Assembly (NCBI RefSeq): GCF_009914755.1
Contig: NC_060928.1
Strand: one strand, 5' to 3'
Source of the DNA: the human T2T-CHM13v2.0 reference genome, Homo sapiens
Length of the DNA stretch: 64,000 nt
A program made the translations under genes and the position numbers. Below, piece after piece: positions 1 through 64,000 of the stretch. Below the pieces are notes generated by a model. That model saw only the letters and a program-made list of their open reading frames with translations. It searched no databases and was not told where the DNA came from. Positions within the stretch are counted from its first letter, which is position 1. Every line of letters begins with the position of its first letter.

Positions 1-1269
1 TACCAGGAGGATTTTTTTTGAAGATTAAATGGTGTAGGATATACAAAATACCCAGTCTGTAACAGGAACTCAAAAATGTTTCTCCATTTCTTCATATTTG
101 TCTGAGTACACGTGAATAAAGCCCAATTTAGAAACAACTGAAATTATTTTTAAAAGATAGATACTAATATTTTTTGAAAGAATTTTGTGCTAACTTTCTT
201 ACAAACATCTGTGAATAAAAATAGCTGGAAAATGCCAAATAAAATTCTTAAATATTCAGATAAGCAAAGATTTGCTATGTAATTTATACTTAGCAAATTC
301 TAAGGGAGTCACTCTACAAACACTCATCTGCATTATGGATTTTTTATTTTCCATAGAGACAATCATATAATTTCTTTTTACTAGATTCTGAATAGTTCTA
401 AATAAAAAAGTAGCCCACCCCCATTATTGATCATAATTCACATCCTCATGATTTCTTTTCAAGACATCCTCATTATTGCAGTGAGCAAAACAGTTGCTTA
501 CAATAAAATTTTAACAAAAGAGAGAGGAATAAAAAGGAACTCCACTTTTCCTATTAAATCACACGACAAAGAAGTTGTTGAAATGGGAAATCAGATGGGT
601 GTGTTTAGTATTAATAGAGGCAAACCATGTAGATACTACGAGAAAAGTTGTGTGTCTATCTGTGTATTCAAGTGTAAAAAGAAACATGCTGACAACCTGA
701 TTTAGACAGAAACTCTTACAATTTATCTAAAAAAGAAATTGGTTCTCATTTTTATACATTTTAAATATTGTCTTTTTGAACCAGATATATCCTATTTCAA
801 GGTAGCAAATAAAATCATTCAGGTTTTTTATTTGTTTGCTTTTGCTACATTGAGACGAGATTTGAATATTTCAAGTTGTTTCATGTTAATCTTTTCATTT
901 TGTTTATCCTTTTTATTTCTTTTTGTTAAATTTACATGTAATCAAATATGTGTACGTTAGAGACAGCTGGATTTTTCTTGAAGACCCGAAGTTTGACAAG
1001 GGATGGAGAAAGAGTTAGCACAAGGTGGAATTTTTCAATTATAATTATGGAAGCAGGCACTATGTTCATGAATAAGTACAACTGGCTGTAATAGAGAAGT
1101 ATCAGAAATGAATTCTTAATTCCTGTCAATTTTATATAGTCATTAATCTCTCTTTCAAAAAAATCAGCATCTTTGTTAAATAAATCATTTTCTTTTTACC
1201 TAGTAAGCTAATTTTTTAAATTATTAAATAGATGACATTAGTAAACAATGGTTCATTTTAAATTAAGAT

Positions 1270-1470
1270 ATCTGTAGTTCAAATCTCAGCTCTGCTTCAT
1301 ATTACTGTCTATTGGGTGCACCTACCCTACTTGATTTGTTTTTCTCTTGGATGGGAATGATACATCTCAAACAATTGGTATAAATATTATATAAGGCACA
1401 ACATAGGAAAATTGCTCAGTGTGGTATCTAACACATTGTAAGAATGTGATAATGCATGGCTATCACTATA
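1270..1470 (+). mobile_element. MIR SINE, degenerate
   Basis: gttcaaatctcagctctgc...aaaattgctcagtgtggtatctaacacattgtaag resembles the MIR core and 3' end. Confidence 0.55.
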
Positions 1471-2289
1471 GGCCAGATTGGTTACTGAAACTAAATATTG
1501 TATTTAGTAGACACTTAATGCCTTAGTTATTCATGATGGCTTACTTACAGCATTATATTTTCCATTTAATCTACAATACAATGGCAGCAAGGTTAGCTGA
1601 ATTTCCCATCCTGGAATCTGCTCCCATACTCATTTTACCCTCCTGTTGGGAGGAAAAAATTATCTGCCATAAAAGCCATCATATACCTTTGTCTAATTGG
1701 CAATGGGATGACAGGTTTATGGACTGCAGGATGATGGAACAGGGAATATTCACATATAATTTACTTTCCATATGTGTATTAGTTAAACAAATATGTATGT
1801 CAGATAATGCTGGATTCTGGAGTTACAGCAATGTACAAGAGGAAGAAAGGACCTGCTTTAGTAGAATTTATATTCAAGTGGCTAAAACACTATTGATCAA
1901 TTATATTATTGTTTGCACTTTTTCATTTTTCTCTTTTAAAAGAAGATTATACATCTCCATTATTTCCATGTGACTTGCCCATGTATCCCATGGGAGACAC
2001 AGATACACATATATAGGTACAGATATAGGTAAAGATATGATATAGAAAGCTAGATAGATGTCTCCTGATCTCATTGGTTCTGGTTTTAGTCATGGGGCTT
2101 ATTCTGAACAATGGAATATGAGTGGATATAATGTGAACCATGTCCAAACAGAAGTTTTCAATAGTGTCACAAGTCTCTCTCTCTCTGTTAAAAGGATATA
2201 CATATCTACATAAGAATGAGATTTCAACTTGATGCCTAAGATGAAATAACTAATGGAACAGAGCTATATCTTACCCACAGATTGCCATA

Positions 2290-2410
2290 GATTTCCATAG
2301 AGCCATAAGACCATAACTGCAGCCTCTGGTAGCATACATGTAATGTGACAGAGAAATAAACCATTATTGTTATAAGTCACTGTGACTTGAGATTATTGGT
2401 TGCCATTGTC
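2290..2410 (+). mobile_element. Old MaLR (MLT1-like) LTR 3' fragment
   Basis: gagaaataaaccattattgttataagtcactgtgacttgagattattggttgcca resembles the MLT1 polyA/U5 end. Confidence 0.35.
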
Positions 2411-2541
2411 AAGCTGACAAATACAGATAATAAATAAAGAAATAACCCTTCATAACATGCTGATATTTAACATTAACATGGTAACATGGCATAAAGATGT
2501 CTAAAAAATAATTTAGATATCTTGGTGAGGAAATGCCTCTC

Positions 2542-3059
2542 TGTTGAAAACAGGTCCCCAAATCTGGCCACAAACTGGCCCCAAAACTGGCCATAAACAA
2601 AATCTCTGCAGCACTGTGACATGTTCATGATGGCCATGATACCCATGGCAAAGGTTGTGGGTTTACTGGAATGAGAGCAAGGAACACCTGGCCCACCCAG
2701 GGCAGAAAACCGCTTAAGGCATTCCTAAGGCACAAACAATAGCATGAGTGATCTGTGCCTTAAGGACATGTTCCTGCTGCAGATAACTAGCCAGAGCCCA
2801 TTCCTTGTTTTCGGCCCATCCCTTTGTTTCCCGTTAAGGAATACTTTTAGTTAATCTATAATCTATAGAAATAATGCTTATCACTGGCTTGCTGTCAGTA
2901 AATATGCGGGTCAAACTCTGTTCGGGACTGTCAGCTCTGAAGGCTGTGAGTCCGCCAGTTTCCCAGTTTCCCACTCCACACTCTATATTTCTGTGTGTGA
3001 GTCTTGAATTCCTCTAGCGCCACTGGGTCAGGTTCTCCACGACTGAGCTGGTCTTGGCA
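2542..3059 (+). mobile_element. MER9 solo LTR (HERV-K9/HML-3)
   Basis: TG...CA termini; aaatctggcca..aaactggccccaaaactggccataaacaaaatctctgcagc matches MER9; perfect 6-bp TSD CCTCTC (2536-2541, 3060-3065), as expected for a betaretroviral integrase. Confidence 0.92.
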
Positions 3060-3145
3060 CCTCTCTAAAGTTGAAACATTTAAGCTGAGATCTGCTGAAA
3101 AAGTCATCAAACAAAGTCAGAAGGAAGACCATTAAAACAATAGGA

Positions 3146-3455
<310 letters not shown>

Positions 3456-4423
3456 AAAACAATAGGAAAAAAAATGCAAAAGCCCTCAAGCAAGAAAGGT
3501 CATGATACAAAAAGAATATGATGAATCCAAGGACACTGAAAATGCAAGTGTGGCCTTCTGAGTACAGTATGTAAGAAAGAAAGTGGCAAGGGACAAACTT
3601 ATGGAGTTAGGCTGACACCAGTTCATGTGGGGCTTTATATTATAAATTAGGTTCAATACTTTAGATTTTATAAAAAGTCACAGCAAATGTAAAAGCAGAA
3701 CAGGAATATAATCTAATTTTCATTTTGAACAGATTACTCAGATAGCTATTTTGACAACTGTTTTTAAGAGGACAATAGTAGAGACTGGAATATACTTGTA
3801 ACTTCTGAATTAGTCAAGGTAAGATGTGTTGATGACTTGATTAGAGTTAATAAATAATTTCCATTTTACTCCTGTTGCCCTCCAGAGTTCTGGGTTCATT
3901 TCTCATTTTCTTTATCTAAGATGATTGCAAGGAATCTTTTCAGGAGTGGTAGAGTCTGCTTCATTCAAAAGTGGTTATTGTCTCATTAATTCTTGGGTCA
4001 ATTTTTGTCTCCATCAAACAAGGTAAAATGCCTCATATATGAGGCAAAGTTATTTTATGTTACCTTTCATTATTGTGAAGAAGCATTCCTATAGCTTCTG
4101 CTGCCAATTGAACTTTTTAAAAATTATCTGAGCCATAATATAGCTTGTCCTTTCTCACCATGAAACATCATGATCTATTTAAAAATTCCCCTTATGATGA
4201 GATAGAAAAAGAATGTTTTTGCAAGTGTTTTGATTTTTGTATTTAAAAATAAATATTGTGAGATTTTAGAAGCAGATAAAAAACTCAAACTGATTGGTAG
4301 GCTTTATTTTTCCTATACAAACTTTCTTTTAATTATTCATTTTTCCAGTAAAACAAAGATGTATAAAAGATTTTATGGTAAAAATGGAAAAGGCAGTATG
4401 AGGCAAGCAATAATTAAGTCATC

Positions 4424-4571
4424 TGATACAATTCCAACCTTCTGTGCATTCTCAATACTTAATAGTTTTTATCAATTTTTTGTTTTACAGGGAAATATGA
4501 TGCAATTCCATGTTTCTATGCATTCTCAATACTTAATAGTTTCTATCAATTTTTTGTTTACAGGGAAATAT
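4424..4571. repeat. Tandem duplication of a ~74-bp unit (2 copies)
   Basis: tgatacaattcc...cattctcaatacttaatagttt.tatcaattttttgttt(t)acagggaaatat starts at 4424 and again at 4498. Confidence 0.9.
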
Positions 4572-6372
4572 AATAATCATTATAGATATTATATACTCAG
4601 AAAACAATATCAGCCAAAAACACAGATGACAATTTATCTACTTTTTTATATATAATTCATGTTGCTTCATACTAAAATAAAATTGAAAAATTTTTGCCAT
4701 TTGTTTTTATTAAGGTAAGAACATTTACTTACCGCAAGATCTACTCTCTTAACAAATGTTTAAGCATGCAATGCAGTATTGTTAACTACAGCACAATGTT
4801 GTACAGCAGAACTCTAGAACTTACTCATCTTGCTTAACTGAAATCTTATACCCATTAACCAGCAATTTCACATTTTTTCCTCCCCTCAACTCCAGGAAAT
4901 CAGTATTCCACTCTTTGTTTCTATGAGTTTGACTGTTTTTGATACCTTACATAAGCAGAATCATGCAGTATTTCTATGACTAACTTATTTCACTTAATAT
5001 GCTGTCTTCAGTTTCATCCATGTTGTTGCATATGGCAGGATTTCTTTATTTGTTAAGGATGAATAATATTCCCTTGTTTATATATCACATTTTCTATGTT
5101 AATTTATTCATTGGTGCAATGGGTTATTTCTATGTCTTGGTCTTTATGAATAATAGTGCAAGGAACATGGGGGTGCAGATATATCTTCAACATACAGATT
5201 TTAATTCTTCTGGATATATAGTCAGAAGTAGAATTTCTGGATCATATGATAGTTCTATTTTTAATTTTTTGAAGAATCAGCATACTGAATTAGAATTTCT
5301 TCACATCCTTGACAATACTTGCTGTCTTCAATTTAATTTTATTTTATTTTTGATAAAAGCCATTCTAGCAAGTATAAGGTCATATCTCACTGTGGTTTTT
5401 GATTTGTATGTCCTTGACTATTATTGATGTTGAATATCATTTCATATATCTGTTGGCTATTTCTATATTATCTTTAGAGAAATGTCTATTCAAGGACTAT
5501 GCCAATTGAAAAAATCAGGTTAATAGGCATTTTTGCTATTGAGTTGTAGGAGCTCTTTATATTTTTGGATATGACCACTTATCAGATACATAGTTACATT
5601 TTTACTCTGTTGATTATTATTTTTTGCTGTGTAGAAGCTTTGTAATTTTATTTAGTCCCATTTATGCATTTTTGCTTTTGTTGCCTTTTGCTTTTGGTAT
5701 TATATTTAAGAAATCATTGAAAAGACAAATATCATAGACATTTATTTCCTATGCTTTAATCTAAGATGTTTTACAGTTGCATGTCTTACATTTGTCTTTA
5801 ATTCATTTTGAGTTGATTTTTGTATATGGTGTAATACACAGGCCTAATTTCATTCTTTAGTATGTGAAGTTTTCTAGCACCGTTTGCTGAAGAAATTATC
5901 ATTTCCTTATTCCGTATTCCTGACATTCTTGTTGAAGATCAGTGAACTGTACACTACTGGGCTTATTTCTGATTTCTCTCTTCTGTTCCATTGTTCTGTA
6001 CACTGGTTTTTATGCCAGCACTATACTGTTTGAATACTGTAGCTTTGTAATATATTTGAAATCAGGAAGTACAGTGCCTGCAGTTTTTATCTTCTTTCTC
6101 AATAACTGTTTAACTATTAGGGGTCTTTTGTGATTCCAAATGAATTTGGGGATTTTTTTCTATTTCTGTAAAAAGTGGCATTGAGATTTTGATTGGGGTT
6201 GCATCAAATCTGTAGATTTCATTCGATAATATGGACATTTTAACAATAGTAAGTCTTTCAATCTGTTAACACAAGATGTCTTTCCAATGATTAGTGTCTT
6301 TAAGTTTTTCATCAATGTTTGTAATTTTCAGAGAACAAATATTTTCCCTCCTTGGTTAAGTTTATTTCTAAG

Positions 6373-6582
6373 TGATATGGTTAGGCTTTGTGTTCCCACC
6401 CAAATCTTATCTTGAATTCGAATTCCCATAATCCCCATAATCCCCACATCTCATGGGAGAGCCCAGGCAGAGGCAACTGAATCATGGGGGTGGGTTCGCT
6501 CATGCTGTTCTCATGATAATGCAGGTGCTTTCATGAGATCTGATGGTTTAAAAGTGGAAGTTTTCCATGTGCTCTCTCTCTG

Positions 6583-6618
<36 letters not shown>

Positions 6619-6789
6619 TGGTGCCACCTTGAGAAGAAGATGCTTGCTTCTCTTTGCCTTCTGCCATGATTGTAAGTTTCCTCAGGTCTCCCTATCCATG
6701 ATAAACTGTGAGCAAATTAAACCTCTTTCCTTTATAAATTACCCAGTCTCGGGCAGTTCTTTACAGCAGCATGAGAATAGACTAACACA
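6373..6789 (+). mobile_element. THE1D-type MaLR solo LTR
   Basis: tgatatggttaggctttgtg...ttataaattacccagtctc...actaacaca; internal (CT)n(CA)n tract. Confidence 0.9.
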
Positions 6790-7293
6790 CTACATATTTT
6801 ATTTTTTATTGTATTGTAAGTGGAATTGTTTTCTTAATTTCCTGTGTAGTTTGTTGATTGCAACTAGTTTTTGTAGATTGATTTTGTATCCTGTAATTTT
6901 ACTAACTTTATTTTTTAGTTCTAATAGATTTTTGTGCTATCTTTAGTGTCTTATAGATAAAAGATAAGGTCATCCTCTAACAGATAAATTTTACTTCTTC
7001 CTTTCTGATTTAGATAACTTTATTTTTTTCCCACAGGGTAAGATATTAGCTGAATATCTATTACATATTGCCTTTATTATGTTTAGGTAAATTATTTTTC
7101 TTATGTTTTTGAGAGTTTTTAATATTTAAAGGGTGTTGAACTTTGTCAATATTTTGAGATGATCATGTGATTTTTTTTTTTATTTTTCATTCTGTTAATG
7201 TGGTATATCACCTTAATTGGTTTGTATATTTGGGACTATTCTTGCATCCTGGGAATAATGCCACTTGGTCATGGTGTACCATGCATTTAATAT

Positions 7294-7646
7294 TGTATTA
7301 GGCCATTTTCACACTGCTAGAAAGAACTTCCCAAGACTGGATAATTTATTGAGGAAAGAGGTTTAATTGACTCACCGTTCAACTTGCACGGCAAAATCTC
7401 AGGAAACTTACAATCATGGCGAAGGCAAAAGGGAAGCAAGGCACCTTTCTCACTAGGTTGCAGAAAGGAGAAATGAGCAGGGGAACTGCCAGACACTTTT
7501 AAAAACATCTGTTCTCATTAGAACTCACCACTATCAGAGGAACCACCTCTGTAATCCAATCACTTCCCACCAGTTTCCTCCCTTAACACCTGGCTTTAAC
7601 AATTCAAGATGAGATTTGGGTAAGGACAAAAAGCTAAACCATATCA
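7294..7646 (-). mobile_element. THE1D-type MaLR solo LTR
   Basis: tgtattaggcc...aaaccatatca; 5-bp TSD aatat/aacat. Confidence 0.88.
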
Positions 7647-7953
7647 AACATACTGTTGAATTTGCTTTGCTAGTATTTTGTTGAGGATTTTTACATCTGT
7701 ATTCATCAGGGATATTGGCATATACTTTTATTTTCTTGTAGTTTTCCTGGCATTGGTATCAGGGTAATGCTTGCTTCATAAAATGAGTTTGAAAATGTTC
7801 CTTGTTTTCCAAATTCTTGGAAGACTTTGTGACGGGTTGATGCTAATTATTCTTTAAATATTTAATAGCATTTAACCCTGAAGACATCTGGTCCAGGTCT
7901 TTTCTTTGTTGGGAGGTTTTTTTATTATGAATTTAATCTTCTCATTTAATATT

Positions 7954-8201
7954 GTGATAGTGACTGAGTTCTCATGAGATCTGATGATTTTATGAGGGGC
8001 TTTTCTCTCTTTGCTCAGAACTTCTCCTTCCTGCCACCATGTGAAGAAAGATGTGTTTGCTTCCTCTTCTGCCATGATTGTAAATTACCTGAGGCCTCCC
8101 CCAACCCTGGGGCACCATGAATCAACTAAACCTCTTTTTCTTTATAAATTACCCAGTCTCCGGTATGCTTTTTATTAGCAGCAAGAGAATGGACTAATAC
8201 A
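7954..8201 (+). mobile_element. THE1C/D LTR, 5' part missing
   Basis: Starts internally at gtgatagtgactgagttctcatgagatctgatg and ends ggactaataca. Confidence 0.85.
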
Positions 8202-10157
8202 GTCTCCATATTTGGTCATCTGTCTGGATGATCTGTTTTGAAAATATAGTGTTGAAGTCCTTTACTGCTATTGGATTGCTGTTTATTTCTCTCTACAGTT
8301 CTGTCCATGTTTGCTATTTATAAGTATGTTCTCTGATGTTAGGTGCACATATATTTATTATTGTTATATCTTCCTAATGAATTGATTTTTTATAATTATA
8401 TGACAACCTTCTTTGTCTTTTGTAATGGTTTTTGACTTCAAGTCTTATTTTCTGTTATAAATACAACTATAATTTCTGTTGAATATCTTTTTCCCCCCTT
8501 TGAATTTCTGCTATATGTGTTCTTAAAGGTAAAGTAAGCCTCTTATATATACAATATCTTTGGATCTTTTAAATTTTATTTTAATTCCATTCAGCCACTC
8601 TATATTTTGTATTGGGGAGTTTAATCTATTTATGTTTAAAGTAATTATTAACAAGAAAGGACTTAGTATTGCCATTTTGTTAATTATGACCTGTTTGCCT
8701 TATATTTCTCTCCACCTTCTTTTCCTTTTGTGACATCTTCCCTTGTGATATGTTGACATTTTTGTGTTAATTATTCATCAATACTTCTTTTATCTTTTGT
8801 GTAATTTCTAGAGATGTTTTCTTTGTGTTTTGGTAAAGCACACATAAATGATCTTATAACAGCCTATTTTAAGCTGGCAACAACCTAACTTCAATCAAAT
8901 ACAAAAATTGTTACATTTTACTTTCTCTCCCACACTTTAAGTTACTGATATCATAATTTACATCTATTTATATTGTTTATTTATAACATATTTTCAAAAT
9001 TATTTTTATTTTAAATAGGTTTGTCTTTATCTTTTACAGTAGAATTAACTTATATGAGCACCACCATTACGGTGTTACAGTATCTTGTGTTTGTTTATAT
9101 ATTTACCAGTGAATTTATACTTTCATATACTTTTGTGTTACAGTTTAGTGTCCTTTTAACATGAAGATCTCCTCTTAGCATTTAGTAAGGTAGTTGTAGA
9201 ATTGCCTCAGTATTTGTTTGTCTGGGAAAACATTTATCTCTATTTTTGAATGATGGTTTTACTGATTGTAATATTCTTGATTGGCTTTTTTTTCTTTCTG
9301 CATTTTGACATATTTCACTTCCTTCTGTCCTGAAAATTTTCTATTGATAAGTCCACTGATAGACATGTGGAGGTTTTTCTTTATGCTATAATTCATTTTT
9401 CTCTAGGTAATTTCAAAACTTTATTTTAGTCTTTAAGTTTTAACAATTTCATTATAATGTTTCTCTGTGTATAATTATTTGATTTCATTTTATCTGAGGC
9501 CATCAGGCTTCGTGAATCTGTCAATTTATTTCTCTCCTCAGAATTGGGAAATTTTTATCCATTTTTTTTTTAACATAGGCTGTTCCTTTTTTCACCTCCT
9601 GAGAATCTCATAACGTTTTTATTCATTGACTTGGTGGTGTCCCATAGTCCTTTAATTTTTTTTTGGGGGGGGGGGTCCTTTTCATTTATTTTCCTTTTTT
9701 CTTCATTAACTGGATAATTTATAATAATCTATTTTGAAATATTGCTGACCCCTTTTTCTGCTTGATCTGTCTGCTGCTGAACCCTTCTAATGTATTTTTA
9801 TAAGTTATTGTATTTTTTATTTCTAGGATTTTTGTTTAGTTCTTTTTTATAGTTTTTATTTCTTTGTTGATATTCTCATTTTGTTTTGTTTCTTGATTTT
9901 CCTGATTTTGTTTAGTTGTCTACTTTTTCTCTTTTAACTCACTGAGCTTCTTTAATATTATTATTTTGAATTATTTGTCAGGTAATTTGTAGATTTTTAT
10001 CTCTTTAGGTTGATTGCTGGAGATTTATTGTGTTCCTTACACTGGGTCATATTTTCTTAATTATTTGTTTTGTGTAATTATGTGTTGGTGTCTGTCCAGT
10101 TGAAGAAACAGCCACTTCTCCCATCTTTACAAACTGGCTTTAATAAGAAAAATCCTG

Positions 10158-10480
10158 GGCCAGGCAAGGTGGCTCACACCTGTAATCCTAACACTTTGGG
10201 GACTGAGGTGGGCGAATCACGAGGTCAGGAGTTTGAGACCAGCCTGGCCAACATGATGAAACCCTGTCTCTACTAAAAATATAAAAAATTTTCTGGGTTA
10301 TGTGGTGGGCGCCTGTAATCCCAGCTACTAGGGTGGCTGAGGGAGGAGAATCACTTGGATCCAGGAGGTGGAGGTTGAAGTGAACCAAGATCACTCCACT
10401 GCACTCCAGCTTGGGTGACAGAGTGAAATTCTTTAAAAAAAAAAAAAAAAAAAAGAAAGAAAGAAAGAAAGAAAAGAAAA
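10158..10480 (+). mobile_element. AluS (Sg-like) with (GAAA)n tail
   Basis: Dimeric Alu; aatcacgaggtcaggagtttgagaccagcctggccaac. Confidence 0.92.
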
Positions 10481-12336
10481 GTAAAATCCGTCACCAATCA
10501 CCAATGAGCCTGGTTAGAGATTCTGGATGCCTCTTAAACTTTATCTACAAATATGTCTTCTCCAGATGTGTGTATTTGATTCATAATTAGAGAAATATAT
10601 GAGATTATTTTTTTCTGGTACTTGTACTATCTTTTCCACTGTGGTGTCTGACTACTGTTTCATAAGCCAGGATGTTGGAGGCACACTCCACTCTTCTCCC
10701 TCCTTGAGGGGAAGCCTCAGATGCTGTAACTTCTTTCAGTTTTGCAAAGCTATGCGGGACATAGAAAGTCACTCAACCTCTTCCTTTATTTAAGGTGCCC
10801 CCAAGGAACTAAACTATGTTGGTTTTGGCAGTGCCGTAAGTGAGGTGAGAAAGGAAATGACATATAGGGTATCAAATAAAAAAGCAGGGACATTGGATAA
10901 ACACTCCATTCTCTCTTTCCCACAAAGGGAACAGAGGTGGACTGGGGCACTCTCTCTCAATTCTGAGATAAGCTGTCTTGTAGGAGGGGCTGATGTGAGT
11001 TAAATTAAAATGCATTTCTTAATCATTCTAATGTAGCTGATCTTGGCTTTGTGTTCACGTGAGACACCAGGACTTCTGAACTGGATTCAGGACGTCTCAT
11101 TAAGGTATTTTAGTTTACACATCATTGTAAATTGGCGCTTCTGGGAGAAAATGAAGTCTATAACTTCCTACTATGTCATCTTTTTTACGTCATTCACTAC
11201 TTTGTTGTTGTTTACGATAAAGTAGTTATATCTGTGTTATGTTTATAGTAATTTTGAAAGTATTGAGAATAAGCTTTATCATTAAAAACTATTTCAAAGT
11301 TTTTGTTCAACACTAACTTATAATTGACCCAATTCCTTTAAATTTTAGCTAAAATTATCTGTATCAATAATATATTTTAATTTATTCCTTTTTATATCCT
11401 CAGTTTTTTTATTGTATTCTTATTGTGTTTATGTTATCAAGTTATGTTGTTTCTTAAGGGAGAAAGTTTTGTTTTTTCTTTTTCTGTATTCTTTATGCAA
11501 GACATTTTCTTCAATCATTTTTTTCACAAGTTTTGTAATGTTAGCTTTTAATGAATACTAATTGATTTTTCTATAAAATTGAAAAATTAAATTGTATCAG
11601 TTTAAATATATATACTTTAAAGTGTGTGTTTATTTTTTAAATATCATATATGAATTATTTCTCAGTATAATGTTTTTCTCAGTGTCTTATTTTACTTTAG
11701 TATTATTTTTGCTGAATTATTTTTATGCTTCTAAACATCTCAGTCTTTAAACTAGGAATGTTTTATAATAACAAACAATAGTTTCATTCTGGTAGCCTTT
11801 TTCTTTGTTATCTTAAATTTAACACACTCCTTTTATAATCTTATCAACAAAAACAAAAATGCCTCCAACATTTATTTATTTTCTTCTTCCATGTGAATTT
11901 TTTTATTTTCTTGCTACAATTATTTACTTCTAAACCAAAAATGATACCATTAAATTAATAAAAAGTATATTAAAATTTTTAAAGATGAAACATTTGAGAT
12001 CACTCATTCAGCAAAAGAGTTTATGGCTTTATCTTTCTAAAAAAACCAGATTGATTTATTGCTAAAGTCTTTATATATACATACTCCAAAAACCTATACA
12101 CCCCATTTCAGAAAACTGCTTGCCACAGAACCAAATGAATTAAGTAGAATGTTTCAAATCATCTCATAATTAAACAGCTTTTGCTTCTATACTGCTTTGT
12201 ATAGATCTACTAAACCCATCATTGACTCATGAGATTGGAAGAATTAAATAAGTTAATATATGTAATTCACTGAAAAGAGTCCTGAAATATAATAAATTCT
12301 CAGACATGGTAACAATTATCTCTACCAAATAAATGT

Positions 12337-14578
12337 TGTATTATTCCATTTTCACACTGCTGATAAAGACTTACCTGAGACTGGGTAATTTATAAAGGAA
12401 AGAGGTTTAATAGACTCACAATTCCACATGACTGGGGAGGCCTCAATCATGGTGGAAGGAGAAAGGCATGTCTTACATGCCAGCAGACAAGCCAGAATAA
12501 TGATAGCCAAGTGAAAGGGGAAACCCATTATGAAATCATCAGATCTCATGGCACTTACTCACTACCACAAGAACAGCATGAGGAAAACCGCCCCCGTGAT
12601 TCAATTATCTCCCACTGGGTTCCTCCCACAACACGTGAGAATTATGTAAGCTACAATTCAAGGTGAGATTTTGGGCAGAGAAACAGCCAAACTATATCAT
12701 TCTACCCTGGCACCTCACAAAACTCATGTCCTCACATTTCAAAACCAATCATGTTTTCCCAACAGTCCCCCAAAGTTTTAACTCATTTTAGCATTAACTC
12801 AAAAGTTAACTCAAAAGGGCAAGTTCCTTCTGCCTATCAGCCTGTAAAATCAAAATCAAGTTAGTTACTTCCTAGATACAATGGGGATACAAGCATTGGG
12901 TAAATACAGTTATTCCAAATGGGAGAAATTAGCCAAAACAAAGGGGTTACAGGCCCCAGACAAGTCCAAAATCCAGTGGGGAAGTCAAATTTTAAAGTTT
13001 CAAAATGATCTCCTTTGACTCCATGTCTCACATCCAGGTCACGCTGATGTAAAAGGTGGGATTCCATGGCCTTGGGCACCTCTGCCCCATGGCTTTGCAC
13101 CCCAGTCCCCCACCAAGCTGCTTTTATGGGCTAGTTTTGAGTGCCTGCGGCTTTTCCAGGTGTACAGTGCAAACTGTTGGTAGATTTGCCATTCCGGGTC
13201 ATTGAGGACAGTGGCCCTCTTCCCACAGCTCCACTAGGCAGTGGTCCAGTGGAGACTCTGCTGGGGCTTCAACCCCACATTTCCCGTTAGCGCTACCCTA
13301 GCAAAGGTTCTCCATGAGGGCCCCACTCCTGCAACAAACTTCAGCCTGGACATCCCGGCATTCCATACATCCTCTGACATCTAGGTGGAGGTTCCCAAAC
13401 CTTAATTCTTGACTTTTTGGCACCAGCAGGCTCAACACCATGTGGAAGCTGCCAAGGCTTGGGGATTGCACCCTCTGAAGCCATGGCCCGGTCTGGACTG
13501 TGGCCCTTTTAGCCATGGCTAGATCAGCTGGGATACAGGGCACCAAACCATTTATTCCTTCTTGTTCTTCAGGCCTGTGATAGGAAGGGCTGTCACAAAG
13601 GTCTTTGACATGCCCTGGAGACATTTCTCCCATTGTCTTTGCAATTAACATTTGGGTCCTCATTACTTATGCAAATTTCTGCAGCTGGCTTGAATCTCTC
13701 TTCAGAAAATGGGTTTTTATTTTATACTGCATTGTCAGGCTATATATTTTCCAAACTTTTATCCTCTATTTTCTTTTTATAACGAAATGCTTTTGACAGC
13801 ACCCAAGTCACCTTTTAATGCTTTACTTCTTAGAAATTTCTTCCACCAGATACCCTAAATCATCTCTCTCAAGTTGAAAATTCCACAGATTTCTAGAGCA
13901 GGGGCAAAATGCTACCAGTCTCTTTGCTAAAATATAGCAAGAGTCACCTATACTCCCATTCCCAACAAGTTTCTCATCTCCATCTGAAACCACCTCAGCC
14001 TCGATTTCATTGTCCATATCATTATCAGCATTTTGGTCAAAGCCATTCAATAAGTCTCTAGGAAGTTCCAAACTTTTCTGTATTTTCCTGTGGTCTACTA
14101 AGCCCTCCAAACTCTTCCAACCTCTGCCTGTTACCCAGTTCCAAAGTCACATCCCCATTTTCAGGTATCTTTACAGCACTGTCACAGTCCCAGTACCAAT
14201 TTACTGTATGAATCCGTTTTCACATTGCTGATAAAGCCATACCCAAGACTGGGAATTTATAAAGGAAAGATGTTTTAATGGACTCATATTTCCATATGGC
14301 TGGGGAGGTCTCACAATCCTGGTGGAAGGTAAGGAGGAGCAAGTCACATCTTACATGGCAGCCAGGAAGAGAGAGAATGAGAACCAAGTGAAAGAGGCTT
14401 CCCCTTAAAAAAACCATTATAACTCGTGAGACTTATTCAGTATACCATGAGAACAGTATGGGGAAAACCGCCCCCATGATTCAATTACCTCCCACTAAGT
14501 CTCTCCCATAACATATGGGAATTATGCGAGCTACAATTCATTATGAGATTTGGGTGAGGAGACAGAAAAACCATATCA
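12337..14578 (-). mobile_element. Complete THE1B element: 3' LTR 12337-12699, internal 12700-14204, 5' LTR 14205-14578
   Basis: Two THE1B LTRs flank a ~1.5-kb THE1-int; ORF 13823..14110 (SLELPRDLLNGFDQNADNDMDNEIEAEVVSDGDE) is the MaLR internal ORF remnant; TSD aatgt/gatgt. Confidence 0.93.
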
Positions 14579-14977
14579 GATGTCAACAATTATTATATCT
14601 ACCACAACATTGTGCAGAATGCCAATTACATGGTCAGTTATTTGTAAATTCTGTTAAATTGAGTGTTTGCCTTTTATTGCAGAAGACAGTTTAATTTATG
14701 ATTTTACTTTGTAAATTAGAAATATTAGAAATACATAAGAAATTCATTTGAAATTTTTTCTTCTACCTGGTTTAAAGACCACCTATCAAATCCATTTAAT
14801 TTTCCATTTGAAAAATTTATATAGACACAATTTTATTTGGTACCTACTCATCCACAACATTACTTGACTTAATAGACTAAATTTTAATGACTGAAATTGA
14901 ACCCAAAATATTTTTCAGCACATCATTCAGCATATAACTCCAGGCTTAAGGACAAAAAAAAGAAACAGGCAGAATTA

Positions 14978-17696
14978 CAGGAATACCTCAGAGATATTGA
15001 GGATTCAGTTCCAGACCCCTACAGTAAAGTAAATTTCACAATAATGCAAGTCACAAAAATATTTTTGTTCCCCTGGGTATATAAAAGTTATGTTTGCACT
15101 ATAATCTATTAAGTATGCAATAATATTATGTCAAAAAAGAATGTACATACCTTAAGTTGAAAATTTTTTGTTGCTAAAAAATGCTAAGAATCATCTGAGC
15201 CTTCAACAAGTTGTAATCTTTTTGCTAGTGGAAAGTCTTGCTTCAATGTTGATGACCACTGCCTGGTCAGGGTGCTGGCTGCTGAAGGTTGGGGTGACTG
15301 GCATTTTCTTAAATAAGAAGACAAAGTTTGCCAAGCTGATTGACTGTACTTTTCACAAAATATTTATCTGTAGCACAAAATGTTGTTTTATGTCATCTTG
15401 CCTACAATAGAACTTCTTTCAAAATTGGGGTCAATCCTGTATAACTCTGCTGCTGCTTTATCAATTAAGTTTATGGATTATTCTAAATTCTTTGTCATCA
15501 TTTCAACAATGTTCATGGCATCTTCACCAGGCTTAAATTCCATATTAGTAAACCACTTTCTTTGCTTATCCATAAGAAGCAACTCCTCATCTGTTCAATT
15601 TATATCATGAAATTGTAGAAATTCAGTAACATATTCACTTTCCACGTCTAATTCTAGTTCTTTCACTGTTTTCACCACATTATTACCTTCACATAAGTCT
15701 TGAACCCCTCAAAGTTATCCTTAAGAGTTGGAATCAACTTTTTGCAAACTCCTGTTAATGTCGATATTTTGACCTTTTTCTATGAATTACAAATGTTCTT
15801 AATGGCATCTAGAATGATGAATGCTTTCTAGAATGTTTTCAATTTATTTTGCCCAGATCCATTAGGGGAATCACTACTCATGACAGCTATAGCCTTAAAA
15901 AATGTGTTTCTTAAGAAATAAGACTTGAAATTCAAAATTACTTTTTGATCAATGGTATACAGAGTGGATGTTGTGTTAGCAGGTATGAAAATTGAATTAA
16001 TCTCCTTGTACGTCTCCATTAGAGCTCCTGGGTAATTAGGTACATTGCCAACAAATAGTAATATTTTGAAAATAATCTTTTATTTCTCAGGTGTGGGTCT
16101 CAACAGTGAGTTAAAAATATTCAATAAGGTGTTCTGTAAACAGATGTGCTGTTATCCAGGCTTTGCTATTCTATTTATAGAGTATAGGCCAAGCAGATTG
16201 AGTGTAATTCTTCCAGGCCTGAGGAGTTCAGAATGATCAATAATCATTGGTCTTAGCTTAAGTTACCAGCTGCAATAGTCCCTAACAAAAAGCCAGCCTA
16301 TCTATGAAAGCTTTGAAGCCAGGCCTTGACTTCTCTCTAGCAATGAAAGTCCTAAATGGTATATTCTTACAATAGAAGGGTGTTTTCTCTACATGGAAAA
16401 ATGTGTTGCTTAGCGTACTCACATTCATCACTATCTTAGCTAAATTTTCCAGAAACCTTGCTGCAGCTTCTCCATCAGCATTTGCTGCTTGACTTTGAAC
16501 ATTTATGTTATGGAGACAATTTCTTTGATTAAATCTCATGAACTAACCGTTTCTAGCTTCAAACATTTCTTCTGCAGCTTCCTCATCTTTCTTAGCCTTC
16601 ATAGAATTGAAGAGTTAGGAGCCTGGTTCTAGATTAGGCTTTGGCTTAAGGGAATATTGTGATCGGTTTGATCTTCTATCCAGATGACTAAAACTTTCTT
16701 TGTATCAGCAATAACACTATTTTACTCACTATCATTCATGTATTCACTGGAGTAGCACTTTCAATTTCCTTCAAGAACTTTTTTATTGCATTCACAACTT
16801 AGCTAACTGGTGCAAGAGTCTTAGCTTTTGGCCTGTCTTGTCTTTCAATGTGCCTTTCTCACTAACCATACTCATTTCTAGCTTTTGATTTAAAATGAAT
16901 GATTGTGACTCTTCTTTTCATATGAACACTTCATAGGAGGACACTGTATGGTGGTTAACTTGCATAATTTTAATGTGTGGTGTCTCTGGGAGTAGGGAGG
17001 CCTGAGAAGACAAAGAGAGATGGGGAAACTGCTATGCGGTGGAGCAGTCTGAACACATGGACTTCTCAACTAAGTTCATCTTATATGAGCATTGTTTGTA
17101 ATGTCCCCAAATAATTATAATAGTAATGTCAAAGATCACCATAACAGACATAAAAATAATACAAAGTTTGAAATATTGTGATAATTACCAAAATGTGACA
17201 CAGAGACATGAAGTGAGCACATGCTGTTGGGAAAATGGTGCTAATAGATTTGCTTGACACAGTGTTGCCACAAACCTTCAACTTGTAAAAAACTCAGTAT
17301 CTGAAACACACAATAAAGTTAAGTGCAATTAAAAGAGGTGGGCTAGGCACAGTGGCTCAGGCCTGTAATCCCAGTACTTTGGGAGGCAGAGACAGATGGA
17401 TCACTTGAAGTCAGGGGTTTGAGACCAGCCTGGACCACATGGTGAAACCCTGTATCTACTAAAAATAAAAAATTAGCCGGGTGGTTTTTTGTGCCTGTAG
17501 TCCCAGCTATGTGGGAGGCTGAGGCGGGAGGATAGCTTGAACTTGGTTGGCGGAGGTGACAGTAAGCCAAGATTGTGCCACTGAATTCCAGCCTGGCAGA
17601 CAGAGTGAGAATTCCTCTCAAAAAAAGAAAAAAAAAAAAAAAAAAAAAAAAAAAGAAAAGAAAGAAAAAGAAAAGAAGAAAAGACAGTTGTGTCTA
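14978..17696 (-). mobile_element. Full-length Tigger1 DNA transposon (pogo/TcMar) with decayed transposase
   Basis: TA-caggaatacctc TIR at 14976-14989; transposase fragments in ORFs 15828..16019 (PANTTSTLYTIDQKVILNFKSYFLRNTF) and 16282..16539; the other TIR is split by an Alu and ends tgtcta-TA at 17691-17698. Confidence 0.93.
17341..17680 (+). mobile_element. Alu (Jb/Sz-like) inserted in the Tigger1 TIR
   Basis: Dimeric Alu with long A/GAAA tail; degenerate TSD aaaagaggtg / aaaagacagttg. Confidence 0.9.
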
Positions 17697-18314
17697 TAGT
17701 TAAGCCAGAATTTGAACCTAAAAATATTAATAAGCCATGAAAAGGAGTCTCTCTTTAAAGCCCTTACATTTTTATATAACTTGGGCTGCCCTGGTACAAA
17801 CACATCAAATTTATAAAATTAACAAATATTAGAGACATAAAAATCCTTAAAAATTATATAACTTAGCCAATGTTTAAACAAATGAACTGATATTAGATTT
17901 GTCCTTTTTCATTCAGCTAATGTACTAGCAAAACTAAGACTAGAATATAGAACTCCTGATTTCCAACTTAGCACTTTTGCCTGACTGTATATTGATGGTC
18001 ACGTAAGCAGTTGCTCAGAAAAGCTAGAATTAATGGTAGAGATCTCAGTTTTATTGGTGTGTACTTTTTAGTAGAATATGTAATAACATATCTAGGCATT
18101 CTCTAACTCTCAGTGTTCTTCCACTGATGCAACAGATTTCTATTTTTTTTTCGTCCCTCCTGCACATTTTATTTCCTACCCAGTGTAGGTTTCTGGTGCA
18201 TAGATGTTTCTCAAAAATATTTATTGAATGAATAATAAAATTTTATGATGATGATCAGTTGACTGTGTTGCACCATATTTTATGGAGGGGTTCTAAGAAG
18301 ACAGAAAAAAATAG

Positions 18315-18708
<394 letters not shown>

Positions 18709-20426
18709 GAAGTGGACAATTCTTAAATAAAAGAATAATATGTTTAATAAATATTCTCCATGTGTGTCTGTATTTTTGAGCATGCCTACAAACATATATG
18801 TTTTCATTTGAGCTCTGTACTTTCTAGGCCCTAATAGTCTACCCCTTTCCCCACATTTTCTCCAACTTACTGGGAAAAAATGAAGCAGCTGGACCAGAGA
18901 CATCTTTGGTTTCTTCTATCTGTTGCATCCTTATGATTCTCATATGCTATACTTCTAATTAAATTCCTTGATGCTAATTAAGAATGAGAATAGAACAAAT
19001 GGCACTAGCTGAATCCAGACATCCTTCTGTTAAACTTAGTGAGTTCTTCAGGGCTGGGCGTTTAGATATTTCCCCTAATTAGGATTCATTGGCACTCACA
19101 CCCTGTCATATGTACTTTATCATCAGTTCCATCAAAATGATCCCAGAGAGTAGATCAGAAAATACCTGTCTTCTCTAAAGTACTCATAATCACAAGACTG
19201 TTTTGTTTTGTTTTTTTTCAGCAGTGCTGCAACATCCTAAGAATCTGTGGTTTGGCAGATGGTGTGATGCAGTGTGTAATTTGGCATGCTATGTCTATCA
19301 GCCTGTGGTAACCCTTAGGCATTTTATTTCTACAGGAAACGATGATGGTGAGGACAACATGTGGTGACCCACAGGAACATAATCATGTTAACTCCTGACT
19401 CTGCAAAAACTTAGCACGTGGCATTGTTTTTAGCATCTTCTAAGAAGCCGACATTGATTAAATAGACATTTGTTTGACTGCATTAGATTGCTTCTGGTTG
19501 GTTTGTTCTTTCTTCCACTAAATTTACCAAAGAATGTACTAGAGTAGTGTGAAATTGGAAGTCTGGTAACTGATCAGCATCACCTCCACTGCTGCATACA
19601 CTAATAACTTCAACTCATATTTGGTAGTTTTTAAATTCTCTCATGCAATCAGAAGACCTTAAATTCTAATATTTTTCTATTAATGCTCTACAGCATTATG
19701 TCTCATTTCAAATGAAATATTAAGTATTAAGAAAGCCAACTTACATGGCTTATATTTGTGGCAAAAAATGATGAATGTTGTGGAAATAGAGATGTGTAAA
19801 TGTGAATAAGAAAATAAGCAATTATTTCTTTTCTATCTTGAAAATGAGCAAAAAAATTAAGGTGAATCAAAGCAAGGTTCATAAAAATATAAGCCTTATA
19901 TTTAAAGACACGATTTAACATTTTTATTCCCTTCAATTTTTTTGCAGGAAAGGACACACAATCCACCTCTTTTCTCAGGATAAAAACCTGTAAAATAAAA
20001 TATTAACTATTAAGTTTAAGACCTATAAGTGAAAGACAGAAAAAATCACAATATGCAACGAATTTCTGTGTTACCCTGTCTTCCTGTGAGGATTATCTAT
20101 TTTTCTCTCCTTCTGTGGCAATATATACAGTCACATCTTTAGAAAGAAGCAACTTCAAAGTGCTTTTTTCCATGTAGTAGTCCAGTGAGAAAATTGAAAA
20201 CTAAATAAATCAGTTGAAATAATTTTTATTCCTTGAGCTGATCTTTATTCAGTCCATGGAGGAACAGGTGAACTTGTTTAAATCTGCACTAAGAATACCG
20301 ACAATTTTTATTACCACGGGTGAAGGGAGGGCTTCTAAATCCAAAGCTCCAGAGAGTGATGGGAAAGCCCTAACACAGTCTCCACAGTGTGCTTGAAGAA
20401 GATTTTGACCTTCAGTACTCACTAAA

Positions 20427-21406
20427 TCTAACAAGTGTGAAGTAATATCTCATCATGGTTTTAATTTACGCTTCCCTGATGATTAGTGATGTTATGTTTT
20501 CACATACCTGTTGGCCACTTGTATGTCTTCTTTTGTGAAATGCCTATTAAGTTCCTTTGCTCATTTTAAAATCAGGTTATTTGTTTTCTTGCTATTAAGT
20601 TGAATTATCTATATATTTTGAATATTAATCCCTTAACAGATGTATGAGTTGCAAATGTTCTCCTGTTCCCTAGATTGCGTCTTAACTTTTTTTATTGTTT
20701 CCTTTGCTGTGTAGAAGCTTTTAGTTTGATATAATCCCACTTGTCTATTTTTGCTTTTGTTGCCTATGCTTTTTTGTCATATCCAAAAAAACTCATTGCC
20801 TAGACCAATGTCATAGAGTATTTCCTCTATGTTTTCTTCCAGGAGTTTTCTAGTTTTGGTTCTTGCATTTAAGTCTGTACTTAATTTTGAGTTTGCTTTT
20901 GTGTGTGATGTGAGATGAGGGACTAATTTCATTCTTCTGCCTGTGATATCCAGTTTACCCAACACCATTTATTGAAGAGACTATCCTTTCCCCATTGTGT
21001 GTTCTTGCCAACTCTGTCAACAATCTGCTGACTTTAAATACATGAATTTTGTTCTGGGCTTTCTATTCTGTCCCATTGTTCTGTCTCTCTGTTTTTTATG
21101 CCAGTACCATCCTGTTTTGATTACTATAGCTTTGTAGTGTATATTGATGCCAAGTACCATGATGCCTCCAGCCTTGTTCTTTTTGCTCAAGATTACTTTG
21201 TCTATTTGGAGTCCTTTGTGGCTTCACAAAAAAATTTTAATTTTTTTTCTATTTCTGTGAAAAATGTCATCAGAATTTTGATAAGGATTGCATCAAATCT
21301 GTAGATCACTTGGGTCATATGAAAATTTTAACAATATTAATTCTTCCAACCCTTAAACATGAATATCTTTAAATTTATTTACAGCTTCTTTAATTTCTTT
21401 ATTAAT
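20427..21406 (-). mobile_element. L1MA ORF2 segment; inverted 5' part of the adjacent L1
   Basis: ORF 20777..20968 (-) [16 protein letters not shown]...KLLEENIEEILYDIGLGNEF is L1 ORF2. Confidence 0.88.
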
Positions 21407-21485
21407 ATGGAGAAATGAAAATGCTGACACACAGTTGTGAGAATGTAATTATTACAGCCACTGTGAAAAACAATATGCAGGTTTT

Positions 21486-21978
<493 letters not shown>

Positions 21979-21995
21979 CTAAAAAATTCAAAATA

Positions 21996-22305
21996 TGGTA
22001 GGAGACAGAAAAGAATAAGGAACTTTTAGTTAACAGATTTGAAGTTACAGCTATAAGAGAAATGTAAGTTCTCTAGTGTTCTATAGCACTGCAGAGTGAA
22101 TATGATTAATAATAATTTATATTTTCAAGAAGCTAGAAGACAGGATTTTGAACTTACACAGCACACAGAAATGATAAATGTTTGAGGTGATAAATATCCT
22201 AATTACTCTGATTTGATTATTACACATTATATACAAGTATTGAAATATTACTCTGTATTCCATAAATATACAACTGTTACATGTCAACTAAAACTAAAAG
22301 GAAAA
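21996..22305 (+). mobile_element. Short L1MA3-like 3' end nested in the older L1
   Basis: gaaatgataaatgtttgaggtgat...atgtcaactaaaactaaaagg; the host L1 resumes at aaaatagaactgcc. Confidence 0.75.
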
Positions 22306-22570
22306 ACGATTAAAATAGAACTGCCACATGATTCTGCAATCTCACTTCTGGGTATATGTCCAAAGGAAATGCAATCAGTATGTTGAAAAAATACCTGCAC
22401 TCCCACATTCATCGCAGCATTATTCACAATAGCCAAAATATAGAATCAACCTAAGTGTTCATCAATAAATGAATGGATAAAGAAAATGTGGTATATGCTC
22501 ATTGGAGTGCTTTTTAGCCTCACAGGTGTGAGACACCGCACCTGGCCTTGTTTTTTAACAAGGAAATCTT

Positions 22571-22860
22571 GGCCAGGTGCTGTGGCTTACATCTGTAATC
22601 CCAGCACTTTGGGAGGCAGAGGCAGGCAGATCACCTGAGGTCAGGAGTTCGAGACCAGCCTGGCCAACATGGTGAAACCCCATGTCTACTAAAAATACAA
22701 AGATTAGCCGAGTGTGGTGGTGCATGCCTGTAATCCCAGCTACTCAGGAGGCTGAGGCAAGATAATTGCTTGAACCTGGGAGGCGGAGTTTGCCATGAGC
22801 CAAGATCACCCCACTGCACTCCAGCCTGGGCGACAGAATGAGACTCCATCTCAAAAACAA
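22571..22860 (+). mobile_element. AluSx
   Basis: Dimeric Alu; TSD aacaaggaaatctt / aagaaggaagtctt. Confidence 0.93.
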
Positions 22861-24538
22861 AAGAAGGAAGTCTTGTCATTTGTGACAACATGGATAAACC
22901 TGGAAGACATTATGTTAAGTGAAATAAACCGGACACAGAAAGACAAATGCCACATGATCTCACTTGCATTAGAAGTCTCAAAAAGTTGAACCCATAGAAA
23001 CAGAGAGTAGAATGGTAGATACCAATGGCTGAGATAGGAGGGAATGAGTGGTTTGACTAGATGTTGGTCAAAGGATATAAAATTTCAGTTAGATAAGATG
23101 AAAAATTCCACAGATGTACTGTACAGCATGGTGACTATAGTTAATAGCAGTATATGGTAGTCTAAAAATCTCCATGAGAGTAGATTTTCAATAATCTTAC
23201 CACAAAAAATGTAACTTTGTTAGGAAATAAATATATGAATTAGCTCAATGTGTATATATATATATATATATGTTATATATTTCAAAATGTCATGTTGTAT
23301 ACAATAAATTTAAACAATTTTGTCATTAAATGTTTAATAAAAAATAGTTCTAAACTGTAAATCATCACTAAAATTTATATAGGAACAGAATTTATGTTCA
23401 TAATAGAGAGCTTCTTATAGTTGAAAATATTTATAAACAATTATCAGCAAATATGTTGTTAAACATGGCATAAAATAAAGTTGATGAAAACTTTTAAGTA
23501 AAATGACAAATCTCTATCAAATATAAAAAGAATTGAAGGAAACAAAGACAATATTTTAAATATTTATTCCCAGTCTACTTTAGTTTTATGAATCTGTGCC
23601 TTATTCTTTAATATATAATTAGAATATATTGACTATCTCTCTATATTCTGTATCTTGAATATATAGAATATCAAAATAGGCTTGGAGCCTATTTTTATAT
23701 GTTTCAAACAAGAAAATCTCCTTTCATACTGCCTCCTAGCAACTAGACCTTGGGCACAATCACACTAGTAGTAGCTTTGGCTACAGATTCAAGGTGTGAA
23801 AATGTGAAGTTGCCTTCACAAGTCCAAGAAGAAAATCATGGGGCTCTTCTAACCTTTATGAATTCCAGCATTGACTTTTATTCTATGCCGTGATGGTCAC
23901 TTGCTATGGAAGCCTGAAAAATTTAACAGATATTTAAGTCTTAATTAGTTTTTATTCAGAATCCCCAAACTAAAAAGGATATGCTCTGTAACCTCTTATC
24001 AAGGACCCACTTGTACAAGGGCCTCTTGCCAGATAGATGTCTTAGAAAGACATTTAGCCCGAAAGCCACATGGTTGCCAACAAATGTTTTATTTTATTTC
24101 TTTGGTCTCATATCTAATAATCCCTTACTCATTTTGAATTCCTTTTATTTTTTTTTTTTACTATATCTTTTAAGTAGAAGGCTTTTAAAGTGTGTCATGG
24201 AGACAGAAGCCCATACTTACCTCCTGAGCATCTATGGAAAATTAAGAGTTGGCTTTTATTATAGGTCTCTCAAGTGAGCTAAGCATAACCAAGCATAGGC
24301 TCCTACTTAAGGTATTACATTTTTAGAGAGTACTGAAAAGGTAGGCGTCCTTCAAACTACCTGGGATGAAGGAAAAGCTTTGGAGTCCCAAGGAATAGCA
24401 GAGGGAGAATAAGGATGGCACCTGAATGTGGTGTAGGGGTTCCAGGGACCAACTTCTCAGGGTCTTGAGAAGACCACTGCTCTGCATGATTGTATGATTC
24501 CTGTGGGGCAATTCCCACCCACGACAGTTCCTTCACTA

Positions 24539-24832
24539 TTTTTTTTTTTGAATCAAGATGTTTCTCTATCATCCAGGCTGGAGTAAAGTGTCAGGATTGC
24601 AGCTTCAGCCTCATGGGCTCAAGCTATCATCTCACATCAGCCTCCTGAGTAGCTGGGGTTACAGGTGCACACCACCATGCCTAGCTAATTTTTAAATTTT
24701 TTTTGTAGAGATGGGGGTGTGGGGCATCTCACTATACTGCCAGACTGGTCTCAAACTCCTGGCCCCAAGCAATCTTTCTGCCTTAAACTTCCACAGTGGT
24801 GGTATTACATGTGTGAGCCATCACACCTGGCC
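24539..24832 (-). mobile_element. AluJ
   Basis: Divergent antisense Alu with J-type gggctcaagc. Confidence 0.85.
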
Positions 24833-27800
24833 AAATTCATTTTTCTATGATCTTTCTGTTGTCCTTTCAATATATTTCTTTTCTTCTTAAGTTAATGAGA
24901 AAATGTTTCTTTGCTTTACAATGAGGAATCTTGATGAGTATATTGTTATGAAACAACCTTAAAAAGGTCAATAGAATAAAAAGTCCAAACAAATCTTCTT
25001 TATACTATTCTAAAAAGTAGGTTTGTTATGGCCAGAAATGGGATGGTAAGAAGAGGTGTTCTGTAGCTTAGCAGAGAGTAAGAAAAGTGTCAAAAATAAG
25101 AGACTCATCACATGTATATTTAGAAAAGGACTGCTTGTAACATCTATTAACTCACAAGAAGACTTAAGAAAGAGATTTTAGTCAGTGCCTTCTATGTGTT
25201 AAGAAGAGAGTTTGATGGAAAGAATTATGATTCTATAATTAATGCCAAATTTGTTATGTTTCCATCCTGTATTTTGTGTGAAACCTTGGGAATAAATTCT
25301 GACTGCTAAATTCTGACTGCTAAAGTGGTATTGATTTTAAACTTGACTCACCAACTTCACAGGGGTTAATACAGATGTGAAAAATCTTGAGTTATAAGCT
25401 TCCTGCATGCATGAGACTTGTTTTTATTTTGCTGCTCTAGTGTTATTGGTTTTATTACGCAAGGAGAAAGAAGGCAGGGAATTTATGGTCAGGAGATTCC
25501 TGGTCAGGAGGTTCATAGTCAGAAGATCTAGACTGGGTCACAAGAAATGACAGAATTTAAGCATTTGAGCCAGGGAATAAGAATGTGTGTGCTCTGCCTG
25601 TGTTTTCCACATTCATTTTACTCAGCATTGCACTGTCATCTTGCTTAAGAACAATTCAGTAGGTCAGAAACATTGGATTCCAAAGCTGTTAATGGTTTAT
25701 TTTCCATTTCTTGCCTTCGCAATATCTGAAATAAAGTTATATCCCAGATAACTGATGGGAAAACAGGGTTCAAAGCTATAGGATATATGACTCATTTAAC
25801 ATAAAATTATTCAAATTAATGAATTAGCAAATCCTCTTGTGCTTATAATAAGCAAATATAAGTTTTATCTTGTCTATTATAAAAGAAATGTCTAAACATT
25901 AAGTGCAAAACCAAACTAGGCAGCAGGAGAAGGAAATTAGTTATGTTGTTTTTATAATAAGGATTGTAAAACCAATATCTTAGTGAAATTCTCAGAAAGC
26001 TTGATTTAAAAATTTATCAAAATTCGGGAGTTTTTTTGTTTCATTTGGTCTATTTGTCAGTGGTTTGAGGTCTTAGTTCTGCAGCGACATCTTATGGAGT
26101 TGGTTAGTTTGCACAACCATTTAATAATGTCTGCCAGAACTGATCATTGTTCTAACAGATTTGATGCAAATAGGATCCCTGCCTGCGCTTTGAATGTGGA
26201 AGTAATTAAACGGATGCTATGAGGACTTTTATTTTTTTCTCTGTTGGTGCTTATCTAAAATTTCCTTATCATGGCAACTGTATAATTTTTAAGACACTCC
26301 AAAATATGTACTGAGGTCTGAAATTCTCACTACATATTCCAAGTTAGGATAGGAGGGGAGAAGGAAGCTGTTGAATAGTGAAATAAGACAGCAGTAAAAG
26401 ATCACAGTACAGCTGGTGTTTGTTGGCAAGAGTTTCCACTTAAAAATTTGCAGCAGTGCAAGTACCTCAATTATTATTGGCGCTTTTCACTGTTCGTGAT
26501 CACCAGGAGTGAAAAAAAAAGAAAAGAAAAGAAAAGAAAATTGAATTCTTTGAAGCTCAGAGAAGTAAACTGAAAAATTTTTGAGTACCGAAATTTACCC
26601 ATTTCTTCTTCTGATTGTGTTCTTTTGAACAGAACACATTGCATTAAACTCTAGAAAGAAAAAAAGTGACTGTTTTCATATTTTTATGATTGGAGTCACA
26701 TTCTTAAGATCTATAATGTAGATTACAGCACCATTTTGTTATCTGCTAGAAGAAATATAGCTAATCATCTCTAAATTAGTAATGTTACATTTTATTTTGC
26801 TTCCTATTTACTAGTGTGGCACATTTTAATGACAGAAAATTTCCTTGAAGGCAAGAGCTTTACACACAGTAGGATTTCACTCAGTTTTTGCATATATTGA
26901 CCATTGCAGAATACAAACAACTGTTAAGTAATTTCTCCCAAAGACAGGCCATAATAAAGAGGAAAAATATAAACTATATGACACTAAAAATCCTGTTAAT
27001 CTTGATCAATCAGTGAATGAAACACTAATTGTGCCAAACAACACATTCTACCTGAACAAAAGGAGGTAATTGCAGTATGTTTCTATGAATACATAGCAGC
27101 TGTTCTATGCCATTATTATCACTGGTGAGTAAAGATCATGGTGAATCATTGTCTAATATCTTGTGATCTTGCTCACATATAAAAATTGCCAGGGGACTTC
27201 ATTAATTATGATTGCATCTTAAGGGCTCTGGACATTTTCATGAGTGCCACAGGACACCTAGAAAATAATTGCATCTTTTGAGAACCATGTGCCAGTGACA
27301 AGGTAAAGCTCAGGTTGTATATTCCAGAGATTCTCTGGCAAATGAGCATTGCCTGCCTTAATATTCTAAGCCCATCAGTTAGAAAAGGCTGACCCTATGA
27401 CTTAAAATTGCATGCTGCATGATTAGAAAGATAGATAACAATATATTTTAAAGAATTATTTGTACCTCACACATGCCCAACAAGATTGAATGATTTTAAT
27501 TGAATTGAATATTGGTAAATTTGCTAGAAACAGAAAAATAAGAAGTTAAATTTTTTTATTGATGGTGTGAAATATGATGACTTTTATTTCAGTTATGTGA
27601 TCTAGAGGTAGCAATCACTCATCCAAATAAGTAGCAGTTGGCAATGTGAAATTGAATATAGGAGAAATGAGAGACAACAGTTATATAGATTTGAAGAAGA
27701 GTGTTAGATAAAATGCACTTTGGTAAATTCTTGAAAGATATATTATAGAAGATCATAAATACTTCATATCCCAAATAGTGGATTAATCCAGACATGGAAA

Positions 27801-27957
27801 TTTTTGTCAAGATGCTATACTTATCTGCTTTGTAATAGCATCACACTGCTAGCTGATTAGTTTGAGATACTCTTTTTCAAACTTGAGCGAGATTCAGTAT
27901 GTTACCATGAGGAACGCTGACTCAGCCTTGAAATACAGTGGTAACTACTGGCAGGAA

Positions 27958-28562
27958 TGTCAGAGGCGTTTGAGTAAGAGCAACTCTATCTTGAATAGGG
28001 GCTGGGTAAAGTGAGGCTGAAACCTACTGGGCTGCATTCTCAGGAGGTTAGGCATTCTAAGTCACAGAATGAGATAGAAAGTCAGGACAAGATACAGGTC
28101 ATAAGCACCTTGCTTATAAAACAGGCTGCATTAAAGGGGCTGGCCAAAACCTACCAAAATCAAGATGGTGATGAAAGTGACCTCTGGTCATCCTCACTGC
28201 TCATTATATGCTAATTATAATATATTAGCATGCCAAAAGACCCTCCCACCAGAGTCATGACAGTTTACAAATGCCATGGCAATTTCTGGAAGCTACACTA
28301 TATTGTCTAAAAGGGGGAGGAACCCTCAGTTCTGAGAATTGGTTACCCCTTTCCTGGAAAACTCATGAATAATTCACCCCTCGTTTAGCATATAATCAAG
28401 AAATAACTAAAAGTATACTCAGTCGAGCAGCCTGTGCCACTGCTCTGCCTATGGAGTAGCCATTCTTTCTTCCTTTACTTTCCTAATAAACTTGAATTCT
28501 CTTTTGTGCCAGGTCCAAGAACCCTCTCTTGAGGTCTGGATCAGGACCCCTTTCTGGTAACA
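27958..28562 (+). mobile_element. MER41B solo LTR (ERV1)
   Basis: tgtcagaggcgtttga...tctggatcaggacccctttctggtaaca; perfect 4-bp TSD GGAA. Confidence 0.92.
28330..28359. promoter_or_regulatory. Tandem GAS (STAT) motifs in MER41B
   Basis: TTCTGAGAA (28330-28338) and TTCCTGGAA (28351-28359) both fit TTCNNNGAA; activity not demonstrated. Confidence 0.6.
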
Positions 28563-29949
28563 GGAATAGAAGACCATAAATACTTCATAGACAAGGCAAC
28601 TTCTCAGTTCAGACTATGAAGCTACTCTACACATAGACGGTAACTGATAGCAACATGAGCATACATCACCAATAGGATACCAATAAAAGCATGCAGACCT
28701 TCGAGGCCTGTAGGTGTTTAAAGTTAAGATTTTAAAATAGAAAGTAATTTATTCCATGTAACTATGTAATTATGGATAACTGGAATTTGCTCCCCTACCC
28801 CTATAAAAAGTACAGAAAAAGATAAATATGCTTAAGATAGCAGACAGAAAATATATTTTTAAAAATAACCAACTTGAAGAAAAACAAGGTTTTACCACTA
28901 ACTTCCTTTTACGGTATAGGTAGATTGAGAGTTTCAGCTTCATCTATTTTTTGAGAAGTGATATAAGATTGAATCAACCGGAGGAAGATGACAGCTTTTT
29001 CTATGCCAAAATATTTTTTAAAGCAAATAGGAAGACAACTGGAAGCAACACACATAAACTGCTGGGTTCCAACATTCTGTTTCTAATTGGCTAATTTCAT
29101 ATTAGCAGTTTTACATCTTTTCTTCTGCTGTGAATCATCATGGGGAAAGAAAACAAGGCAAATGATTTCCTGGCTGAGAAAAACATCTTTGCTTCATTAC
29201 ATAATTTTAATTTGTTCTGGTTTCTATTCTGAACACTGAGAACTCAATAGAGAAAATGTTGCTTTTTAACATATAACTATATGCATTTATATAACTATGT
29301 ACATTTAAAATGTTAAAAAGCCAACTTCCACCCCATCCCGTTGTTTGTCACATTCTGCTTCCCAAGCCTTTCAAAATTAAAGTCTGTGATGCCTGTTAAG
29401 TGCAGATTCAGTCCCATCAATTATTGAGATAGTATTTTCCAGGAAAACATAATATATCAGTAAGCACAGTCTCACTTGAGTAGGGCCTAGAGATAGTCAT
29501 GCAGCCGAAGTCATACTATTTACCTAATTAGATTGGGGTAAGCCACAAGTACTTGTGAAGTGGCTGATACTAAAATATTAACACAAGCTCTAATAAGAGC
29601 TGTCATTTAATATGTATTTATAATATGTAGAAATTCACAGAACATTTTTCTTACTGACAGGGCTGGAAGAACAAAAAATTAAAGTGCTAATCTAGTTATG
29701 AAGAAAAGTCCTTGCTAACAACTAAAATTTTAAGTTGGTCTCAGAAGGCCTACTCACTGGGAATAAGGGAAAACTGGAAATAGATCAGTCCTCCCAGACA
29801 CTAGACCTCCAGTTCCAATTATTTAATCCTTTACTTGATTATAGTGATCATTGCCCTTAGGCTAACACCCTGGCAAAGCAAACTTAATTACACTTCTGAG
29901 GAATATCTCATACAAAACTTCAAATTATCTCTAAATTTTTATATCTCTA

Positions 29950-31440
29950 ATGATTGCCACTCAGCAAAAACAAAACAAAATAATAGAAAAACTAACCAAG
30001 CATATGAGGAAATCAAATCACATCACCACACAGAGAAAACCCAGGTAAGACAGTCACATTAAGATCCAGATAATGGCGATAAGGGTCATGAATTTTAAAT
30101 CAAGTAGTCTCTATGGCTTCACAAATATCAACAAGTTAGAGTAAAAACTTTGATGGAGAACTGGAAGCAATAAAATAAAGCAAATGAAAATTTTATTGTG
30201 AAAATTTATATGTAAGACCTTGAAAGAAGAACTCAAAAGATGGTGTAATAGCAGATTACACTTAGTTGAGGATAGAATTAGTTGCTCTATAGGTCAAAAG
30301 AAAATATTCAGATTGAATTACAGAGGGAAAAAAACGAATGAAATACTGAAACAGTATCATACATATCAAAAATTATAATACTAGAAGTAAAAGAAGTATG
30401 ACTCCTAAAACATTTCATTGATATTTTACTAGACATTATAGCCAGTACCATAAGACAAAAAAAAAAGGATTAAGGAAAAAGTTATAAAAGAGTAATTTTC
30501 ACATATGACATAATATCTTTCATAGAAAATACAAACAATCTATAAGAAAAGTGTTAAGCTTAACACATTATAAAAGATAGGTGCAAGGCCAATTAGAAAA
30601 AAAGGCATAAAAAATTTAAAATGTAATTTAAAATAGATGACTTTTAAATATCATAAAACACCAAATACCTAGGCACAAATGTAACCAACCATAAACACAC
30701 AATATTTCTATGAAAAAAATTTAAAATAATATTGAGAGAATTTTTTAAACGTGCATAAGTTGAAAGACACAATAGAGTCATAGATTGAATACTCATTTTT
30801 CAAAGACATCAATTTTTCACAAACTGATCTATGGTTTTAGTGTAATCTTAAAATTTCTAGTCATTTTAATACAAAAATCAATGTTGATTCAAATTTTATA
30901 TAAAAATATAAAGTGTAACAGAGCAGTATATACTGAAAGAAGAATTAAAGTGTGAGGACTTAATCTGCTAGATCTCAAGGTTTCACAGATAGACACCCTA
31001 AAGCAAGTTTCTCAACCATGTCATGATTGACATTTTGGGGAGAATGATTTTTTGTTTTGGGGAGCTGTCTTATGACTGAAGGATGTTTTTCCACATCTCT
31101 GTCCTCTACCCAGTTATGCATCCACAGTAACCACTCTTTACAGTTGTAACATACATAAATGTCAACAGATGTCAAAATGTCTTCTGGGGAAGGGGAGGAA
31201 TCACCCCTGTTGAGAATCAGTAGAAAACTTCATGCCTATATGTAACAAAAACCATATACAAGAACATTCATAAGTTAATGTCTGTATTAGCCAAAAGCAT
31301 AAACAACCCAAATATTTATAAACATTAGAGGGATCAAATAATTAGTATATTATTATAACTGTACTCCATAAACACTGACACTAAGCTAATTTCAGTTATA
31401 CACAAACATACAAATCTATTCTACTAGCATAATAATTTAT
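29950..31440 (+). mobile_element. Ancient L1M (L1ME-like) fragments
   Basis: A-rich ORF1- and ORF2-like segments (aatagcagattacacttagttgaggatagaattag; aaatacctaggcacaaatgtaacc). Confidence 0.6.
31002..31222. mobile_element. MER20 (hAT-Charlie MITE)
   Basis: tttctcaacc...gttgagaa inverted ends; ttgacattttgggg and cagttgtaac core; ~220 bp. Confidence 0.8.
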
Positions 31441-31845
31441 ATGCCTCGTATTACAATTTCCACTTCCTTTTTGTTCTTTGGTCAACTGTACACAAATTTT
31501 GTCTCCTCTTATAAGCTTAAATTCCTTGGAAGCAAGAACTCTATCTGACAAAACATAATAATTATGTATAATGCAATAGCAAGTGGAGTACCTGATTTTT
31601 TAACACCTAAGAACCTAAATGGAAAAAAAAAAAGAAGTGCTTAGTGTATACATACATACATATAAATGTATGCATTTGTAATTGTTTCTGTTGTATTGCT
31701 TCTAACTTATCCTGAAAAACAAGGGAAATGATCTTTCCTTTATTCCAAATAATAAATGCATGTATACATATGTACTTGTATAATTTTCCAATTCTCCTAC
31801 ATTCAACTGATTAAAGCCATTTTAGTGCATTTAGAAAAAATAATA

Positions 31846-31975
31846 GGCTGGGTGTGGTGGCTCATGCCTGTGATCTGAGCACATTGGGAGGCCAACGTGG
31901 CTGGATGGCTTGATGCCAGGAGTTTGATACCAGCCTGGATGATATAGCAAGACTCCATCTCTATATTTTAAAAAA
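31846..31975 (+). mobile_element. FLAM / Alu left monomer
   Basis: Single Alu arm; aaaataata on both sides. Confidence 0.8.
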
Positions 31976-32039
31976 TAGACAAAATAATATTACTTCTTTG
32001 AGAAAGGTATTTGCTTTTCATTGTGATCTGGTTGAAATT

Positions 32040-32640
32040 ATAATAATCATTGTTATGAACTGTCATATGTGTATACTGTGTTGAGCACATACATGTAGTA
32101 TTTTACTCTTCCAACCCATAAAGTCATGATACAGTACTATTATACATCATCTTTTTAAGATGAGGACACTGAGAAAATGACCATATTAATAGACACACAG
32201 TGAGAAAGAGTGTACCTGGAATATGAAGCCAAACCATTTAGCACCAAAGTACTTGTTCATGACCAGGACACTGTACTCTCTCTTCTGCTGAGAAGGCTTC
32301 TAATCTCCCCTGTGACTCTGAATAGTGTTTTCACAGAGAGGTGTTCATATACAATTAAATTACATAATGTGAACAAAGAACAAGACTTTCGAATAAGCAT
32401 TGTCAATAAAAGTTCATTCTACTTCCCAAAATTCAGAACCACCATTACTGAGTAACAATTTAATATTAATCAAGCAAACATCACGTGAACTTTAGACATT
32501 TAACTTTTACACTCCTGTGAGATAAGCAGTGTAATCACCACATTATGGATAGTGAGACTGATACTAAAAATACTAAGTAAATTGTTCAAGAGTATAAAGA
32601 TGATAAGTGGCAGAGGCAAGTTTTGAAACTAAGCTTATTA
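32040..32640 (-). mobile_element. Two degenerate MIR fragments (~32040-32280 and ~32500-32640)
   Basis: tttttaagatgaggacactgag; gataagtggcagaggcaagttttgaaactaag. Confidence 0.5.
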
Positions 32641-32899
32641 TACTATATTATACTATAGCTAGGAAACTTTTCAATATGCCCCACTGCCCTACCTGGTAGG
32701 AATGAGCTCATAATAAGATAGAAAAATATGAAAAGCAGTTTTTCTGGAGGTGATTATATCTACCATGAGCAAAAAAGGTATCAGTCAGTGACATCATTTG
32801 ATTTTGAAGAAGAAAGAGAACGGAAAAAGGTTGTAAACATCAAGATTATTAATTTGTAATCCATTTCAGATATGATCCTAGAACTTAAAAAATAACTTC

Positions 32900-33765
32900 T
32901 ATATTAGGATTCTCTGGAGGGAGAGAACTAATAGGATAGATATACGTGTACATATATATATAAAAGGATGTATATGTATATAATAGGATATATACATATA
33001 TAAACTTATACAATAAATACATATAAATATATATTATAATATAAATATATATTTAAATATTCATAATATATATTTATAATATTATACATTATTTTATATA
33101 TAAATTTATATTTAAATATTCATAATATATATTTATATATTATATATTTATATTATGTAAATATATATTCAAATATTCATAATATATATTTCTAATATAA
33201 TATATATTTATATTATATATAAATTTATATATTTATTGTGAAGTTTAATACTCCTTAATAAACGCCCATATATATATATATATCTATATATCCTATTATA
33301 TACATATATATCCTGTTATATATATATGGGAGTTTATAAGGAGTATTAAACTTACACAATCAAAAGATCCCACAATAGGCCATCTTACACAATCAAAAGA
33401 TCCCACATTAGGCCATCTTACACAATCAAAAGGTCCACAGTAGGCCGTCTGAAAGCTGAGGAGCAAGGAAGCCAGTCCAAGTTCCAAAGCTGAAGAACTT
33501 CAAGACCAATCAAGAGCAGGAAGCATCCAGCTTAGGAGAAAGATGTAGGCTGGGAGGCTAAGCCAGTCTAGTCTAGTCTTTTCACGTTATTCTGCCTGCT
33601 TTATATCCTAGTGCCACTGGCAGCTGACTAAATGGTACCCACCCAGACTAAGAGTAGATCTGCCTTTCCTAGCCCACTAAGACAAATTTTAATATCCTTT
33701 GGCAACACCCTCACAGATATACCTGGGATCAATGCTTTGCATCCTTCAATCCAATCAAGTTGACA
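32900..33765 (-). mobile_element. HERV-L 3' LTR (MLT2A1), lacking its first 19 nt
   Basis: Aligns with 39616-40007; ctcagtattaaccatcaca is absent. Confidence 0.9.
32940..33327. repeat. Expanded TA-rich minisatellite within the LTR
   Basis: atatatt(t/c)aaatattcataatatatattt recurs at ~57-60-bp spacing. Confidence 0.9.
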
Positions 33766-34166
33766 TTATTAGATAAAATTAACAATGATTAAAGGCTGAT
33801 ATGAAGTAAATAAATCTTAGGTCACATGATAAAGCAAAAAGGAAATACAATGAAAATATTTTCTAAGTAGAAGTGTATACATGAACAACATATTTTAACA
33901 AAAGGAGGAGAAAATACTTATGATAGTTACAGTCCTCATTTCTACAGCTGGTCATGTTGTCATAGCTGGTATTGATGACTACTGTTTTCTACTCCCCATT
34001 CTGTATTCCCTTTGCCGTCAGCAAGTACCTCAGCAGGTCATGTTTTTTTTTTTCCTGGTGGAGTTACCCCAACCTTTCTCCCTGAAGGGTCTGGGCCATC
34101 TGTAGTCCTGCCTGAATTGGGCTGTTGTAGTTTCCCATTGACCTTAATCACAGGGCATGGTAATAC

Positions 34167-35227
34167 TCAGAGATGCCCTAATGGATCTCCTGTATTCCAT
34201 GCATACTCTTCCTTACCTCCCTTGTGGAGTAGTAGACTGATTTTATCTTGGTAGTTCATGTCAATCCCACCAGCCAACACTTTAACTCCTTTCTTAGCCT
34301 GTTGACTTAAAGGTAGGAGGATCCCAAAGTGTCCAGAAAGCAATCTTAACTTCAGGTTTAATGAAATTGTTGTTGTGTCTCCTAGTGGCAGCATTTCTCC
34401 CTCTAGAACTAAGACCTCTAGGCCAGCAGAATGTAATGTCATGGGAACAGGAAGCAAAAATTTTACTAGTGGATCACTAGGGGTGATGGTGAGTGGTGCC
34501 ACTTCCATTTCCACCCTTTGATTCCTGGACTTGTGAATCCTGGCTATGAGAAAAAATGTATCATATATTGGATGCTGATTCAGAGTATACACAGCCCTCT
34601 GAAAAACTTTGCCCCAGCCCTGTAAAGTATTGCCACCTAGTTGGCATTGTAATAGTGACTTCAAAAGGCCATTCCACTGTTGTATCATTCCAGCTGCTTC
34701 AGGATGATGGGGAATATGGTAAAACTAGTGAAGTCTATGGGCATGAGCCTACTGCCACGCTTCTTTAGCCATATAGTGAGTGCCTTTGTCAGAGGCAATG
34801 CTGTGAGGAATACCATGTCAGCGGATGAGGCATTCCACGAGTCCATGGATGGTAGTCTTGGGAAAAGCACTGGATGCAGGATAGGCAAGCCCATATCCAC
34901 AGTAAGTGTCTATTTCAGTGAGGACAAACTCCTGCCCTTTCATTATGGAAGAGGTACAATATAATCAACCTTCCACCAGGTTGCTGGCTGATTACCCTGA
35001 GGAATGGTGCCATATTGAGGGCTCAGTGTTAGTCTCTGCTGCTGGTAAACTGAGCATTCACCAATGGCCATAACCAGGTTAGCCTTGGTGAGTGGAAGTC
35101 CATGTTTCTGATCCCATGCATAACCTACATTCCTGCCATCATGGTCACTTTGTTCATGGGTCCATTGGGTGATGACGGGGTGGCTGAGGAAAGAGGCTGA
35201 GTGGTGTCCACAGAAAGCATCATTCAA
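34167..35227 (-). pseudogene. HERV-L integrase and dUTPase remnants
   Basis: WTHEQSDH...ECSVYQQ zinc-finger relic, WWKVDYIVPLP core, then SAGLEVLV...GHFGILLP...AGGIDMNYQDKI dUTPase motifs; frameshifted. Confidence 0.88.
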
Positions 35228-36839
35228 TCCACTTGAATATTAAAATCCTCCTCTGCTGAGATCACCCACTGGTGAGGACTCCCATGGGATACAATTATTT
35301 TCACAGTTTTTGTCCACTGAGAGAGGTCCATCTACATACCTCTTCCTCAAATTTCTTTGTCACCAATTTTCCAATCATGCTTTTTCCAAGCCCCTGACCA
35401 TCCAGTCAAACCACTGGCTACAGCCCATGAATCAGTATGTAATCACACATCTGGCCATTTCTCCTTGCAGGCAAAATGCACAACCATGTGCACTGCTTCT
35501 AGTTCTGCCCACTAGGAAGATTTCTCTTCACTGCCATCCTTCAGGGATGTCCTAGAAAGGGGATGTAGTGTTGCAGCCGCCCACTTTTGGGTGGTGCCTG
35601 CATATCATGCTCAATCATCTGTGGACTAGTCCCTAGTCTTCTTTTCCTCTGTCATCTGATCTTAGTAAACTCCCCATGAGGCCATTGTGCAGGCTGGGAG
35701 AGAGAAGGCAGGGTGGCAGGAGTGGAGACCATGGGCATTTGAGCAACTTTCTCGTTTAATTTACTTGTGCCTTCAGGACCTACTCGAAACCAATCATGTA
35801 TATAACACTTTTATTTGATGATGGAACACTGCTGTGCACAACCAACTTTATGGCTAGATAGGCCAGAAAGCATCCAGTTCATGATAGGTAGTTCAGGTTG
35901 CATGTTGACTTGAGGACCCACAGTCAAACGTTCAGTTTCCACCAAAGCCCAATAGCAGGCCAAGAGCTGTCTCTCAAAAGGAGAGCAGTTACCTGCAGAA
36001 GATGGCAGGGCCTTGCTTCAAAATCCTAGAGGCTTCCACTATGATTCATCTATGGGGCCTGCCAAAGACTCCAAACAGCATCCCTATCTGCCACTGACAC
36101 TTCAAGCACCATTGGATCTTCTGGGTCATAGGGCCCAAGTGGCAGAGCAGCCTTCACAGCAGCTTGACCTGTTGGAGAGCCTTCTCCTGTTCTGGACTCC
36201 ACTCAAAACTGGCGGCCTTTTGAGTCACTTAACAAATGGGCCTGAGTAACACACCCAAATGAGGAATGTGTTGCCTCCAAAATCCAAATAGGACCTCTAG
36301 GTGTTGTGTCTCTTTCTTGGTTGTAGGAGGGACCAAATGCAGCAACATATTCTACACCTTAGAAGGAATATCTCGACAGGCCACTGGACCCCTAGAAATT
36401 TTACTTAGGTAGAAGATCCTTGAATTTATTTTCCATCCTCTGGCATGCAAATGTCTCATAATAAGTCTAGTATGTTTGCTACTTCTTGCTCACTGGAACC
36501 AATCAGCATAATGTCATCAATGTAATGGACCAGTGTGATATCTTGTGGAAGGGAAAAGTGATCAAAATCTCTCAGAATAGGATTATGACACAAAGCTGGA
36601 CAGTTGATATGCACCTGAGGTAGGACAGTAAAGGTATATTCCTGGCCTTGCCAGCAGAAGACAGATTGCTTCTGGTGGGCCTTATGGACAGGAATGGAGA
36701 AAAAGACATTTGCCAAGTCAATGGCTGCATACCAGATACCAGGAGATGTGTTAATTTGCTCAATGAATGAAACCACATCTGGTACAGCAGCTGCAATTGG
36801 AGTCACCACTTGGTTAAGCTTATGATAATCCACTGTCAT
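35228..36839 (-). pseudogene. HERV-L reverse transcriptase / RNase H remnants
   Basis: ORF 36456..36839: [32 protein letters not shown]; followed by stops and frameshifts. Confidence 0.9.
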
Positions 36840-36842
36840 TCT

Positions 36843-37439
36843 TCAAGATCCATCTGTCTTCTGCTCAGGCCAAACAGGAGAGTTGAACTGGGATGACGTG
36901 GGAATCACGACACCAGCATCTTTCAAGTCCTTGATGGTGGCACTAATCTCCACAATCCCTCCAGGGACACGAAATTGTTTTTGGTTTACTATTTTTCTAG
37001 GTAAAGGCAGCTCTAATGGCATCCATTTGGCCTTTCCCACCATAATAGCCTTCATCCTACCAGTCAGGGAGCCAATGTGGGGGTTCTTCCAGTTGTTAAG
37101 TATGTCTATGTGAATTGTGCATTCTAGCAATGGGGAAATGACCATAGGATGAGTCCAGGGACCCACTGGACCCACTGTAAGTTGGACCTGAGCTAAAACT
37201 TCATTAATTACCTGATCTCCATAAGCCCCTACTTTAACTGGAGGACCACAATGATGTTTTGAGCCTCCTGAAATCAGCATCAGCTCAGAGTCAGTGGCCA
37301 GCAGTCCCCAAAATGTCTGATCATTTCCCTTTCCCCAATGCACAGTTACCCTTGTAAAAGGCTGGAAGTTTCCTTGGGGAAGAATGGGAGAAAGATTAAC
37401 AGCATAAATTATCAGTGGTGTAGTGAGGTCCTTCCTCAA
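36843..37439 (-). pseudogene. HERV-L protease and RT N-terminus
   Basis: FTRVTVHWGKGNDQTFWGLLATDSELMLI; the catalytic DTG is altered to ATD. Confidence 0.88.
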
Positions 37440-37479
37440 AGGGACCTGGCCTCTCCCTCACTCAAGGGGTTCTGGGTCT

Positions 37480-39110
37480 CTAAACTGGCTCAAGTCTGGA
37501 CATTGATTGAGGGGCAGTGGCTCTGTTTTTATCATTTAAATTAGCCTTTTGTTCATTTGACCTGGAAGTTTTCTTCTTATATAAATTAAGCAGGAATGCA
37601 GTAAGGTTCCTATCAATTTCACTTCTGGGAACACCGTGATTAATTAGCCAATGCCAGAACTCTACATGAGTCAGACTATTCTGCCTGCTGCCTTGCCTCT
37701 GCTGTCCATTATGGTAGCTATACCCAACTTGCCTTTGATGTTTGAGTGCCGCCACTTGGCCCTGCCACCTCGGGATCTGATTATTCCCATTGTATTTAAA
37801 TTTTGTAGTTGGGTGACTGTAGTCCCTACTGGTAGAGCTGACATACAGAGAAGAGTAATTTTAGGGCTCTTCAGAGATGAAGGTGCTGCCCTCACAAATC
37901 TATTTTGCAAAGCATTGGTCAAGGGTAAATTTTCTAGACCCTCCCAGCTGGGATGAGTAGGTCTAAAGTGACTAATTCACTCTACCATTCCAATCTCCCT
38001 AAGCCTTTGGATCCCTTCCTCTACATTAAACCAAGAGAGATCAGGCATTTCCAGTTGGCTTACAGTGGGCTATTTTTTAATCCATATTTCAGCTAACCAA
38101 GCAAATAAACTATTAGAACCTCTTTTAACTCCCCAAGCCCCAACATTAAATGCAGAATCCCTACTTAGTGGGCTGAAATCAATAAATTCAGCCTGATTTA
38201 ACTCTATGTTACTTCCACCAATAAACCACACCCTTAATATTCATTCTCATGCCTATTCTCTAGATTTCTGCTTATATAAATTAGAAAACATAAGCAGTTC
38301 TTTTCAAGTGTACCACCCCTCCTCATGGGTCACACTCTCAACCTCACCTCTAGGGGCCCACCAGGAATTTAGTCTACTTATAAATTTAGAAGCAAACAGT
38401 GGTGTTGGGGAGAATCAACATTATCTTGCCTGGCAACTGCCTTGAGGGAGGCCATCACTGTTGTCCTAGGCAGCACAGGGTTTATCTCCTCAGACAAAGG
38501 CGGAAATGTTGATGGCAGCATGGGTCGTGGGTTGGGGAGGGGATTATGCCACTACTGGGGATGGAAAAGCTGTTTCTTCTCACAAAAAAGGTTCATCAGA
38601 GTTTAAAAGCTCAGTGTCCCAGCTTCATCAGGGTCTTCCCACACAACCCCATTCCAAGTTGCAGAGTCCCATTCTTTTCCAATCAATACCCTCACTTTAA
38701 CAGTGGACACCTGGTGAGGCTGTCCATACACCTTTTGTTGCAGGTCAGCCACTCGCAAGGTAAGAGCTTGGGTCAGTTTTTCCACAATTTCAGCTTTTTC
38801 TCCACAGGAGATAAGACTCTCACTCAGGGCAATATTAGAAGATTTGAGACTCTGTATCTGCTTCTGAAACCAGGAGTTAGAATCCCTGAGTTCATATTTT
38901 CTTTCATCACTTTGTCCAGTGAACTTAGGAGCAACCAACAAGCTTCATATTATGTTTCTTGGTTCTGCATATATTGTCAAAGGTGTTATGTTCGGAGTCA
39001 CTAAACTCCTTGCCTCTTATGAGCAGTGAATCAAGAGTGTCAAATGCATTTATTTTGCATAACTCTCTAAACAATTCATGCCAAAGACTATCAGTGTTCT
39101 CCATACTATT
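37480..39110 (-). pseudogene. HERV-L gag remnants
   Basis: KVRVLIGKEWDSATWNGVVWED; NALQNRFVRAAPSSLKS; WHWLINHGVPRSEIDR. Confidence 0.85.
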
Positions 39111-39125
39111 TGAAATAGAGGTCAG

Positions 39126-39611
<486 letters not shown>

Positions 39612-39615
39612 AGTT

Positions 39616-40007
39616 CATGAGTTTATTAAGAAGTATTAAACTCACACAATCACAAGGTCCCACAATAGGTTGTCTGCAGGCTGAAGTGCAAGGAAGCCAG
39701 TCTGAGTCCCAACATTGAAGAACTTTAAGTCCAATGTACAAGGGCAGGAAGCATCCAGCATGGGAGAAAGATATAGGCTGGGAAGCTAGGCCAGTCTAGT
39801 CTTTTCATGTTATTCTGCCTGCTTTATATCCTGGCTGTGCTGATAGCTGATTAGATGGTGCCCACCCAGATTAAGGGTGAATCTGCCTTTCCCAGACCAC
39901 TAACTCAAATTTTAATATCCTTTGGCAACACCGTCACAGACACACCCAGGATCAATACTTTGCATCTTTCAATCCAATCAAGTTGACACTCAGTATTAAC
40001 CATCACA
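39616..40007 (-). mobile_element. HERV-L 5' LTR (MLT2A1), 3' portion deleted
   Basis: gagtttattaagaagtattaaactcacac...cagtattaaccatcaca. Confidence 0.92.
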
Positions 40008-40680
40008 ACTTCCAATTTTGATATTTCAAATAGTACTCTACATTTCATAAACTGCTTTTTATATCTATTCTGACACTTTAAGAATTTCATACCATAGAAA
40101 TTAATCTTATCAAATGATAATTCTTATGCTCAATATCACTAATCATCACAGAAATACAAAGCAAAACCACAATGAGAGTTCATCTTACTGGAGTCAGAAT
40201 GTCTGTTATTGAAAAGTCAAAAAGAAAAAACAAAAAAAACAAAAAAACAAAAAACAGATGTTGGCAAGGATGTGGAGAAAAGGAAATTCTTAGACACTGC
40301 TGGAAGGAATGTAAACTAGTACAGCCACTAAGAAAAACAGTATGGATATTTTTCAAAAAACTAAAAGCAGAATTATCATTCAATTCAGCAATCCCACTAC
40401 TCGGTATCTACCCAAAAGAGAAGAAATTGGTATAACAAAGGGATACCTATACCCCATGTTTATTGCAGCACTATTCACAAGAGCAAAGATATGGGATCAG
40501 CCTAGGTGTCCATCAAGGGATGAATGGATGAAGAAAACGTAATATAAATACACAATGGAATATTCTTTAGCTATTAAAAAGAGAATAAAATCATGTCCTT
40601 TGCAGAAACATGGATGAAACTGGAGGTCATTATCTTCAGTGAAATAAACCATGCATAAAAAGTCAAGCATTGCATGTTAT

Positions 40681-41259
40681 TGTAAGTAGCTTAACTCCAA
40701 AATGCATTTTAAAACATTTTTTCCCTTTTCTCTTTTCTTCCTATTCTCCATCTAACCTTGAAACAAACTGCAGAAGCTTTTCTTCTTAACCTTAAAATAG
40801 ATTTCATATCCCTCCCTTGCACACTGTATATTTCCTTCACATTTATCTAACTGTATGCTAGTATCTAATTATGTGCTTACTTAGATGTTCCGGTTGCTAA
40901 TCTTGAAATACACAGACTAAGCCTGGAGACCTAGCCTGCAAAAAGGGCATCTAGTCAACAACCCAGCCACTCTTGAGATGTTGCCAGCAGGCACTTCAGG
41001 TGAACTGAAACCTAAGATAAGCCACCGAAGAAAGACACACAGACCTTGTACTCAGCACAATTCCTGCATGCCTCATATAACAAGTTTCCCTTTTTAATCC
41101 CTTGCCTTCTCCCCAGAAATTTCAAGTGGTTACTTTGGATGTAACTCTGGCCACTTTCACATTACTAGTTTTGATAAAAAGTCACTTTCTTCCTATGATA
41201 CTTCACTCTTGTTACCTGGCTCTGCAAGTGCTGAGTGCCTGGACCTGCATTTGGTTACA
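40681..41259 (+). mobile_element. ERV1 MER4-group solo LTR (LTR29/MER49-like)
   Basis: TG...CA ends (tgtaagtagcttaactccaaaatgcatttt...gcatttggttaca); 4-bp TSD ttat/ttct. Confidence 0.75.
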
Positions 41260-41264
41260 TTCTC

Positions 41265-41378
41265 TCTTTTTTTTTTTTAATTATACTTTAAGTTCTAGGG
41301 TACATGTGCACAATGTGCAGGTTTGTTACATATGTATACATGTGCCATGTTGGTGTGCTGCACCCATTAACTCCTCAT
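41265..41378 (-). mobile_element. Severely 5'-truncated L1PA (PA4/5-like)
   Basis: polyT-ttatactttaagttctagggtacatgtgcac; TSD ttacattctc (41255-41264, 41379-41388). Confidence 0.9.
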
Positions 41379-43144
41379 TTACATTCTCATGTATATGTGG
41401 GCGCTAAAAAGATTTGAACACATGGAGGTGGAGAGTGGAAAAATAGATCAGATATTGGGAAGCCTGAGTAGAGGGGAGGGGAAAGGATGAAAATAAATGT
41501 GCTAAAAGGCAGAAACATACAGTAAGAAGGAATAAATCCAATGTTTGATAGCACAGCAGGTTGACTATACTTAAAAATAAATTGTACTTGGGCAATGATA
41601 TCCTAAATAACCCCCCTTGATCACTATGCATTCAACTCATCTAAAAGTCTTCTCATGTACCACATAAATTTGCACAAATAAAAAAGGAAATAAAAAATTT
41701 TATCATTAAATTTAATCTTATTAAATAATAGTTTTTAGCATTGAAGTGCAGAGCTTGAAAACTCACTAGTCCCTAAGAACTTCGATTATTGTACCACATA
41801 ATAATTTGCTTAGAGAATTGCTTGGTTTACAGTTATTGTACTTTGTGATTAAAATTAGGATTACTTAATCTATATCTTCATTCCATTTGTCATCACAACT
41901 TATTTCTGTTTCCTTCATCACGATGCAGTGAAAATGATACTGATCACATACATATTCAGAATACACAGCTTTGCATTCTGGTTTTACAAATAGCTAATTC
42001 TGTTTTCTGATCACTAAACCATAGCACTGTTATAAGGATTAGAAGAGATCACATCTATTAAACTGTGCCTTGTCAATTGTAAAGCCTTATAAAAGAACAG
42101 TTAATAACTTTTACAATCAGGATCTGTATCTTCCTGAAGGAGTATGGCTGCCAAAAGCAGACTAGATTGGTTTATGCAGAAATGAAGGAATTGCATGGCA
42201 TTGAACTACTACAGTATCCTTCTAGAGTTTTCAAAATTATTTCCATTGTCAGATATTGATATCAAAAAATTTGAGATGCTAAATATGTTGCCAGGTGTCC
42301 TAAGATACTATTTTCCTATTCACCACATTTAAAACATAATAAATGTAGGAATTTAGTAACTTATGATGAAAAACAGAGTGGCAACTGGAATAAGGTTCAT
42401 TTCTTTTAAATTTAAGTCTGTTGATCTCTATTTACAATTAATATATAGAAATAGATATTTATATATCAAGATGAAATAATCCAACATGTATAGCTGCATC
42501 ACTGAATACTCTCCCATCTTTCAGCAATGGCTATATTCACACAATGCTCGCTTCTTAGCCAAAACAGATAAATTGCGAGGACTGTCCTTATACATAGAAT
42601 CCAACTATAGTTTAGGAAAACACTAGCCTATAGGATGAAATACAATTCTATGATATAAAATGTCACAATAAATTTCTCTAGAAAAAAATCCATTTCTTTT
42701 AACAATGCAAATTTAAATATTTCTTTGTATAACCCATTCTCTCAAAAAAATCTCAAATTTTGTAAAGCATTAAGGATATAAACTAAAAGTCATTTTCTTT
42801 GAAATAAATTGTATCTTAAACAAATGACCCACTGGTTAATTGACCAATTTGTTTCTAAAGCTCAAATGAATCAGATGTACCAGTGATAGGGTACAGGGCT
42901 AAAAATTAGCAGAACTTATTATTTTATATTATTATGTCTATTCTCAACTCTGCTCTTTGCTGCACTTTTTCTATCAATATGTAGATGGAGAGAGAAGATA
43001 AGTGACTCCAAACTTTTTCAATTTATATTTTAAGTGTTTGGGAAGCAGACACAGGAACTTCTGTTGCCCTAAGAACAGTGTAAATAATGACAATAACTAT
43101 TGAAGGCAGAAATTCGGGAAATGTTATGGTTACACGATCCTCCC

Positions 43145-43520
43145 TGAGGCATGAAAATAGGGTCTGAAGGCAGGAAACATAAGGCGGATTCACACTTCAG
43201 CTATGACAGGAACTATCCTCTCCATTTGCATAGGGCGTTCCCTGAGTAAATGACTTTGTAACTTTACTTCATCCTCTTCATTTACATAGGGCATATACCA
43301 AGTAACCAATGGAAACCTCTACAGTGTATTAAATCCCCCCAAAATTCTGTACGGGGCCCTCGAGCCCCTATGCTTGGGCCCGCTCCCAAACTGTGGAGCG
43401 TACTTTCATTTTCAATAAGTTTCTGCTTTTGTTGCTTCATTCTTTCCTTGCTTTGTTTGTATGTTTTGTCTGATTCTTTGTTCAAGACACCAAGAACCTG
43501 GTCACCATCCACTGGTAACA
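43145..43520 (+). mobile_element. MER51-family solo LTR (ERV1)
   Basis: tgaggcatgaaaatagggtctg...ccactggtaaca; perfect TSD CTCCC. Confidence 0.85.
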
Positions 43521-43767
43521 CTCCCCACGTGGTGTGAGTCAAGCAAAATCTCAGATAAATTTAGAGAGAGACTTTCACAAAACTTTACAAGCCAAATTTA
43601 CTCTCCAAATTGTAACTCCATTTCAACGTAGCTACACTGAGTTGAAGCTAAAGGAAATATCTCTTGGAATAACATTTAAGAATCACCTCATTGTTAATGA
43701 TTTATCTTTGATCCTGGTGCCTCTTCACTAGCATTACATTGGAATTTTATATTCTTTAGCATCTGAT

Positions 43768-44459
43768 TGAAAGGAGGGGCCAGCTAGGCTTCCTGGGTAG
43801 AGTAGGGGCTCAGAAAGCTGTGAAACTCACTCATTTCCTGCATCAGGACTTACTTTGGTCCTGGATGAATAATATTGAAGACATATGCTTAAAATATTCC
43901 TAATATCAGAATTTGTGCATGTGTTTTCTTCCCCAAGAAAGCTATAAACAGTGAAAATTTTGCTGTAAGCTTCCCTGTGTCCTCTCTCCCTCTCTCTCTT
44001 CCCCCTCCCCTGAAACTAAAATGAATGTTAATTGCCCATTTGTCTGTGACCAGTGGACCTTATCTATGCTTCCAATTCCAATTCCTTGTAAACATACTTT
44101 GTAAAGTCCTGTGAGATCCTGTCTCCTTTGCCGATGCAGGGTCATAAAGTAGATAAAACCTAAGTTGCAATTCTGGTTTTCCTCAAGATCTGAGACATGT
44201 TAATTGTCTTTGTTTCTCGCTCTGGTAACATCTGCCCACCTCACGTATTTCCTGCCTTAAAGAGTTTAAAAGGTGATTGAAGAATGTAACACTGGCTACC
44301 GCTCGGGACCTCTTCCATGCTGTGGAAGCTTTGTACTGTCACTCTGCTCAATAAAGCCTATGGCTTTTTTTGCTCTTGGTCAGTGTCTCCATCATTCCCC
44401 ATGGGCAGCCACCTCACCAATTATTTGGCGTGGCTAAGGCAAGAACCTTTGGCATTACA
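43768..44459 (+). mobile_element. LTR30 solo LTR (ERV1)
   Basis: tgaaaggaggggccagctaggcttcctgggtagagtaggggctcagaaagc...ggcattaca; AATAAA present; perfect 4-bp TSD TGAT. Confidence 0.85.
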
Positions 44460-44622
44460 TGATGAGAAACAAATTCACTGTGCACTTTCTAAAAATGTCT
44501 GTCCAGTGAAACAGGACGCACTTATCCACAAGGTACACGAAGCAAATTTACTAAGTACAGATAGCCAGCAAAGGACAACGGAAGCCTAGTGTTACCGGGG
44601 GTCCTTGCTCACAGAGCTTCCA

Positions 44623-45330
44623 GCGAGGTATGCAGTGGTCAGTGATAATGGAATCCTTGAAAGTAATCCCCTCACTCCAGGAACTAGTGCTCAGCTGGCA
44701 GAATAGCCCTCACTCAGGCACTAGAATTAGGAGAAAGGAAAAGGGTAAATACATATACAGACTCTAAGTATGCTTACCTAGTCCTCCATGCCCATGCAGC
44801 AATATGGAGAGAAAGGGAATTCCTAACTTCTGAGGGAACACCTATCAAACATCAGGAAGCCATTAGGAGATTATTATTGGCTGTATAGAAACCTAAAGAG
44901 GTGGCGGTCTTACTGCTGGGGTCATCAGAAAGGAAAGGAAAGGAAAATAGAAGAGAACCGCCAAGCGGATACTGAAGCCAAAAGAGCCACAAAGCAGGAC
45001 CCTCCATTAGAAATGCTTATAGAAGGGCCCCTAGTATGGGGTAATCCCCTCTGGGAAACCAAGCCCCAATACTCAGGAGGAGAAATAGAATGGGGAACCT
45101 CATGAGGACATAGTTTTCTCCCCTCAGGATGGCTAGCCACCAAAGAAGGAAAAATCCTTTTGCCTGCAGTTAACCAATGAAAATTAGTTAAAACCCTTCA
45201 ACATACCTTTCACTTAGGCATTGATAGCACTCATCAGATGGCCACATTTTTATTTACTGGACCAGGGCTTTTCAAAACTATCAAGCAGATAGTCAGGACC
45301 TGTAAAGTGTGCCAAAGAAATAATCCCCTG
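44623..45330 (+). pseudogene. HERV-W pol fragment (RNase H to integrase zinc finger)
   Basis: Translates in pieces as YAVVSDNGILESNPLTPGTSAQLAE, YTDSKYAYLVLHAHAAIWRER, TFHLGIDSTHQMA, CKVCQRNNP. Confidence 0.9.
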
Positions 45331-45353
45331 CACTGCAAGCCATACATTTCAAT

Positions 45354-45644
45354 CCCTGTATCTTTAACTTCCTTGTTAAGTTTGTCTCTTCCAGAATCGA
45401 AGATGTAAAACTACAAATCGTTCTTCAAATGGAGTCCCAGATGCAATCCATGACTAAGATCTACCACGGACCCTTGGACTGGCCTACTAGCCCATGCTCT
45501 GATGTTAATGACATCAAAGTCACCCCTCCTGAGGAAATCTCAACTGCACCACCCCACTACGCCCCAATTCAGCACGAAGCAGTTAAAGCGGTCATCGGCC
45601 AACCTCCCCAGCAGCATTTGGGTTTTCCTGTTGAGAGGTGGGAA
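45354..45644 (+). pseudogene. HERV-W env cytoplasmic-tail fragment and polypurine tract
   Basis: ORF 45429..45647 MESQMQSMTKIYHGPLDWPTSPCSDVNDIKVTPPEEIST is homologous to the syncytin-1 C-tail; PPT gagaggtgggaa. Confidence 0.9.
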
Positions 45645-46434
45645 TGACAGACAAGACTAGCTAGATTTCCTAGGCTGACTAAGAATCCCTAAGCCTAGCT
45701 GGGAAGGTGACCATTTCTACCTTTAAACACAGGGCTTGCAACTTAGCTCACACATGACCAATCAGATAGTAAGGAGAGCTCACTAAAATGCTAATTAGGC
45801 AACAACAGGAGGTAAAGAAATAGCCAATCATCTGTTGCCTGAGAGCACAGTGGGAGGGACAATGATCTGCATATAAACCCAGGCATTCCAGCCGGCAATG
45901 GCAACACCCTTTGGGTCCCCTCCCCTTGTATGGGAGCTCTGTTTTCATTCTATTTCACTCTATTAAATCTTGCAACTGCACTCTTCTGGTCCATGTTTGT
46001 TACAGCTCGAGCTGAGCTTTCGCTTGCCGTCCACCACTGATGTTTTGCCACTGTCGCAGACCCACCACTGACTTCCATTCTTCTCGATCCAGCAGGGTGT
46101 CCGCTGTGCTCCTGATCCAGCGAGGTGCCCATTGCCACTCCTGATTGGGCTAAAGGTTTGCCATTGTTCCTGCATGGCTAAGTGCCTGGGTTTGTCCTAA
46201 TCGAGCTGAACACTAGTCACTGGGTTCCACAGTTCTCTTCCGTGACCCACAGCTTCTAATAGAGCTATAACACTCACCACATGGCCCAAGATTCCATTCC
46301 TTGGAATCCGTAAGGCCCAGAACCCCATGTCAGAGAATACGAGGCTTGCCACCATCTTGGAAGCGGCCCGCCACCATCTTGGAAGAGGCTCGCCACCATC
46401 TTGGAAGCTCTGTGAGCAAGGACCCCCAGTAACA
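45645..46434 (+). mobile_element. LTR17, complete U3-R-U5
   Basis: tgacagacaagactagctagatttcctagg...; CCAAT boxes, TATAAA at ~45872, ATTAAA polyA signal at ~45962; ends cagtaaca. Confidence 0.95.
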
Positions 46435-47241
46435 CTAGGACTCATTGTGAACTGGTCCTCCAATCTTCAGAAAGCTGCCTAGGGTGGATGGAGTCTCAAA
46501 TGTGTGTGCCCCACTTGCGCTGCCAGTGAGGGACTCCAAAAGGAAGCCTGTTCAGGGTTACATGCCTCAGGAAAAATGTGACTCACTGGGTAAAGCTTTG
46601 AGGGATATCCTGCTTCTATGGGAGACAGGAACAAAGCCCAGATGTCCTGGTCTTTTCTTCCCTATCTCAGGATAAGGGGATAGGGTGATAGGGTGAACTG
46701 TCCTGGGTAGTTCTTCCCTGTCTCAGGATATTTCATTGTTTGTTAGCACATTCTACAATTACTCTCAGAACTCTACACAAGTAGGCGAGGGGAGAGAAAG
46801 ATGGTTGGCTAAGGCTATCCAGAGACCAACCAACATCTGAATTTACAGAAATCGTGGCACATAGATCCTTTCCTCATATCCAGCCTCCATAAGGCAGCAG
46901 GATACTGAGGCATGACATGAAAAGTCAAACAGAGAAACGTGAAAAGCTATCTTTGTTCATTGGGCAAGGAAATACTGAAGGAAGAGTCAATTTTGTTTAT
47001 TACAGAAGGAGAAGGAGCTGAAATATTGCTGAATTTTGGAATATCTATAATTGGAGTCTATATGCTTAACTGATGAGCCAAGGATATACTCTATATTATA
47101 CCAAGTGCCATAAAAATTATTATAATAAAAATAACAACTTTTGAGCATAATGATATTTTATGTTAGGCCCTTGTAGCATTGTATAGTAGAACAAGCACTG
47201 AGATAAAATGGGAGAACAGGTTCTATTACCAACCAAATCTT

Positions 47242-48742
47242 TTATTTTTTTAATATTTATTATTATTTTTTAAATATATATTTTAAGTTCCGGGATACAT
47301 CTGCAGAAAGTGCAAGTTTGTTACATAGGTATACACATGCCATGGTGACTTGCTGCACCCAAAAGCCCGTCACCTACATTAGGTGTTTCTCCTAATACTG
47401 TCCTTCTCCTAGCCCTCCAAGCCCCAAAAGGCCCCAGTGTGTGATGTTCCCCTCTGTGTGTCCATGTGTTCTCATTGTTCAACTCCCACTTATGAATGAG
47501 AACATATGGTGTTTGGTTTTCTGTTTCTGTGTTAGCTTGCTAAGAATGATGGTTTCCAGCTTCATCAATGTCCCTGCAAAGGATATGAACTCATCCTTTG
47601 TTATGACTGCATAGTATTCCGTGGTTTATATGTGCCACATTTTCTTTATCCAGTCTATCATTGATGGGTATTTGGGTTGGTTCCAAGTCTTTGCTGTTGT
47701 GAATAGTGCTGCAATAAATATAAGTGTACATGTGTCTTTATAGTAGAATGATGATTTGTAATCCTTTGGGTATATACTCAGTAAAGGGGTTGCTGGGTCA
47801 AATGGTATTTCTGGTTCTAGATCCTTGAGGAATCGCCATAGTGTCTTCCACAATGGTTGAACTAATTTGAATTCCCACCAACAGTGTAAAAGTGTTCCTA
47901 TTTCTCCCCATCCTCTCCAGTATCTGTTGTTTCCTGACTTTTTAATGATCACCATTCTAACTGGTGTGAAATGGTATCTCATTATGATTTTGATTTCCAT
48001 TTCTCTCATGACCAGTGATGGTGAACTTTTTTTCATGTAACTGTTGGCCACATAAGTGTCTTCTTTTGAGAAGTGTCTGTTCATATCTTTTGGCCACTTT
48101 TTGATGAGGTTGTCTGTTTTTTTCTTGTAAATGTTTTTAAGTTCCTTGTAGATTCTGGATATTAGCCATTCATCAGATGGATACATTGCAAAAATTTTCT
48201 CCCATTCTATAGGTTGCTTGTTCACTCTGATGATAGTTTCTTTTGCTGTGCAGAAGCTCTTTACTTTAATTAGATCCCATTTGTCAATTTTGGCTTTTGT
48301 TGCCATTGCTTTTGGTATAGCCAAGACAATCCTAAGCAAAAAGAACAAAGCTGGAGGTATCACGCTACCTGGCTTCAAACGATACTACAAGCCTACAGTA
48401 ATCAAAACTGCATGGTACTAGTACCAAAACAGATATATAGACCAATTGAACAGAAGAGAGGCCTCAGATATAACGCCACACATATGCAACCATCTGATCT
48501 TTGACAAATCTGACAAAAGCAAGTAATGGGGAAAGGATTCCCTATTTAATAAATGGTGTTTGGTAAACTGGCTAGCCACATGCAGAAACTGAAACTGGAC
48601 CCCTTCCTTACATCTTATACAAAAATTAACTCAAGATTTATTAAAGACCTCAATGTAAGACCTAAAACCATAAAAACCCTAGAAGAAAACCTAGGCAGTA
48701 CCGTTCAGGACATAGGCATGGGCAAAGACTTCATGACTAAAA
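47242..48742 (-). mobile_element. L1PA7-like insertion with 5' inversion (antisense 47242-48316, sense 48317-48742), inside a MIR
   Basis: ORF 47626..48378 switches to genuine ORF2 at [17 protein letters not shown]; degenerate 15-bp TSD taccaaccaaatctt / tagcagcctaatctt. Confidence 0.93.
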
Positions 48743-49994
48743 TAGCAGCCTAATCTTAAACAGGCATATGACCTGGGAAAGTCAGTTAATCTTTATGGAC
48801 TATATCCATACAATAAAATGAAGTCAGGAGAAAGACTGGGCAAATTCTGAGGCTTAAAGCTTAAAACATATAGCTCATTTTCCTTCTCCCTCACAGTTGG
48901 CACTCTATTTTACACTTTCTTTTCTCTACTTGCATATTGGGAAATTATCAGAGCTTCATCACCGCATTTTCTCTATATTCATTTCCTCCTCATCCTGTGC
49001 AATTTGAATTATGCCACTCCATTGAAACTGTATTCTTGATAGTTTACCTGAATGTTTCCCCAGTATCTTCACATGCTCTTTATCCTGGGTTTCATAGGTA
49101 TTTGAAAATTGTAATGATTAATTTTATTACATCCTATCCTTCCATTTATACATTTGTACCATTATATTATAAGTGGTTTTGACTGAACCTTCTATTACTT
49201 TCCTATATTACTCCCACATCTCCTAAAAAAGTGTGTGGGATATGTTTGTGGGTTAATAATTATTTGCTGAAATGTCAGTGTTGTTGGACTTTGTGGGTCT
49301 TATTCTTTGGACCATTGGGTTTGAGTGGTACATTCAAAGCCCTAATAATAATATCAATATTATTTGGTTCATATAATAAATATGTTCTTTACACTCTAAA
49401 AATGTTCTGTAGTTTATTCAAAGTTACTAATATTGTGGATATTTGGAAAAAATATAAATTTTCTTTTGTGTTAGATCACTAACTGTGATATCATGGTACT
49501 GCATATTTTGGCTTTTACTTGAGACTCAAATATTCTCTTTTATTTAATATACAAAGAATCAAATAAATACTTAGCTATATCAGTATCAGCAAATAAAAAA
49601 GAGACAATTGCCAATGTACAAAAGAACAGCATAGACTTTAAATGTATTTATATGGTCAGGAATGTATACTAATTAATTATCAGAAATTAGTGGAATATTA
49701 TAATTTTAAAAGGTGATAACTGTCCAAGTAATATCAACTCTTTCATCTTTCACTCAACACATTCCTATCTACCTTTAGGAGGACAACAGGATGAGAGTTC
49801 GAATTAAGTATATTCAAACTGAATTTACATTAAGTAGAAAGAGTGATGGAGTTAAATTTAGAAACATAATCGTGTTAAATGTACATGCCAACCTGTGGGG
49901 TAACATGGACAGCCAGAAAAGAAATAGAAAGGCTTTTGACTCACTCTCGTTTTCAGCATGTAGCTTGGATCTTCATTCTGTACTCTAAAGGGTT

Positions 49995-50350
49995 AGTCAC
50001 ACTTGAGTCCTTTGAGAAGAATATGCCAAGAAGAAAGTACTTCAGACAGTATTTCTTAGGGGAAAGGTCGGTGAAGGTAAACATAAAAAGGAGAAGGAGC
50101 TGGTAAAAGCCTCCCAAAGTTGGGAATAAAGGAACAGCAAAGTGAATTTGGTAGGAAGAGCCTCAGACTGCAGTACAGCTTGGAGACAGTCTCACCCAGG
50201 CTGATGGGAGCTTCAGAGCCAAGTTGCTCATTAGGGGAGTCCACATTTGGCAGGAAGAGCCACACTTAGTGCCCCTATGGTGCTCAGTCATTGGCTGGCA
50301 GCTGCTTGGGCATGTCTGGGCATGAACACTACAACGGATCTGAAGTTGCA
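49995..50350 (-). mobile_element. Old MLT1J/K-like LTR
   Basis: gcctcagactgcagtacagct, gagcttcagagccaag, tgctcagtcattggctgg. Confidence 0.55.
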
Positions 50351-50533
50351 GAAGTTGAAAACAACTTTTTTTCCCTTCAAATTTTATTTTAAAACCTACA
50401 CCTGTAGAAGAGTTGAAAGAATCAGAAAACAAACAATATTAAACTGTTTATCAATTATTAACATCTTTTGACATTTTCTTTATCTCTTCTTGTATATTTT
50501 ACTCTGAACAACAACAAAGAATCAAAACCTAAG

Positions 50534-50968
50534 TGTCATGCATGTCTGTGTGAAGAGACCACCAAACAGGCTTTGTGTGAGCAACAAGGCTGTTTATTTC
50601 ACCTGGGTGCAGGCGGGCTGAGCCCAAAAAAGGAGTCAGCAAAGGGAGATAGGGGTGGGGCCGTTTTATAGGATTTGGGTGGGTAGTGGAAAAGTACAGT
50701 CAAAGGGAGTTTTTCTCTTGTGGGCAGGGCCGGGGGTCACGAGGTGCTCAGTGGGGGAACTTCTGAGCCAGAAGAAGGACTTTCACAGGGTTAATTGCTC
50801 AGTTAAGGTGGGGCAGGAACAAATCACAATGGTGGAATGTTATCAGTTAAGGCAGGAACCCGCCATTTTCACTTCTTTTGTGATTCTTCACTTGCTTCAG
50901 GCCATCTGGATGTATACTTGCAGGTCACAGGGGATATGATGGCTTAGCTTGGGCTCAGAGGCCTGACA
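50534..50968 (-). mobile_element. LTR7-family solo LTR (HERV-H)
   Basis: gtgtgaagagaccaccaaacaggctttg...ggcttagcttgggctcagaggcctgaca; perfect 5-bp TSD CTAAG. Confidence 0.95.
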
Positions 50969-51509
50969 CTAAGGATGCACTGAAGACCTTTGAAAGGGAG
51001 CAGCAGGTTCTCTCAAAGGGCACTGTGCATGGTGCACTCCCATGACAGCCACGCCGGAAAGTCACAGATTGAATATGTGGCAAACTAGTTCAGATCTGCT
51101 CTGCATCATGCCATCTCTATAAATTTGTAAAAGAAAATAATTCCATAGGGATGCGATGCAAATAATACTAGCACAGTCTGGGTGTATCATTAACAGGGAA
51201 ATTGTTATATGGGCAGGGATAAAGCAGAGAATTCCTGCAAGATCTGCCTGTCATGTGACCAGATCTGGAAAGCACTGTACCTGTCAGACAACTAAACTGC
51301 TTGAACCCTTAGAAAAGCGAGGGACTTTTTTCATTCCTACTTGGGGAACAATTGAACATCAGAAGCAAGAAGAAGGCCAAGTAGAAGAAAGACCTCAGCT
51401 CTGCACAGGGCTTAGAATAGAGCCCAAGCTCTTTCTGTTGGCCTATATTTGCTTTCACTTTTGCATATTTTCCAAAGCTTATTATGTTTTTAGTTTCTCA
51501 AAGATTGGA

Positions 51510-51845
51510 AACTCTTCTACCCCAGAGACTTTGCATTAATGTCTCCTCTGGCTAGAATTTTTTTCCAAGGCTTTTTACCATGGCTGGCTCCTTCCCCTCT
51601 TACAGGTCTCAGACCTGCCTTGAATATCTTCTTTAAAGAGGTACCTCTGTTCTCTGTTCTCTTCTCCATTACGACAACATGTGAGCATCCTTCAAAATGA
51701 TTTGTATTATATAGTTATGCACAGACATGTTTTTATACAGGACTTTAAATGCATTAGGGCAGCAACAATATAGTTTTGTATACATATATACACAAAATCA
51801 TAGCATAACAATACATATCTGTTGAGAAATTATTCAATGAACTAA
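51510..51845 (+). mobile_element. L2 3' fragment
   Basis: ctttgcattaatgtctcctctggctagaat...catggctggctccttc...caggtctcag. Confidence 0.5.
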
Positions 51846-52843
51846 TGAAAAGCTAAGTATATCTTAACATTTTATATGCATCACAAAATACAAAACACTG
51901 CCCTCTAGAAAGGTTGTAAAATTTTATATTCTTAGAACCAGTTTATGAGAGTCCTTATTTTCTTCTTGTTCCTTGACAATAAATTTTATGGCTTAAAAAA
52001 AAAGTTGTTCATATAAAGAAAAATAGAATTCATTACTGTTTTGATTTGTGTTCTATTGAATTTCAGTCAGGTTAAGTATGATTTCATGTATGTGGAAAAT
52101 TTGTACTTTTTCTATCGTAAATTATCTGTTCATTGTTTATTTAAAAATATATTCAAACTGTAATTTAGGTAAAATATATATTATGTCTATAAATAAAATT
52201 ATATGATGTCATAAGAAAGGATGATGGAGATCATTCAATGACATGAAACATCCATGATGTATCAAAATAAGACTTGGCTATTATGCAGGAAGGAAGAGAA
52301 AAAAGCAACCTATCACCAATGCAGCTCTTCTATAAAAATGCTTTTCTGAAATTTTTTAAATATTTGGATGCATGTGATAGATTTTTTTTAATTTCAATAG
52401 TATATGGTGGACAACATTAAGTAGTACTAAATAATGAAATGATTTTCTGTATTGTGGAAAGCAAAATGAAACAAAGCAAAATAATTATTTTATAAAGCAA
52501 TGATACAAGTAAATGATAACGATTAGTTTGCTTAAAGAAATTATATGAAAAGTGCTTAGAATTTTGGAGGCACTGGTTTCTTTTCTTCGACTTTTAAAAT
52601 GAGCAGCTTTCTTCAGTGATTCTCCTGGTTTCTTCCTCCGGTTACTTGCTAAACTTCTTCCTGGAATTTTAATTCACTCACTTTTCCAAAATTGTCACTA
52701 TTTCTCATTGTTAACTTCAAAATTTGTTAAACCCTTGATACGTTGAGACTAAAAACGGCCATTTAGTAGATTCTGTCTTAAAATTTTATATTACTTTGAA
52801 ACACACTGTCTTCTTTACAAAGCCACCATCAATATGTCATCTA

Positions 52844-53735
<892 letters not shown>

Positions 53736-53937
53736 TGTTACTAGAAAGGGGTCCGATCCAGACCCCAAGACAGAGTTCTTGATCTGGTGCAAGAAAGAAT
53801 TCCAGGCAAGTCCATAAAGTGAAACCAAGTTTATTAGAGAAGTAAAGAAACAAAAGAATGGCTACTCCACAAGCAGAGCAGCGGTTTCGGTTGCATGACT
53901 GAGTATACTTATGGTTATTTCTTGATTATATGTTAAA
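53736..53937 (-). mobile_element. MER41 LTR 3' fragment
   Basis: Reverse-complement homolog of 28385-28562. Confidence 0.88.
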
Positions 53938-55701
53938 TATATAATAAGAAAGAATTTTAAGGCAAGTAACATGTTTCATCTTCCAGCTCAAGAGCCCCCA
54001 TTCTTCTCTACAGTTGTGATCTCAAGGTGACTGCAAGCTTAATAACTTTGTCTTCACTATGGCTTGGTATTTTTGTGATTCACATTGCTTCCCTGGATGC
54101 AAGGGCACTATATTTAACTAATAAACAATTTAAATAAATGGAATTTTATTACACAGTATATGCCCTTTTTTGTGTAAATATACAGAAGCAGCTCGATAAA
54201 TTTTATTTAAAACTCAGAGGCTAAAAAGGTAATTCTGAAGGTGTGTACCAACATGAAGTTCTCCATATCTAGGACACAGATTCGAAACTATGTCTATGCT
54301 CATAATTTGGGTGAAGAGGTAAAGTAGCATCAACTTAACAGACGTCAGTTTCAAGATGACAGAGAGTGACTTAGAGGGAAGTGAACAGTAGTTTGGGGAA
54401 GTATAGAGACACATTCCTGACCAGAATAACTAAGTTTGAATTTGTGAAATCAGTTACCATTTTCTTGGGAATCTCATTAATATCTTAACAAGAAAAACTG
54501 GTAGAAGACTTTTATAATCAATTATTCATTGAGCACCTTCCATGTGCCAAATGTTTCATAAACTCTCAGTGATACAGCAATGAATAGGACAAAGGCCTTG
54601 TCCTTACATATTTTGTATTGTCATATATAAATTCCATAGTTAAATCGGGTAAGGTTTTTAAAAATCATAAATGTTACGTTTATTGAAAATGTAACTGATC
54701 AAAGACTGATGACACAAAGAAAATGGAAAGAAATTGGAAAAGGGAGATTAGAATATAGGGTCAAATTCAGTACCACAATCAGCATACTATTATAAGTATT
54801 TACTACAGCATACTAAAGACTCATTGCTATGCTAGGAAATTTATTATCAGGATACTACCTCTGTATAAACACCTTCCCTTAAGCTCATAATGCTCTCAAA
54901 TTGGATTCACAAGTACAAAAAAGAAGCTAAAAATAAAGGTTGACTAGCATTTAAAAATATTTTAACTCACTCTGGCAATTCTGATATTCATAAAAATATA
55001 GAATTGTAATAATCATTATTCCTAGAGATAAGATTACAGCAGGCTTGAATTTTGTGTAGTTTAATGTTCACTTCATTGTATGCCTATGGAACACATACTA
55101 ACTATATGATAAACACTGTGTAAGTCTATAAGAACAAAAACATTGATAAGGCATTTTGTCTATCTACAGAAAGCTCCTAGTATTATAGGGAGGAAAAAAG
55201 TAGATGCAAAATTTCTAATATATCTTAATTATTATGACAGAGGTCTACAGCAATTGCTGTACTGGAGAGTCTTAATTATTTGCATGGTATTTTTTATATT
55301 ATTTTAATCATAAGCAGAAGTAGTCAATATTTAATAGCAGATAAAACATAGGCTTGACCAATCCGAATGGACCCTATGGAAAACTATTAAAAATATCTTG
55401 GTGCAAACTTGATGCATGTCAGCCCTGATTATGAGCTATGGGCTATCATACCTCTATTTTCCTAGAAATCATAAGCTCTTGAGTCTAATATTTGTGATCT
55501 CAGTAACTATTCTGTATACGGTAACTAAGAAAAATGCTAAGTACAAAGAAGCTGATAGGAAATAGAAGATAGATATCTCACTATTAGTAGTAGCTTAACT
55601 GTTGTATGAAGCTAAGGATTCCATTGAATTTAAATTCCCATAACTCTATACACAGGTGAAAAAAACATAATTGCCAAAACATGCTTTCTCTCACAATTTT
55701 T

Positions 55702-55923
<222 letters not shown>

Positions 55924-56289
55924 TCTCTCACAATTTTTACATCTTCTTTATGTGTTATTAGTTGTCCAGAGATAATGTGTTATCAATTATAATAGTTATC
56001 AAAGTTAAAATTATACTTTCATCAGTACATAGCTGTTTTTAATAGATGTTGTTATCTTATTGTGTTTACAATTAGATTGAAACATTATTCAGAGATTCTT
56101 AAGGAGAAAAACTTAAAATAATTTCAGCCACAAGGCCATCACCTGAAACAAAAGCATTTTAAATATCTAATCACTAATACTTCATCAAATTTCTCTTGCA
56201 TTTTCTCTCTCCTGGAAATATTGCTGGTTTGTTTGCTTGTTTGTTTTGTTTACAACTCTGGGTTTTACAGTGAGTTTTAACTAATAGAG

Positions 56290-56490
56290 CTTGAATTCAT
56301 AACCAGATTCCACAGCTATTGACTAACACTGAGTATGTTACATAGCCAATATATATACCTCAGTTTTTCCATCTACAGAATAAGGATAGTGGCATCAAAA
56401 AGTAGAAATGTTATGCTATTAAAAAATAACACAGGTAAGACTCTCAGTGTGTGGATGGCTCATTGTTTATGCCAAATAAATAATAGCTGA
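56290..56490 (+). mobile_element. MIR
   Basis: cctcagtttttccatctacagaataaggatagt core. Confidence 0.6.
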
Positions 56491-57382
56491 AAACTGTACA
56501 AAAGCTTTTTTTGAAAAGTATTTTTGCAGGTATTTGAAGAATGGAGCTAACTAAAATTGTTTTGCATTTGTTAACATTTAGTGTTTCTTAGTTTTAATTT
56601 ATTTCTGCAGCATAAACAATTGATATAAGGAGGGGGGAAAATCCCTCAAAGGTTACCTTTTGAAAGCTTGTTGTAAATGCAGAAAATAACTCCTTTACCT
56701 AGGGAGAGCTTGTGAAGATTAATGAGTTGTTTCTTTGGGTTCAAGTTTTCCACATGCACTGGGTCCACTATGGTGATACAATTAATTTCACAACACCAGG
56801 GTTTTGTCATCCAACATTCTCGTACCATGCATCTATGATAAGTATTCTTTAATTAAACCTCAAAATTTGCCACTGTTGTTACCTAGTGCAGCTGGAACGT
56901 AGATATACCTCTGTGGACCACAAAGGTTTTAACATGCAGCTGGGGAAGCTTAATAATAGAATGTTTACAAGAAAGCCTTCTGGTTGGTGTCCAAAGTTCT
57001 TAAAACTTTTAATAAATACTTCTATCTAAAAAACAAATTATAACAGGGGAAGTAAGGAACTTGTGTTTCTGTTCATAGCTTACAGAGGGCAACAAGGTAT
57101 GCTCCCTAGCCAAGGAGGGGGGAACTTTCTTTCATGATTCTCCTCAGCTCCCAGCTTACTGGCAAGCACCTAGATAATTACTTTCCTGTGAATACAGCCG
57201 AGGATAACTCTTCTCTTAAGGACTTGGGTACAAAGATGCAGACGAGATAGGGTTGGTTTCATCTGATGGTCATTGTTCCAGCTTTATAAACTTAGTAAGC
57301 ATTTATTTGCATCTCATTTGAACAGTTTTGGTGGATCTTTTAATCACAGTTCAGTAACAGAATTAAAGTATACATTCATTCA

Positions 57383-57717
<335 letters not shown>

Positions 57718-57829
57718 AAAGGTCCTCAGTAATAAGCATAGTTTGTCTTGTTCTTGAATTCATAATTTTGTTCAATTCCCTTCTAGTGACTCGCTAAAAA
57801 TTAGGGTGTAAAAATGCAATCTGCTGCAA

Positions 57830-58030
57830 TGGCTGAGAGCACAGACTCCTTTTTGTATTACATATTCATTATGTAATCTTAGATAAGCAACTCAAATCTC
57901 TTGTCCTCAATTTCCTTATCTTTATTATGGGAATAATAGTCAAATTTAACTCATAGAGTTGTTATGAGGATTAAAATAAATAAAAACCACTTAGTAAGGT
58001 AAGAGGTATATAGTAACCATTCTAGTAATG
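57830..58030 (+). mobile_element. MIR
   Basis: cctcaatttccttatc...ctcatagagttgttatgaggattaaa core. Confidence 0.7.
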
Positions 58031-60591
58031 GTGGTGATGAAGAATTAAATGATAACTAGTGATAAGTGTATAGTGAAGACAGAAGAAAGGTGAGCTACAG
58101 AAAAATTATTTTAGCAATCAATTATAATGAGAAAATGGTAAAATCTGTTACAAACAATATTTCCATCTCAGATTCTCTGGAGAAAAGCAGAATGAAAGGT
58201 AGTTTTTTCTGTCCTCACACGGCTCTGTTTTTTTTTTTGCCTCAGAGCACTGTTGCTACATGTCTTTAACGAGTTCTAGACCTTGAGAGGAAACTATAGT
58301 GGAAGAGATAAGTGGCAAGTATGTACCTAGTTGCTTGTCAGGTTAGAGGAGTGAAATATGCTTAATGGCAGAAATACCAGAAGATGAATTTGAGTTGCTT
58401 CTGAGAGTCCAGGGAGAACGTTGGATTTCTGAGGACCCTAAACCAGTAGGGGTACATGGCGCATCTCCGGAGACTGAAAACTGAATCTTCTATATAAGAC
58501 AAAAATACTTAAGTCCAAACTTGATATGTTCACAACAGAACTGTGTTGGCAAGGGTAATGCAGGTTTGAACATGAAGCCTGACATGTATGGTAACCAGTG
58601 TGAAGTGAAGACAAGTTTGTCTCTTTAAACATTTCTGGACTGCATATTGGTGGAATTCTAGAGAGACCTCTAAAATGGCTGACAGTGAGCCTCAGAAAAT
58701 CAAAGTAATAAAAAGAAATGAAGTCAACCTCGATCCAAAAGGAAGTTAGTCTCAGGCTCTATCTCCTCTCTCTCTCTCTCTTTTTTTTTTTTTTTTTTTT
58801 TTAAATCAACAGACATTCAGTATCCTGAAAAGAAGAGATAAAGGCTTCAGGCAGAGGGCAGCAACAAAAATGGAGGGTGCCTCTTCATATCTGAGATCTT
58901 GCTTCCTGAGACCATAGAGTAAGGCAATTACCTCGAAGATGAGGGAAACACACTAAAATTTTGGATCATGGGAAGAGCTCTGTATACTGAATAAGAATGA
59001 GTATTGATTTAGTTGACATTAAGCCAAAAATAGTTGTTCTTCAAATTAGTTAATGCAAATTAAATGATTCTCCAGATCCAAAATATTTTTTCTCCCAGGC
59101 TTAATGTTCTGGGCTAAAATAAATTTTTGATTAAAGAAAGTTTTCCATAGAATCTTCTTTTGTAAAAAGGAAGGGATTGATTTTTAATATATACTGCCCT
59201 TAGATATTCTTAAGAGACTGTCCTTCACACACCCCTATTGGCTTTCACATGGAAATATTTGTGCTGGTGGAAAACTGATTCAGGACAAGATGTACGTATT
59301 AGAAAGATGTCTCCTCCGTGGTTGGGAAAGGATGTAGTAACACAGGCAGAGAATGTAAGCAATGATTTTTCAAGTCCGATTGTTTACCAATGAAAGAGCA
59401 TGGCAGAATAGTCTATTAAGATATTAAGCCATGTTGTGTTCTCTATGAGGGTAAGAAGCCTGGAACACATGAGAGATGAACTTTATCACACATACTCAGC
59501 TGCTGATTACCCCTACTCCAACGTATTAATGCCAAGCTGTAACTTTTGAAAATTTCAGTTTAGCATGGAAATAATTTTGTATTTTTATAGAATGAAAGGG
59601 GTTATATAAGAGGTTCTATGGTGGAATGTAAATGACAGGAAGAAGAATTTAGGGGATGTTGTAGAAAATGGGATCGTCTGCCTAGGTCACCTTTCAAGGA
59701 ATAACTTGCTGGGTGTCTATGGGGGGTGCATGAGTAGATTTCTTTCATTTGTCTGCTTTCTCATACTCTTCAGCAGCTACAGAGAAATTCCTCCTGCCCC
59801 AATGTTATTCAGTGGAGAAATAATAGTCCTTTCATCAAATGGTGATAGAACAATGGGTGTACCTATATATTTTTTAAAGCATTGATATATATATAGATAC
59901 ATATCACTCATACATTATTAAAAATAAAATTATTACACATGGATCATAGATCCAAATGTAATACATAAATCTGTAAGACTATGAAAACAAAACAGGTAAA
60001 AATCTTTATGAACTGGAATTAGGCATGGAATTTTTTAAAGTGTCACCAAAATAAATCCATAAAAGAAAAAAAAACTGAAAAATTGGACTTCATCAAACTC
60101 AGACTTGGAGAAAATATTTCAGTCATATATCCAACAATGGATTTGCATCAAACTATACAAAAAAACCTCTCAAAACTCAACAGTAAGAAAACAAGTAGCC
60201 AAATTTAAAAAATGAGTAAAACGTTTGTCAAGACTTTTGTAAAGAGGATGTATGGATGATACAAAAATCTCAGAAAAAGATCTTCAACAAAAAATGCAAG
60301 CTAAATCCATGTACATATGAGAATGGCTATTTTTTTTTAAAGTCAACAATATCTAGTACTGTAATTGATGCAGAGCAAATGGAAATACCATATATTACTA
60401 GTCAGAATATAAAACCCTACAGTCATTCCAGCAAACAGTCTCAATTTATTTTAAATTCAAACAATTCACTGATTATATGACCAAGTAATTCCATTCCTAG
60501 GTATTTACCCTAGAGAAATAAAAACTTATATTTACACAAAATCTTTTACATAAATGTAAAACTGAAAACAACTCAAATTTTCTTCAATGAG

Positions 60592-61322
60592 TGTTATGAA
60601 CTAAGTGTGTCCCCCACTCCAAATTCATATTTTGAAATCTTAACCCCTAATATGATTGTATTAAGAGGTGGGGCCTTTTTGAGATCTCTTAGTTCATTTT
60701 ATGCATCTACAACAGAATAACACAGACTGGGTAATTTATAAAGAATAGTTTATGTAGCTCATGTTTCCCAGAGACTGGAAGGTCTGAAAACATGGATTCA
60801 GCATCTGGAGAGGGTCATCCCATGGTGGAAGGGTTGAAGGTGAAAGCAAGCACAAGAGGTAGAAAGAGGTATCAGGAACCACACTCATTTTAACCACCAA
60901 CTCTTGCCAATACTGACATTAATCCACTCGTAAGGGCTCCACCCTCATGACATAATCGCCTCTTATTAGGCCACACCTCCCAGCACTATTGCATTGGGGA
61001 TTAAGTCTGCAACAGGTAAACGTTTTGAGGGCACATTCAAGCCATAGCAGGAGATAAGTCATGAGGGTGGATTGTCACCAGAGATATTTGTGTCCTTATA
61101 AAAGAGACAACCAGAGAGTTCTCTAGCTCTCTTTCTGCCATATGAGGACACAGTGAGAAGACAGCCATCTATGGACCCAGGAAGTGGGCTCTTACCAGAC
61201 ACCAAATCTTTTAGTGCCTTAATTTTGGACTTTGTGGCCCCCCAGAACTGTAAGAAATAAATTGTTGTTTAAGCCACCCAGTCTATAGTATTCGTTTGGA
61301 ACAGCATGAACTGATTAAGACA
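60592..61322 (+). mobile_element. MLT1A-type LTR containing a nested MST LTR
   Basis: tgttatgaactaagtgtgtccc...gtttaagccacccagtctatagtat...ctgattaagaca. Confidence 0.85.
60685..61049 (-). mobile_element. MSTC-like LTR
   Basis: cagactgggtaatttataaagaa...cacattcaagccatagca; TSD tgaga/ggaga. Confidence 0.8.
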
Positions 61323-62072
61323 ATAGATAAATGAATAAAATTACTGTTGAAGATGCATACAATGGAATACAAGTCAGTTATAAACATATTAACTGGTATA
61401 CACAACAACTTGCAGAAACCTTAAAGTCATTAAGCTGAATGAGAGAAGCCCTCGCCATAGATACCAAAACTTATGATCTTATGTATGGTATATTCTTGAA
61501 TAAACTTAACCATAGTAATGGGAAAAAAAAAAAATCAGAGGTTGCCAAGAGTTAATCATGGGGCAGATATGACAAAAAGGGACAGCAAAAGGGAGGTTAT
61601 TTTGTATCATCACCGAGATGGTAGTTATACAAATTTATACATCTGTTAAAATGCATAAAACTGTGCACTAGAAAAAGGTAGTTTTACTACATGACAGTGT
61701 AAGCTATAATACAAATTACACATATAAGGAATTGCCTCTATTGTCCAAATGATACCTGAAAGTGTAAGTGTAATATATATATATTTTAAAGAGTTTGGTG
61801 GTTATTGATAATTTAAAAAATAAATGTAGGACTTATTCAGTTTATCTGTTTTGTCTTACATGACTTTGGTAGCATGTATACATTAAGAAATTCACTTATT
61901 TTACCTAAATTGTCAAATTTGAGGGCATCGAGTTGTTTTTGGAATTGTTTTACTTTGCTCTTGATGTCTATGGGTTCACTAGCAGTGTCTCTTCTTTTCC
62001 CTGCTATTAGAGATGTAAGTCTTTTGATTATTTCTCTTGGTCAGTTTGGCTAAGAATTCATCAATGTTATGA

Positions 62073-62400
<328 letters not shown>

Positions 62401-63143
62401 CAACTTTTCATTTGATTGATTTTTCCCCTTTTTCTATTTGTATAAATTTGTAGGGCACAAGTATAATTTTGTTACATGAATATATTGCACAGTGGTGAAA
62501 TCAGCGCTTTTTGATTTTCTTTATTCTTTTTCTTTTTTAATTTTTAATGATTTCTAGTTCATATTTAATTTCTTGCTCCTGTTTGCTTCGGATTTAACCT
62601 GTTGTCCTCTTAGTTTTTTAAAGATGAATGCTTATGTTACTTATTTTAAAACTGTCTTCTTTCTAATAAAAAACATTTAGTGCTATAAATGTTCCTCTCA
62701 ACAGAATGTAAGCTGCATCCCATATATTCGATTGGTTGTATTTTCATTTTTATGATGGTCTAAATACTTTTAAATTTCTCTTTACGTATTCTTTTTGACT
62801 CCAGAGTTATATAGAATTATGCTCTTTAATTGCCAAATATTAGGATATTTTTAATATCTTTTTATTATTGATGTCTAATTTACTTCTATTATGGCTCAAG
62901 ACATACTTTGCATGATACCTTTGCAATAAAATTGGTTTTGTGGCCAAGATGTATAGTGTTTAATGTTCCATGTGCACTGCTGTTGTTGGGTAGAATGTCC
63001 TATAAATGTCAATTAGTTCAAGTTTTCTGATGATTTTATAAAGGTCATCTATAACGTTACTGAATATGTCTGTGTAATTGTTCTGTCATTGCTGAGAAAG
63101 CTCTGTTGAAATTTCAAGCTATGGATTTACCTATATAACTTTT

Positions 63144-63149
63144 TGGTTT

Positions 63150-63240
<91 letters not shown>

Positions 63241-63276
63241 TCCTTCTTTCTTTCTCTTTTCTTTCTTTTTTTCTTC
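63144..63276. repeat. (TTTC)n microsatellite
   Basis: Directly visible. Confidence 0.95.
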
Positions 63277-63361
63277 ATGTGTCTGGACACTGTTTTTAGA
63301 AATATGCACATTTAGGATTGATATGTCTTGTAGAATCATTCTTTTCAGATAATGTCCTTTC

Positions 63362-63505
63362 CTTTTTTCTTTTTATTTATTTTTAAAATTATTATTATTT
63401 ATTAAGCACAGAAAGGGTCTCACCATGTTGCCCAGGATGGTCTCATACTCCTGCCTCAGCCACCCAAGAGCTGTGATTAAGGCATGATCCAATGCACCCA
63501 CACAG
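63362..63505 (-). mobile_element. FLAM / Alu monomer fragment
   Basis: gggtctcaccatgttgcccaggatggtctc... Confidence 0.65.
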
Positions 63506-64000
63506 GTAATATCCTCTTCCATGCCAAGATATAAGATATTATTTCTTGTTCTGAAGTTTACTTTGTCTTATATTAATATAGATATTTTAGCTTTGTTTTG
63601 GTTGATAATTTCATTGTATGGATTTTTGTCCATTGCTCAATAGATAATAATTGATTTTAATGAAATGACTCCCAATGTAGAAATACATTTATACTAGTGT
63701 ATTTTTATTTAGCTCTATGCTGTAGTGAAAAATATTTTATTACTGACTATGCTTTTAAATTTTGGATTCTGTAAATGAAACATTAAGATTAAATTTTGAG
63801 TCTACTTATTAATATAACATGTGACTATCTCTAGATCTCCAAAAATGTAACATGCAAAAAAAATTTTTCAAATTATATTTTGTATTCTATTAAGCCCTTT
63901 ATTGATTATCAACAATCCTGTCGACACTAATTTGGCTTTCTATGTTTTGTAAAATTTTGACGTGCACTAATGCATATATGTGAAGAATGAATTATTTTCT

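What the first reader, a model, noticed from the sequence alone, without database searches (positions are those of the whole stretch)
44586..46438. HERV-W derivative with two U5 ends: a retroviral element bounded by terminal inverted repeats
Seen: the 1.85-kb element starts tgttaccgggggtccttgctcacagagcttcca (44590-44622). This is the reverse complement of its own last 33 nt (46402-46434) at 32/33 identity, and the one mismatch is a CpG transition. It then runs straight into sense-strand pol (RNase H), with no 5' LTR, PBS or gag. CTAG flanks both ends and the interrupted host LTR appears to read through. Known: HERV-W copies are normally proviruses (direct LTRs, 4-bp TSD), solo LTRs or L1-made processed pseudogenes (R-to-R, polyA, long TSD); this fits none of them. 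Inference A: a short nascent minus-strand strong-stop DNA switched template and primed plus-strand synthesis inside pol. That would give a linear DNA with U5 att sites at both ends that integrase accepted, an unusual integration route. Inference B: CTAG is palindromic and both junctions share CCTAGTG, so a later microhomology template switch in the genome could have replaced the 5' part of a normal provirus.
Basis: partly seen in the sequence, partly recalled or inferred. Interest (0 to 1): 0.8.

Follow-up and report, generated by a model that had tools for sequence, protein, structure and literature searches.

The report
HERV-W fragment with two U5 ends
A 1.85-kb remnant of the HERV-W retrovirus on human chromosome 4 carries the same LTR tip at both ends, in opposite orientation, inside a clean 4-base target duplication, which suggests the viral integrase once inserted an aberrant DNA with two identical ends.

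Summary
Window 44590-46434 is a 5'-truncated HERV-W copy. It holds pol from the start of RNase H to the integrase zinc finger, the family-wide env deletion, a purine tract and a complete 790-nt 3' LTR17. Its left end is a 33-nt antisense copy (32/33) of the LTR's own U5 terminus. Twelve old paralogues of the interrupted host repeat carry the flanking tetranucleotide only once. CTAG is therefore a true 4-bp target duplication, and CCTAGG is an ancestral host palindrome. The site fits the target motif I measured for LTR17. It is not an L1 pseudogene, a twin-priming inversion, a solo LTR or a local inversion.

I found no second case. All 114 other U5 termini examined in this genome continue as full LTRs; two further 16-nt matches are at chance level. 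[quoted passage not shown]

Best reading (0.55): integrase joined two U5 ends, with one non-homologous joint (1-nt overlap) made during or just after reverse transcription. Main rival (0.27): a template switch through the palindromic CCTAGTG junctions of a once-normal provirus. It is a one-off curiosity: a new variant of a known kind.

The parts
44586..44589 (.). Left copy of the 4-bp target-site duplication CTAG
   Evidence: Read directly. The host-repeat paralogues carry the tetranucleotide once (12 of 12).
44590..44622 (-). 33-nt antisense copy of the LTR17 U5 terminus (begins TG; att-like end)
   Evidence: 32/33 to LTR positions 758-790. Zero mismatches to the 28-nt U5-end pattern on the minus strand. 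Part of inverted pair I1.
44623..45335 (+). pol remnant, from the start of RNase H to the integrase zinc-binding domain; spread over several frames with stops. The right boundary is approximate.
   Evidence: Pfam RNase_H, E 2.1e-6, 28.4 bits (cut-off 25.8), on 44688-44888. Pfam Integrase_H2C2, E 5.8e-10, on 45181-45408. Frames. 95-99% identity to 39 other copies from 44622-44629 onward.
45336..45632 (+). Segment downstream of the family-wide deletion that joins integrase to the 3' end of the internal region. It resembles the env C-terminal tail by recall only. Boundaries are approximate.
   Evidence: The stretch 45270-45420 across the joint is matched over at least query positions 3-148 of 151, at 94-96%, by all 39 other scored copies. 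No Pfam hit for frame 45324-45647.
45633..45644 (+). Purine-rich tract directly before the LTR (polypurine-tract position)
   Evidence: row 1 shows GGTGGGAA before the LTR start. 39 of the 100 listed LTR starts are preceded by similar G-rich octamers (hand count).
45645..46434 (+). Complete 3' LTR17 (790 nt, TG...CA). U5 holds three 22-nt-spaced repeats at 46341-46408. The last 33 nt (46402-46434) form the right arm.
   Evidence: LTR start row 1, end. Repeats are family D1. The last 228 nt are 94% identical to a 5' LTR end that is followed by a PBS-like sequence (L061).
46435..46438 (.). Right copy of the target-site duplication CTAG
44460..44585 (.). Left half of the interrupted old host repeat (family not named; left boundary approximate)
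   Evidence: 12 paralogues at 70-83% identity.
46439..46670 (.). Right half of the same host repeat (right boundary approximate)
   Evidence: The right flank aligns colinearly in the same paralogues, overlapping the left flank by exactly 4 nt in L014, L016 and L017. Site display.

Best explanation
A HERV-W reverse-transcription product that had a U5 terminus at each end was inserted by the viral integrase in one concerted reaction into the CTAG of an old host repeat.

Shown:
- Both ends are exact LTR17 U5 termini (TG...CA).
- The insertion is precise, with the 4-bp duplication typical of the family.
- The site fits the family's target motif.
- The internal part is the ordinary env-deleted HERV-W variant.
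- The short form is listed at about the same size in apes down to gibbon.

Inferred:
- The one abnormal joint, between U5 position -33 (antisense) and the start of RNase H in pol (1-nt overlap), was made before or at integration. One route is a template switch of a nascent tRNA-primed minus-strand DNA onto minus-strand DNA. Another is end-joining of a short U5-ended by-product to a broken viral DNA.
- A second U5 terminus is naturally at hand, because a virion carries two primed RNA genomes (established retrovirology, recalled).
- After insertion the copy simply decayed.
For: 1. Termini and duplication. The arms are 32/33 identical and each ends exactly at the host junction. CTAG occurs on both sides, but once in 12 of 12 host paralogues.

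2. Integrase signature.
- Among 81 host-flanked LTR17 U5 ends, the 3' flank shows T at +2 (47/81), A at +3 (53/81), G or C at +5 (62/81) and A at +6 (59/81).
- The U3 side mirrors this, with T at -6 in 34/56 (hand count of the 100 listed rows of 319).
- The site GC|CTAG|GA meets 5 of the 6 motif positions.
- CTAG fits the VTAB duplication reported for MLV (passage of PMC3790719).

3. Integrases perform concerted integration of two U5-end mimics in vitro (passage of PMC3790719).

4. Precedent for loss of the 5' LTR before integration. HTLV-1 proviruses without a 5' LTR still carry the 6-bp repeat; 8 of 12 ATL cases were judged to have formed before integration (passages of PMC6950816 and PMC3185741).

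5. Only one aberrant joint is needed, and its 1-nt overlap suits a non-homologous strand transfer or end joining.

6. The missing 5' part is not displaced nearby, as far as the probes reach: no other LTR17, leader or pol piece lies in the window.

7. Orthologs are listed at 1827-2163 bp in four apes, and none is full-length.
Against: - No second example. 98 of 98 other 28-nt U5-end matches and 16 of 18 further exact 16-mer matches continue as full LTRs. The remaining 2 have no HERV-W sequence beside them and fit the backwards-pattern controls, which gave 5 hits.
- The census is incomplete. It misses arms under 16 nt and diverged arms. 22 of the 122 28-nt matches were not listed; 16 full-LTR ends absent from the 100 listed rows turned up in the 16-mer searches, but whether they belong to those 22 was not checked.
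- The single case sits on a palindromic duplication, found at only 5 of 81 and 5 of 56 ordinary ends. Palindromy plays no part in this model but is needed by the rival.
- The left flank has G at -6, which is rare (3/56 on the U3 side; the equivalent C at +6 is 4/81).
- The searched literature reports no natural provirus with two U5 ends.
- The ortholog evidence is lengths from a table, not sequence.
Confidence: 0.55

Rival explanations
1. A normal HERV-W provirus integrated at CCTAGG. Because the duplication is palindromic and LTRs start with TG and end with CA, the left junction and the reverse complement of the right junction share CCTAGTG.

A polymerase then switched template at this 7-nt match, copied 31 further nt of the U5 end in reverse, and switched back into pol. 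This replaced about 6 kb (5' LTR to RT). The switch could have happened during post-integration gap repair, when both 4-nt gaps read CTAG and lie side by side, or later in a replication-based event of the MMBIR/FoSTeS type.
For: - The 7-nt shared junction is real, and its host part is ancestral: CCTAGG in 7 of 12 paralogues.
- Palindromic duplications are a minority among ordinary LTR17 ends (5/81; 5/56), yet the only case found has one.
- No non-palindromic case was found among the 114 other termini examined.
- A 33-nt inverted templated insert with 1-nt homology at the return joint is the usual look of such switches (established knowledge, recalled).
Against: - It needs at least two switches across roughly 2-7 kb plus loss of the U3-joined strand, against one aberrant joint in the best explanation.
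- A normal provirus had to land on a palindrome under this model too, so palindromy by itself does not favour it. What counts is the rate of such a rearrangement, and per locus that should be very low (inference).
- Apes down to gibbon are listed at about the same short length, and rhesus has no ortholog. A late event is therefore confined to the interval between integration and the gibbon split.
- No remnant of the 5' part survives, as far as the probes reach.
Confidence: 0.27
2. Another post-integration rearrangement that does not depend on the palindrome. Examples are a double-strand break in pol repaired with a chance templated insertion, or gene conversion from another copy.
For: ERVs commonly suffer deletions. 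For example, pol homology of the chromosome 9 copy ends abruptly about 730 nt upstream of the RNase H point, with no matching duplication there.
Against: The inverted piece starts exactly at the LTR's last base and abuts exactly one copy of the duplication. A random break and repair would have to hit both boundaries to the nucleotide. No donor copy lies in the window.
Confidence: 0.08
3. An L1-made processed pseudogene of HERV-W with a 5' inversion by twin priming.
For: Most HERV-W copies are L1-made: 135 of 213 in PMC5016936 (passage). Twin priming also gives an inverted 5' piece (recalled).
Against: - The 3' LTR runs to the end of U5 at CA, not to R plus poly(A).
- The duplication is 4 bp and not 5-15 bp.
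- The target is CCTAGG, not TT/AAAA.
- The inverted piece comes from the extreme 3' end of the DNA, not from upstream of the direct part (class definition).
Confidence: 0.01
4. An assembly artefact.
For: None specific to this locus.
Against: - The arms differ at one base.
- The flanks are single-copy apart from old paralogues.
- A HERV-W locus of about this length is listed at this position in four other, independently assembled ape genomes.
Confidence: 0.01

Closest known systems
HTLV-1 'type 2' defective proviruses formed before integration (Miyazaki et al. 2007, as described in PMC6950816 and PMC3185741; the original paper was not held)
   Same: The 5' LTR and upstream genes are missing and the 3' LTR is intact. 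The family-typical short target repeat still flanks the insert, so integrase is thought to have inserted an already truncated DNA.
   Different: In those cases the left end is described as internal pol or env sequence. Here it is a genuine inverted U5 att end. Those are somatic and recent, with a 6-bp repeat; this one is germ-line, fixed, over about 17 million years old, with a 4-bp repeat. I could not check whether any HTLV-1 case carries an inverted U5 piece.
In vitro concerted integration with two U5 donor ends (for example PMC3790719)
   Same: Two identical U5 termini are joined to opposite target strands at the family spacing, at a weakly palindromic target.
   Different: That is an assay with synthetic oligonucleotide ends on separate molecules. 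Here both ends bound one natural viral DNA in a chromosome.
Canonical HERV-W provirus (LTR17-HERV17-LTR17)
   Same: LTR17, pol and the env-deleted internal region, TG...CA ends, a 4-bp duplication and the target motif.
   Different: It has no 5' LTR, PBS, gag, protease or RT. The left end is U5 in reverse instead of U3.
L1 5' inversion by twin priming
   Same: The overall shape: a truncated retro-element with an inverted piece at its 5' end.
   Different: The enzyme, the target, the duplication length, the 3' end and the origin of the inverted piece all differ (see the rival explanations).
Templated inverted insertions from replication template switching (MMBIR/FoSTeS, short template switches)
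   Same: A short inverted copy of nearby sequence sits at a deletion joint with microhomology.
   Different: Here the copied piece and the joint coincide to the base with a viral att end and with the target duplication.

Membership tests
HERV-W (LTR17 / HERV17 internal) | LTR homologous to LTR17 copies | tested here: met
   The U5 end matches 122 genomic sites with zero backwards controls. The U3 start matches 319 sites. The last 228 nt are 94% identical to L061.
HERV-W (LTR17 / HERV17 internal) | Internal sequence colinear with other family copies | tested here: met
   39 other scored copies match pol from 44622-44629 onward at 95-99%. 39 match the integrase/3'-internal joint at 94-96%.
Canonical integrase-made provirus | Two direct LTRs (U3-R-U5 at both ends) | tested here: not met
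   Only one LTR is present. The left end holds 33 nt of U5 in reverse, and no other LTR17 piece lies in the window.
Canonical integrase-made provirus | TG...CA termini and a 4-bp target duplication | tested here: met
   The flanks fit the family target motif.
Canonical integrase-made provirus | PBS after the 5' LTR | tested here: not met
   The arm is followed by pol. A PBS-like sequence is seen after 17 of 98 other U5 ends.
L1-processed HERV-W pseudogene | 5' end at R, 3' end at R plus poly(A), 5-15-bp duplication, TT/AAAA target (definition from passages of PMC5016936) | tested here: not met
   The 3' LTR is complete through U5, there is no poly(A), the duplication is 4 bp and the target is CCTAGG.
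Solo LTR | A single LTR flanked directly by the duplication | tested here: not met
   1055 nt of internal sequence and arm lie between the left duplication and the LTR.
Provirus truncated before integration (HTLV-1 type 2-like) | 5' LTR absent, 3' LTR intact, family-length target repeat at both ends | tested here: met
Provirus truncated before integration (HTLV-1 type 2-like) | Truncation present from the time of integration | tested here: inconclusive
   Orthologs in four apes are listed at 1827-2163 bp and none in rhesus. These are lengths only, and the interval before the gibbon split remains open.
Class II (DNA) transposon with terminal inverted repeats | A transposase or a non-autonomous derivative; family-specific inverted repeats shared by many copies | tested here: not met
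   The content is retroviral. The outward-facing arm pair is unique in the genome.

The most novel reading that the evidence does not exclude
This locus would be a fossil of an undescribed by-path of retroviral replication. In it, a nascent tRNA-primed minus-strand DNA, only 33 nt long, leaves U5 and continues on minus-strand DNA inside pol. It thereby acts as a plus-strand primer and gives a linear DNA with U5 att sites at both ends. Integrase inserts this DNA as efficiently as a normal genome. If so, 'inverted-repeat ERVs' should exist as a rare, overlooked class in many ERV families and in present-day proviral reservoirs.
Probability: 0.25. Interest if true: 0.6.

Novelty: new variant of a known kind. 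Interest (0 to 1): 0.45.

Why it matters
If integrase really joined two U5 ends in vivo, this is natural evidence for two things. The U3 end is dispensable for germ-line integration. And aberrant reverse-transcription products can be fixed as precise insertions.

That matters for how truncated proviruses are classified. They are usually read as later deletions. It also matters for surveys of defective proviruses that rely on primers in both LTRs and would miss such forms.

If the rival is right instead, the locus illustrates how a palindromic target duplication can seed a template switch at provirus junctions.

Either way it is a single, old and inert copy. No function is implied.

Tried and rejected
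Rejected readings:
- L1 pseudogene and twin priming: rejected on the 3' end, the duplication length and the target.
- Autointegration: it would join the terminal CA of U5 to pol, not an internal U5 position, and would not leave a U5 tip at the host junction (reasoning).
- Local inversion or transposition of the 5' part: no other LTR17, leader or pol sequence in the 64-kb window.
- Microhomology at the inner joint: only 1 nt (A) is shared. A 5-nt GCGAG lies 8 nt beyond the breakpoint in antisense U5, but the product does not fit a switch there.

Tests that did not discriminate:
- Target-motif asymmetry, as a way to tell a U5 left end from a U3 left end. The motif is symmetric.

Census and its limits:
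- 98 ends plus 18 gave no second case.
- A wider census of the left ends of all proviral-type copies was planned as 79 stretches of 10 kb. HERV-W copies truncated at the 5' end but still bounded by a duplication therefore remain unexamined.
- Other ERV families were not scanned.
- One chromosome 9 copy looked truncated, but it has no matching tetranucleotide at the boundary. This is inconclusive.

Literature:
- Four searches for a natural two-U5 provirus found none.
- PMC12657518 treats internal deletions only (outline and term search).
- Miyazaki 2007 is not held.
- The supplements held for PMC5016936 do not list the locus.

Full report
**What is there**

Window 44586-46438 reads CTAG, then 33 nt TGTTACC...GCTTCCA, then pol, a purine tract, an LTR ending ...CCCCCAGTAACA, and CTAG again.

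The repeat finder gives one outstanding inverted pair, 44585-44622 with 46402-46439. It is 38 nt long and 97% complementary. The other four pairs in 4 kb are 17-38 nt at 71-83%.

BLAST of the window's own LTR places LTR positions 758-790 on 44622-44590 at 32/33. The one difference is a CpG transition. Among exact 16-nt termini in the genome, 44 carry CG, 23 CA and 28 TG. The left arm therefore keeps the form that is still a CpG, and the right arm has decayed.

**Anatomy**

- Pfam finds RNase_H in the frame at 44688-44888 (28.4 bits, cut-off 25.8) and Integrase_H2C2 in the frame at 45181-45408. Three other frames give nothing. The reading frames are broken.
- With a 141-nt query across the left joint, 40 of 132 candidates were scored. 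Only the own locus spans the joint. The other 39 start at window 44622-44629.
- Nine other copies, aligned by eye, read ordinary pol upstream of that point, where the window reads antisense U5. The two sources share one A.
- The joint between the integrase zinc finger and the last internal segment (45270-45420) is matched almost end to end, at 94-96%, by all 39 other scored copies (40 of 235 candidates scored). That deletion is a family trait and not a local event. A passage of PMC5016936 also says env is the element most often lost.
- The LTR starts at 45645 after GGTGGGAA (row 1) and ends at 46434, which makes 790 nt. A chromosome 5 solo LTR measures 777 nt by the same two patterns.
- That the segment before the LTR is the env tail is my recollection. 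I did not test it.

**The insertion site**

The left flank finds 12 old paralogues at 70-83% identity. The right flank continues colinearly in them. In L014, L016 and L017 the two flank alignments overlap by exactly 4 nt.

At the site, 10 of 12 paralogues read CTAG once and 2 read CTGG once. None has it twice. Seven of 12 read CCTAGG. CTAG is therefore a true 4-bp duplication, and the extra C...G that lengthens the inverted repeat to 38 nt is host sequence.

**Is it an integrase site?**

I fetched 98 of the 100 listed matches (of 122) to a 28-nt U5-end pattern; the other two listed are the window's own arms. Seventeen are followed by a PBS-like sequence and 81 by host DNA. The 81 host flanks show:

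- T at +2 in 47
- A at +3 in 53
- G or C at +5 in 62
- A at +6 in 59
- NTAN in 28
- a palindromic tetranucleotide in 5
- CTAG in 2, which are a duplicated pair on chromosome 5

I then counted by hand the 100 listed rows (of 319) of a U3-start pattern that prints 8 upstream bases. I dropped 39 rows preceded by purine tracts, 3 ambiguous rows and 2 duplicates. The remaining 56 rows gave T at -6 in 34, G at -6 in 3, CTAG in 3 and palindromes in 5.

The motif is thus symmetric: T-S-[NTAN]-S-A. The window's GC[CTAG]GA meets five of its six positions. It also fits the VTAB duplication reported for MLV (PMC3790719, passages). Because the motif is symmetric, it cannot tell whether the left end entered as a U5 or a U3 end.

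**Is there a second case?**

- All 98 other ends continue as LTR17 for about 180-200 nt.
- Exact 16-nt termini in three variants gave 95 hits, against 5 backwards-pattern control hits. Only the window's two hits form an outward-facing pair within 10 kb.
- Of 18 hits not seen before, 16 are full LTR ends. Two (chromosomes 19 and 17) are bare 16-23-nt matches with no HERV-W sequence beside them, within the parts of the family I held. That number is what chance predicts.
- No other LTR17, leader or pol piece lies in the window.
- Limits: arms shorter than 16 nt, diverged arms, other ERV families and the mirror form with two U3 ends were not covered. A planned look at the left ends of all proviral-type copies could not be run.

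**Orthologs**

Table S1 of PMC5775608 (supplement read) lists human locus 4p15.1 as follows:

| Species | Coordinates | Length |
|---|---|---|
| Chimpanzee | 4:33683797-33685959 | 2163 bp |
| Gorilla | 4:33947794-33949620 | 1827 bp |
| Orangutan | 4:34513514-34515578 | 2065 bp |
| Gibbon | 20:53240062-53241905 | 1844 bp |
| Rhesus | 'x' | - |

The text says absence may mean integration after the split. The human element is 1845 bp, at chr4:33.71 Mb of this assembly.

That the table's locus is this one is inferred from position and size. It is the only 4p15.1 entry. My capped searches show no other HERV-W hit in the surrounding region of this contig: the nearest are at 23.1 and 42.1 Mb.

No listed ortholog is a full-length provirus. 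The short form therefore existed before the gibbon split.

**Mechanism**

Exact att-like ends, an exact family-length duplication and a motif-conforming site all point to integrase.

Best reading. Integrase synapsed two U5 ends. This needs only one abnormal joint, between antisense U5 position 33 and the start of RNase H, with a 1-nt overlap. There are three candidate routes to that joint, all inferred:

- A nascent tRNA-primed minus strand switches onto minus-strand DNA and continues as a plus strand.
- A stalled minus strand copies the 5' end of a strong-stop DNA.
- A short U5-ended by-product of the co-packaged second genome takes part, either joined to a broken viral DNA before integration or used as the second donor with the free ends joined afterwards.

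Three published points support the feasibility. In vitro concerted integration of U5-only donors is routine. HTLV-1 proviruses that lack the 5' LTR yet carry the 6-bp repeat are read as formed before integration. Integrase of Ty1 can insert foreign fragments (search-listing abstract of PMC2939329 only).

Rival. The palindromic duplication makes CCTAGTG common to the left junction and to the reverse complement of the right one. A polymerase could have switched there, either in gap repair right after a normal integration or in a later replication accident. It would have copied the U5 tip backwards and returned in pol.

This explains why the only case sits on a palindrome, which is found at 6-9% of ordinary ends. 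But a normal provirus would also have had to land on that palindrome, so the comparison reduces to event rates. One aberrant viral DNA joint, at per-cent to per-mille frequency by the HTLV-1 precedent, stands against two long-range switches at one exact base of one locus within the few million years before the gibbon split. I put the two readings at 0.55 and 0.27.

**Comparison and novelty**

The element belongs to HERV-W. It fails the tests for a canonical provirus (direct LTRs, PBS), an L1 pseudogene and a solo LTR. It meets the outward criteria of a provirus truncated before integration. It differs from the described HTLV-1 cases in having a real inverted U5 end.

Four full-text searches found no report of a natural provirus with two U5 ends. 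The original HTLV-1 paper and the main supplement of PMC5016936 could not be seen and may bear on this.

It is a new variant of a known kind: well documented here, a single case, and with a mechanism that remains open.

Noticed in passing
window 46341-46408: U5 of this LTR holds three 22-nt-spaced repeats (GCCACCATCTTGGAAG core). Many other LTR17 copies align with a 22-nt or 44-nt shift, which suggests they carry fewer units. The inner breakpoint of the arm lies inside the last unit.
   Followed up: partly
window 45270-45420: The joint that removes most of env is shared by all 39 other scored HERV-W copies. Only 5 of these 40 loci, counting the window's own, lie next to a complete U5 3' end in my lists. 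Most are therefore L1-made copies of the same deleted transcript.
   Followed up: partly
L033-L130 (genome-wide LTR17 ends): LTR17 insertions show a symmetric target motif T-S-[NTAN]-S-A. A at +6 is found in 59 of 81 and T at -6 in 34 of 56. This is stronger than I expected for copies this old.
   Followed up: yes
L044/L046 and L100/L101: Two pairs of LTR17 ends have near-identical flanks: one on contigs 23 and 24 (X and Y), one as two sites on contig 5. They are duplicated loci and not independent insertions. The contig 5 pair is a solo LTR with CTAG on both sides.
   Followed up: no
L024 around position 1501: In one paralogue of the host repeat, an Alu-like sequence begins directly after the same CTAG where HERV-W entered in the window. 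This is probably coincidence.
   Followed up: no
window 44300-44460: Just upstream lies the end of another LTR-like element (AATAAA, ending ...TTACA). Its last 30-37 nt match three other loci at 95-100% (L022, L025, L026). I did not identify the family.
   Followed up: no
L007 (contig 9, 35661185-35664258), about 730 nt upstream of the RNase H point: A HERV-W copy with a complete 3' LTR loses pol homology abruptly. The sequence beyond is not LTR17, and the tetranucleotide of its 3' flank (CTAA) is not at the boundary.
   Followed up: partly
L033 and L114: Two LTR17 ends on contigs 1 and 9 have similar 3' flanks (CTAAGAGGGTCATGGGAAC and CTAACAGGGTCATGGGAATC). They are either insertions into the same repeat family or an old duplication.
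   Followed up: no
I did not examine it.
   Followed up: no
window 44623-44628 and antisense of 46389-46393: GCGAG occurs both at the pol side of the joint and 8 nt beyond the breakpoint in antisense U5. A switch at that match would have kept 8 nt that are absent, so I treat it as chance.
   Followed up: partly
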